Source: Podarcis tiliguerta
Taxonomy: Eukaryota
Strand: one strand, 5' to 3'
NCBI GenBank assembly: GCA_965153285.1
Contig: OZ229116.1
DNA: 64,000 nt
Within the stretch, counting starts at the first letter, position 1, and each line of letters begins with the position of its first letter. The notes below the pieces were generated by a model that was given only the letters and a program-made list of their open reading frames with translations, was not told where the DNA came from and made no database searches. Shown piece after piece: positions 1 through 64,000 of the stretch. The translations under genes and the position numbers were made by a program.

Positions 1-705
1 TTCTCCTGTGCAAGCCCCAATGAGCCCTTAAATTCAAATCAGTAAATGCATTTAAATCTGAATTATTTTTGTGAGTAGTAGTGTGTGTAGCTGCAGTGGG
101 GAATTGTACATACTAAGTTATTGGAACTTTTTCCTACAGTGTGTATTACAGTGGCCAGGTTCTTGGGGCAGGATATATTTTTGCTGCTTTGTGTGGTACC
201 AGGTATATATTGACAGAGCTAAATTCCCTATTACTTGAAATATACATTTTATTGAAACACTCGGCCAATTAAGCATTTTTCAAGTTCATTAATGCAAGAG
301 GATTAAATACTTGAAATGTGCAGAATATCTAAATGTACTGAAGCGTAGCAATGTACAGAAAATGTTAATTACTTGGCTTGAAATGTTGGTACTTTGTGGC
401 TATGCTCTGAGTCAAATGTGGGAGGTGCTGAAAGAGAATAAAGCATTTCCCCTTTTGGATAGTGGGAGCAAATGTGCCACGGCCAACCATTTGGAAGCAG
501 AATAGGAGTCACCCCAGATGTGTGACTAACTGCCACCCTTGTGAGCAATATTTAGGGGATGGTCGGAAATTTATTTCCAATGCAGTCACACGTAGGAAAA
601 TAAATATATGTATATCTCTCTCTCATTAGGCTACATGTTTAGATTTGTACATAAGGGCTGTCTTGTTGCGAATCTTTAAATGTAACTTTCTCCTTTCCAT
701 GCTAG

Positions 706-747
706 AAACTACGCAGCAGTGGTAGTGCTAATGATCCTGGAACAGAT
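706..747 (+). CDS. ATP6V1H: ATP6V1H 42-nt phase-0 cassette exon ([14 protein letters not shown])
   Basis: Polypyrimidine tract + ctag acceptor at 704-705 and gtaagt donor at 748; peptide resembles the mammalian alternative segment KLRGSGVAVETGTVSSSD and sits in the expected order before SSQYVQ. Confidence 0.8.
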
Positions 748-3700
748 GTAAGTATCTCTGCATAACTTGTTAATCTTTCTCTTGATACAGTGGGCTAGAA
801 ACACTCAAATTAGTGGGAGATGTTGGCCCCGACTACCATTTCAAAGGAACTAAAGCATGACTAACTTAAACTGCAGTCCTAACTCCATATATCTCGGAGT
901 GTGCCCCGTGGACTTCATAGGACTTACTTCTGCGTAGACATCGTTAGGATTGCACTGTCTGGATCCAGCCCAGAGTATTGTTTCTTGTGGGACACTGATG
1001 CTAGGAAGGCTCGTGCAGTAACCGGGATTGAAATGTATTTTCCAAATATATTGATGTAGAAGATTTGTACTCTCAAGGCAGTTTACAAACAATGGGTGAT
1101 ACCCATAAACTCAGAGTTCACTGGGACGTGCACACCAACCCACAATTCAGCAGCCCTTAGTTTTCTGGCTGATGGATGGGGCCAGACCATGCACCTCTTT
1201 GGTTCTACAGTCCTAGGGCAGCTGGCACTTGGAGCAGAATGTTTTCTGGGAGGGAAAGATTCATGCAGCTGTTCTATCTCTGACCAATAGATTGGTCTTC
1301 CCCATGCCGTGATGTTCTTCCTGGGAGGCTGGGCAATAGGCTTTAGCTTCCCAAGGTCCTTTGACTCTCTGGCCAATAAAGCAATAGAGACTTTGAATAA
1401 TATATCAAATCCAACTAGCTTCTGAGGTTGAGGTTTCTTCCCAGGATCCCTCTGTCTTGTAAATCTCTGCAGCCAGCTCCTCGATCATTTACGGCTGGGA
1501 TGAGGAGCTTGTGGTCCTCCCAGATGTTGCTGGATTCCAACTTCATCAACCCCAGTCAGTTGTGATTTATAATCCAGCAACATCTGGAGGGCCAGATGTT
1601 TATGGCATGATTGTTTTCAGGGTGATCCTAAGCATGCGGCACTGTCAGATCCCACAGGAATATTATCCATCTTTGCACTTTTGGACAATCACTACGATAT
1701 GATGGCATTGAAATGGGTGAAACTATATGTGCAGTAATATCTTATCCTTTATGAAGATCTTATTTGTTTAGCTTATATTTTGATAAGAGAGCAGTCCCAC
1801 AGTTGTGGGGTGGTTGTTTTTAAAGTAATGAAACCAGGCATAGGTTTGGCTCACTCTCTGGGTATCTGTACTGTAAAACTGCAACCTGTGATCCCCAGCC
1901 TCGCCCAACCTGTTTAGCCTTCGCAGGTTACTATTCTGTTGTTGATGATATTGCAGGAAGTTTTTGTGAGATTTGATCTGGAGAAGACAGTTCTGTAGTT
2001 AACAAATAAAAATAAAACAGGTGTTTCTTATCCATTGGCACAGTAAATCTGGAGGGGAAATAGAGCTCTGCAGAGAACATTGTTGTGCTAAAAATTACTC
2101 TCTCCATTTCCTTCTGTGAATACTTGTTAGGTACGTTAATATTATAATGTTCCTGGATTAGAAGTCCATTAAGCTGCAGATGCTTCAGAAAGCAATTGTG
2201 AAATGTCATTTATCTCAAAAGCTGTACTGCTCAGTATTGCCACTTGATGTCTCTAAGAAATAAAAAAAATCCCAACAATTCAGGCTATACCAAACGTTCT
2301 TGGAATCAGAAATGTAATCAGGTGTAATATTTATTGTCATTAGGGACTCGTGTAATAGCTGAGCAGTTATCCTGAGGCACAGGGTTGAAGGGAGGGAATA
2401 ACTGAACGTTTAAAACAATAGTACCCAGCTTCCAAAATGGGTAAAAGGAAGCTGATTTTAACTCAATTTCCTGTTCAACTTATTTAAATGAATACTGAGT
2501 CAACTTAAGTCTTTCTTTGACAGTTGACAATCTGAGGGGTTTTGGAGTTGATGTGCACATCAAATGACCAGGCAACTCTACGAAACTCACAGGGTGACCT
2601 TGGGCTAGGGACTGCCTCTCAGCCTGGCCTACTTCATAAGATTGTTTAGGGGATTAAATGAGGAGAGGGAGAACAATGTGTGCCCCTTTGAGCTCCTTGG
2701 AGAAAAAGCTGGGATATAAATGCAATAAATAATCAACTCTGCATTCCTTCAGTTTAGCTTGAGGTTTTATTTCATAGAAGCAGTTTATGGAGACTAACCT
2801 GAGATAAATGGGCAGCTCTGGAGATGTATTAAAAACACAATTTCTGCTGCTGCACTTAATTTGCATATGGTTGGATGTAATTAAACATAATTTATTTTTT
2901 TCATAAATGTGGCACCTGCAGTATGATACTATGTGTTGAAGGGTTTGGGGAAAAGGTTGGTGAACTCTCAGTTATGGATTAGCTTGAAAATCCTTGATTT
3001 ATTTGTTTAAAATGTATTTTCTGCCTTCCATAAGGATCCTAAGGGTCTGGTTTATAGGAAAATAAATAAAAACAAATGCAAGGAGGATCAAAAAATCTGA
3101 AAAGGTTACTCACTTTTATTTTTTTAGTGATGGCAGCTTTCTTAGATGTTCCAGCTTTTTGCTAACCCCCCCCCCAAAAAAAAACCTGTTTACAAGGCTT
3201 GCTGCCCTGCCAAGCCAAGGCATGTTCCTGAGACAGTTCTGTCCAGAACAGCTGAGCAAGACAAAGGGAATGCTTTGAAACTTTCACTGCTTCCATAGTG
3301 TTCCAGGTGTCTTAGGATTTGTGTGCTTGGGAATCATGAACGGAAAAGCATGGAAGGTTGGACTCCTTATGCTAGTCTGATGTGCCACCAAAGAGTTTTA
3401 AGTGTTACCTGAAGGCAGCCCTGTATCGGGAAGTTTTTAATATTGTCAGTCTTCTAGTTATGGGGAAAAGTAAGGGGGCTGTATCTGGTTGGAGCTTTTG
3501 ATCCTATTTCCACATGTGTTTTGTATAGATATTAAAGAATGGTGAGAACACTACCAGTGATTTTGATTTTCTGCTATTTGCTGATGCAATACAGGAAGGA
3601 TGGTGGTTTCAGTGATTTGGGGTTATTATTTATTACTTTGCTTAGGGGACGAGGGTGGCACCGTGGTCTAAACCACAGAGCCTCTTGGGCTTGCCGATCA

Positions 3701-4121
3701 GAAGGTCAGTGGTTTGAATCCCCACAATGGGGTGAGCTCCTGTTGCTCGGTCCCTGCTCCTGCCAACCTAGCAGTTCAAAAGCACGTCAAGGTGCAAGTA
3801 GATAAATAGGTACGGCTCCAGCGGGAAGGTAAACGGTGTTTCCGTGCGCTGCTCTGGGTCGCCAGAAGAGGCTTAGTCATGTTGGCTACATGACCCGGAA
3901 GGTGTACGCCAGCTCCCTCAGCCAATAAAGTGAGATGAGCCAGTAAACCAGTAAAGCAACCCCAGAGTCATCCACGACCGGACCTAACAGTCAGGGGTCC
4001 CTTTACCTTTACCTTTATAACTTTGCTTTAAATAGGAGCATTTTTTGAGGTGTAAAGAAAATTGAACCCTGTTGGTCTTATTCACGTGCATTTTCAAACT
4101 TTGAATCTAAGTGTAGAGATG

Positions 4122-4171
<50 letters not shown>

Positions 4172-7100
4172 TTTATTATTTATACCCTGACCATCTGGCT
4201 GGGCTTCCCCAGCCACTCTGGGCAGCTTCCAACAAGATATTAAAATACAGTAATCCATCAAACATTAAAAGCTTCTCTAAACAGGGCTGCCTTCAGATGT
4301 CTTCTAAAAGTCTGGTAATTGTTGTTCTCTTTGACATCTTTGACATCTGGTGGGAGGGAGTTCCACAGGGTGGGTGCCACTACCAAGAAGGCCCTCTTAC
4401 TGGTTCCCTGTAACTTGGCTTCTCACAGTGAGGGAACTGCTAGAAGGCTCTCGGCGCTGGACCTCGGTGTCCAGGTAGAACAATGGGGGTGTAGATGCTC
4501 CTTCAGGTATACAGAAAAGCAAGTATCCTTTACATTGAGATAGTGTATCTTCTTCTTTTTAATAAGATTTTTATTAAAGTTTTTCACAATGCAGTAAGAT
4601 TATTAGAGATAATATACCTCTGTCATGTTTACATAGGTTAGGAAGCAGTTCTTCAGCTTCCTAGCTACTGTATTCATAGCAAAATAAACATTGATTACTG
4701 TATATTGTGTGTATTCTTTTTCTCTGAAAATGTCAAGGCTGCTCGCTGCAAGTTCAGGGACGACTTTGAAAAGAGAGTAGGAGTTTGTGAGTTGTGCTGT
4801 AAAACAATGCAGTTCTGTAGCTGCTTTGATGCAGTTTGACAACGCAGTTGAAGCCTTACAAATTTGCCCCGGGTTCCATAGTTGGTTGGATACAAGTTTG
4901 GAATAGAGACGATGCTTTCAAATGAACACATAATCTATTCAATTACAGGTCCTTGGATTCCTGTTGTTATTGTTTTATATAATGTTGCTGGAGTAACCTG
5001 ACAGTGAACTGCATTCAGTAGTAGCCTGGTTAACGTTTATTTGTTTCTGTTCCATTTCATTTATATTCTTTGAAATGTTGTTACTCAGAAATTGTTCTGA
5101 AAAGCCTGACTTTGCTCTGTGTCAGAGATGGGCAACCTCTTTTTTTATCACGGGCTGCATTGCCCTGTGGATAATCTGTCAGGGATCCCAGGCCAGTTGG
5201 GGTGGAGCCAAAGCTGATGTTGGGTGAAGCGATGGATTTAACTCATCTGGAATGAAGGCTGCCCTGCTTCAGTTTCCCCTGTGGCTGCCTCTGATTAGAA
5301 TTCTCAATCCTAAGAAGGCAAACTCAGAAGTAAGCCCCACTGGGGTTGGTGCAGTTATTCTCAATTAAGTATATAGAAGGGATCTTGTTAGCACAACAGA
5401 CCAATAGAGCTATGTTTCTAGAAAGCAAGTGAAGGTACTTTCTTTTGGACTCGGGGGAAGGCATAGCCACTGTGGTGCTCTCTAGATGCTGCTGGCCTAC
5501 AGTTCCCATCAGCCACAGCCACTGTGGCCAATGGTCAGGGGTGATAGGAGTTGTAGTCCACCAACATCTGTAGGACACCAGGTTCTGAGTGCTACATACA
5601 GTGGTGCCTTGGTTCTCAAACTTAATCCGTTCTGGAAGTCAGTTCCAAAGCCAAGGCACGCTTTTCCATAGAAAGTAATGCAAAGTGGATTAATCCGTTC
5701 CAGACATTTAAAAACAACCCCTAAAACAGCAGTTTAACATGAATTTTACTATTTAACGAGACCATTGATCCATAAAATGAAAGCAATAATCAATGTACTG
5801 CAGTCACACAATGAATCAATCAGTAGCTCAACTGGGTTCCACACAGTCACAAAAACAAAAGAGCTGCAAAAACAAAATACGGTAAATAGTAAAAACAGAC
5901 AGACCTCAGCATAACACTCAGAATGGAAGTGTGGCACTCAAAACAGAAGTGTGGCACTCAAAACGGAGCATGTTCGGCTTCCCAAAGAAGTTCGCTAACT
6001 TACTTCCGGGTTTGCAGTGTTTGAGTTCCAAGTTGTTTGAGTACCAAGGCATTTAAGAACCAAGGTACCACAGTACACACATGCACAAACACAACAGAAG
6101 CCTACCAAATTGTTCTCAAACAGCTGATTGGGGAAAAGCCACACAACCAAAAATATATATAACAAATAATTATTCAAGGAAATAATTGCCACTTACAGGG
6201 TATAGTTGTTCTGAAACTATGCAGGAAGAGGTGGGAAACTTTTCTAAAAGCTAGGGAAAATAAGGAGGGAATTTTAAAAGGAAGGAAGGAATTGAAGAAT
6301 AGGGGAGCTTTAGGAGGAGACTGGTTCCCTATGTACTGAGCATCTGCTATATTTTTCATTAAGCATCTAATAAAAGACTTACTTGGGAGCAGAGGGGAAA
6401 TCTGGAAATCAGGCGGAATATGTTAACAATAACATTATGCTCTTGTTCAGTGTTGGCTAGGTTTTTGCTGTTGAAGTGTGGGATCTCACAGCCTACCTAA
6501 GTGAGAGCCCTGGTAAATAAACTGATTATTGACTTGATAATTTGAATTTGATTCTGTCTAAGGACACTTAACTAGCACTGTGGTATGAATGTTGTTAGCC
6601 TTAGTGACTAAACACAACTTTGGAATAACAATAGACGCAGATGGCAGTGGGATGGCTTTTGTTACAGTAAAAGAGACAGTGATAATTGGAGACTTCTCAG
6701 TTGTTCTCACACCTATTTTCAGTGCAACAACAGGATATATGTATTTTTTGTAATGGTGTATTCTTCTTTCATGTAGAGTTCGCAATATGTCCAGTGTGTC
6801 GCTGGGTGCTTGCAGTTGATGCTCAGGGTCAATGAATACCGTTTTGCATGGGTCGAATCAGATGGAGTTAGCTGGTGAGTATTTGTTGTACAGAAAAAGA
6901 TGTGCTTCTAGTATATCCATGATGAAAGTGTTTTCCTACTGATTTATGCATTCTGTTGAGCTGTTAAAAGCATCCTTAGGATAAGTTTGCAAATCTAAAA
7001 CAGTGTTGTACAGTCGTACGTTGGATCCCGAATGCCTTGGCTCCTGAACAAATTGGCTCCTGAACGAACGAAACCCAGAAGTGAGTGTTCCGGTTTTTGA

Positions 7101-10100
7101 ATGATTTTGGAAGCTGAACATCTGGTGTGTTTTCCGCAGTTTATGATTGGCTGCAGGATGATCCTGCAGCCAATTGGAAGCTGTGCTTTGGTTTCCGAAA
7201 GTTTTGAAAGTTGAACGGACTTCCGGAACAGATTCCGTTCGGCTTCCATGGTATGACTGTAGTCCTATCTCCTAAATAATTCTGGGTATTGTTCTGTGAG
7301 CAGACTGGATTCTTTAACAAAATTCTGTTTACTTTCCAAATAAGTCCTTTGATGAGAGTCCATGATATTTTTAAAGAACAGTTTGTTTACACTGTACATA
7401 TAACTTCAGTTTCCTCAATCGTGTATGTAGTATGGACTTCTGTAATTTTGCTCAAGAATAATGCATGTAGATGTTTAGGAGTGATGGATAATATAGCTGG
7501 GCTTCTGAAAAGCCTTTGACACAGTCCGTAACCATAGCTACTGAGTAAACTTAGCAGTCACGCAATAGAAAGACTGATTCTATTCTGAGAGACAAGGAAA
7601 ATCTGTGGCTCTTGGGAAGTTGTTGAATTCCAATTCCTCAGCCAGCATGGCTAGTGGTTTGGGATGGTGGCCATATGGAGGGCGAAATGTTAGCATGACT
7701 ATAATTTCATTGTTTCGCGGTAGCAAGCACCATTATATACATCAGTGTATATAGTGTATATAGGTTCAGATTTCAAACACATGCAGCTTTAACAAAAGAT
7801 CTTAAGCCAGTTAAAAATGTAACCTTTAGCTTTCACTTAGAAATGCAAACCATCTTGCAAATAATTGTTACCATTTGAACTCCTGTTGTGAAGTAAGAAC
7901 TTCATCAAAGAAAAGGAAGGCAGTACCAGCCTCTGCTTGATTATTTCTCTCATTTCGAGACTTCCTCTGTATTCTGATTTGTCGCAAAACAACAACAACA
8001 ACAACAGTGAAACCCTGCAATCTCAGTATTGCCCTATTCATTTGCTGGAGCAAGGAGGGTCCATCAGATACCCTGTTGTTCCAGCAGATGATTTCACCTC
8101 TGCTGTGAATAAAGTAACTGAGCTTTGCTCCCTTGCTCCCACCTCTACTCTACTCTATCCTAACCTGTCCCTGGCAGACTAAATTACATACTGTTGTTTG
8201 GCTGATTAGTGTTTGCTAATTTGTTTAGTGTCTCTCTAATTTGTATGGAAGTATATTTGTGAAAGGCTTTTCTTTTACAAATTCAATGTGTCTGGAAGTG
8301 AAGATTTTACATTCTGAATTACAGGATAGTGAGCAGCTGCCTAATGGTATGTTTCTTATGCTTTATCCCTGCTCTCTAGTATCATGGGAGTATTGAGTAA
8401 CAAATGTGGTTTCCAGCTTCAGTATCAGATGATCTTCTCTATCTGGCTGCTGGCATTCAGTCCTCAAATGTGTGAATATTTGCGGCGTTATAATATTGTC
8501 CCAGTCCTGTCTGACATCCTTCAGGAGTCTGTAAAAGAGAAAGTCACTAGGATCATTCTTGCAGCATTTCGGGTGAGTGAAGTATGTAGACTACAAATTC
8601 TTTAAACTGGGGTGGGGGGCTTTAGGTATTGGGGCCAAATGCAGCCCTCTGGGGCCTCTGTGGCTCTCTGGACTTTCCTCAGGCCACATTTTCCACTGGC
8701 ACTGCCTCACACCCTCCTTGACTGTTTTTGCCTGACAAAAGTGTGCTCTTGAAGACTGAGGATGCCTTCTGCTTTCCTAGATATAAGGGGTGTGTATATA
8801 GAAACTAGCTATTGTGCAAAGGTAAAAATTTACATTCAGTGGTCCATCCATATGAAACTAGGATGATGTCTGAACACTCCTCAGTATGCTATGTCATCTT
8901 CTTGATACAGAACTGTAAAGAATGCTAGTGGGATGTGGCAGGAAATGACAGTAGGGTCAGTCAAAATATAGAGGGAGTGCCAGTTAACAGAGAATCCCAT
9001 CACTACCTTTTAAATTAATGGTTATCAGGGTCTGACACCGTTTTGTTTTGTTTTTCTTTCCAGAATCTTCTAGAAAAGTCTACTGAAAGAGAAACTCGCC
9101 AGGAGTATGCTCTTGCCATGATCCAGTGCAAAGTTCTGAAGCAGCTGGAGAACTTGGAACAACAGAAATATGACGATGAAGACATAAGTGAGGATATAAA
9201 GTTTCTGTTGGACAAACTTGGGGAGAGTGTGCAGGACCTCAGGTAAATTTTGTCTTCAGTGTCTAATGTTCAAATTGATACAAGGAGGGTCCTCCTTGGG
9301 GTATAGGCTCCCCACTGAAGCACCTGTCAAGATCAAATAGAGGCCTAGTTATTAGAATGATAGCTTGTCTAGTGATTGTTTTCTGCAATGCTGTAGATTC
9401 CAAAGACCGTATGAAAGAAATAACTGTAAGACCAAGCAGGCTTTTCTTTTTTTTAAACCAACTTCACATGATTTGTACCTTGGGATGGTATCAGATTCAA
9501 GTAACCATAAAACTACAAAATAGTTATCATTTGTCATTACTATAAGTAGGCTTTATTTACGCCTCATTTGGGAGTTCCTTATCATCTTATATAATATCAA
9601 AATAAAGTACCAAAACAGAGTGCTTTAAGTGCTGAAGGAGTTGTGTTTTTAAAAAATCAACAGACACTGCATGTAATTAATAATAATAATAATTAATGGA
9701 AATCAGAATTGCCATGCCTTCAAAAATAAAAGAATATGGCTCTGTGGTTTTATATTTGGCTAAGCACCAAACTGTTGTTGCCCTAGGTTATTAGAAAATG
9801 ACCATGCGCATATGTAGTTAAAAGATTCTAACGGCTAGATTCCCATTTTCCAAAGCTGGTTGTGTGACCTGGGAGAGGAGCACATGTTAATCTGAGTAAG
9901 GAATGTTTTCCCCATTATGGCAACTTCCTGGAAGCAAATTCCAAATTGGATCTGAATGTCCTAGGCTACAATCCTATCTTTGTAATGCAAAACTGTCAGC
10001 AGCGGAGAAAAATCTGGAAAAATTGACTCCTTTAGCTTCAGTCTGGCCAAATTAGAATTCATGGTAAATAGGCCCCATTCATCCCAATGAAAATATGCTG

Positions 10101-13100
10101 TCATTTGTAAATTGCACTTTTATATTTATAAGTGTTCATACTTATGATTGTAAGTGCCACTTACAATTTTTGTAAAATCCTTTACAAAGAATCCTAAGTG
10201 CAGTGGGAGGTTTGGGTGTGCTGTTTGCTTTCATATATTGTCCTTGTGCATCAGATTTATTCCTCATTCTCTTATGTTCGGTTTATTTTGCAGTTCGTTT
10301 GATGAATATAGTTCTGAGCTTAAGTCGGGGAGACTAGAGTGGAGCCCTGTTCACAAATCTGAGAAATTTTGGCGAGAGAATGCTGTGAGATTAAATGAAA
10401 AGAATTATGAACTGTTGAAGTAAGTTCTTCTGATATATCCCTGCTTCAGTTGAATTGTTGTGTTGCTCAGAGTAACCAAAGTTTCATTTAGGGTATCTGC
10501 ATAAGGTAGAGGGACTATAATACCATTTTCAATAAAAGGTTCCCGTCTTAGAAAATGTCTCAAGTGAGCACAGTGAGAGAGAGAGAAAAACTTTGTTGCT
10601 TTGTATGGTATGGAAACTAAATTGGGAGCCTTAGCTCAGAGGGCTGTATCCAGGTCCCATTAATGCAAGGACTTATGCCTGCACAACAGGACTTCCACTG
10701 CTTCTTCCTGCAGCCCCCCCAATCTCTTCTGGATGTTCTGCCAGCCCTCTGGAGCAGATTTCTTTTGTGGAGCATGAAGGAAAGGAAGTCCTCTTGCACA
10801 GGTGGAAGTCCATCTGCTAATGACACAATTTCATAGGACACAATCTACTGTTTTCTTTTTGGAGCACAGGTGAATTTGTAAGAGCATTGGCTTGCTTCTT
10901 AAATGAAATGTGGCTTGATTCTAGAACAGCAAATGTATGGTTTTGATATATTTAGACACTTCCTTGAGATTGCTGGAAACTATTAAAGATTGGGTTTGCA
11001 GCTAATGGCGGTGATATGATGTCCCTCCCCCCCAAAAAAAGTTTTTTCCCCCCATTGGTAACCTTATCACTGCTGTAACATCTGAATGTAGCATAAATAT
11101 CTGTTCATTGTAGTGTTATACTTGCCTATTCAGGAATATGCATTATTCATTCAAAATGAGATAATCAGTCAAGTGTCTGTGCTGTGATGTCTTGGCTTGG
11201 ATGCTTCAGCTGTCTATAGATAATGCCTTGCAGATCAAAAGGCTTAGCTGAGCATGAAGCAAAGTGGTAATTATCAGCAACACTGGTTTTGTCTTCATTG
11301 AAAGTTGAGCTAACTTAATTAAGTATATTATTGGTTCTTTAGTTTATCGTTCAGTGTACAAATCCTGAAAAGGTGTCTGTGAAATGAGTACAGTTCCCTC
11401 TCCCCACAAAGGCTTATTTGAATTTTTGCATGGCAGATTAATAAGATTAGAATTTACCAGAGAATGTATTAAGAATTTACAGCTGAACACATTTGCTAAA
11501 TATGTGTTGGACATTCATTACCTAGATGATTTGGGATAGCATTCAACTATGTCATACTTGGAACTGACTGACTGAAATCAGTAATGTTAAGTTACCGTAT
11601 TTTTCGCCCTATAGGACGCACAGGCCCATAGGACGCACCTAGATTTGGGGGGGGGGAATAAAGAAAAAAAAATATATTCCCCCCCAGCCGCGGGAACTCC
11701 CACAGGGCTCCCCAGGCTGCGGATAGCTTCCCGAAGCGCGGGGCGCTCTGCTTCAGGGTGCCCCGCGCTCCGGGCAAGCAGGCTGCTATTTGCAGCCTAG
11801 GGAGCCCTGCGAGAACTCCCACAGGCTCCCCAGGCTTACGGATAGCTTCCTGAAGCCTGGAGAGAGAGGGGTCGATGCGCACCGACCCCTCTCGCTCTCC
11901 AAGCTTCAGCGAAAGCCTGCATTCGCCCCATAGGACGCACACACATTTCCCCTTCATTTTTGGAGGGGAAAAAGTGTGTCCTATAGGGTGAAAAATACGG
12001 TAGTCGTGACCAAGTCCATTGATTTCACTGGGGTGGAATCTACATGCATGTTAAAAACATTGTGAAAATGCTTTTTTTTAAATCGTTTTGAAAAATGCAT
12101 TGAATTTGCTATAGCTCACAGTCACCATTTAGTGTCACAATTGTATATTGCACTTTACAACACATTCAAAACATTTTATTTGCAGCGAGATGAGCGCCAC
12201 AACCCCAGAGTCGTCCACGACTGGACTTAATGCTCAGGGGTCCCTTTACCTTTACCTTTTTAGCTGAGTCCTAGGTCTACCCTGAGTGCGATTTTGAAAT
12301 ATCTCTCAAAATATTTGTGTGATACTGTGTGAATCTAGAAAAGTTTTGCAGTACTGAAGTAACATGGCAGAAGTTTATTGAGTTTTATCAATTTTTCGTA
12401 TGCTATATTTTGTACACTCCATAGTGAATAAGGATCTTGTATATTTGCAATCCTATTGTAGAATCTTGACAAAGCTTCTGGAGGTATCAGATGATCCTCA
12501 GGTCTTGGCTGTAGCTGCTCATGATGTGGGAGAATATGTCCGACACTATCCGCGAGGAAAACGGTGTGGAAGGCTTTTTCTTATCTTTGCTTAGCACCTG
12601 AGTTAAAACAAGGGCCATTGCTTATGACACAAGGAACAGTTAGTGTAACCTTTTGTTAGACCTTACTATAAAGTATCAGTGGATGGTTTAATTTGATTTT
12701 ATATTTATGTATGTGAGATGCTTTCAGCAACATTTTTATATGACTATTTGAATTTTGTTAGGTATTGTAATTTTTAGTGAATGATGTCATGTAAACTTAT
12801 TGATGATATGAGCTGCTTTGATTATAGTTCCCAAAGGAACAGTAGCATACAAATCAATTGAGTTAAAATGGACTGAGATGTTTGTGCTGAAGAAGCACCC
12901 ACATTTGCTTTCCAAACTAATCTTATATCACCAAACCTTTATGAGGCATTACAAGTACAGGCCATCATAAAACATCCATATATGAAATTTTAAAATATAC
13001 AAATAAACAGCCATGTAAAATATATAATGACAAGGATTTTCATTGGGATTTCTTCCCACTAAATAGTGCCATTCACCACTCTAAGAGAGACTATTGACAA

Positions 13101-16100
13101 AAACTCAGCCACCCTTGCAGTTACTTCCGGGTTAATGTCAGACAGAAAGAATCTGATATTTTCATTGTGTCGTGATGTTAGATTACCCAAAAAAGGGAAT
13201 AACAAGCCTTATTAGCTCGTTGTGTACTGGACAGTTTACTGAAAAGGATATGTGCTACAGTGTCCGGCACATTCAAATATCATTTGCAATGTCTATCATT
13301 TTTGGGGATGTTTAAATATCTGCCCTTGACAAAAGCTGAGGGGAAAACGTTCAATCGGGTTAACATAAAGTCCCTGCGTTGGGCTGGAATTATTTATTTT
13401 GAGATATAAGTGACCCTGTTACCTGTTGTATTTAAACCATAGAACTTGGGGGAGCAAATTTTATTTACAGCTGACTTGATGTTTTGTTTTTCCACCAAAC
13501 TAATCCGTGTGCCTTATTAAGCTTTTGATTAGGAAGTTTTAAGACAGCATATTGAAGCTAGTTGAGGGGAATTCAGTTGAAGTAGTAGACAGTGGTGGGG
13601 AATCTTTACTGACAGGCAGGCAGGATCCTAACCTCCCCCACCTCGCACATGGGTCTGCTGGAAATTTGTGGTGTTGGTACTGTAAAGTAACTTAAAATGG
13701 TGTGAGGTTGGCGGCTGCTAGTAATCAGAAGTGGAAGGAAACTTGAAAACACACAACACCCACCCACCCCCACACCCCTGACCACTACCTCTCTCTTACC
13801 CATGCTATCTTCTCTTCTTGTAGTGTGATTGAGCAGCTTGGTGGAAAACAGCTTGTAATGAACCACATGCACCACGAAGACCAACAGGTTCGCTATAATG
13901 CCTTGCTTGCTGTGCAGAAGTTGATGGTCCACAACTGGTATGTGACAACTCACTTTCACTTCGGGGTTTTTATATTATTTTATTTAGTAGATTTATATAC
14001 CATCCTTCATCATAAGATCTCAGGGCAGGAGTTCTTTTGGGGAATGTGTGAAACTCAAGTCCTAAATTATGACATGCCTCTTGTGGGTTACAATAAAACT
14101 TTGGTACCCTCTACCACTGAAATGATAACAATTTTAGAATTAACTCAGCAACCGGCAGTAGTGTCATTGTTAAGTGAAATTTAGGGGCTCTTCTGCTGTC
14201 TTTTTTCACTATTCCCCCCCCCCATTTTGTTATTTAATGAAAATTGAAGTAGACTGTATAAAACAGAATATATTATTATTCCTTTTTGTTTCCTGACATT
14301 TAGAATGCCTGATATTTTCAGCCTTTAATTGTGTTTCCATTAGAATTTCTTGCAGCAGGATCCATTTATATGTCTAGCAGACCTTTGGTGAACAGAAATG
14401 CAAGATGCATTTGTATTTTTCTAATAGCTGAACTGAAAGAAATAGATTCTTGTTGCAAAGTTGTTAAAAAGCTTCTGAACTGATTTGTTTTGTTTAACAA
14501 AATGTATGTGCAACTTGCTTGTTAAAAAAATAAATAAAACTTTTTTTAATGGTTTATAAAACATGAAATATATTGATAAAACATGGTTAGATACAGGTAT
14601 CAGTAAGCATTCGAAGGCGATTGAAATGAACAGTAACTAAAAAGAGATAAATCACATGTTTGCAGAAGCGGCTTAGTCATGCTGGCCACATGACCTGGAA
14701 ACTGTACTCCGGCTCCCTCTGCCAATAAAGCGAGATGAGCCCCGCAACCCCAGAGTCGGCCACGACTGGACCTAATGGTCAGGGGTCCCTTTACCTTTTA
14801 CATGTACCTTCTAAATGTCTGGGTAGGGCTGCCTGAGCAAAAATGTTTTAAGCAGGTGCCGAAGAGAGTATAGCCTGCTGGACATCAAAAGACAGAGAGT
14901 TGTAGGTGCTGCCAAATGAAACAATTTATTTCTAAGGATAGTTTTATAAACTTTTCTGCACATATGCAGGTCATTAGGAAACAGATTCTTTAGCCTTGTT
15001 TCTTAATGGCTGGCTGGGGGGACTTTTTCAGCTGTAGCAACTTAGTTGAAACTTTTTGCAAGTAATACAGACACATCAGTAGCACATCCCCTCCATGAAC
15101 TACCTCATTACATTTTGTAAAATTTATATACTAGAGAAAAGGCAGAGACAGCCTGCCTGCCTAGTATATATCGGATCATTACAGGCTATTACCATCATCC
15201 TATTCCTTGGGAATGGAATAAAGAATTTCCTAATGTCATTCTTCAAGATGCATAATCCACTCCTCCTGTTACCTAACCACTGAAATCAACTACTTCTGGC
15301 CTGTGTATACTCTAGAAACTTATACAAAAGAGAAGTTTAGCATGGTCAATCTAACTTTGTAGTGTTGCATCCCTCCTTTTCATTAGTTTCCGTTACCTGT
15401 CATGGCCTTTCAGAAGGCCTGCAAGGCTTTTACCTCTGTACTCTTTCTACTTACCTTTTAAGGCACTGTGAGGTTCAGCAGGATTTTGCACGCAGGTGGC
15501 GCTGTGGGTTAAACCACAGAGCCTAGGACTTGCTGATCAGAAGGTCGGCGGTTCGAATCCCCACGACCGGCTGAGTTCCCGTTGCTCAGTCCCAGCTCCT
15601 GCTAGCCTAGCAGTTCGAAAGCACGTCAAAGTGCAAGTAGATAAATAGGTACCGCTCCGGCGGGAAGGTAAACGGCGTTTGCGTGCGCTGCTCTGGTTTG
15701 CCAGAAGCTGCTTAGTCATGCTGGCCACACGACCCAGAAGCTGTACGCCGGCTCCCTCGGCCAGTAAAGCGAGATGAGTGCTGCAACCCCAGAGTCTGCC
15801 ATGACTGGACCTAATGGTCAGGGGTCCCTTTACCTTTACCTTTAGACATGTATAGGTCTGCACTGTTAATAATATACTTTTGTAGCAATTGATGATTCTA
15901 TAAAAAATACAACCCTCAGAGTGAGGAAAGTACAGCAAATGCATCCAAACTGTTAGGATAATTAGCCCGGTGCTGCCAGTAAATCTTCCCTGATTGATTT
16001 ACTGGCCCCTCAGTCCAGCACGCTTCCGTTGCGTGAACTCTGCTTCACTCCTACAGCAGTAAAACACCTTAGCAGAATAAGCGCAGCATACGTGTGATAA

Positions 16101-19100
16101 AGGCTTAAATCAAGCGAAGGCAGATTCTTTCCTTAAAGTCTTTTATTGCTCCGATAACATTGGCAAAAATCCATCAGAGTTCAGCTGCATCTTCCCAGCT
16201 CCTCTCATCGAGCTGGCAGCTTACACACTGATACTTTCGCTTTCACAGCACACAAAGAACATTCCAGTCTGCTCACGTCATTTCCTGGCAGACGTCCCAG
16301 GAAATCCCTCCCCTTTAGAGCCGAGGCATAGCAGTTTACCTCATTACTGCTCCCAACACCCCCTCTTGCCTCGGATCGGAGGGTAGAATCGACCCTTGGT
16401 CGTCCCAAACCTAAACCTACGCAAAACTCTCCATGTCTCTGGAAGGAGAGTGGCTTCGTTAAGCCATCAGCTAGGTTCTTCGCAGAGGGACAATATTTCA
16501 GTGCTACTAATCCCTCTTGAACGCTTTGACACACATTCCGAAAGCGAATATCTAAATGTTTCGTCCTCGCTTTGAACTGTCCAGACTCTGCCAAACGTAG
16601 GCATGGTTGATTGTCTTCAAACACACGTATTGGTTGACAATCTACCCCACAGATTTCCTGCACTAAGCAAGCATAGAACTCCAGCTCTGTGCATATCTCT
16701 GAAAGAGCACTGAACTCAGCCTCAGTGGATGAGAGCGCTATAAGACTCTGCTTCTTGGATCTCCATCCAACTACTGAGTTTCCAAACTTAACCACTAGAC
16801 CAGACACAGATTTGCGGTCCTTCAAATTAGCCCAATCAGCATCCACATGGCCGACCAGCTTGGCTTCTCCCTGTGCTGGCAACCTAAGACAAAGGTCTTT
16901 TGTTTCCTGCAGATATCTCAGAACTCTCTTGATGCCATTCCAGGCATGCACACTAGGGTTTGATGCTTCCCTGCTGAGCAGATTGACAGCAAAAGCAATA
17001 TCAGGCCTGCTCCACTGGGACAAGTACAACAAACTCCCTAGGGCTGACTGAAACACTTCAGTATTTTCAAACACAGCACTGTCTCCTTGCTGGCTGTCTT
17101 TCACAAAATTAGTCTCCATTGGACTCCTGACTCCTGCACAATCACTCATTCTCATTTTCTGCAGCAATTGCTCAATTTTACCTCTCTGACTGAGCAAGAA
17201 ACTTCCATCTTGTGTGCGTTCAACATTGACACCAAGATAAGTTTTGACAGCACCGAGCTGTTTCAACTTGAAACGTTTCCCTAGGTCTTTGGCAAACTTT
17301 TCAGCCTGTTCATCCGTCTCCGCCAAAAACAAAAGGTCGTCAACGAAAACTAACACCTGTTCCTGTTTCTCACCAGACCCTTTCAGGTAAAGACAACTAT
17401 CAGCAACACTTTTTCTGAAACCTAACTCTTCCAAGGCTTCATTCAGGCACATGTTCCAGTTTCTGGCAGATTGACGCAAACCGTAGATAGATTTGTGCAA
17501 CCTCCACACAACATCCTGCCTCTTGGTCTCAAACCCTGGAGGAGGCTTCATGTACAGCTCCTCCTGGAGATCTGAGTTTAGGTAGGCAACATCCACATCA
17601 AAGTGGTTTACCTTCCAGCCTCTCTGTGCCGCACAAGCTAAAAGCGTTCTCAGAGTCTCTGCACGTGATGTCGGCGAATACACTTCCGTGAAGTGTATTC
17701 CCTTCTTCTGAGAAAATCCACGTGCAACTAATCTCGCTCTATACTGCGGCTGTCCAGTCTCTGTGGGTTTCAAACGGTAAACCCACCTGCAACCTACTGC
17801 CTGTTTGCCTGGTGGCAGTTCAGTGAGTGAAAACACACCTAGATCCTTCATGGACTTCAACTCTTTGTCCATTGCCTTGTGCCACTCAGCTGCTTCTTCT
17901 TCAGGCAAACTCTGAATATCCTCAAAGGACTCAGGTTCACATCTAGCTGAACCTACCCAGACACCTGAAGCCTCATACCGATCAGGAGGTCTCCTTGTCC
18001 TCGCTGATCTCCTCAGTGTGACTCTTGGTGACACTGCTTCTTCTTCTTCAACCTCAGCATCTTCCCCCTCTGACCTGCTGCGCCTTTTGGGCCTCACAGC
18101 TGGCTCAACGGGTGAAGAAGGCTCACTCTTTGGTTCAATCTTGACTCTTGTCAGAGGAGGTGTTCTAGGTTCCCCCCTCTGAGGGAGTCTAAGTTGTCCC
18201 TGTCTTGGACTTTGTTGCTCTGGACCTTGGTCCCTTGCAACCACTTCATCATCCTCCTCTTCAGCGTCTGAGTCATAGGACTGTTGTATAACCACCTCTG
18301 GGTTTGCGTGCAGACGCTCCCAGCCTGCTTGCTCACAAAACTCTGCACTATTACTCACAACCAGTCTTGACTGATCACCACTGGGGTACGCAAACCTCCA
18401 GGCCTTTGAGCCAGGTTCATACCCTACAAAGATCATTTTCTTTGCTCTTGGCTCGCCTTTTCTGCGTAGAGCCTTTGGAATAAGCACCCAGGCTTCACAA
18501 CCAAACACACGGAAGTAATTAACCTTGGGCTTTTTTCCACGCAGTAAGAAATACGGTGTATTTCCCACACTAGAGTTGTACACTCTGTTCTGTGTATGTA
18601 CCACATACTTCCAAGCTTCAGACCAGAACTTTTGGGGTAGCCCAGAATCCCACAGGATCGCAGAAACTGCCTCTTGCACTGTCCTGTTTTTCCTCTCTGC
18701 CACACCATTCTGTTGCGGAGAGTAAGGAGCAGTGAGTCTGTGGCTAATCCCCTGTTCCCTGAAAAAGTCTTGCAGAGCGCATCCAGTGAATTCCGAACCT
18801 CGGTCACTCTGAAAAGCCTTAACTTTGGCGGAATATGTCACTTCTACAGCTGTGATCCAATCCCTAATCATTTTTGCTGCCTCAGCTTTGGTTCTCAAAG
18901 CAAAGGTCCAAGAATTTCTCGAAAAATCATCAACCAGAATCAAAGAGTACCTTGACTTCCCCAAAGACTCCACCGCCATTGGCCCACACAAATCTGCATG
19001 AATCAACTCAAAAGGTTGTGTGGTACGTCTCTCTGATTTCGGATAGGAGCAAGTTACAATCTTAGATTGCTTACATGCATTGCAATCTAAAAACTTGTCA

Positions 19101-22100
19101 CAACTCTTAAAGTCACACCCTTCAGTTAAACTTGGGGCTTTTCTAAGAAATGCCCACCCCAAATGAGCAAAGCGTCTATGCCAAATATGAGCACAACCAT
19201 TGTGGGGCGCTACATTCACACATTGCCCCTTGGCGTCCTCTGCGTCTTCTTCTCCTGTGGACAAAGACAGGTTAACAGTAAACAAATTGTCTTTGGCATG
19301 CACTGTATAGACATGGTTGCCATCCTTGTAGAATTCGCACTTGTCACCTGCAAAAGAAACTTGAAAGCCCTCTGTTAGCAAATCATGTACACTTAACAGA
19401 CAATTGGTCAAACCAGGCACTGCAAAAGCCTTAACTTCATGCTTAAGAAAAGGACAGTAAAACAATCCAGTCGCAGTCAATTGCTTTCGACTCCCGTCCG
19501 CAACGACACAGAACTTGTCAGTCTCTACCCTCTTGCGATCCCGCAAGAGATTAGGCGACGGTACGAGAGTGTGGGTGGCTCCTGAGTCGATTATTATCTC
19601 TAGAGGATTGTTGTGTTCACACTTCTGCGTCGCCATAGCAACAACCCCCCTCTCACTGCCCACTTGGCTGGGGCCTGTGTTGGCTTTCTTCACTGTAGCC
19701 TTTGTTGCAACTCTCTCAGTTGCCATGGAGACTAGACTTCTCTCACGCAAGTCCTCACTCCTTATCTGTACTTTCGCCAGATGGTTGACCTTGAAGGCTT
19801 CCACTGTAGACGGCTTCCCACGGGAAGATTTCTCAACTCCTTCACGTAAACAGCTTATAGTAGTAGCCTTTGGAGGAAGAGGCTTCTCTGCGCTTTTGCT
19901 TTCCTCTGCCCCCCCACTCTCAGCACTCCTGGGGCTCCCAGGTCGATAACCTGCACCCCCTCTGGTGGGTCTGGTGGGTCTGGGGTTCTCCAAGCTTGGC
20001 CCCTCTCCAGGCCTCTCAGACAGACTCATCTCAGCATCAAAGCAGCTCTCTGCAGCAACCACAGCAGCTTTACTGCCCCCCTCTCTTGGGAGCTTCTCCC
20101 AGCTGCTCTCAGCTGGGCTCTCAGCGCCATCTTGGCTCTCTGCCCCTTCTGGCATCGCAGCGGCCACGTCTCGGCTTAGGCCTCCCACTCCTGCTTCACA
20201 AGCTTCTTGGAGTGCTCGCCACGCTGCACTAGGCCTTCTAGCCTCTTGTACCAGGGGTAACAGGTGTACGTCCACGTTTTCTGCTAGAAACGCTAGCACA
20301 CGCTGCTCTTCTTCTTTCTGCACCTCTGTGCTCTCTGCTGCCTTCTGGGGTTTCTGGACAACACCCCACAAACCTGCCCCCACTAGGGAAAGCTCCACAT
20401 GAAAGCTCCACGCCAGCCACGTGCTGGGGGTAAGCTTCTCACATGCTAAAGGCTCACAGCCAAAACTGTGTTTCAGAGCCATCTTCCGCCCTTCTCAGCC
20501 CCTTTCTACTCACTCAGTCTCTCAAAGGGGATATTAAAGTTTTCTGAAGCTGCCTGAGCCATGGCCCTTCCCTTCTGTCGGCTTATACTCACTCAGCCAA
20601 AACCGGGAGTCTGTGGGGCTGTTGGCTCCTTGCGTCTGAGTCTCTCCGCAGTGCCTTTGAAGATCTGACACGCGATCTCAGCCCTCCGCAGCTTCAAAGC
20701 CTTTTTCCACACGTGCTGAAGTCCATAACCTTGTTAGGATAATTAGCCCGGTGCTGCCAGTAAATCTTCCCTGATTGATTTACTGGCCCCTCAGTCCAGC
20801 ACGCTTCCGTTGCGTGAACTCTGCTTCACTCCTACAGCAGTAAAACACCTTAGCAGAATAAGCGCAGCATACGTGTGATAAAGGCTTAAATCAAGCGAAG
20901 GCAGATTCTTTCCTTAAAGTCTTTTATTGCTCCGATAACATTGGCAAAAATCCATCAGAGTTCAGCTGCATCTTCCCAGCTCCTCTCATCGAGCTGGCAG
21001 CTTACACACTGATACTTTCGCTTTCACAGCACACAAAGAACATTCCAGTCTGCTCACGTCATTTCCTGGCAGACGTCCCAGGAAATCCCTCCCCTTTAGA
21101 GCCGAGGCATAGCAGTTTACCTCATTACTGCTCCCAACACAAACCTCGTACAGTTATGTAATTTATCTGTGATACTCTTAATAAATGAACTGATAAAATG
21201 CAAAATTGACTATATATTTAACTGGTTTTGAAAAGTCATGTAATTTAGGTACTATTGCTTTTAAATAGGATTCTGAAGCAATATGACATTGATGATGAAG
21301 CTGTTTCTAAATTAACAAGCATGTGAATGTCTTCTATGCAGCTCATAATTAGCTCTGCAGCCATGTGAAGCCTCATAAAATATTTTTATGTTTGAAATGA
21401 ATATTCTGTATCTTCCCCTGTGAATTTCTCAATACATCCCTGTATTTCCCCTGCTGAAAAATACATCTTGTACTTCACTCTTTCTGGGGTTTCATTTTGG
21501 GATACTGCTCTACACCCCTTGTTTAATTAATGTTTGTTTTTCAGTCTCAGTATCCCAGAATTTCATACAGGGGAACTGAAATGGCATTTGTTTGCCAATG
21601 ACAGTAATTTATTTTCAGATTTCTATATTGAAGGAAATGGTACTTTAGACTGTGTCTCAAGCAAAGTTTAATTAAGGTTCAGTCAGTCACAATTTATTTC
21701 AGGTTCTTAAAATTATGTTGCTATGTGTAAAACTGCACAAATTTGTTTTCTGTTCAGCTTGGTAAATGTGTCTTGATTCATGTAGATTCATATTGGATTA
21801 CTGAAGCAAATAAAGCATCAAGTCAAATGTAAATTAGTGAGGAGATAGGTTTAATTTACAAGACATCTTTAATCTAACATTGCAATATAAGTGAGGACCT
21901 TAACAGCACTTTACAAATAAAAACCTAGACATGATTGAGCCAAAGTCAAAACCAGCCAAATTTTGTTGTATGCTGATATAAATGGAAGAGAGTGTTAAGA
22001 ATGTGTTTTTACACTTTAAATCAATGGGACATTCCTAACTTTCTCCCCCATTTATACCTTTGAAAGTTTTGCCCCTCTCTTAATTGGACTGGGGAAATGT

Positions 22101-23044
22101 GTACCGATATGTTTTCGAAAACCGAAAATTTGGGTATCAAATTAGTTGTAGAAGAATCTTGGTACAGAGAGATGTGAGCAACTGAAATTTGCATATTTAA
22201 TTCTCTCAAGGTCAGTGGGCTGCATCTCGGTAGTACAGCATCTGCTTAGCATCCAGAAATTCCTAGGTTCAATCACTGGCATATCCTGGAAGGAATGGGA
22301 AAGACATCTTTTTGGTAATCTGGAGAGATGTTCCCAGTCCATCTAGCTCAGGATTGTATGTGAAGGTTTTCACTCTGTAGAAGGCATCTTCTGATGTTCC
22401 CATGCTTTTACATAAACTGGATGGAAGGAAAGCTACTAAGTGATGAGCAGCAGAACAGTGTGTTTCAAGATCTTTTGAAAGGTGGCAGCTGGAATAAAAA
22501 GCACGAATAAAAAGCTAGCTCTGAGTAGGCAAATTACATGAGCAGCACAAGCAGAACAGTACCATCTTGTCAGTTTGAGGCAGGCTACATTGTTGCCATT
22601 TTGCTAGAAGAAATCGTACAGTATGTCTAAATTCTCCAGCCTAAGCTGATCTGTTTGTCTAATTCTGGGAAATGGTTGCACATGTTCTGAGATTTAACAT
22701 AAGCAGTAAAATCTGAAACTATCACAATGAAACACTTTGCTGGTATAAACAAGCATGGCTAATGTTCAGAATATACATTTGTTGTTTTTTAATGTAAAAT
22801 TCAGACCTGAGGCATTTAGCAAAACTGGCATCTCAGTGGAACTGCTGTGGGCTAGTTGAGGCAAGAAATTGCCTACTTCTTTTGAAAACAGTAACCGCTA
22901 CTTATTTCCTTCAGAAAACTCTCATGAAGTATTCATCATTGGTCCCTTTAAAAATGTCTCGCCCACCCCTTGTTTTCTTTCAGGGAGTATCTTGGAAAAC
23001 AGCTTCAGTCAGAGCAGCCTCAAACTGCCACAGCACGAAGCTGA
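706..23044 (+). CDS. ATP6V1H: V-type proton ATPase subunit H, 3' part of multi-exon gene (8 exons: 706-747, 6777-6874, 8380-8572, 9064-9242, 10294-10419, 12462-12563, 13824-13937, 22984-23044); 5' exons lie upstream of the window
   Basis: Spliced translation [39 protein letters not shown]...[19 protein letters not shown]...[43 protein letters not shown]...[19 protein letters not shown] is near-identical to vertebrate ATP6V1H as recalled; all introns are GT-AG and exon phases are compatible. Confidence 0.98.
2592..2732 (+). mobile_element. Old CORE-SINE (Squam3/MIR-like) 3' fragment
   Basis: gggtgaccttgggc..ctctcagcct..ctttgagctccttggag..gggatataaat..aataaataa. Confidence 0.6.
3645..4016 (+). 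mobile_element. Sauria SINE (Squam1), full length
   Basis: tRNA-like head (ggtggc..tggtctaaacc..ggtttgaatccc), family body, (ACCTTT)n tail; degenerate TSD core actttgctt. Confidence 0.85.
4122..4511 (-). mobile_element. L2-clade LINE 3' end with (TTA)n tail
   Basis: Reverse complement of the family at 50448-50688; decayed ORF2 end around [11 protein letters not shown]; (TAA)n at 4122-4171. Confidence 0.78.
5480..5582. mobile_element. Palindromic hAT-like MITE relic (related copy at ~1511-1600)
   Basis: agatgctgctggcctaca..tccc / ggagttgtagtccaccaacatct inverted arms. Confidence 0.5.
5599..6073. mobile_element. Tc1/mariner (Tigger/pogo-like) MITE
   Basis: TIRs cagtggtgccttggttctcaaa / rc ctgtggtaccttggttcttaaa; TA TSD on both sides. 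Confidence 0.8.
6777..6874 (+). CDS. ATP6V1H: ATP6V1H exon ([32 protein letters not shown])
   Basis: tgtag acceptor, gtgagt donor; 98 nt; read directly from sequence (not in ORF track). Confidence 0.96.
7011..7259. mobile_element. Tc1/mariner (Tigger-like) MITE
   Basis: TIRs cagtcgtacgttgga / rc cagtcataccatgga; TA TSD. Confidence 0.72.
8380..8572 (+). CDS. ATP6V1H: ATP6V1H exon ([12 protein letters not shown]...[11 protein letters not shown])
   Basis: ctag acceptor, gtgagt donor; 193 nt; ORF 8384..8605. Confidence 0.97.
9064..9242 (+). CDS. ATP6V1H: ATP6V1H exon ([15 protein letters not shown]...LGESVQDL)
   Basis: ttccag acceptor, gtaaat donor; 179 nt; ORF 9043..9246. Confidence 0.97.
10294..10419 (+). 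CDS. ATP6V1H: ATP6V1H exon ([20 protein letters not shown]...NYELL)
   Basis: tgcag acceptor, gtaagt donor; 126 nt; ORF 10154..10423. Confidence 0.97.
11595..12000. mobile_element. Tc1/mariner (Tc2-like) MITE, young and CpG-rich
   Basis: 27-bp TIR ccgtatttttcgccctataggacgcac with 2 mismatches; TA TSD; internal ~45-bp direct repeat. Confidence 0.87.
12184..12260 (+). mobile_element. Sauria SINE 3' fragment
   Basis: gcgagatgagcgcc..ccccagagtc..ggggtccctttacctttacc. Confidence 0.8.
12462..12563 (+). CDS. ATP6V1H: ATP6V1H exon ([33 protein letters not shown])
   Basis: tgtag acceptor, gtgtgg donor; 102 nt; ORF 12400..12594. Confidence 0.97.
13824..13937 (+). CDS. ATP6V1H: ATP6V1H exon ([37 protein letters not shown])
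   Basis: tgtag acceptor, gtatgt donor; 114 nt; ORF 13825..14184. Confidence 0.97.
14662..14800 (+). mobile_element. Sauria SINE, 5'-truncated
   Basis: Aligns to the 3' half of the 15490-15843 copy; ACCTTT tail. Confidence 0.82.
15490..15843 (+). mobile_element. Sauria SINE, near full length
   Basis: B-box ggttcgaatccc, family body, (ACCTTT)n tail. Confidence 0.87.
15951..16358 (-). repeat. Copia 3' LTR (408 bp)
   Basis: Direct repeat of 20732-21139; AATAAA on the minus strand at 16142-16147. Confidence 0.97.
16205..20482 (-). CDS. Copia gag-pol polyprotein (1425 aa): partial Gag, aspartic protease, integrase, reverse transcriptase, RNase H
   Basis: IIIDSGAT protease (aa ~299); WHRRFAH..C..C zinc region; [34 protein letters not shown] integrase core; [29 protein letters not shown]; DADWA, SSTEAEF, EDNQ, KHLDIRF, ADGLTK RNase H; no stops or frameshifts. 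Confidence 0.97.
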   Translation of the reverse strand: MALKHSFGCEPLACEKLTPSTWLAWSFHVELSLVGAGLWGVVQKPQKAAESTEVQKEEEQRVLAFLAENVDVHLLPLVQEARRPSAAWRALQEACEAGVGGLSRDVAAAMPEGAESQDGAESPAESSWEKLPREGGSKAAVVAAESCFDAEMSLSERPGEGPSLENPRPTRPTRGGAGYRPGSPRSAESGGAEESKSAEKPLPPKATTISCLREGVEKSSRGKPSTVEAFKVNHLAKVQIRSEDLRERSLVSMATERVATKATVKKANTGPSQVGSERGVVAMATQKCEHNNPLEIIIDSGATHTLVPSPNLLRDRKRVETDKFCVVADGSRKQLTATGLFYCPFLKHEVKAFAVPGLTNCLLSVHDLLTEGFQVSFAGDKCEFYKDGNHVYTVHAKDNLFTVNLSLSTGEEDAEDAKGQCVNVAPHNGCAHIWHRRFAHLGWAFLRKAPSLTEGCDFKSCDKFLDCNACKQSKIVTCSYPKSERRTTQPFELIHADLCGPMAVESLGKSRYSLILVDDFSRNSWTFALRTKAEAAKMIRDWITAVEVTYSAKVKAFQSDRGSEFTGCALQDFFREQGISHRLTAPYSPQQNGVAERKNRTVQEAVSAILWDSGLPQKFWSEAWKYVVHTQNRVYNSSVGNTPYFLLRGKKPKVNYFRVFGCEAWVLIPKALRRKGEPRAKKMIFVGYEPGSKAWRFAYPSGDQSRLVVSNSAEFCEQAGWERLHANPEVVIQQSYDSDAEEEDDEVVARDQGPEQQSPRQGQLRLPQRGEPRTPPLTRVKIEPKSEPSSPVEPAVRPKRRSRSEGEDAEVEEEEAVSPRVTLRRSARTRRPPDRYEASGVWVGSARCEPESFEDIQSLPEEEAAEWHKAMDKELKSMKDLGVFSLTELPPGKQAVGCRWVYRLKPTETGQPQYRARLVARGFSQKKGIHFTEVYSPTSRAETLRTLLACAAQRGWKVNHFDVDVAYLNSDLQEELYMKPPPGFETKRQDVVWRLHKSIYGLRQSARNWNMCLNEALEELGFRKSVADSCLYLKGSGEKQEQVLVFVDDLLFLAETDEQAEKFAKDLGKRFKLKQLGAVKTYLGVNVERTQDGSFLLSQRGKIEQLLQKMRMSDCAGVRSPMETNFVKDSQQGDSAVFENTEVFQSALGSLLYLSQWSRPDIAFAVNLLSREASNPSVHAWNGIKRVLRYLQETKDLCLRLPAQGEAKLVGHVDADWANLKDRKSVSGLVVKFGNSVVGWRSKKQSLIALSSTEAEFSALSEICTELEFYACLVQEICGVDCQPIRVFEDNQPCLRLAESGQFKARTKHLDIRFRNVCQSVQEGLVALKYCPSAKNLADGLTKPLSFQRHGEFCVGLGLGRPRVDSTLRSEARGGVGSSNEVNCYASALKGRDFLGRLPGNDVSRLECSLCAVKAKVSVCKLPAR
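16359..16370 (-). promoter_or_regulatory. Polypurine tract of the copia element
   Basis: GGCAAGAGGGGG on the minus strand immediately before the 3' LTR. Confidence 0.85.
20712..20731 (-). promoter_or_regulatory. Primer-binding site complementary to the anticodon arm of tRNAiMet (half-tRNA type)
   Basis: Minus strand AGGTTATGGACTTCAGCACG directly follows the 5' LTR; tRNAiMet contains CGTGCTGGGCCCATAACC; no TGG (CCA-end) start. Confidence 0.8.
20732..21139 (-). repeat. Copia 5' LTR (408 bp)
   Basis: No differences from 15951-16358 found by eye; TG...CA termini. Confidence 0.97.
22215..22400 (+). mobile_element. Old tRNA-headed SINE (related fragments at ~55410-55500, ~53333-53380, ~57445-57605)
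   Basis: Degenerate tRNA-like head (gtag..agcatctgctt.gcat.cagaa..cc.aggttcaatc.ctggcat) shared between copies. Confidence 0.5.
22984..23044 (+). CDS. ATP6V1H: ATP6V1H terminal coding exon ([19 protein letters not shown])
   Basis: tttcag acceptor; TGA at 23042-23044; matches the known C-terminus [19 protein letters not shown] with one substitution. Confidence 0.96.
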
Positions 23045-23338
23045 GTCTGTCCTTTGGCGGGAAATAACTGGAGTAACAATTGCTATCTTGAAGTGCGAGT
23101 AAGAAAATGATGTGATTGCAGTTTCTTTACTGCCTACCCTGCTATTGTGTAGATTTTTTCCCTGCTATTCTTCCAGTATTGTTTCCAGGGGTAAAAATTA
23201 ATCTAGTAAACAGTTTCTGGCAGTTTGCTAGCTGAAGCCCTTTAATATTGCAAAAATATACAAGAAATATAGCCTATATATGTTGCCTTTATTTTATGTA
23301 TTTATTGTCTCTAAATAAGAAAAAAAAGAACACAAAGC

Positions 23339-23344
23339 ATTAAA
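23339..23344 (+). terminator. Candidate polyadenylation signal (ATTAAA) of ATP6V1H
   Basis: ATTAAA ~295 nt after the stop, followed ~25 nt later by a GU/U-rich tract (tgtctctgtgttgcctgttctt). Confidence 0.45.
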
Positions 23345-25750
23345 GAATAATCATTCCATATCATTAATTGTCTCTGTGTTGCCTGTTCTTCACTTGGCTA
23401 TGAATAGTATTGTTCGGAAAGCAACATTTCAATTAATTTAGTTGACAGAATGATTGTTAAAGCTCCATATGAAAACAGTAAAAGACCAATTCTTCATCCC
23501 CACTGGTGATACCAAGTAGCTGGAACTCTGCACGTACATATTCTGAGCAATGGAAAGATTGTCGTGGCCACCAGTGTGAACCACACTCATGTGAGCTGTA
23601 GGCACGCGCCAATCACCCAATTAACTCCAGAAATCAAATGCAACAAACACCCTTAATTTGGTCATTAGTCTCCTTTTGTGAGTAAATAGCTTCCACCTGA
23701 TAAACATATCCTGCACTATCCTATTGCATTTTCAGAGAACTCCCAAACTTACCTAGTTTCAATGAAGGCAAAGAGCATCATTCTAAAGATAACAATAAAT
23801 TGAGGACTTTCTCATGTGGTATGACCATTAACTTGACCTAGGATGTCCCTGGAATCTCTTTTGTACCTTGGACTCTTAGGTCAAGCCTTTGTGGGGTGCA
23901 GGGTCGAATTCAGGGAGAGGCCCTTATAAGGTTTCCCTATCACGGTACATCTTCCATTCATTCTCCTTTTTGGAATGCTCCCACACAACTTCTCTTCAGA
24001 TGCTGTACTCCTGTGATAGACCATGGGAGATGACTTCTTTCTTCCCTCTGCTCAAGGTTTATCTAGATTCTTTCCTTGCCTCTTCCCTCCGTGGGTTCCC
24101 TTGCCTTTGCTTGTTGTGTTTCAGGACTGGAAAGATATCCAGTAGGGTCTTCTGTGAGAGGAAAACCTTTCTGTTTTTCAACCAAATTTGGCTCACCAGG
24201 AACCTGGAGATAGATGGTTGTGGAAAGGGATTTACAATGTGGTTGAACTATCAGCCCACCCCACTTAATACTACCTTTCTGATAGGCATAAGGATTGTTT
24301 TAATGAATTACTCCTCCTTTGCCAAAGTGTGTAATCCCAGCTAGGATCATGTATCTGTGCTTGTCAGAAATTCAGAGCTTTGGGTCTCAGCAATGCCACT
24401 CACCTTCCTCACGAGGACATGCAGCTATTGCATCTCACTTTCCTGACTTTTCTGCAACTTCTGTGTTTTCTCTGGCTCCAGTGAGATGGGGAAGTCTCTA
24501 TTTTGCATGTTAACATTTCCCACTTAATGGATTCTTTCATTTTTCCCATAGCAAAACTGGGTGTTTAAGACGTTGCCTCATAGTTCTGCATTAGGTGACT
24601 TTCCACCTCTAGTCTCCTCCCTCTATCACTGTAATGGTAACTAAGTGTATGGTCCAGGCAATGCATGGCTGAATTAGCCTGTGTAATGAATTTTCTCTAC
24701 TGTGTTTCTCTAGTGGCATTCCAAGGCACAAAGCCATTGTTGTTGCCTCTATATCACTGTATATTGACATAGTACCTTTATTGAGTTATAAATAAATTGC
24801 TATAATTGCAACAATGTTGTGGTCATTGCTGGCTCTCTGGATCAAGCATGCTAATATAGGTCAGTGCTAATTTTTCCCAAATAAACAAGGTAATCAAAGC
24901 AAGAGCAATGCCATATGTATGAGTTCAACTGTCTTCAGTAAAGATCCCAAGAGTAGTATTGCTTATTTCCCAAAATCAGCATTTTAGTGAATGCAAGTAT
25001 TAAGAGCTCAGCTGAATGAGTGTATGGGTGCACGTGACTAGCTTAATTGGTAACACTGGATGGTATAATATATTTAGAATTGTGAAATAATAATATTATT
25101 ATTAGATCCAAGAATTGTCATCTTCACAAAAAGAGACGTACTATAAATTTATTTTTCGTGTATCTCTCACCCCCTCCAAAATTAATGTCTCATTTTGCAT
25201 TATGTGAAATATGTTCAAAACGGTTGCTCTTGTATACTTCCTGGGGATATATGGATATATGAAAAGTGTGCACATTGGTAAACAAATATCTGTGTGCATG
25301 CCCAGTTTGAAGAAAAAAACCAGTAACAGAGGGTAGATATGTAATAACAGAGGGGAGAGAACATGCACACACCATGCAGATGCCATACTATTAAGGACCA
25401 CCCACTTTGGAATAAAGGAACACTGGTGTAGGCAGAAGACATTGTTTTGGGATCAGGAAAGCAAATTGGACATGCTTGCACCAACCACACACACACACTG
25501 AGCTACCCATTGTTCAAGAAATCACCCCTGCATAGACATAGCTGAAGTGAAACTGAGAAAATTTTCAGTAGCAAAAGTGAACAATCAATAAATTGCTATC
25601 TAATTGTATTGCCTGTTAGTTGCTTAGTGAATTAATGAATTGATACAGACCTTTATAATTTATTTTGGCGTTTGTAGCTGGCTGGTGTTAAGGGATGTTA
25701 ATCATTGTGCTTTGTATTAAGTACATTTAAGATTTATTAAGATTAAGTAC

Positions 25751-25916
25751 CAACATGAGTTTGACCAAACTTGAAGCTACCAACATGAGTTTGACCAAAC
25801 TTGAAGCTACCAACATGAGTTTGACCAAACTGCGGGAGGCAGTGGAAGACAGGAGTGCCTGGAGTGCTCTGGTCCATGGGGTCACGAAGAGTCGGACACG
25901 ACTAAACAACAGCAAC
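25751..25916 (+). mobile_element. 5'-truncated RTE/BovB 3' end with a 30-bp tandem triplication
   Basis: Matches the 3' end of the 32.5-kb element; (CAA)-type tail; 12-bp TSD AAGATTAAGTAC (25739-25750 / 25917-25928). Confidence 0.88.
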
Positions 25917-27586
25917 AAGATTAAGTACATGTATTGAGAAGTTTGAAGCAGTATACCTTTATTCCAGTTGGCATCAGTGGCGTATTTGAATTGATTTTAT
26001 GCATATGCTGTTACTGTTTTTAAATTGCTTCCATGTGCAATTGTGTCAACTTTTTGTGTATTTTATATATTTTCTACTATATTGTAAATCACTTTGGGAT
26101 GCCTCATGGCAAATGATTCATAAATGAGATAAATACTTCCACTAAATAGATCTTGAAAAACAGGTTACGCAGCAGAAGAAATGAAAAAAGACCTAGAACT
26201 TTGAGACTTTTGGATAGATATTGCAGTGGCTGGTGCACAGCCTAGGAATTTTATGCTGCTGTAAAGAGCTTCTGGGGTTGCCAGAGCCCATGACAAGCAG
26301 ATGTATTGCACTTGTCCAACTTGGCAGTTATAAATAAGAGACCAGAGTAGCCACAAGGGTGGCAGAACTTTCACTATTTCAAATGAATTTCAACCCCCTT
26401 TTCAAACAGGCCCTTTGTCTTTTCATTTCCCAATAGCCTTGGGGTACTTAAAATACTTCTATAATTCTTCGTAATCCATCCTAGAAGTTGGTTTGAAAAT
26501 CACTGAAGGTCTACTATGTATCGTACTTTGCCTAGCGGTATACTTGTGGCACAGCTCTCATATTGTACCTCTTCTGAATACAGCTATGAGGTCATATATT
26601 AAATGCTTGTTTGGGACAATTGAGTTTGTATGGTGCTACAATCATAGTTACGGACATATTATTGAAGCAATTAAATACTCTGTAGTTCACTCTACTGCAT
26701 TGCTTTAACTCTGAGGATGTTGAGAATACACTGATTTGTGTTAAGTTCATATTCCTTTTGTGTGTTTTTCCTGGTAAATGCTCTCCCATGACATGACCTC
26801 CCTGCCTGTGTGGAAAACTAGTCCATTTCTCTCTCAGAGTAACGAGCCAATTCTTGTGAACCAGGCCAAAGAAATATGTATTAAAGGATCTACGTGGTTT
26901 CCTTTTGGGAAAGATTAGTTAGTTGCAAGCAAATGACCCCTTTCTATTGTTAAAGCAGACACAATAGCCATGAGCTGAGTTTATATATCAGTACATTTAT
27001 TTATGTATTGTTTTCGCATGTAGGTTTGGTAAATTTATTAACAATGATCATTTCAAGACTGGAATAGGCCTTGATGGGAATGCTTTGAGTTGGATCCCAA
27101 AATGTCCCTCTGCCTCTCATGGAAAGGTGGTTTCTGAGCTTAGTGGAACAGTGGTCTGGGGAAAATTGACCCCAAATCCATAGAAGTTCTGTTTCTGCAA
27201 GCTCTTCTGAAATAATTTTTTCAATATCTCTCTCTCTCAACCTTTTTATTACCCACTGCAGCTTCTGTGCTATATCCTAGATCTTCCTTATCCAGTGTGC
27301 TTCTCATGCTGTGATATAGCACAACCCCAGATTATATTGTGGCACTGCACTGCGAGAATTCTTCTGGTAACACTTGCACAAAAGTCCACAGAGCCCTGGT
27401 AATAACTTTCTCCATCTGCTCATAGTTTGAAACCAAGACGTAATGAAGAAGAACAATGAAATCTCATCTACTGCTGTGTTCCATCCTCCATATATGGGAT
27501 CTAGAATGATGATTTTGAACAATACTGGTGAAACAGATGTCAGAAAGAGCCAACCTTAAACATTCTCCACTGGGTGCTTATATTTA

Positions 27587-27786
27587 NNNNNNNNNNNNNN
27601 NNNNNNNNNNNNNNNNNNNNNNNNNNNNNNNNNNNNNNNNNNNNNNNNNNNNNNNNNNNNNNNNNNNNNNNNNNNNNNNNNNNNNNNNNNNNNNNNNNNN
27701 NNNNNNNNNNNNNNNNNNNNNNNNNNNNNNNNNNNNNNNNNNNNNNNNNNNNNNNNNNNNNNNNNNNNNNNNNNNNNNNNNNNNNN
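27587..27786. other. Assembly gap (200 N)
   Basis: Run of N. Confidence 0.99.
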
Positions 27787-28128
27787 GTTTTAACAGCTTG
27801 TCCCAGACCCCTGCATTAACCTTGTTTGGGTTCTATGAGCCAAGGTTTCCAAAGGCAAACCGGCTTAATTTGATTTCAGGGTACTAGAAGGGAAATCACA
27901 GCTGTATGGCTGATAAAAGAGGACTGCTGTGTTTTGGTGGGGGAAAGAGACCCCTGGGAAAGCTATTAAGTCAGTGCTGGCATCAACAGAGCATTTTAGT
28001 TGTTTTTTAATGCAAATTCATCCAGGACTGTGAGCAGGAAGCCAGGTTTTCTGCATTCAGAAAACGTAAGGGCTCGGGTCTCAATTATATCACTAACATT
28101 TTTCTAGCTTATGAGCTAAGTTAGTAGT

Positions 28129-28721
28129 TGTCACAGAATGTGCCGGTCAGTCCAACGTTGGAGTTAACTCTTTATTAGCAAATGCATGATCTCCACAGAC
28201 TTGTCTGAGTATCAGGCGTAATGAGCACAGCAGCTCCTTCCCGGTGGATCTTCCTCCAGGAAATCAGTTGCTGAGGCTGAAGGTCCTCGCCTCTCCACAA
28301 CTGTCTAGGTCTCCTCCTCTCCAGGGCTTTCCCCAAGCAATTGGAGGCTGCATTTACATGCGGCTAATCTCTCCTGTGCCCTTTACATGCCTGGGAGACC
28401 AGGGAGAGGGCAGCTTGCCACAGCAAGAGGGGGTGGCACTTGGGCTTTTTCACCAGCCTAACTCATCTCTGCCTCTTGACCTCCCTCCTCCCACTTGCCA
28501 GCTTCAGCTTCTGATTCTGGACTTTTCTCCATCACAGACTCTCCCTGCTCACTCAACTCTCTTCAGCTTCTGACACCTCCTCCTACCCAGCTTCTCCCTC
28601 TTTTCCCTCTGACCGCTCATCATTGTCCCACCACCAATCCCTGGGCTCTGAACCTTCTTCCTTTAGTGGTTCCCCAGCTGGTTCCTCCCACCATTCCTCT
28701 ACATCCAACCAGACCATGACA
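28129..28721 (-). mobile_element. Solo LTR (593 bp, probably Gypsy-type) with decayed internal reading frame
   Basis: TGTCA...TGACA termini; perfect 5-bp TSD GTAGT (28124-28128 / 28722-28726); AATAAA on the minus strand at 28171-28176. Confidence 0.82.
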
Positions 28722-29870
28722 GTAGTATTTCAGACCCAGGATCACCTTTAACCCAGAGTAGAGTCCATAACATGATTGAATGGTACCCTTCCTTGTGGCA
28801 ACTCCTGCAGCCAAGCTGATGCCAAATGTATTGCTCTGCTCTCCTTTGGACCACATGAACAAGGGGGGTGGGCAGTCTTGTCTGGGCAGACCAGGACCTC
28901 CATACTGGGCAGGCATGCGCCCCAGAGAGGTCTCTTTGGTGCTGTTAATGCAGAAAAAACAACATAGGAGACAGCAGCCATGAGTTACCAGTCTCTGCAG
29001 CAGCAGCAGGCACTGTGATTCTCCAGTGGTTTGACTTCATCCCCAGAAGTGCACTCCATTGTTTCTCGAGACAGATGAATGCCAGCAAAACTGAGGCTAC
29101 CATCTTTCAAGGAGAAAAAGCTAGAAATGTTTCACCAGTTGGAACTAAAGTTGCCAGCTAGGGGAAATGAGCTCTGAGAAGAGACTGAGCCAACATTTCA
29201 GCTGTAATATGGATGAAGGCAGCTTTTGAAATTCGGTATGTAAAGTTCCCCTGCCCTTTCCCCTGTACAATCACACGCCAGTGTGAACTTTGAGAGTGGT
29301 CCTGTGGGTATTAAATATCTGTTTGCTGTTACTGTGTTATTAAACTGGAAACTGGCCTAAAGCTATTGAAAGGTCATAGCCCTGGAATAAAACACAGTGT
29401 AGATTTTGATTGGCAGGATGCTGGGTTCTATGCCATACTGGCAAGGAGCAGCCTGTTGCTGGAAATTACATAAGGGCTCCTGTAACCCAGCAGTAGAGCA
29501 ACCACCACACCAAAGGTTCTGGGCTCAGTCTCTGACATCAGGACGCCTTGCTGAAAGGCTAGACTGCTGCTGCCAGTCAGCATGGAAAACACAAAACCAG
29601 AAATGCCAGTCATTTGGGAATTTAGGAAACCGCCTTGTACTGTTTCAAAAACCAAACAAACCAAAAGCAACAACAGAAACAAAAACCCAGCCCTTTGAAC
29701 TCTGTGGTGCCTTACACTGGTTATAGTTTGCTGGGGTTTCATTTGTGGCTTATGCTATCTGGAGATGGTGGAGACTGAGCTTGGCATCTTTTGCTTGCAA
29801 GGCATGTTTTGGAGCAGAGTTCAGGCCCAATTTATATATGATGTGATCACAGGTAACATGCTAGCTCTTT

Positions 29871-30160
29871 GAAGCATTCCTCTTCATGTTCTGGGACACC
29901 GGGGGGAGGGGAGCTGCTCACAGCAGGAGGGGAAGACCACCACTTCTGCCTCTGATTCTAGACTGCTCTCTGCCACAGTCTCTTCCTGCTCACTAAACCC
30001 TGTTATGTCTTCAGTTTCTGACCCCTCCTCTTCCCAGTCTGCTCCCTCTGACCACTCATCGTCGTCCCACCACCAATCCCCTGGCTCCGAGCCTTCTTCC
30101 CTTGGGAGCTACCCAGCTGCTGCCTCCCACCATGCCTCTGCATCCAGCCTGTCCATGAGA
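29871..30160 (-). mobile_element. Partial second copy of the 28129-28721 LTR family
   Basis: Shared blocks such as tcccaccaccaatccc, ccttcttcc, cccagctg, cctcccaccat, catcca; internal deletion; left boundary approximate. Confidence 0.7.
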
Positions 30161-31028
30161 GATGTAGTAGAAACATGACCACGGCTTGCCTGCTAACTTG
30201 ACATCTCCCTGTCTGCTGGTCGCTGACATGTTATTGCAACACATAGAAGGGCAAATACACATAGTAAAGGCATGTCAAGATGATGGGCTCTGATTAAACC
30301 AGTTAAACAGGTAAATATTGTACCCTTATCCCACACAGCATATATACCAGGCCTCCAAAAGGAAATGCCATGTGAATGTAATCCTGAAATCACTGCTGTG
30401 CTGTACTAGATGCCAAAACACAGAAACCAGAAGGACAGTTAGAGAGTTTCAAAGCCACCTTTTGCATGCACTACAAGGAGATGTCTTGTAACCAAAAACA
30501 AAGATAATTTATTCAGAACAGACTGTGGGAATCTGCCATAATGTAGTAACAAGGAGTTCAATTATCCTTAAACCTGTAATTCATTGGCACACAAGGAAAC
30601 ATTCATTTGTTCTAACAGTTACTGATTGCTTTTTGTCTCATTAATTATAAGACCAGCACCATCTATCCTGTGCACCATTATATGACTTTGATTTTCTCCT
30701 GCCTTTCCCCCACTCTGTCTCCTTATGGCAACATTAGCCAATATATAGTATTTATAGTATTTATTATCTTTCTATCTTACCCTTCCTCCCAAGGGCATAG
30801 GGTGGCAAACAAGAAATGATAACAATAAAAACATTTTAAAACAATTCTAATACAGAGACGGACTAGAAGCAGAGATACATCTTAAATAAAATTGTTTCTC
30901 ATGTGGTTCCATACAGAGGCTTGACTTACAGTGGATTTCAAAGGTACTTAGTAGATTTTGCTTACCTCGTATGTGCTTTCAAAAAGTCTAATGACATTTT
31001 CAGTGCACACATATGGCAGCTGGGTAGT

Positions 31029-31189
31029 CATGGGTGTAGCCAGGGGGGTGCAGCTCCCCCCCCCCCAAAATCAAGCAAATAAATAAAAATACTTAACTAA
31101 CTGACCAATCACATTGCAGTTAATTCATTTATGCCCCTGCACAACATAAAGCATGCCCCCCCCCAACATAAATCATGGCTATGCCCATG
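31029..31189. mobile_element. hAT-type MITE
   Basis: TIR catgggtgtagcca / rc catgggcatagcca; 8-bp TSD tgggtagt/tgggcagt. Confidence 0.75.
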
Positions 31190-32457
31190 TGGGCAGTGCT
31201 CCCTCTCTAGGGTGCTCTTCGCACATGGGACCAGCACCCTGAACTCACAAACTTGGTGAGAAACATTTTTGCAGGGTACTGATCATGTGGAAGGACCCTA
31301 TGTGGAAGGAGCCTTCAAGATGCATAGTCCTTTGTGCATAAATTCACATTATTTTTGGAGGGGAGCCCTCGGAGGTGGGACCAGGAAGCACAATCTTCTT
31401 ACTTCCTTCATGCATTGCGTTATCCACAGATCAGTCATTTGTGCAGGGCTAATCATAAGCATGTATTCAGTTGAAACTGCAGTGTTCATTGCTGCAAACT
31501 TAAGAAACAATACGAACAAGAGATTGGAGTGGGCATAAAGGAACTTGGCTAGAATTGTGCAGTCAGTTCTTACAATGGCTATGAAGATGTCTGCTGCTGT
31601 GCATGGTTGTTATCCTTTATTCATTCTGCAGAGCTGTTTCCCCTACCTACAACTACTCTTGTGACACATTCATTCCTCCCCTTGGTTTCTATCATTACAA
31701 AACTGATTTGAAGAGTAACATTACTTTTAGTTGTTTCAGAAAAGAAACCATTAATCCAAATATTATAAAATGCAAACTTGATTATCCCTTTTAAAAATAA
31801 TAAAAATACAGAGTTCAAATGGGCCATTGTGGCTCCAGGAATAATTGTGTTAAACATCATTAGTGTGGCAAATTGCTATCACCTAGGATGTGTCTAATAG
31901 TCTAATTAAAATTTCTGTGATGCATTCATTCTGTGAAAATAACATTACCTTCATCTGTGCATGCAGAATGACTCAATCATTCAAATAACTAATAATAACA
32001 GGGCACTGTCTTATTTCTTTCAATAATAATGAAGTGGCTCATTTATCACCACTTTTGCTTTGTTTAAGAAGATCCGTTCATTTGTTGAAAGCAGTTGTCA
32101 AACCTAAAATGATATTCTTCTGAAACTGTGGCTTTATTAGGTTAGATAATGAAATGCTAAGGCATGCATATGTGACATTTAAAAATGTGTGTGTGTTGCA
32201 GCCTGTATATTGAAACCAAAATGCAATACAAAAGAACTGTTGAGCTCTGGCAGATTCCAACAATAAAATTAAGTTGCATTTCTCTTGTTTTCAGGGCAGC
32301 AAGGAAATGGACTCAGGCTGTAGAAGCATTTCCACCATTGAAAGCATTGTGAGATCAGATAAATAGGTGAATAAGTCCTTTATTCCAATATCATTAGACT
32401 TTCAGAGAATAAAAATAGTGTAGTATATTTAGCTAAGGTAATATATAAAAGCAATAT

Positions 32458-33422
32458 TGTTGTTGTTGTTTAGTTGTGTCTGACTCTTCGTGACCCCATG
32501 GACCAGAGCACGCCTGTCTTCCAGTGCCTCTCACAGTTTGGTCAAACTCATGCTGGTAGCTTCGAGAACACTGTCTAACCATCTCATCCTCTGTCGTCCT
32601 CTTCTCCTTGTGCCCTCAATCTTTCCCAACATCAGGGTCTTTTCCATGGAGTCTTCTCTTCTCATGAGGTGACCAAAGTATTGGAGCCTCAGCTTCACGA
32701 TCTGTCCTTCCAGTGAGCACTCAGGGCTGATTTCCTTAAGAATGGAGAGGTTTGATCTTCTTGCAATCCATGGGACTCTCAAGAGTCTCCTCCAACACCA
32801 TAATTCAAAAGCATCAATTCTTCGGTGGTCAGCCTTCTTTATGGTCTAGCTCTTATTTCCATACATCACTACTGGGAGTAGTAGATATGATGGTCATCCG
32901 AACTGAATTCGCCCATTCCCATCCATTTTAGTTCACTGATGCCCAGGATGTCAATATTTATTTTTGCCATCTCATTTTTGACCACATCCAACTTACCAAG
33001 GTTCATGGTTCTTACATTCCAGGTTCCTATGCAATATTTTTCTTTACAGCATTGGACTTTCCTTTCGCTTCCAGGCATATCCGCAACTGAGCGACCTTTC
33101 GGTTTTGGCCCAGCCGCTTCATCAGCTCTGAATCTACTTGTACTTGTCCTCCGCTCTTCCTCAGTAGCATGTTGGACGCCTTCTGACCTGAGGGGCTCAT
33201 CTTCCAGCGTCATAACTTTTATATGCCTGTTGTCTTTGTCCATGGAGTTTTCTTGGCAGGAATACTGGAGTGGCTTGCTGGTTCCTGCTCCAGGTGGATC
33301 ACGTTTGGATCACTCTCCACTATGACCTGTCCATCTTGGGTGGCCCTGCATGGCATAGCTTATAGCTTCTCTGAGTTATTCAAGCCCCTTTGCCACAGCA
33401 AGACAGTGATCCATGAACGGGG
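32458..33422 (-). mobile_element. Internally deleted RTE/BovB LINE (5' end + endonuclease start fused to ORF C-terminus + 3' tail)
   Basis: IGTWNVRTMNLGKLDVVKNEM..ILGISELKW (APE N-terminus) and WCWRRLLRVPWIARRSN..LRLQYFGHLMRR..GRQRMRWLD (RTE C-terminus); (CAA)n tail; 10-bp TSD AAAGCAATAT (32448-32457 / 33423-33432). Confidence 0.9.
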
Positions 33423-35699
33423 AAAGCAATATATCTATAGTCAATAAGTCATTCTGATGATCTAGTGACATGTCAGCTGAGGAGAAAGTTTTAGTGCTTT
33501 AGTTAATGCAAATGAGTGAAATTTGTGGATTTGTGTATCCTGTCCTCAAATTGTATTTCTGTTTTCCTGCTTTGGGGATGGTACTAAGATTTCATGGTTC
33601 ATGAGATCTTTATTGCAGAGATTAATATTGCACAGCTTGAAGTAATAGGATGAATAAAAAAACCTGACTCCTCTTGGAATAAAAATTGTCCAGACCCAAA
33701 ATATGGTTTAAAAGCTTTCCTAACAGAACTTGTTCCAAAAACAGTTACAGAAAACAAATAATGATACAACCAAATGGCTGTATAATATAATGTTCATGTC
33801 CAGCAAAGATTCAACTTCTTATAAAAAGGAAATTACTCCAAACAGACCTAAAATCAGAAGTCTGTCTCTCTCCACACAGACTCCTTTAACCTGGAGCTGT
33901 TTTCTCTCCAGGGTAGAGAAAAGACCAACTCCCCAAGATGGCAATTTGTAACTGAATAGCTTTCTCAGGAGGACACAGCAGGAGCAGGTAGGTGGCAGCA
34001 GCAGCAGCAGCAGCACCACAGGCCAGCACTTCCTGTTACACCTCAAGCGGCAAAACAGGACATGCCACCCCTGCCTGCAACCTTATGGGTTGATGCAGGT
34101 GTCAAGCAGGTTTAGGGCTATTTCTGTCATGGTCTCCCATCCTATGCAATGCCCTGCCAGTGAGGCTCCTTCATTCTATTCTTCCATATACTGTGTGCAG
34201 ACATGGCTTTTAACCAGGTCTTTGGCTGATTAAATAAAAGCTTGCGCTAGTGTAGGTTGTGTTTATTTTAATGACTGCTGGATTTTCTAATTTGTTTTTG
34301 TGTGTGCGTGTGTTGAGTTTCGTTTAAAATGTTGCTTGTTTTATAATCTATTATTATTTAATCTGCTAGCTGCCTCAAGTTTCCTTGGTGCGGAGGAAGA
34401 TAATAATCACAAAAGAGAACCTGATGTTCATGTGGGTCACTGAATGGGAAAATGGGTAATGTTAATCATCTTTTAGTAAGCGATGTTTTCTTTGCCTAGG
34501 CAGTTTCTAGAAATTATACGTCAGCATATTTGGAGGGGGCTTATCTCATTGTTTCAGAAGACCATACTTTGGGAGATGTGGAAAGAACATTGTGATGAAT
34601 GATCTTATTACCAAAGTTGTGCTGAGAAGGTTTACGTAGTAGTAGTTCAAATCCCCTCCGTGGCAAGACGTTATAGTTCATATTTGCTGCGTCTGGGACT
34701 TTCTAGAGCACTAATTTCTTTATTGGGTTTAGGAAAGAGATAAATCAATTTTCTTTCAGTCGGGAGCTTCCTTGTCTCCATAATGTGGACTAGCCACCTT
34801 GGCAGTTCACTTTTTTATAGTACCCAGTTTGCAACTCCTTCCTTTCACTTTGCTTTTCAACAGCAACATTGTTATCAATGTAAATCACCCCACCCCCTTC
34901 ACTGAGGGGCCAAATCAGGTGTGGCTACTAGTGATGAAGTTGGTGGCACTGGATATGTCCACAGTTGGACGTTCATCGTGTGTTTGGTTTTGCTAATTAT
35001 ATTAGCTGAAGCAGAGCAGGCTGCAGACAAGGGAAGTCCTTTGGAAGAAGGTGTTCAACTCTCCCTTCCATTCCTTTTCTCTAATGTAAAACCATCTCCA
35101 CAAAGCTGCAACAAGCTCTTCAAGGAGGCTGGCAGAGAGGAACATGAGGAGTATCTGCATCTGTCTCTCCTCCACCTGCTACGATGGATCTAAATGTAGC
35201 TTAGGATGGGGAGTTACTTTGGAGAAAAAGCATGGGAGGAAGGAGTTTAAAATTCCATTCCAAAGTACTACATCCTGGCCTTCAAGGTAGCCTCATGGAA
35301 CAGCAAATGAGCAAAACAAAAATAACTAGCCACAGTGTCTAACTAGAGGAGAAGATCTGATCCTGTAGCTATTTGCTGTGGGAAGGGTTTTGGGGTTTAT
35401 CAGCCCCCTACCGCCATGTTATTCTTCCAATCAAAGCTGTTGCTCAGAAGCACCTATTGCCTGTTGGAGGAAACCTAACACATACTGTGAGGCAAACAGC
35501 AGTTTTGGTGTGAAAATTTCCATTGGGAAAATGGCTCTTACAGTGCTGGGGTCCTGATTTGCCTTACCCGCCTGCCATGCCTACTTTTTTGCTAACAAGA
35601 TGAACATTCCAGTCGCAAGTCTCTTTTGCCCTTTGAGGTGCTGGTCTGTTTCAGTGGGCTACCTTGATCTTGTGCTGTTTCAGACATAGAATCATGGCA

Positions 35700-35945
35700 A
35701 GTGGTCTACCCATGCACTTGGTCCACAACCTCCAGCTGTTACAAAATGCTAAAGCTGGACTGTTGATGGACACAGACTATTGCCAGCACATAGCCCCAGT
35801 GCTTAAAATCTTGCACTGGCTGCCCGCGTGTTACTGAGGTTCAAGGTTGGATTAATTTTCAAGGCTCTTAACATCTTGTGTCCAGGATAACTTAAGAACC
35901 ACGTGGCCCCTCATATTCAAGCTCAACCACTGAGATCTCTGGGGG
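35700..35945 (+). mobile_element. Old decayed L2-clade LINE ORF2 fragment
   Basis: Degenerate LQLLQNA..HIAPVLKILHWLP..FKAL motif of L2 ORF2. Confidence 0.6.
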
Positions 35946-36841
35946 ATATATCACTCAGGTGTGCTAATGATTAAGGAATATACATATGCATGCATGCATG
36001 AATGGATTCATGTGGTTTTATAGAAGCTGAAGCCATGTCAATGGGCTGTTTTGTCATCAGAAAGTTTCAGGAGGCTCCTGATTCCATAAACTAACACAGT
36101 TTTCATTCTGTAGGGCATGTCTCCTCTGCCTGAAGCAGCCTTCAGCTTTTCCCTGACATCTCACCACCCCTCTGTAGAATGCTCCATATTAATTCCCCCC
36201 CCCCAAGCATGTCAATGAATCTTAGAAAATGGTATTTGAAGCAGAATTGAAAATTGCTTTAAACTGATTAATATCCTTGCCTGGTACTTCATCTGTAGTT
36301 TGAATAAACTGATAGAGCTTATAGTTTGTGCCTCTTAGCTTGCTATTTCTTAGTTGCACAGCATCATGTCTTTTCTTAATTTGTCATGCAGAATGACAGA
36401 CATTTTCATTTGGGGGTACCTTAATGAGAGGAAGATTAACACCTAAAACCAAGCAAAAAAAAAACAAGCACACCTGCAAATCAACATTTCATTCCACAAC
36501 CTTATTAAGATAGAATATTAGGATGCAAGGGCTATGCTTCAGCTTTATTGACTTTAGTAAGTCCCAAATGGGGTCTTTTCCAAATGGCTGAGCTCAACTG
36601 GGTTGCAGATTCATATCGGAAATAACAGCAAACAAGCATATGTCTAATTAATTAAAATGAAGCAATATGCAAGGAGAATGTGTTTAAATGGCAATTATTC
36701 ATGCTGACTTGATCCAAATAGTTAAAAAACAAGTCCTTGAAAGGTTTGCAAACAATTAGTGATAAAAATATTTAAAAAACCAAGACTAATAAACAATAAA
36801 CTGAATAGGGAGATTTCAAGGTACAAAGTTTGCTTTGCGGG

Positions 36842-37592
36842 TGTCAGGGGTTCAGGAGCAGAGGCACAGGATAAGGAGGAAATGGAGAGTGAAGGGGAGG
36901 AGTCCGAAGGAAATGTCAGCGATGACAGCGATCCGAGGTCTTTGAGTCTTTCCAGTGAATCGGACGATTCACAGAAAGGAGCTCCCATGGTCAGGGCAAG
37001 GGGAGTGCCCAGGGGAACACCTCGGGAAGAAGGGGGCAGAGGGGACTCAGAGAGTAGCAGTTGGAAATCCGGGCCCACGTCCCCCCCAGAGTGCAGTAGG
37101 GGGGAGGAGTCCCAGGCATCGGGATCAGGTGGCGCGCTGCCAGCGGGAGAACATGAGGCAGGATTGACCACACCTCCGTCGGGGAGTGAGGAAACGGTCA
37201 TCAGGAAAGTTAAACGCGCGCGCGCGCCAAGTTCAAATGTACAGGAGGGAGGCACAGTTGGCAGCCCGGGAAGAGAGCCAGGTCCTAAAGCCCGCCGAAG
37301 AGAGCGGGAGGAGTCAGGGGGGTCATCGTCAGCCTCAGAAGAATCCAGGGAGACAGGGGCCCCGGAGGGCAGCAGGACCCAGAGGAGAAAGAAGAGGTGG
37401 AGTAAAGCTAGAGTCTTAAACTGGTGTACAGGGGGCGGAGACTCAGATGGAGCTTCGCCGGTCTAAAGCCTAGACGTAGAGCTGGAGCGCTGCGGAGTGG
37501 AAATGGAAACTGTACTTCAATAAAGACTTTTGTACATAAATACCAGCCAGCGTTGGTCCTCTGTGAGCTGGGACCAGGAGCCAGCCCTGACA
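36842..37592 (+). mobile_element. Young solo LTR (751 bp; probably Gypsy-type) containing a long open reading frame
   Basis: TGTCAGGG...CCCTGACA inverted termini; 5-bp TSD GCGGG/GTGGG (one CpG transition); AATAAA at 37519-37524; CpG-rich against a CpG-poor background. Confidence 0.8.
36882..37466 (+). CDS. Hypothetical 194-aa LTR-encoded protein (acidic N-terminus, SP-rich middle, basic RRKKR C-terminus)
   Basis: Internal ATG of ORF 36759..37466; frame is open from the first LTR codon; no known domain recognised. Confidence 0.35.
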   Translation: MESEGEESEGNVSDDSDPRSLSLSSESDDSQKGAPMVRARGVPRGTPREEGGRGDSESSSWKSGPTSPPECSRGEESQASGSGGALPAGEHEAGLTTPPSGSEETVIRKVKRARAPSSNVQEGGTVGSPGREPGPKARRREREESGGSSSASEESRETGAPEGSRTQRRKKRWSKARVLNWCTGGGDSDGASPV

Positions 37593-38449
37593 GTGGGTTT
37601 TTATTATCTATGTAAAAACCTCACTGAAGAAATTGCAGATCTTCAACACCACCCGAAGACTGAGAAAATGGCTGAGTGTGGAAAGATGCTTTGGGATCAG
37701 TCAGCATCACACAGATTATTTCAGTCCAAGACTCCCAAGGTTGTTAACAATGTAAAGCAAGACCATATACAGGATGCTAACAACAAAAACAATAGAATAA
37801 AAGCTTTACAAAATATAGCAGAGACCTAAAAGAACAGAAAGGGAAGAGCTAATTGGATGACCAAACAAACAAACAAAAAAGGATTCATGAGCCCATTCAA
37901 TTGTCCAGGGCTGGCTCTGTTGGGAATCTGAGGTGACATACCCACATAGTGGACGTTGTCCCCAGTTCCAGTCACAACACAGAGGCAGCTTCAGTCCAAA
38001 ATAGCTTACTGCAGCAGAAGATAAGGCTTCAGTAATACAGTTTCAGATGCTGATATATACATACAGCTTGTAGGCTTTGCAGATATAGGCATCCAGTTAT
38101 AAAACATTTATGTTGCTCCAGCAGTTCAAGATGTAACACAGACTCCAACTCATGGACAGCACACACTGACTGACTAATGAGCTGACATTGGGAGTGCCAG
38201 CTTGGCCCCACAACCGTAGGTGCCATGCAGCATGCATAGCCCTGGCTCTGAAATTTGTGGGTGCCTGGCCCCTTTATGGAGAATTTTGTGGGTGCTCAGG
38301 CACCCAGGGTCCGAGGGGATTGGCACCTATGACTGACATGCCTTAATCACTTATATAGACAACACTGGGCCATTGCCACAGCAACTTGCTTTGCTGACCT
38401 TGCACCTGTTGACAGAGGTGGAGCTGGCTGCTCCGGCACCTGGAGTGAT

Positions 38450-38955
38450 GCACATGCTGTGCACCCAGGGGGCGGGGCCATGTGGGAAGGGTGAGCATCC
38501 CAGGGGGGTGCTGCGCATGGCAAGTGTCCCGGGGGTGCCACTGCAAGCATCCCAGGGGGCAAGATGCCCATGTGGGTGGAGTGAGCCGCCCATGGCGGGC
38601 TGCTTCCTGGGCGGGGGGGGGGGGGGGGCGGGCCGCGCTGATTTGCCAGCAGCCTTCCTCTCTTCTCTCTTCCTTTGGACAGCTCGGGAGAGGCTTGCCC
38701 CCCCCCCAACAGCCCAGGAGCAGGGGGCAACGGTGTGCTGCCCACCCTCAACTCCCAAGCCTCCCCCGAGCTGTCAAAACAAAGGAGGAAGGGGGGAAGG
38801 CCATCGGCAAGGCAGCACAGCTCCATCCCTCCCCTCGACGGCTCGGGGTAGGCTTGGGAGTCGTGGGTGGGTGGTGCACTGAATGTCACCCCCCTCAGTG
38901 ATGACACTTGGGGTGAACCACCCCCACTGCACCGCCCCCCTTCCTCTGCCCCTGC
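38450..38955. mobile_element. GC-rich non-autonomous DNA-transposon-like insertion (left boundary uncertain)
   Basis: Sharp GC/CpG island in AT-rich DNA ending in ..ccttcctctgcccctg, a hAT-like CAGGGGC terminus. Confidence 0.4.
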
Positions 38956-41900
38956 CTATTGACTTATCTCATACATGGGTGATTTGTCCCCATGAAAGAA
39001 GTTAACCCTTTCCTCCATGTCCAGTTCTTCCAACGGCTCTACCATTAGGTAAAGAGAGCTGGCTATTTCCAGTGTCAGATGTTTGTGGGTGAAGAGTGCC
39101 AATGAGACAATGAAGAAGGATACAATGGTGTATACAATGCACAGCCAACCCTTCATCTCTTCACCATCCAGCTACCCTTAACACCCTCATAGGTGGAGGG
39201 GGAGAAAATAATATGCCAGTACCAGAGTTGGTGTTTTTCCTCTTATCCAGGGACATGTTGGGGAATCTTCCCTTTCCCAGAATGCTCCCTTTTGCCCTCT
39301 CCACTGCTGGAGTACCAACTTCAGGGGCGATGATAGCAGTCCTTTCTGCCACAGCTAGGAGGGATCTTCCAAAGGTGGACCTCCTTCCCCAGGAGTGGAA
39401 TATTCTCTCCATCCATAGAGAGGGAGAACCACCAAAACCCTCTGGTTCACAGAATACCCTCCCAGTCAGGATGGCAAGATTTTCAGCTCAGCAGTGTAAG
39501 AAAAAACGAAAGTGTATATAATGGGGTGAACCAAGAAACTGCGAGAAAAAGAGGAGACAAAAGGAACCATGGAAGGAGAGGATGGGAAGTCGGTGGAGGA
39601 ATGCTTTCTGGTTTTCTTTTTCTATATTCTAAAACTTATTTCTTTTCTATTTCAGAGGGCTTTTTGTGCCCTTTGCATTATTTCCATTCATATCTTTGAC
39701 ATGGAAATGTACCAGAAGCACAAATAAAAATAAATATTAAGAACACCCTCTCAATCATAGAAAAGCACTGTGGCTGCAGTGCCACAATCTATTCTTTGCA
39801 ACTCTGAGCTTAAAGTACTGACAGATGATTAGCAGTTAAAGAAAATGTAATCTGCACGAAAGCAGTGACATTCTGTGGTATTCATCAGGAAAAAGGATTA
39901 CCGCATCAGATAACAGTAGACAGACTTTCTGATGGAACATAACTGAGATTTTGTTTTGGTGTTTCAGGAGCATGTGAACTTTTAGCTTTGGAATATAACA
40001 GGCTTTCAAATCATGTTTAGACCTGTGCCCTTGTAATATGCAATAATCGTATGTCTATGACTGACTCACTCACTTAACAAAAGCTTAGAAACCTTATCTT
40101 TGCATATAAAAATGTACAGGAGTGAGAGCCAATGTGCTGCAGAGAAGAAATATAACAGCAGTATGTTGACAATAAAGCTTTGGGAATAATAGCCATTCGA
40201 AGTAAAGATTTGATAGCTGTATACATAATAAGGTTGAGGGGTGGGGCTGCGCTGATTCTGCCTGGAAAATACTAGGTAATTAATCAATCAATCCTTTATT
40301 TTATAGCTAAGTGGAGTCTTTCCAACAGTAAAGGCTGATTCCTATTTTCTGTGGAATGGACTTCCAGATAAGATGGTGTTTGCAGGAAGCCTTCACTTTC
40401 AGTGACTGATCAGCATATAGGGGGTGAGACAACTTTTTCAGTTATCTTGGTGCCACCTCGAGCTTAGTTTGGTAGCAAATTGACAGCCACTGCCCAGTGT
40501 GTATGGAGGTCATCTTTAGCTTAGATACAATCCACAGACTTTAGGTTACAAATAAAACCAGTTGCAGCAATAGAAATTCAAAATCCCAGTACCTGAGCAG
40601 TTTATTTCTTTTATTTAACTGCGTATAAAGGGAATTTAAGCAAAGATGTTGTCGGACCCCAGTGCTCTTCCCAATGAAAGAGCATTATGTTTTCTCAGTG
40701 AAGGTGAAGAACCATCAACAACACTAATTGTTGCATTTCTAGATAACACAACAATCTCTGACCCTAATTTTAGCAAAACCTCACCACAAGAGAGTTGAAA
40801 GGAAGAAAGCCTTCATAAATTGAAATTATCAATTTAAGCTAATAGTTGTCATGACATTCCCTGAGCTAATGAAGATAACTCAGCAATGCCCAAAGGAACT
40901 GCTCACCGCCCTGCCCCGCCCCTTGCAGCAACAATAGAAGACCTATCCTGTTCAAAGAAGCAGGATAAGGAGGATCTGCTTAGCTCCTGACTGTATTTTC
41001 CTTGGTAGCAATTTAATTTAAAGTGCAATGCAATTTTGTTGAACACCCCCATCCATGTAAGAACTGTAAAACAACAGACCAGAAAATGGCAGAAAAATGC
41101 CAGCAGAAACAACCCCCCCCCAAAGCCTTTCAAAAGCCATTTCGATCCAACTGGTGCCAAGGATGAACCAACCAAAAACAGTTCTTCTATTTCTGAAGAG
41201 GTTAGAAATCACTCTGAGAAGACTTTCATATCCTTTCCCAAAGCATGTGGTAAAAGGTAGAAAGGAACAGAACAGGCACATTTAATGGGATGTAGAAGAA
41301 AATGTTGACCATGCACATCATGCCCATGTTTTTTCTTGATGCTCCTTTGTGCACAACTCTCTCTGACACTTTCCTTTAACCACAGATCAGGTACACAAAG
41401 CAGGAAGTAAGTCCCCACAGAACCATTTCTGGGTGTATACACATGATTTCCTAGCTTGGTGACCTTGGTTCCTCTTGGTCAAAAATGGTAGTGGAACTAA
41501 GGAGCACAACTTTCCCCCCATTCACACTGTAAACCTATGTGAAGTTTCTTCAATTCCTGCACCAAAGCATCTCCACTGGAATTCTTTCATGAAGAAGCTT
41601 CTCTGAAACACATCATTTTAAACATGGTTGCCAAGTAAGAGAAAGAAAAAACTATTCCTGCCTAGTAGTGTAAGCTTGATCCCTAGGCAACAAGCATAAA
41701 GAATTATCTCTTGGATACCAGTGTTTCTGAATCAATAGCTGGACTGGAGTTCAGCAGGCCTGATTAAATCACTCTAGAAAAGTAGCAAGGATGACTGGAT
41801 AAATGAGCTTTTAATCAGGAAACCATTGCCCTTTCAGTGGAAGAAAGTCCTAACAGCAGAAGTCAAATTTTCTCTTTGTGGTGAGAACAGATAATAACAT

Positions 41901-44900
41901 CATTTTCTTTGCCCACAAACCCCCATCTCTGTTCTTTCTCTACTGGTAATTTAGTTATCACCACAACGGCCATCAGTAACTTCACAATTAGGGCTCTTCC
42001 TTCAGGCACTTACATTTGAAAGCCCACACAGAGGATTTCATTTGAGCTGGGGTTTCTGGGACTTAGCCCCAAAGTATAACAAAGAAGAAAGTAAAAATAA
42101 TGTGAATCTGGAGATGGCTTTTTCATCTGAATGTGGTTTGTGGGCCCAGCATATAGCCTGGAGGAACCAACACGAGACTCTCAAGAATCCTCAGCAAGAC
42201 TGACCCAAGACATTTTGTTGCCTGTGCTTAAGGACAAGATAGTAACCTCCATACCCAACTAGCCATACTGGACTAGCAGTTGATCATTCTTCAATGTGAG
42301 ACAGTGTCCTCCATTGCTCCCAAGGCCAGCAGGCTACTTATAAGGGTGCAAGACAGGGTTAGGATCCTCCAAGAAGGAAGCTCAGGAGCACCAGTCAAGG
42401 GAGGGGCCTTGCCCAGCTTTCCCTCAGCACTTGCCACCTGAGCATTCACAATGTCAGGAGTGCTGTGGAGCCAAGTGGGACGGGGCAGTGAGAGCAAGAT
42501 CTGGAGGACGAGTTTGGAGGTGGGGAGAGGCCAAGTGGTAAGTTGGCAGAGGTTTCTGCCTCTTTTCAGAAGGGATAGGGGAGCAGTTAGAGACAGCCTT
42601 CACTCCATCTTTTGAGAATGAAGTTCCTATGGTAGCCAAGGACACAACTGCCCAATTGACAGCGCCAGTTGAGTCAGAGGCGGAAAGACAGTTGAAGTGA
42701 GTAAGTCAGGTCCTGTTGCCATCAGACCTGGCCCACCTGCAGGACTGCGTGCTTGCAAGTACAGTCTTTAGGCTTGGGTTAACTGTGCAAATGACTGGCC
42801 CTGCCACACTCTTCAAAAGTCAAATGAATCTTAGAGCTTAGCCATGAATCTTAGAGCTCTGCTTATAGACTGATGAATCATGTGTCCTGTACTTTGAACT
42901 TATGCTGAGGGGAAAAAAATAACACATGAATTGTGTGTCTCTACAGGGATGGAGGATCCAGGGTGCATTTGGTGGAATTTTATTTCCTCAACTTCATAGT
43001 TAGATGCTCAACATTCACCATCAATGCCTTCGTTTTTATTGGTATGTTACCATTTCTTTCTTCTGTTATGTTTTGTTTGCTTCCTTTGTATATGGAATGA
43101 TGTAACACAATCTTACTGCACTTTTGGGTTGTTAGCAAAGGTCATTGTGTGTGTGTGTGTGTATGCTGAGACAGTGTGCACTCATTTCTTGAATAAAGCT
43201 TCCAGGTTTCCTCAAGCTGAGAGTCTGAGGGTGGGAGCCAGGACATCCTATCACTGCCACTAAGCTACCTGCCCTACGATCACAGCTGAATTTCTCAGCC
43301 AGGTTGTGGTTATGCTGAGAAAAGTTCTGGGCTACTATGGCACATGTGTAGACTAGCACTACCATGTTAATGATGCTACTTCTTAGATACTACTGATTCT
43401 AGCCTCACCCCAATGTTTGAAAGCTTGGGTATTGGGCCGGAGTCATTAGAACTGCCTTGTTGGCCAGTACATGTGTGATAATAATAATATTTTTTATTTA
43501 TTTAGTGTGCAGACTAGGAGCTCTGCTCGCAATTGCTGCTGGGTAGCCCCATTCCCTGGAATTTGGGGGTAATTTGTTCTGTGGCAGACTCTGCCCAGGT
43601 GCCAAAATCTGCTACAAAAATCGAGGTTTTCTGAAACCCTGGTCTTCTCCACTGATGCTAGTGGACATTGAGCCCACATTCTCTGGGTCACATGCATCCC
43701 AAATCCCTGTCTGTGACCTCTAATTATGTGCACCAACAAGGCCATGCATGATTATCTAAAGCTATGGACCGCTGTGAACCATAAAAAGCTTCTCTCTTGG
43801 CTGATTGTCATAGGAGGCACTGATGAAAGTTCGAGCTTTTCTGCTATTGCTAACAGCAGCCTTTCACGGTTTCCATGGAAGCAGATGTGGCAGTGAAAAG
43901 TTTTAAGTGACAGGCATGTTTCAGACCTTGACCTTTTTCATTTCTACAGAAAGGGCAGTAGAGAAGCTGGCAAAAGCAGAAGAGTTACATCTATGCTAAT
44001 GCCAGTTATCAGTCAAGAGAGCTCTGGACTTTACTGTAAATGGCATTTTTACAAAAAAAAAAAAAAAAAAAGGTTTGGCAGGATCAGGTCTAACAAACAT
44101 GTAGGCTGTTGCAGTGTACAGAAAAAAAAATCAACCGTGGGGGGGGGGCAGGGATCTTTGTATATTATTTTCTTATTTTAGTGAGAACAACCATCAGGAA
44201 AGAGAATTTTTAAATTATTGGCCACTCAGTCATGTTAAAGATAGGCAGGTGATGGAACTTGAATTTTGCAGTGAATTTTAGGTCATTTATGTTTACTGGC
44301 TTCTCCAGTAGATGGAGTGGACATGATTTCCAGAAAGCCAGGGCACTTATTTCTAGGGATATTGCTATTCTAGAAATCAGAGTGGCCACCTGCACAAATA
44401 GCATGTGTGCTCCAAGAACACCACAGGGTCCCGAAGCAATTACATGTGGGTTGCTATGGTGCTGAGTGACCCATGGTGTTGAGACTGGGCTGAAGACACT
44501 AAAGGTTCGGTTTCTTGTTGTCAAATGAGCTTCGCCAACTTGAGGAACAACCATTGGTGTCCCTGCAGATGGTGTCAATCATCAAGCTGGGATATAAGGG
44601 TTCAGAAAGCCCTTGAGGTACCCTTCCCTAAGCTGTTTGAGGGCTTTGTAAATTAATACATGGACCTTGAACCTGGATTGGTAGTAGAGCAATTACATCA
44701 CAAACATGTGCATTGATAATGCGCATAATGTGTAAAATCAGGCTGGTTTCCGGGTGTGTTATAAAGTGTTGGTTAAAAAAAGATTTTACAAAATCTCTCA
44801 CAGGAGGGCTGAAAGCATAGAGCCAAGAATATAGTCCTACTGTTAACACTATTGTCCTGTTCCTGGGAGATTAAGGTAATTTTCTATACAAGTGCTAGCA

Positions 44901-46777
44901 TATTGCATTTTGATGACAAATTAGAGCTGTTCAAATGTGCTTTACTGCATGCAAAACCTGATGGAGTCCTTAGGCTATTTTTTGTGCAGGTAAAGTTTTG
45001 GGATACAAAGCTAAGTTTTTATTAAATTCTGCATCACTTGGAACTTTCTGAAGTGAAAATTGCTTTAATGATCACAGCATGAAGAACATGTAGTTACCAT
45101 ACTCAGCCATTTTCTTGCCCAAATACCCACATTAGGGGGTAGGATTATCTATCAGATGGACCTTGCTACAGAGTTTTTGAAAATTACTCTGGTGCAATAC
45201 AATAGGCTGAACTCTTCTACTGCAGAAAGTGTGCATTAGGGAGTTTGAATGCAGTCAGGAATGGACTGAAAATTCAAAGGCATCAATCAGTATTGGTTAC
45301 TTAGGATTCCAGGTGTGAAATAGATAGAGAGCATGGAGAAAGAATGGATAAGTTACTAATTTTATGAGAAACAGGAGGGCTAACTGCCCTCTTTCCTATC
45401 TGGCAGATTCACATGATTTGAAAGAGTGTTCTGCCTTTCAGCTTGGATATGATTGTAAAAAAAGAAAACCATATTCACCATATCACACTCTTAAGTGAGG
45501 TTTCCAGTGGGCTATCTGCCCATGTTGCTGATCAAGTGTGTAACCCACTTAGTTTGAGCAACAGCAGGTGCTACCAGACCATTCATTGGGTTCACTTTGG
45601 GTTCACTTTCTTCTTGGATTGTGGATGCCTGGATTGTGCATGGGGACTAGAGGTTGTGTTTAGTTGATGATTCTGTTTTGTGGCTGCTCTGGAAAAGGTT
45701 AAGAGCAACTATATAGGTAACTGGCCCCTTCGAAATATTTATGTTTGGATGTATGTCCTAGGCCAGGAAAACCCAATTGGGCCTGGGCTTATTGTTTCCA
45801 TTTGGCCTGTTCCACCCAGCTCTCTTCCACCATGACAGCATCATAACTCACTTCTCAGGTAAGCAAGAAAATAAGTTAAAGATTCTTTAGCATCATCATG
45901 CTTAAGGCCAGTCTAGTTACTCCACTAGGCTTTCCTTCTCCTTTTGCCTCCTGTACTCAGTGTCCCCTGATGATTGAATGTTCATACCACCAGATCAAGC
46001 AATTACATGATAGCTGGTGGGAATTCTGCAGCTTCTATGACAGGGAAATTGGCTATCATTGCTTATAGAAATGGACAGCTCAGAGGCACAGCTCTGCAAC
46101 TGAGTCAAAAACTTCTGTACCTCTCAACTGAACAGGCCACTGGGTTTTGGTAGACTGATGTAAAACTAGCTTTCCTCCAGCCCCCCAAGCTGCTAAAAAT
46201 GGGCTTGGGAAGGATTCCTAGCATATAATACCTGTACAAAGGATAGATTTTGGTTCAAAATTAAGATATGTAATCAAGGCTACTCACTACATTTTGGGGG
46301 GTCAACATGAAGTCATATAATTGTTTATCTCTGGTGGCCATCTACCACCAACTGTCCTATGGGAAAAATTCTAGGACAGAAGGATACAGGTGAAGACAAC
46401 CTCAATGGCTGCTCCAGCTGGATTTAGCAAACAACCCAGCTGTTTGATGTTGATGAAGGAATGGTGAGACAAAAATCACAAAGCTACGTGAAGAATCTGA
46501 ACACATTGTGTAGAAGTGCTATGTATGAAGGAGATAGTGCATATCATACTGGGGGGAAAGGTTAAGAGCAACTGCCAGGACCAATAGTGGCAAAGGAGTT
46601 TGCAAAAGGATCTGCATATCTATACACCTTCCAAGTAACTAACTGAACTTCTTATATATTTATAATAAAAGTTATACTCAGTTCTTAGATATTTACCTAG
46701 GATCAAATGCAATGATGACCAGCATCCACCAGTGGAATGGATTTTGCTTACATGCTGGAATTTTCCCTTTCCAGTGT

Positions 46778-47030
46778 GAGAGCCAGTGTGGTGTAGTGGT
46801 TAAGAGTGGTGGACTCATAATCTGGGCAGCCAGGTTCGCTTCCCTGCTCCTCCACATGCAGCTGCTGGGTGACCTTGGGCTAGTCACACTTCTCTGAAGT
46901 CTCTCAGCCTCACTCACCTCACAGATTGTTTGTTGTGGGGGAGGAAGGGAAAGGAGAATGTTAGCTGCTTTGAGACTCCTTTGGGTAGTGATAAAGCGGG
47001 ATATCAAATCCAAACTCTTCTTCTTCTTCT
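46778..47030 (+). mobile_element. tRNA/CORE SINE of Squam3 type with (CTT)n tail
   Basis: gagagccagtgtggtgtagtggttaagag head, gggtgaccttggg CORE-like segment, (CTT)n end; three similar copies in the window; family name from recall. Confidence 0.8.
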
Positions 47031-50000
47031 CTGCTCCTGAAACAGCCCATTGCTTAGTTCTAAAATTTTCTCTGAAGAGTTAAGGGACACCCCCACTCCG
47101 CACAGGTGTGGGGAGGAACATAGGGGCTTTGGGGAGGAGAGAAAGGGAAAGTCCCTTTGTACTAGCAGAAATCTGCTTGCGCAATGTCACCTGTAGGATT
47201 TGCACATGGACTCCACAGGGATGTCTAAATCTAAAACACATAGGACTGCTGTATTAGTAGGACAGCTTTCCTTTGTTTTTAGTTTTGTTCTGCATGCACT
47301 GTAACAGAGAGAGAGGACAGTTGAGTGAAAGAAACTTCAAGATCCCACCTCAAATTATTCTATGAACTGTGACTTTTAAAAATATTGGCAGTCCTCTCTG
47401 ACTGAATTTAGAAGCCAGATCACCCACATGAACACTGAAATGTTAAGGATAAATAACATCATCAACATGAAGGACAAAAGTTTAAGCAGGAATGAATGCC
47501 AAGTGTTTTAAAAGATATAAATTTGAGGATCTGAAGAGTCTAGTTTTTTTTGGGGGGGGGATCTCTTGTTCACTTTTCTATCTGCTCTGCTGGTTTCAGA
47601 ACACTATTCAAAACAAAAAAGAGGAAAAAGAAAGGTACAAAGCTGTTGGGAAAAACACAACATTTATCACTGATGGGTTTTTTGTTTCATGGGATTCATA
47701 TTGTAGATTCAGCTGTAATGAACAAATAAAAGCCACAGTGTTGTGTTTTGGCTAGCTGTGAAAATTTCAGGTTTGTTTTTATTTGCACTCTTTAATCTTA
47801 GAAATGTAATAAGAATTCCACAATGCAATGTTTCATGGGCACTTTATTGCTTTATAGAAATTCTCTGCTGTATTCATTTAGTCCTGAGCAAGACAATAAG
47901 CTCCATGAAGCCTTTCTGGGATGTTTTCTGTATTTTTTCCTCCCTATCTCCCTTGTGGTGTAATTGTGCTGTTTATTCCTCACTACGTCCCCCCAGTTAT
48001 AACCATATGTTTTTAACAGGTATTCGATGGATCTCCTTGAAAGCTGCAAATGTTTAATACCACGCCGAATTGCGATTCCTGTCAATATGGCGTGCTTCAA
48101 GCAACAAGAAAAACAACACTTTTGTTTAATGTCAGTAAAGTACAAACACATCTGCTTGAAGATATTGTGCCAATGCTGCAAATAGTTGTTCTTAGCCCCT
48201 GGCGGAGCCTGCTTTTAGACTTTATTACATTTAAGAAATTGACATAAATGAAATGCAGTTTTCACTAAAAGTTGAATTTAAAAGCAGACAGAAGCTAATA
48301 GCAAAAAAGAGAGATATTGTATGGTTTCTCCAATGAGTGAAGAAGTTCAGTAACTGAAGCAGCATCACAGGAAGTAGCAGGAAGTAGCCCAGTGACTAAT
48401 TGTGGTAGATCTCATTTGTGACAGCTGTGGGATCCATCAAATGGCACCATTTATGGCAGTCTTTGCCAGCCTGGTGCTCTCCAGGGTCCAGCATCATGCA
48501 GCCATGCCAGCTGGGGCTGATAGGAATTGTAGTTCAAAACATGTGGAGGGCACTAAGTTGGTGCAGGGTGATTTATAGACTTTCCAAAACAGAGAAATTG
48601 TGTGGGAGAAGTAACACACACAAAGTCATGTTGGTTCTTGTTCTTTGGAAAGGTGTGTAGTCAGTGACCAAGCCTGAAGTGGTCCCAAGTTCTTCTGATG
48701 ACAGTCATCACTTTGGAAACCAGGATTAAGGCCAGGCTCAGAAGTGCCTTCATATTTGTGCTTCCCTGTAGAGAACTAACTCTATACATTTAAAAGGTTT
48801 GGTCTGGTGTTTCTTGTTCAGCACAGGAAATTACAGGACGTAATAGTTAAATTACCACGAGGCTATACTTCTGTGTATATTGAAAACAGAAGTGATATTA
48901 GGCAAAAGTATTTTAAGACCCATTTTCTCCATCCTACTCTTCAAAAGCCTGTAAATTCTGAATATGATTTTGCTTCAAGAGAAGCTTGAGCCTAATGGGC
49001 TAATTCTTAGGCTTTAGAATTTCCTTTAGTTACAGGGGAATGCTTTTTTCTTTAAAATATTTCTTATTAATTTTTAATTAATAACAATCCAATGTAAGCC
49101 ACATTAATACAATACCAAATCATAATACAATTAAAAGAGCCAATTATCCAATACCAAATGAAACATTTTTGGATGACTTCCCTTTTTAATGATTCTTGAC
49201 GGTTGTATAGAGGGTTATTTTTACCTTAACACTGAAGGATATCTGCACACTGACCCAGAACTTCCACACTGCTTTTCGTGTGCATAGTACATCAGGGCAA
49301 CCATGCTCAAGCAACTGTACTTAAGCACAGATGTGCAGTCTCATGTGACTCTATATAAAAAAATGATTGCCATGTATTGGTCCACAACAGGTGAACATTT
49401 AGTGCTTTTCTAAACAATAATAATACACAGTGGTTGTGAAAAACTGAGCTACCAGCACCCAGATAGAATCCATTTCCACTGTTGTATGACATAGTGCACA
49501 ATGTAATGGAGTCTTTTGGCAATAAATCTGGAAGGAAACAAATCTGCCTGTGGATCCAAATTTAATGATCTCTACAGTATACCAAATGTCACTTCTGAAT
49601 ATATATTTATATCTACCAAAGCAAAGTGGCTTCGTTTACTGAATATGTTTCATATGAAACAGTTGCTAGCATAATTATAGTCCTGTTGTTAGTGGCAAGA
49701 CTGAAGATGCTATAAATCTAGATATTGATTTTCAAGTGATTTGCATTTTAAAATGGACAAGCATAGGCAGTACAATCTCATGTATGTCTACTCTGAAGTA
49801 AGCCACACTGAGTTCAATGGGATTTACTCCAGATAAGTGTGCATAGGATTAGAGCCATAAAGGACAATTTTTGTGTGTGTAACATATGGATTTGGTATGA
49901 AACAAATATGAGCAAGCCTTATTACTGTATCAGCTCCCTCATCTCTGCTAGGATTGCAGGCAAAGGCAGCTAGCTGGAATTATAGATTTTTGGCCAGCAT

Positions 50001-50447
50001 GAGTTATTACACCATCTAAATTTACTGCTTATTACTACAGAAGGAGCCAACTGGCAGACACGCCATCCATTTTGGAGGAGCATGGGGAGAGGATACTGAA
50101 ACAGCCACTTTTTGGATTTCAGCACTACAGCTAGTGGGGTACAGCCTTGAGAAGAAAGGTATGTTCACATTACTGCTTCCTCCTCATCTGGTGTGCTCCC
50201 ACTGCTAGGTTTTGAAGCCAGTTCACACAACACTCACCACAATCCATATTGATCCAGTAGTTGCACTAGAAAACATAAGCCACATTCCCTTCATACTTAA
50301 GAATGGCACATACATTTGACGTAACCGAGACACTTGTGCAGATGACAGCTTTATGGTTCTGGGGCTGCTGAGGTAGTGGAGAACTACTAAGGTCATGTCC
50401 ATCTAGTGAAGACATTCCCTGACTGCTCCCTGATGTTCACAACACTA

Positions 50448-50688
50448 GGCCTTCTTGGTAGTAGCGCCCACCCTGTGGAATGCCCTCCCATCAGATGTCA
50501 AGGAAATAAACAACTATCTTACTTTTAAAAGACATCTGGAGGCAGCCCAGTTTAGGGAAGTTTTTAATGTCTGGTGTTTTATTGTGCTTTTAATATTCAG
50601 TTGGGAGTCGCCCAGAGTGGCTGGGCCAGATGGGTGGGAAATAAATAAATAAATTTATTATTACTGTATTATTATTATTATTATTATA
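50448..50688 (+). mobile_element. L2-clade LINE 3' end
   Basis: [32 protein letters not shown], typical L2 ORF2 C-terminus; (TAAA)/(TTA) tail. Confidence 0.8.
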
Positions 50689-50788
50689 GCTTGAAATGCA
50701 GCAGATGTGGGGATGACTTCGATGCTTTTTAAGTATACAATGTGAACATTCCCTAAGTCTGTTTATCAGAGTCCAGAGAGGCTGTAAG

Positions 50789-50935
50789 CAGTGGCGTAGC
50801 GTGGGGGGTGCAGGGGGGGCCGGCTGCACCGGGCGCAACATCTGGGGGTTAGGGTTAGGGGGTGCAAATCCACGGGTTAGGGGGTGCAAATTACCTGCCT
50901 TGCCCCGGGTGCTGACAACCCACGCTACGCCACTG
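50789..50935. mobile_element. hAT-type MITE (147 bp) containing TTAGGG repeats
   Basis: Perfect 17-bp TIR cagtggcgtagcgtggg; perfect 8-bp TSD gctgtaag. Confidence 0.88.
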
Positions 50936-52513
50936 GCTGTAAGAGCTTTTCATACATGCTTTATAGGGGGAATGTGTCACCTAAACTGTTCCATCTTCTC
51001 CCCAGCCATCTTCGGCCACCCCATTATTCCACCATTTCTCTTCTAACCACAGTACTTGGAAAGGCACCCAACCCATTTTTTCCATCTGTCCTTGCAGAGC
51101 CCTCCTTGAATGTTATCTGGAGTTGTTTTTCACTCTAACATTCAGTTAGGTTCCTTCCAAATGGGTTCTTAATACTTTTGTGGTCAGGCCATACCCTTGC
51201 TTACATGATACTGGTTCCACTGATAATGATTTTTTATTTTTTATTACAGAATTTCTACATCAGAAGCAACCATTGTCTCTAAACTAAAATAATTGCCACC
51301 AACATGATTTTACCCCTTTTGAAAAAGGAGTCTGTATACCAGCCATATACCTTCCCACTCAGAAGTGGAGGCATTCCACAGAAAAGGGAGAACTCAAGCT
51401 GAACGCAAGGAAACAACTTGCACAGCCTTGGATTTTGTTACTAACCAGAACAGCAAGCCAGTTGCATTATTAATTAGCTTTCTCCTTTCTCGGCATTATT
51501 TATTGTTGCATTATAATGTTTCATTTATCACTTGAGAACGTCGCTTCACTATTACTTAAAAGCTCATAAAATAGACAAAATGAATTTTGGCTAATGTTAG
51601 TCTGAAGACATTTATATGAACAGAGCTAATAATTAACAATAATGGAGTGATCTGCCAAGTACCGAAAAATTTACTTGAGTTTTTTTACTTCACATATATA
51701 GCACTCAGGTCAAGACATTAGGCCCTGTATGACATATATATGGGGAAGCTCATTAGTTATACTTTCAATAGCACGATGAGTGTGCAAAGTGCTTTATTAT
51801 TCAGATTATTCATCTTCAAAGCAACTCTATAGAAAACTTGGTCTCCTCACCCCACCCTGCAGGACTGAACTAAGGCTGAGCTAGCCAAACCATGGCTGAG
51901 TTAGGATCTGAACTTTAGTTTCTTATTCTAAGGCTCTATGTCACCTACTGAACCACCTTGACGTTGCCAGGAGTATGGAACCATTAGATGAGTAGTGAAA
52001 AACCCTTTCTTCTGGTTGCCCTTAAGAGTATGATGTAGGTTTTCATTCACTACTGGGGTTTAAAGGTGTGTGCTTGTTTTAATTGCTTTGATTAATATAT
52101 GGTTAGAATATTTTTTTATTATTTATTGGTAACTATTGCTTGTTTTAAGGGAGGTGGGTGGAGCCTGCAGACAAACGCCCCTTTACCTTTTTATTGCTTG
52201 TTTTTAACATTGTTTTCACCTGGTGATATGTTTGATCTTCTATTGGTGAGCTGCTTTGGATATCTTTTGTAGAAAATGGGGTAAAAGTAATAAAGTGAAA
52301 TGAATACTAGCCCTTAGATTTATAGACTCAATAAATGCAGAGAGCTCAGAGGCAGGATACTTGTTTAATCAATGGATCAAAGCATTCATTGATATGGGAG
52401 GCATTTATCCAACCTTTCAACCGCACCAGGGACATGCCAGAACAATTTACTACCCAAAACATAGGACAAAATAGCTTTCTGCTCCTCATGTCATGTACAA
52501 AAGCTTATTAGAC

Positions 52514-52834
52514 CAGGGGTCAGCAACTTTTTTCAGCCATGGGCTGGTCCACCATCCCTCAGACCATGTGGTGGGCTGGACTGTATTTTTTGGGAGGAAA
52601 TGAATGAATTCCTATGCCCCACAAATAACCCAGAAATGCATTTTAAATAAAAGCACACATTCTACTCATGTAAAAATACCAAGCAGGCCCCACAAATAAC
52701 CCATAGATGCATTTTAAATAAAAGGACACATTCCACTCATGTAAAAACACACTGATTCCCATACCGTCCGCGGGCCGGATTGAGAAGGCGATTGGGCTGC
52801 ATCTGGCCCCAGGGTCTTAGGTTGCCTATCCTTG
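52514..52834. mobile_element. hAT (Charlie-like) MITE
   Basis: caggggtcagcaac...gttgcctatccttg termini; 8-bp TSD tattagac/gattagac; internal ~60-bp duplication. Confidence 0.78.
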
Positions 52835-55800
52835 GATTAGACAGTCACCACTTGAACACTGGCAATGGGATAGCATCCTCCATAGCCCCTGAAGCAGCAG
52901 GCTAGTATAGCAGGAAGAGGGTCAGGACAGATCATGTAGGATACAAAGTCTGTCCTCCAAGCAAGGGGGAACTTAGGAGGAACAGCTCCTAAGCACCTGC
53001 TGTCCAAGGCCATTATCTCATTTTGCCAGTCCTGAATTGCAAAGGTGTTGAAGGTAGCTAGCACCTATAAACATAATGTATCAACACATAAAAATAAAAT
53101 GCTAAGATTAAACATACAAGGAATAGCATTTAAAAAATCAAAAGAGAGAGCTGAAAGCAAATTAAGAAGGAACAACGATCAAAGCAAAGATAAAATAGAA
53201 AAAAGATTTTCAGTTTCTGGAGGGGAAAAGCAGAAAGTACGGGGCCAGACAGAAATCCTGGAGCAGGGAGTTCCACAAACTCAGTCTTTAGCTAGAATGG
53301 AGAAAGACATGCCCAAAGGCTTGTCAAGGTAGGCAGTATTGTGCTAGATGGGCCAAAGGTCCGACTCAGGATATGGCAGCATTTTCAAACTTGCAAATGT
53401 GCGGGGACAGCTCTAAGTTTAATATTTTGGAGATTTGCATAAAATTGCATATGCTGATTTTTCTGTACAAATTTAGAAATAATTGTTATGATTTTATAAT
53501 TTAGATATAAACACAATACTCCTCTGTCTGCTGTCAAGAGGGGCAGCTTCAGGACCCTTGCTCCCCGCTCCTTGTGAATCTTTAAACCAGACTTGGACCA
53601 GACAGCTTTTCTCTAACAGAGGATGTCTTCAAGTAGACAACTCTCTCCTGACAGCACTTCAAGTAGAGGACTGGCCATCCTAAAGCAGGGCGCATGACTA
53701 TTCTATGTGGTATTCAGTGGATTCAAGTGGAGACTTGGCACCCACAGTTTCAGAATAAGGAGTATGCCTGGGAGATAGAAGTTAAATAGTATCTCCCTGC
53801 ATTTAAGCAGTTAAAAAATGTACAGACCTTGTTTAACTCAATAGTGGTGACTTGCCTCTTCATTCGCTGGTCTTGGCAGGGAAACTAGGGGCAGTGACAT
53901 CTTTTCGGTGCCAAAGACACTGCTTCTTATTTCAGACACTTAAGTGTTAAAATACCACCAGCAGCTGCAGAATCATATTCTTAATTCTTTGGTGACCAAT
54001 AGTACATTGAGAGTGAATTTGTTTTTGTGGGGGTGTTCAATCATTTTTGGGGGGGCATTCTTATCACTGGTTTTAAACACCTTTGTACTGTGTGTAGTTA
54101 TTTAAGTTGTAACTACTTATTTAGCAAGCAAATTAGTTATTTTGTTTTTGAAGTTGTTTTCAGACTTTTGTGGAAAGTGACCAATTAATTATTAACAATA
54201 AATAGAGAGATGTATGAATGAAGTCAGGGGAATGACTGTATAGGCTTTTAATTTCTTGATTCAGATGACTCTCAACTTAGGTAGCGGTTACATTCTGGGA
54301 ATTTTGCGTAAAGCCAAAATCATGTATAATCAAAATACCATGGGTGCAATGATAGGTGGGATGCCAAAGTTTTTTTTCTGGATGTTCACCCATTTTTATT
54401 TTTATTTGCCAAGCATGTAAAACTGAATGTGCACAAATTAAATGCACGTACATTGCAAGTTGCCTGTATTGTGTGTGTAGTAGAAATTTGTTGGAAATTA
54501 ATTTTAAAAGGAAGATGATCTGGAGCCCCTACAATGCATAGTGTGGAATGTTTCAGAAGTATTTAATGTTTTTAAAAATGGGGTAATATTTTAGGAAGGA
54601 CAAGAAAGAAGTAATAGTATAGTTTTGGAAGATCTATTCAGACCAAAAAGTTAAATATGGTAGTATATTTATATTTCTTACCTGGTGGCTACTTTTTCCA
54701 TTTATTATTATTAATAAAAATATCCTGTCCAAGTATGCAGAAATGTAAAAAGGAACATTAATATGCTGTGATATAATGTGAACACCTGCTAAAATAAATC
54801 TGAACAACAGCATACTGTTTCATTTAAGTTTTTACTTCCATTGAATCTGCAAAATGAGTCAACAAACTGATGGTGGGAAGACTCTGACTATTACCAATGT
54901 GCCAGCTGATTTTTCACCTTTTGAGAACTGCAATTTAATTGTTTGCTGCCTGTGAGGACCCCCCCCAAAAAAAAACCCCTGTTGGCTTGCATTTAAAAGC
55001 CTTTGGTGACCAAATGGACTGAAGATGAAACTGAAGATGAAACTGAATATTGCCCTCCAATGTCCATAACTGTCAAATAAGATAATAGGAAAAGAGAATA
55101 TAACTGAAAGAAGGGCCCATAAAAAGGATGGTTCTGGGATAATCATAAGAATGAACCAGATGTGCAATGCTTTGGGATACTGAAAACCTTAGAAACAGGA
55201 TAAAAACCAAGGAGGCATGGTGGGTTTGGGGAAGAAAGAATACCATAATTCAAAAGTTACAAGTCTTTGCTAGATCAGTTTTAGGGACAATCCCCATGGA
55301 TTTATATTTCTGTTCCCCACAGTGGTAGCAAATTCAGTGTGATGTTTACAAGAAAAGCCTTTGAATATGCATTTCTAATTAGCTGTAAAATTTCTCATGT
55401 TACACTCTTTGGGATGTAGATCAGTGATAAAGCACATTCCTTGTGTGCAGAAGGTCCCATGTTCCAACTCTGGCATCTCCAGATTGGGTGGGGAGAAACC
55501 ACTGTGTCCAACTGGGGTTAGTTATAAGAGGTCTTACCAAACATTCTCACCAAGGTGCAGCAAAGTTTCTCTTCCAGCCTATTTAAAAATGCTTATTAAA
55601 AGTAGCAGCATATGCATGGTTGCAGTTTATAACTTCTAACACCATTATTTCCAGGGTTTAAGGCATTTTCATTACCATATTCATGGAGGGGTAGAACAGG
55701 TCTTTTAAAGCAGAAGCCATAACAATATATTCAGTATTTTCCATGGCACTTATTCCCAAGTATGTGTGCATAAGATTACAGCCTTCTTCATTCATTCTGA

Positions 55801-56322
55801 TTCTGTTTTTCTTCTTCTGATCTGCAGTAAGGGTACAGTGATGAGACGTCAACACAAACAACATTTGCTGTGGCTAGATCATTTGATTTCTTTCTGTGTC
55901 GGAGAAGGGGATATGCAAAGATCTTTAGAGACTGCTAAATCTAACTTAATGGAAAATTGAAATCTAGAAGTTCTGTGGCCTTGGGGCAATGCACCACTGA
56001 GCCGCTCTGCAATGCAAAAACATCAGCATTAACAAGTTTTCAATATCAAGGAAAGTTCAATAAGTGGTAACTATTACATAAGCGACATTGAGCAGGTGTC
56101 CTATTGATTTCATATCTGTTTTGGGCAGAAGGATAATAACCCCATGATTTATGTTGCCCGCCATTGCTTTACTGTTCCCTGGAGTAGATAACTGAAAAAT
56201 GAATAAAGATTGAGAATTCAGAGCTGTTTGATGCAGAAAAGTGCTGCTTTGCCAATGAAAAGAGGGTACCTTTACACAAAGAAGCTCTGCGGTTATAGAT
56301 ATCCTGCTGATGGAAATCATGC

Positions 56323-56323
56323 T

Positions 56324-56354
<31 letters not shown>

Positions 56355-56359
56355 CGCGC
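56323..56359. repeat. (TG)n(CG)n compound microsatellite
   Basis: Direct reading. Confidence 0.9.
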
Positions 56360-57158
56360 TCTGCAGGAGCCTATGAGTTGTAGCTAACCCAGTAATACTC
56401 AGAGTGGACCCACTGAAATTAATGGACATAAGTTAGTTAAAACTATTAATTGCATTCTAATTTAGTCAGCTATGACGCTAAATACCCTCATCCCCCTGAC
56501 ACCCTACCAAAAGGAGCCAGCTCTGGACTTTGCACTGCCTTCTGTTTACTGCAATGAATGGGAGAGAGGGGCAAACAACAGCAAAACTAGGTAGGGAAAA
56601 GCTCTACCTTTTGCCTTAAGAGAGATTGGTTTCCCTCTCTTCTGATAATATATAGTGTTAACTCGTTGGAACTGAACTTCTGGGTCTCTATATCTCCTTG
56701 AAATCATGATTTTTTACATCCTTTTCAATTTATTTATTGATTTTTCTTGGTCATGGATAGAATGATTTATTTATCAACTATTTTTTCTGAAGAGCTTTGC
56801 AAATTCAGCATACATTCAGCAGGCAGATAGTTTCAGCTACTACACCATATCTCATAAATGCTAACCTTCCAGAGATTCTCATGTAACATTTAATTACGTT
56901 TTGCTACACACACACAAACACACATACTCTATTTATTTATAACCCACTTTCCCCCCTGACAGGACTTAAGGTAACTTACAGATAAAATCAAGATGGAAAA
57001 CATAGAAAAAACTATTAAACATTAGGAGAATTAAAACTACGTAATATATAAAAACTGTTTAACACATACAAATAATTACAATAAGAACCGCATAGCACCA
57101 GTCCATATATAGCATGCCAGCTGTGTTTCCCAATGGGAACTTTGTGCTCTTGTCTTTA

Positions 57159-57408
57159 AGAGAGCCAGTGTGGTGTAGTGGTTAAGAGCGGTAGTCTCGT
57201 AATCTGGGAAACCGGGTTCGCGTCTCCGCTCCTCCACATGCAGCTGCTGGGTGACCTTGGGCCAGTCACACTTCTTTGAAGTCTCTCAGCCCCACTCACC
57301 TCACAGAGTGTTTGTTGTGGGGGAGGAAGGGAAAGGAGAATGTTAGCTGCTTTGAGACTCCTTAAAGGGAGTGAAAAGCGGGATATCAAATCCAAACTCT
57401 TCTTCTTC
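57159..57408 (+). mobile_element. Squam3-type SINE
   Basis: Near-identical to 46778-47030. Confidence 0.8.
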
Positions 57409-58870
57409 ATCATCTGTTGGAAAGAGTCCACATGATCTTCAGCAGAGGGGTCCAGTTTCAATCCCTGTTTTCTCAAGTTAAAAGCGTATGGTAACAAGTG
57501 ATGGGGAAAGACCTCTATCTAAGACCTTGGAGTGATGCTGTCTATCAGAGAAGAAAATCCTGGGATAGATGGGCAAACAATCTTACCTGATGTGTAGCAG
57601 CTTCCTAAGAGATTATTGCAACATCAGAGCTATCCACTTCATAAAGAAAAGTGGTGCAGTTATTGGGCACAGGGCCAGCAAGTTCCCTCTTTGCAAATCT
57701 GCAAGAATTCATGTCTGATAGTTCCTTTCTAAACAAATCCTCCATAATTCCACATGTTAACCATGCAAGGTAGACTGGTTGAAGGCTCATTATTCTCATT
57801 ATTACCAGGAAGTTATAATCTGTATTTAATCAACATCTAGTTTTATGATGTGCAGTGCTTGTGCAGTATTACTAATGATGTCAGTGAGAGTACCTTCTAA
57901 TCTGCAGAACATCCCCCCCCCTCACCCACCTTCATTTCCCACCCTGCAATGTCTTTTGACCTTTTGCAAATATCCCATTCAATAACTTTAAGATTTATGC
58001 AAGTTGCTTAGAATTTGTCACATGCACAGTAAGCTACAAAATAAATGTTTCCATGCTCGGCCACCATCACTATTAAATTATCTGGGCCACAGTTACGTTA
58101 TTCATCTAGGGACGCCAAGCAGTAAGGAGCACCCAACTTAATTCAGAATAAATACTTAATGATCCATTTTATTGTTTATAAAAAGGCAGCCAAAACTGAT
58201 GCATCAGACATATGGTTATGCTATTCAGATGTAACTGCTGCATGATAAACTGCTCAATAAAGCACATTATGCTTTTTTTTTTAAAGGCTAGGGCGACTGC
58301 ACTGCTCAGATAGCATTTATCTTCCCAAACAATGCTTTGTAAAAAAAAGAAAAAGTCACACATTGTACCTCATTTCATAACACTGATTAACTCTAAGCAC
58401 AATATGCCATTTTTCATTCTTCTTAGTGATAAGGAAGATGGCGCTACTATGAGACACATATAAACCAGATGGCATATTCTGATATTGATCTTTCTACTTT
58501 GCCTTTATCTGGCTCTGCAGAACTTTAAACTATAAAGAGTAGGCTGGAGCAGATTAAGAGCTGATTAAATGGAGACACTTCAGCACCATTAGTGGCTGAT
58601 GTCATGGGGGGGGGGGGCTGTGCAACTCCCCCCTGACAGTGGCATAGCTGGTGCTTAAATGAACAGAGCAGGGCATTGGCAAGTTCAGGGCTGACTCTGC
58701 ATGCCTCCAGTACGTTCTTGGTAGGCAGCAGAGGGTGATGGCACTGCAGTGGCCCATCATACTGCCCACTCTTCATCAGCACTTCAGGGAAGGAGGGAAT
58801 TCATGCCACTTGTTCTGAGCACACCCAGCCCCCAATGAGGACACATAATTGGATGATGAGCTCTTTATTG

Positions 58871-59250
58871 GCATGCGGGTGGTGCTGTGGTCTAAACCAT
58901 TGAGCCTCTTGGGCTTGCTGATCAGAAGGACAGCAGTTCAAATCCCCATGACTAGGTGAGCTCCTGTTGCTCTGCCCCAGCTCCTGCCAACCTAGCAGTT
59001 TGAAAGCACACCAGTGCAAGTAGATAAATAGGTACTGCTGTGGCAGGAAGGTACACAGTGTTTCCATTCACTCTGGTTTCCATCACAGTGTTCTGTTGCA
59101 CCACAAGTGGTTTAGTCCTCCTGGTCACATGACCCAGAAAGCGGTCTGTGGACAAAAGCCGGCTTCCTTGGCCTGAAAGCGAGATGAGTGCCACAACCCG
59201 ATAGTCGCCTTTGACTGGACTTAACCGTCCAGGGGTCCTTTACCTTTTAC
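58871..59250 (+). mobile_element. Sauria SINE (different subfamily body)
   Basis: Same head and ggggtcctttacctttt tail as the other copies, with a longer central segment. Confidence 0.83.
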
Positions 59251-59871
59251 CTATTGCTTACATCTGTGCCTAAGGTGCGAGAATTACATATGCCACTCCT
59301 GATAAATAGCTTGCTAGGCATCACCTTCTTCAGACTTGTGTTTTGACCTGGATAGTTGGAGCAACAGCACGGCCACCCTGCCATCAGCACATTTAAACCC
59401 CCTCTTCTGAAGTTGTGCGCACAAGCAACCAGTGACTTCTTGGGCTTAGCCACACTTCCTTTTGTCCTGCTGCTTCCCCCTGGGAAAGACCTCTATTTAG
59501 CACTCAGTCAGAGCAAACAGCAGTTTGGGTTTCGCCTGAATTGCTGCTTTGTTCCAATCTATCACTGCAGAGCAGGTCTCTTGGAAAAGAGCAGTGCAAG
59601 GGGAAAACTGCTCGGACCTGTGCTTTTTAGGCACGGCACAACTGGAAGTGTGAACAAGCCTTCCTGTGGGGCAACTTCAGCTGCTCCTGTTGCTTAATGC
59701 CCCTCCTTGTTCTTGGAGATAGCAGGGGAGAAAGGCAGAGGAGATTCTAATAGCCCAACTCTCTCTTGAACTGTCTCTTGCAAGTCTGTGCCTTCCTGCA
59801 TCTCTTTTCCTGCCTCTTCTTCTCCCATCTCTAACTGTGTGGACTCTTTCTCTTGCCTCATGGGTGGCACG

Positions 59872-60171
59872 GAAGAAGAAGAAGAAGAAGAAGAAGAAGA
59901 AGAAGAAGAAGAAGAAGAAGAAGAAGAAGAAGAGTTGGATTTGATATCCCGCTTTATCACTACCCTAAGGAGTCTCAAAGCGGCTAACAGTCTCCTTTTC
60001 CCTTCCTCCCCCACAACAAACATTCTGTGAGGTGAGTGGGGCTGAGAGACTTCAGAGAAGCGTGACTGACCCAAGGTCACCCAGCAGCTGCATGTGGAGG
60101 AACGGAGACACGAACCCGGTTCACCAGATTACGAGTCTACCGCTCTTAACCACTACACCACACAGGCTCTC
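59872..60171 (-). mobile_element. Squam3-type SINE with expanded (CTT)20 tail
   Basis: Reverse complement of the same family; (GAA)20 at 59872-59931. Confidence 0.82.
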
Positions 60172-60175
60172 CACA

Positions 60176-60363
60176 CAGAGGTGCCAACTTGAGTAAAATA
60201 TGGGGGGGCAGGTAAGCCCCACCTCACATAATCAATCAAAAGATGCAGTGGTCACACACTGTTTGAATGGCAATGCTCATCAACTGGGGGAGGGGCTCAA
60301 CTATTTTATTGGGGGGGGGAGTTCAACCCCTAGGACCTCAGTCCCTAGGAGTTGGCTTCTATG
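60176..60363. mobile_element. hAT-type MITE, degenerate
   Basis: TIR cagaggtgccaact / rc catagaagccaact; only a partial TSD (ccaca). Confidence 0.5.
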
Positions 60364-60567
60364 GAACCACACAAATCACTGGCCCGTCCCCTAGATCATC
60401 CTCCTGACCCCGTCCCCCCGCTTCCTCTGCCCACCCTTCTGTCTCCTGCCTGTCCCTGACACCACTTGAGGTGTGGCAACAGCTCTGCGCATGTGACCCA
60501 AGACCATGAGTTTGAGAAGATGCATGGCAGGTGGTGGGTAATGGACACAGAGCACCGTGGTATCATA

Positions 60568-60698
60568 NNNNNNNNNNNNNNNNNNNNNNNNNNNNNNNNN
60601 NNNNNNNNNNNNNNNNNNNNNNNNNNNNNNNNNNNNNNNNNNNNNNNNNNNNNNNNNNNNNNNNNNNNNNNNNNNNNNNNNNNNNNNNNNNNNNNNNN
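60568..60698. other. Assembly gap (131 N)
   Basis: Run of N. Confidence 0.99.
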
Positions 60699-61454
60699 AG
60701 TACATAAAAATCTACTCCTGGTTACCACTCCTAAAAGCTTTCTTCATTTTAGCACTGCAATTTTGGGGGGAGAAGGGGAGAAAGAGGGCCAGTTTGTTGC
60801 TGCCATGGTTAAACAGTTGGGTCAAAAATTATTTTCGACCCTCTTCACATTAGTAGATCTCAATCCTTCTGCTTGAAGGAATCCTACAGGAATGGTAATA
60901 ATGCCTAATCATAGATATAAATTGACATACAGCAAAACAAATATCACTGTTCCCCCCCTTGGAGTGAAAGGTAATGCACATTGAGTTTTTAGATGGGGAG
61001 AGAAAAACCTACAGTGATTTCTAACATTGCTAAAATGAATGTTTGGGTCATGCCTTAAACTGGATGAGATGCTAGCTGTCAGCAGTAGTGTCTAAGTTGA
61101 TATAAAACTATTTAATCAATAATGTACTTTTTCATAAATATACTGCTAGCAATTGACAGATTTTTAGAAGATAGCTGGACCCATTCTTATTTTTACAGCC
61201 ATTGCAAAAAACTAAAAATAAAAAGTGCACATTAAAAATTTATAAAAACCACATTTTAAAAACTTTTCACAATAAGTGCTTTCCACAAGTAAAAGTTGTA
61301 CAGTCTGAGATGGTGTTACAATCAAAATGTCAAGATGCATACCAAACCTCTAATAACAAAATGTTTGCTGTTCCTTAAATAAATCTCTCCCTAATCTGGA
61401 ACACCCCTGTAGTATGCTCACATGGCTTCTGCCAGGATGGGGAGAGATCCCCCT

Positions 61455-61655
61455 TATTTATTTATGTTTATATCCCACTTATCCTCCAAGAATGGTGTAC
61501 ATGGTTTTCCTCTTCCTCCATATTTTTATCCTCAAAACAACCCTGTGAGGTAGGTTAAGCTGGGAATGTGACTGGCCCAACATTATGGCTGAGTGGCCAT
61601 AATTTGAAACCTGGTGTCCCAGGTCCTAACTCAACACTCTAATCACTATGACACA
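61455..61655 (-). mobile_element. Old CORE-SINE (Squam3/MIR-like)
   Basis: tttatcctca..aacaaccctgtgaggtagg..gtgactggccca..ctctaatcactatg pattern of MIR-like SINEs on the reverse strand. Confidence 0.6.
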
Positions 61656-61728
61656 CTTGCTCTCTAGATAGGCACAGTGTCTTTGCTTGGATGAGAGGTT
61701 TAGTGGGGAGCTTTCTTCCTGTCACTAA

Positions 61729-61764
61729 GTGTGTGTGTGTGTGTGTGTGTGTGTGAGTGTGTGT
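61729..61764. repeat. (TG)n microsatellite
   Basis: Direct reading. Confidence 0.85.
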
Positions 61765-61793
61765 AAGAGAGAGAGCTGATTTATATCCTGCCT

Positions 61794-61873
61794 TTCTCCC
61801 ATCCAGGCACTGACCAGACTCAAACATACTTAGCTTCAGCAAGTTGATGATCTGAGGTGCTTTCAGACCATAC
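61794..61873 (-). mobile_element. 5S rRNA-derived fragment (5S-SINE head or 5S pseudogene)
   Basis: Reverse complement gaagctaagtatgtttgagtctggtcagtgcctggatgggagaa resembles the 5S internal promoter region GAAGCTAAGCAGGGTCGGGCCTGGTTAGTACTTGGATGGGAGA. Confidence 0.6.
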
Positions 61874-64000
61874 GTTGGAAAGGGGGAAGTGGGACTGAGT
61901 CCACTGGTTCTGCGTCCGGCTCCATTTCATGACCCTGACAGCCTCTGAAAAGGGTGCCTACATATGTACATCTGTGGGTATATAGGTTCTCTATGTTATT
62001 GAAAACCCCAGATGCATAGAGGTTAGGGAGTGTTTGTGTGTGTGTGCACATGTGTGTGTGTGTGTGTGCATAAATGCGTGTGTGTGCCAGTGTTGGAAAT
62101 GGAGCCACCAGGAAACTTCCTGTCCCACCTCGATGTATTTGGTATAAATTTGTGAGGAAATGAGTGATTAGCCCTTGCATGCTTGAATAATTTCCTCAGT
62201 TGCCATTGAAAAAGATGTTCTGATTGATGTGCCCTTAAAACAACTCAAGCAAAGATGGATAATACCAGGTCAGAAATAGCAGAACCAGTAGGCAGAATAT
62301 TCTTTCAAAGCAACGTCTAACAAATATAAGGAAACCTTGCATGAATAATAGTAGCATCAATCAGACTGTGCTGAGTGAAAGGCTAAGATAGCAAGCTTTC
62401 ATATTAATCTCCAATATGAAATTTTCAGGGCAATGCAGCTTATCAGAGGACACAGTTGTTGAAAATATTTTGTATAATGGGTGGGGCATGGGGGAAGAAG
62501 CTTAAACTTTACTCAGTCTGACCTGCTACTGGCTTCTTGGAATGTCTCTGATAAAACAGAGATAATCTTTGATGATTATAAAAGTTACGCTGAAAAGTTA
62601 GTAATCGATGCAAACTTTGTTGAAAAAGGCAGGTGTTGTTGCTGAAATGGGGAAAGAAGAGCCCATCAGAAGATGACAGATTGATGCCTCCGAAATTTCT
62701 GCAGCATCTTCAATAATTCAGTAGAGTGCACCTTTAGCAGACAGAAATCATAATGATAGAAGGAAGGAAAGGAATCTTTTCTACCACCAGCAGGAAAACT
62801 ACAAAAATGAAAAAAGTGCTCTCCTGTGACTCCTGCTCTTAGTGCTGACAAAATGATCTTGGTTTCCTCCTTTATAACAATCTTTTGAGTGCTGAATTCA
62901 TAAGGAACCCATTCCCCGAAATTATGAATCCTTGCTCTGATGGGGTAGATAGTTGAATTACTTAAGATGCAAGCCTCATGAAGTTGTTATGGCATGAACT
63001 TTCATAAAGCAGAGCCCACCATCAGTTGCAGTTCCTGCTTTTGGACTTCCCAAAGGTAATTGGTTGGCCACTGTGAGAAGAGGATGCTGGACTAGATGAG
63101 GCTTTGGCCTGATCCTGCACAGTTCTTCTTTTCTTTTCTAAGTGATGAAGTAATTTTCATCTGGCAGATGTATATACACATAGACCAATCAGAGGCCCCA
63201 CTTGAGTGAAGGAGCCTTAGCCTTATGCATATACATTGGTGCTCACGGGGCCCCTTTGTGCTTCTTTGGAGTGTGTGACTCACCAATGATGTTCAGGATG
63301 TGCAGCTAGCATGCATGATCTCATTTTCCTCTCAAGTATTCCCTGAAGTGTGAGGCGCTTCAGTTGAACTCCTCTACATCATGAGGAACTTGCTGTGCCA
63401 GGTCCCAAAAATATACTTTAGGTTCAAGTCATCAGTGTCCTGAAAAGCTCTAGGGCATTATATTTCTGCTGTAGGAAAGGATAATTGTATCAGAAAAGAG
63501 TAGAAAAGGCTGTGGTTGGTTATAAAAGGGAAAGCAGCCAGGAAAGAGGCGATACGGATCATTGTATTGTTATAATTTAAAATCACCATGACGAGGCCCT
63601 TTGGGACTGAACTTTAAACCCTGGATGTTGCATTTTCAATGCCTGATGTATGCAGTGCCCAGATCTAATTATATGAATGTCACCCCCACAGATTTTACAT
63701 AGCACCCCTCCCCCCTGTTTTTGCATGCCCTAGTTGCAATGAATTGCCTGAGCCAGATTCCCCACAGGCAAGCAGCATTTGTGAATCTGTATAGGCAGGA
63801 AAACTAGGTTCCCTTAGCAACAAGGGCTGCATGAAAGGTTTAAAACAGATCCTTCCATTATTGGAACTATCTTTCTTTGTTGGATCATGAGATATTAACA
63901 GACACTCTAGAAGTGCCCAGGTGCATCAAAAATGAAAGCAGGCTATGCATGTATGCAAAGATGTATGCATATATTTATTTGACAAAGTAGCATCTCCTTT

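Follow-up and report, generated by a model that had tools for sequence, protein, structure and literature searches.

The open reading frame that fills a solo LTR of Podarcis tiliguerta is the selected end of a Ty3/Gypsy pol gene and likely encodes a disordered integrase tail

We analyzed a window of 64,000 nucleotides (the whole stretch of DNA studied) from contig OZ229116.1 of Podarcis tiliguerta. The locus under study is a solo long terminal repeat (LTR) of a retrotransposon family designated family I, flanked by a target-site duplication (TSD). Its features are as follows.

36837..36841, plus strand: left TSD, GCGGG, recognized by flank comparison and by a 756-nt skip in contigs of DNA runs
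36842..37592, plus strand: solo LTR of Ty3/Gypsy Tf1/sushi type, 751 bp, family I, identified from genome matches at 99-100% and from the LTR pairs of parent elements
36843..37466, plus strand: open reading frame (ORF), the final 207 pol codons and the stop (likely an LTR-encoded integrase C-terminal tail), assigned from the pol frame of the parent and a dN/dS of 0.36
36842..37462, minus strand: shadow open frame having its third codon positions in common with the pol frame, recognized by shared stops and not counted as a gene
36873..36974, plus strand: acidic, Ser-rich tail segment, seen in the sequence; dN/dS of 0.23 for codons 1-50
37215..37227, plus strand: (CG)n tract, at which slips that break the frame cluster in some copies
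37374..37424, plus strand: basic cluster followed by hydrophobic-L-x-W, a candidate nuclear-localization and docking motif; similar ends occur in family II (see below), P0010, P0017 and P0018, and the arginines survive synonymous change
37415..37420, plus strand: TATA-like CTTAAA, 30 nt 5' of the predicted start, lost in one active subfamily
37445..37455, plus strand: 11-nt self-primer within the last seven codons, with the predicted transcription start at 37445 (U3/R border), based on complementarity with the PBS (primer-binding site) and on covariation
37519..37524, plus strand: AATAAA polyadenylation signal, 52 nt past the stop
37593..37597, plus strand: right TSD, GTGGG, with a single C>T at a CpG relative to the left copy

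The LTR termini are 8-bp inverted ends, TGTCAGGG..CCCTGACA. A plus-strand frame without stops begins at LTR base 2 (36843) and extends for 207 codons to a TAA at 37464-37466, occupying 83% of the LTR. The first-pass annotation had described a TG..CA element with a 5-bp TSD, open from the first LTR codon to this stop and followed by AATAAA; its coordinates were reproduced, and the two copies of the duplication differ at one base. The polarized peptide that it reported, with an acidic N-terminus, an SP/TP-rich middle and a basic C-terminus (KVKRAR, RRRERE, RTQRRKKRW), was found as claimed. Its remark that other frames are also long held for one of them, the minus-strand frame open for 207 codons, but not for the rest. 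The comparison with shuffled LTRs that it proposed gave a divided answer: 3000 mononucleotide and 3000 dinucleotide shuffles yielded at least 207 open codons in one of the six frames in 4.5% and 2.8% of cases, respectively, with the minus strand contributing most, whereas any plus frame was open in 0.2% and the pol frame was open from its first codon in 0 of 5000. A chance ORF was rejected on the last result.

In contigs from three DNA runs of two samples, position 36838 is joined to 37595, the shorter side of the joins measuring only 26-30 nt; the 756 nt that are absent correspond to the LTR and one TSD. An empty allele likely exists, so that the insertion is likely polymorphic and recent, and host co-option of the window copy was rejected on this ground. 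Contigs of runs X17-X19 join window position 37592 to 36842 with 1-4 bases between, as in tandem LTRs elsewhere or circle junctions.

In genome searches with the solo LTR, all 40 matches that were scored, out of 3451 candidates, were full-length at 99-100%. Family I is a young, high-copy Ty3/Gypsy family. Its LTR pairs lie 5.8 kb apart and flank gag and pol, and the Pfam domains occur in the order Ty3_capsid, zf-CCHC, RVP_2, RVT_1, RT_RNaseH, Integrase_H2C2 and rve, the PR-RT-RNaseH-IN arrangement of Ty3/Gypsy elements. pol lies in the -1 frame relative to gag, and the integrase is followed by an SH3 domain of Tf2-like type and by a chromodomain that is weak; env was absent in a domain survey between the LTRs of full-length elements. 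Beyond the chromodomain, pol consists of about 140 acidic codons, the polypurine tract, and then the 3' LTR as far as the stop equivalent to 37466. Among named proteins, the closest belong to Podarcis muralis and P. lilfordi. P. muralis Pol P0004 has the same tail and end at 69% identity, and the automatic annotation of that species already places the tail within Pol. The P. lilfordi 'hypothetical proteins' P0013 and P0014 consist of the family I LTR frame and are likely gene-prediction calls on LTRs.

Of 47 full-length family I copies, 32 had an unbroken pol between the protease and the stop in the LTR; 24 of the 47 came from protein searches reporting open frames. The other 23 had been chosen solely by DNA search, and pol was open in 14 of them (1/8, 9/10 and 4/5 in three subfamilies). 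Eighty-seven of 90 distinct 3' junctions are in frame, and the remaining three slip in a G run; the frame thus continues from pol, a point that the first-pass annotation had proposed to check. The LTR ORF was of full length in 38 of 40 DNA-picked insertions and in 101 of 115 independent insertions overall. Its codon 14 is M in 48, T in 31 and I in 24 copies, its codon 49 is M in 97 of 103 family I copies and V or L in relatives, and no conserved ATG was found within it when family I copies and relatives were compared. The LTR ORF is a continuation of pol, most probably unspliced and neither a gene of its own nor an exon. The 3' LTR of the parent had been proposed to act as a terminal coding exon for a nuclear accessory protein; it is coding, selected and terminal, but an accessory gene or spliced exon is highly improbable, since pol runs on into the LTR in frame. 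Contigs of four presumed-RNA runs from other lizards covered family I at 80-95% identity and were uninformative on starts, strand and splicing. A 2-kb deleted derivative (L040:2897-4924), nested with another LTR in a full-length copy, consists of an LTR, the end of pol from within the chromodomain, and an LTR.

The sequence following the 5' LTR (PBS) is, in 40 of 46 full-length family I copies, the exact complement of 11 nt that lie 148 nt from the end of the LTR, and four versions of this pair covary on both sides. The PBS of Tf1/sushi elements likewise pairs with the 5' end of their own RNA, as described in the available text of PMC4600332 and PMC6317226. From the position of the self-primer we predict that transcription starts at 37445, seven codons 5' of the stop, which would place about 200 codons in U3 and confine them, within the RNA, to the 3' end of the full-length transcript; given this start, nearly all of U3 is coding. 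The promoter of the solo copy would therefore start transcription 3' of about 200 of the 207 codons, and no ATG is present in the upstream flank frame at the locus. Thus, the window copy likely cannot express the tail and would be a silent passenger. Among near-identical copies (L031-L038, L071-L080, L141-L152 and L165-L169), 2-3 bases 3' of the PBS vary, and the 11-nt match is mostly followed by a C that mismatches the LTR; a copied RNA cap and bases added without a template may account for this.

Selection tests were performed with real copies only. Two family I subfamilies that are 84% identical differ by 12-nt and 9-nt indels and keep the stop; substitutions between them number 19/21/38 by codon position, and read in the pol frame they give a pairwise dN/dS of 0.33, as against 1.2-1.5 for the other plus frames. 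A maximum-likelihood codon model with 13 family I copies, which were drawn from the 32 open ones to span subfamilies and are thus selected for open pol and partly recombinant, gave a dN/dS of 0.36 for the LTR part (2dL 64 against 1), 0.39 for the pre-LTR tail, 0.23 for the chromodomain and gag, and 0.07-0.18 for the enzymes (RT 0.07). When the att end (first 8 codons) and the promoter/primer end (last 25) were trimmed off, the LTR part gave 0.33. Constraint on the DNA alone was rejected, because all LTR sub-regions lie below 0.5 and change is in excess at third positions (variable columns 36/35/83 by codon position), and a CpG artefact was rejected because the bias persists at non-CpG transitions (normalized N/S 0.38) and transversions (0.27). 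The pol tail in the LTR evolves under purifying selection on the protein. These values, together with the retention of the ORF in most insertions, agree with the protein-level constraint, and the dN/dS below one, that the first-pass annotation had put forward for checking. Judging from selection, it is very probable that a selected Pol tail is translated.

Changes unique to one copy (9 S:14 N; 4 S:9 N in DNA-picked LTR pairs) are small in number and as expected for neutral decay. Pooled differences between 5' and 3' LTRs are synonymous-rich (29 S:19 N), and unique ones number 13 S:16 N in the full, partly protein-picked set. We attribute this synonymous excess to protein-guided picking and mosaicism; it weakens the neutral control, and the 5'/3' comparison is usable as such only once alleles present in other copies are set aside. 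Indels in multiples of three had also been anticipated. The four that occur in at least 12 insertions (-12, -9, +3 and +9 nt) are all in frame, but three of the ten that occur in at least two insertions break the frame, two of them within the (CG)n tract; seven in-frame indels of ten corresponds to about 0.02 when calculated by hand. The 5' UTR lengths, 104-111, change by single bases. One full-length copy has an identical 4-nt loss in both LTRs that is common to other insertions. This copy, in which the last 80 residues are altered, was probably mobilized, in cis or in trans, so that the need for these residues in cis is not absolute.

Ten matches came from a profile search against 1.84 billion representatives. 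P0017 and P0018 contain a chromodomain, a linker of acidic character and a junction rich in G, followed by a tail that turns from acidic to basic and closes with a basic run and hydrophobic-L-x-W; a further search found no longer relatives of P0018, which is weak evidence. P0017 was used to find a second family, family II, in the P. tiliguerta genome (L329-L342). Its Pol is 51% identical to that of family I (RT 71%), and the LTRs of the two share no useful nucleotide match. The family II LTRs are 408-438 bp long, pol ends inside the 3' LTR, 75% of which is coding, and the self-primer lies within the last codons in 12 of 13 copies. The tail end is basic and LxW-ending, similar to that of family I, and in both families the stop codon lies near the predicted R start, within a few codons. 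The same layout in two families this divergent indicates that the layout is old. For the LTR part of family II, dN/dS was 0.28 in 9 young copies and 0.33 in 31 copies. The basic stretch gave 0.07 in the nine young copies, with arginines kept across CGN/AGR switches. Part of the conservation of the LxW motif may be at the DNA level, as this motif overlaps the -30 region. The 70 LTR codons before the basic stretch gave 0.61 in the young set (2dL 1.7, not distinguishable from neutral) and a significant 0.37 in the full set.

We consider it likely that the LTR ORF is a selected pol end running into the 3' LTR and that it forms a disordered integrase tail, predicted for nuclear import and chromatin tethering. 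Pol would arise through -1 frameshifting out of gag. The transcript would start at 37445, prime itself and end past AATAAA in the 3' LTR; with the pol stop about 50 nt 5' of the poly(A) signal, reverse transcription would copy the coding U3 into both LTRs, and LTR-LTR recombination would have left the solo copy in the window. The tail would be translated as the end of integrase, disordered and acidic, then basic. Its basic end may import the integration complex, and a short motif may bind a host chromatin factor, by analogy with the integrase C-termini of Ty1 and Ty5. The basic end is the best candidate for a nuclear localization signal because it is conserved between the families. On this analogy, we give a role of the tail in import or tethering roughly even chances. 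The Ty1 and Ty5 C-termini carry nuclear localization signals and short targeting motifs for AC40 or Sir4, and they resemble the family I tail as poorly conserved integrase ends with basic clusters and acidic residues (available text of PMC7459421); however, these are Copia-type yeast elements and non-homologous.

Other explanations were weighed against this reading. The tail could be made within Pol and then cut off by the element protease, giving a small separate nuclear protein that is in effect accessory. The approximately 350 residues past the chromodomain are of low complexity and predicted to be disordered, and the tail evolves faster than the enzymes; no cleavage site is identifiable from the sequence, however, and the LTR-encoded part of plant CRM elements is described as the integrase C-terminus in the available text of PMC3059260. 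We regard this release as unlikely. An independent gene of the sag/nef kind, expressed from spliced RNA or an upstream U3 promoter, solo LTRs included, could use an ATG found just 5' of the LTR in 86 of 90 family I junctions, or the methionine prevailing at codon 49. The former ATG, however, is part of the polypurine tract; family II has V in its place and solo LTRs lack it, and codon 49 is not methionine in relatives. The predicted transcription start is 3' of the bulk of the ORF, the flank frame at the solo locus has no ATG and the insertion there is polymorphic, which makes such a gene highly improbable.

Another possibility is that the frame stays open chiefly so that the stop lies near the poly(A) site, for the sake of RNA stability, and that the amino acids themselves matter little; only a few codons separate the stop from the predicted R start in both families, and the length and sequence of the tail vary widely between them. 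Avoidance of stops alone does not yield a dN/dS of 0.3 or arginines kept via CGN/AGR switches, and gag already ends 4.5 kb upstream; this is a clearly improbable account. A selected protein on the minus strand, with the plus frame as its shadow, would fit the minus frame being open in 88 of 101 insertions and a dN/dS of 0.45 in one pairwise test, and an underpowered four-fold-site test did not separate the plus and minus frames. However, pol continues only in the plus frame, and minus-frame stops are shared in 13 of 101 insertions, with one codon carrying a stop in 9 insertions and another in 3; 24 of 31 family II copies also have stops in this frame. The minus frame is therefore a shadow, and an antisense gene is scarcely credible. 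The reading as a pol-encoded integrase tail was thus retained.

LTRs are annotated as non-coding by default. Protein-coding sequence in U3 is known from MMTV sag and lentiviral nef, each of them a separate gene, with its own start, in an enveloped retrovirus. Family I likewise has a protein-coding U3, but its frame is continuous with pol, a conserved start separate from pol was not found, and the element is without env. The closest known layout is that of plant CRM group A, in which the polyprotein enters the 3' LTR, where the CR motif is encoded, an integrase C-terminus regarded as a targeting domain (available text of PMC3059260 and PMC3605345). The family I polyprotein also extends into the 3' LTR. 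CRM elements are, however, a plant clade primed by tRNA-Met, in which the CR motif replaces the chromodomain, whereas family I is a vertebrate, self-priming family with a PBS complementary to its own LTR, a decayed chromodomain before the tail and nearly all of U3 coding. The family I tail had no Pfam match. By its self-priming, its vertebrate host and its chromodomain remnant, family I is not a CRM member despite its CRM-like layout; a polyprotein ending in the 3' LTR is known from CRM group A, and the layout in a vertebrate self-priming element is a variant of it.

Family I is most likely a V-clade Tf1/sushi chromovirus. It shares with Sushi-ichi, Amn-ichi of Anolis, Amn-ni and Amn-san the Ty3-type gag, PR-RT-RH-IN, Tf2-like SH3, chromodomain position, self-priming and LTR ends (available text of PMC6317226, PMC3601003, PMC4600332 and PMC2774666). 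Its LTR ends, TGTCAGG..CCTGACA, fit the Sushi motifs TGTYANR..CNTNACA (PMC3601003, Table 3). The U3 of fish Sushi is described as T-rich in the available text of PMC3601003, whereas that of family I is 14% T and coding. For vertebrate chromoviruses, no account of a coding U3 turned up in a literature search carried out largely without subscription papers, the Amn-ichi/Tf1-sushi texts, supplements, Repbase, Dfam and GyDB.

The two families differ in their chromodomains. That of family I scored 13-14.5 bits against Pfam (cut-off 25.1) and, aligned to family II, misses three aromatics of the cage, whose positions we take to be those of HP1. The family II chromodomain passes the cut-off (34.6-40.5 bits) and keeps the central W. 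In AlphaFold models of family II, the SH3 domain and chromodomain fold well, matching Ty3 integrase and HP1/CBX domains; the model of the family I chromodomain and tail was low throughout (pLDDT 37) and uninformative on the chromodomain fold. The tail was predicted to be disordered in the models of both families.

The chromosomal distribution was compared by counting loci within 0.5 Mb of a contig end, in top-scoring copy subsets that omit contig C24 and unplaced contigs and in which terminal clusters may include later duplicates. On 19 main contigs, 32 of 136 family I loci were terminal (1.3% expected), as against 1 of 28 for a young copia control family from the window (p 0.018). Ten of 28 pol-bearing copies of one family I subfamily were terminal versus 1 of 33 young family II copies (p 0.0016), and one family I subfamily was hardly end-enriched (2/21). 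The control comes from a full-length, very young Ty1/copia element at 15951-21031 on the minus strand, with identical 300-bp LTRs and a 1429-codon frame. Family I is enriched at telomere-repeat ends and at ends bearing a satellite of ~250/500-bp period, and most copies are dispersed; among 115 insertions, 9 lie in this satellite and 11 in their own family. We treat the terminal bias as a lead, for which targeting and retention are alike possible, and the chromodomain or linker is as possible a cause as the LTR part. Family II is dispersed though its tail end resembles that of family I, so the shared motif alone does not set the bias. The extra tail length and lost cage of family I could explain it.

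A wider reading, which we hold only tentatively and think doubtful, is that a vertebrate self-priming chromovirus lineage turned its whole U3 into coding sequence for an integrase tail, and that the longer tail of family I replaced the cage-less chromodomain, steering integration to centromeric satellite and subtelomeric chromatin. Family I would then be a vertebrate counterpart of plant centromeric retrotransposons, independently reached, with the dispersed sister family as a natural control.

The window copy itself is ordinary. In two families, at least three quarters of the LTR is selected coding sequence that doubles as promoter and self-primer. The tail is a short, testable candidate for nuclear entry and site choice of a vertebrate retrotransposon, in an active family pair with differing chromodomains and differing chromosomal distributions. 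Open 200-codon frames occur in thousands of solo LTRs, where gene predictors can call them as host genes.

Several observations concern the assembly. The ~250/500-bp satellite, a candidate centromeric repeat, lies at non-telomeric ends of several chromosome-scale contigs (L234, L235, L237, L240, L243, L246 and L251), and four other contig ends break within family I elements. Copies of family I, family II and copia abound on contig C24 (G000), which has amplified arrays near 4.3-5.3 Mb and looks like a W chromosome.
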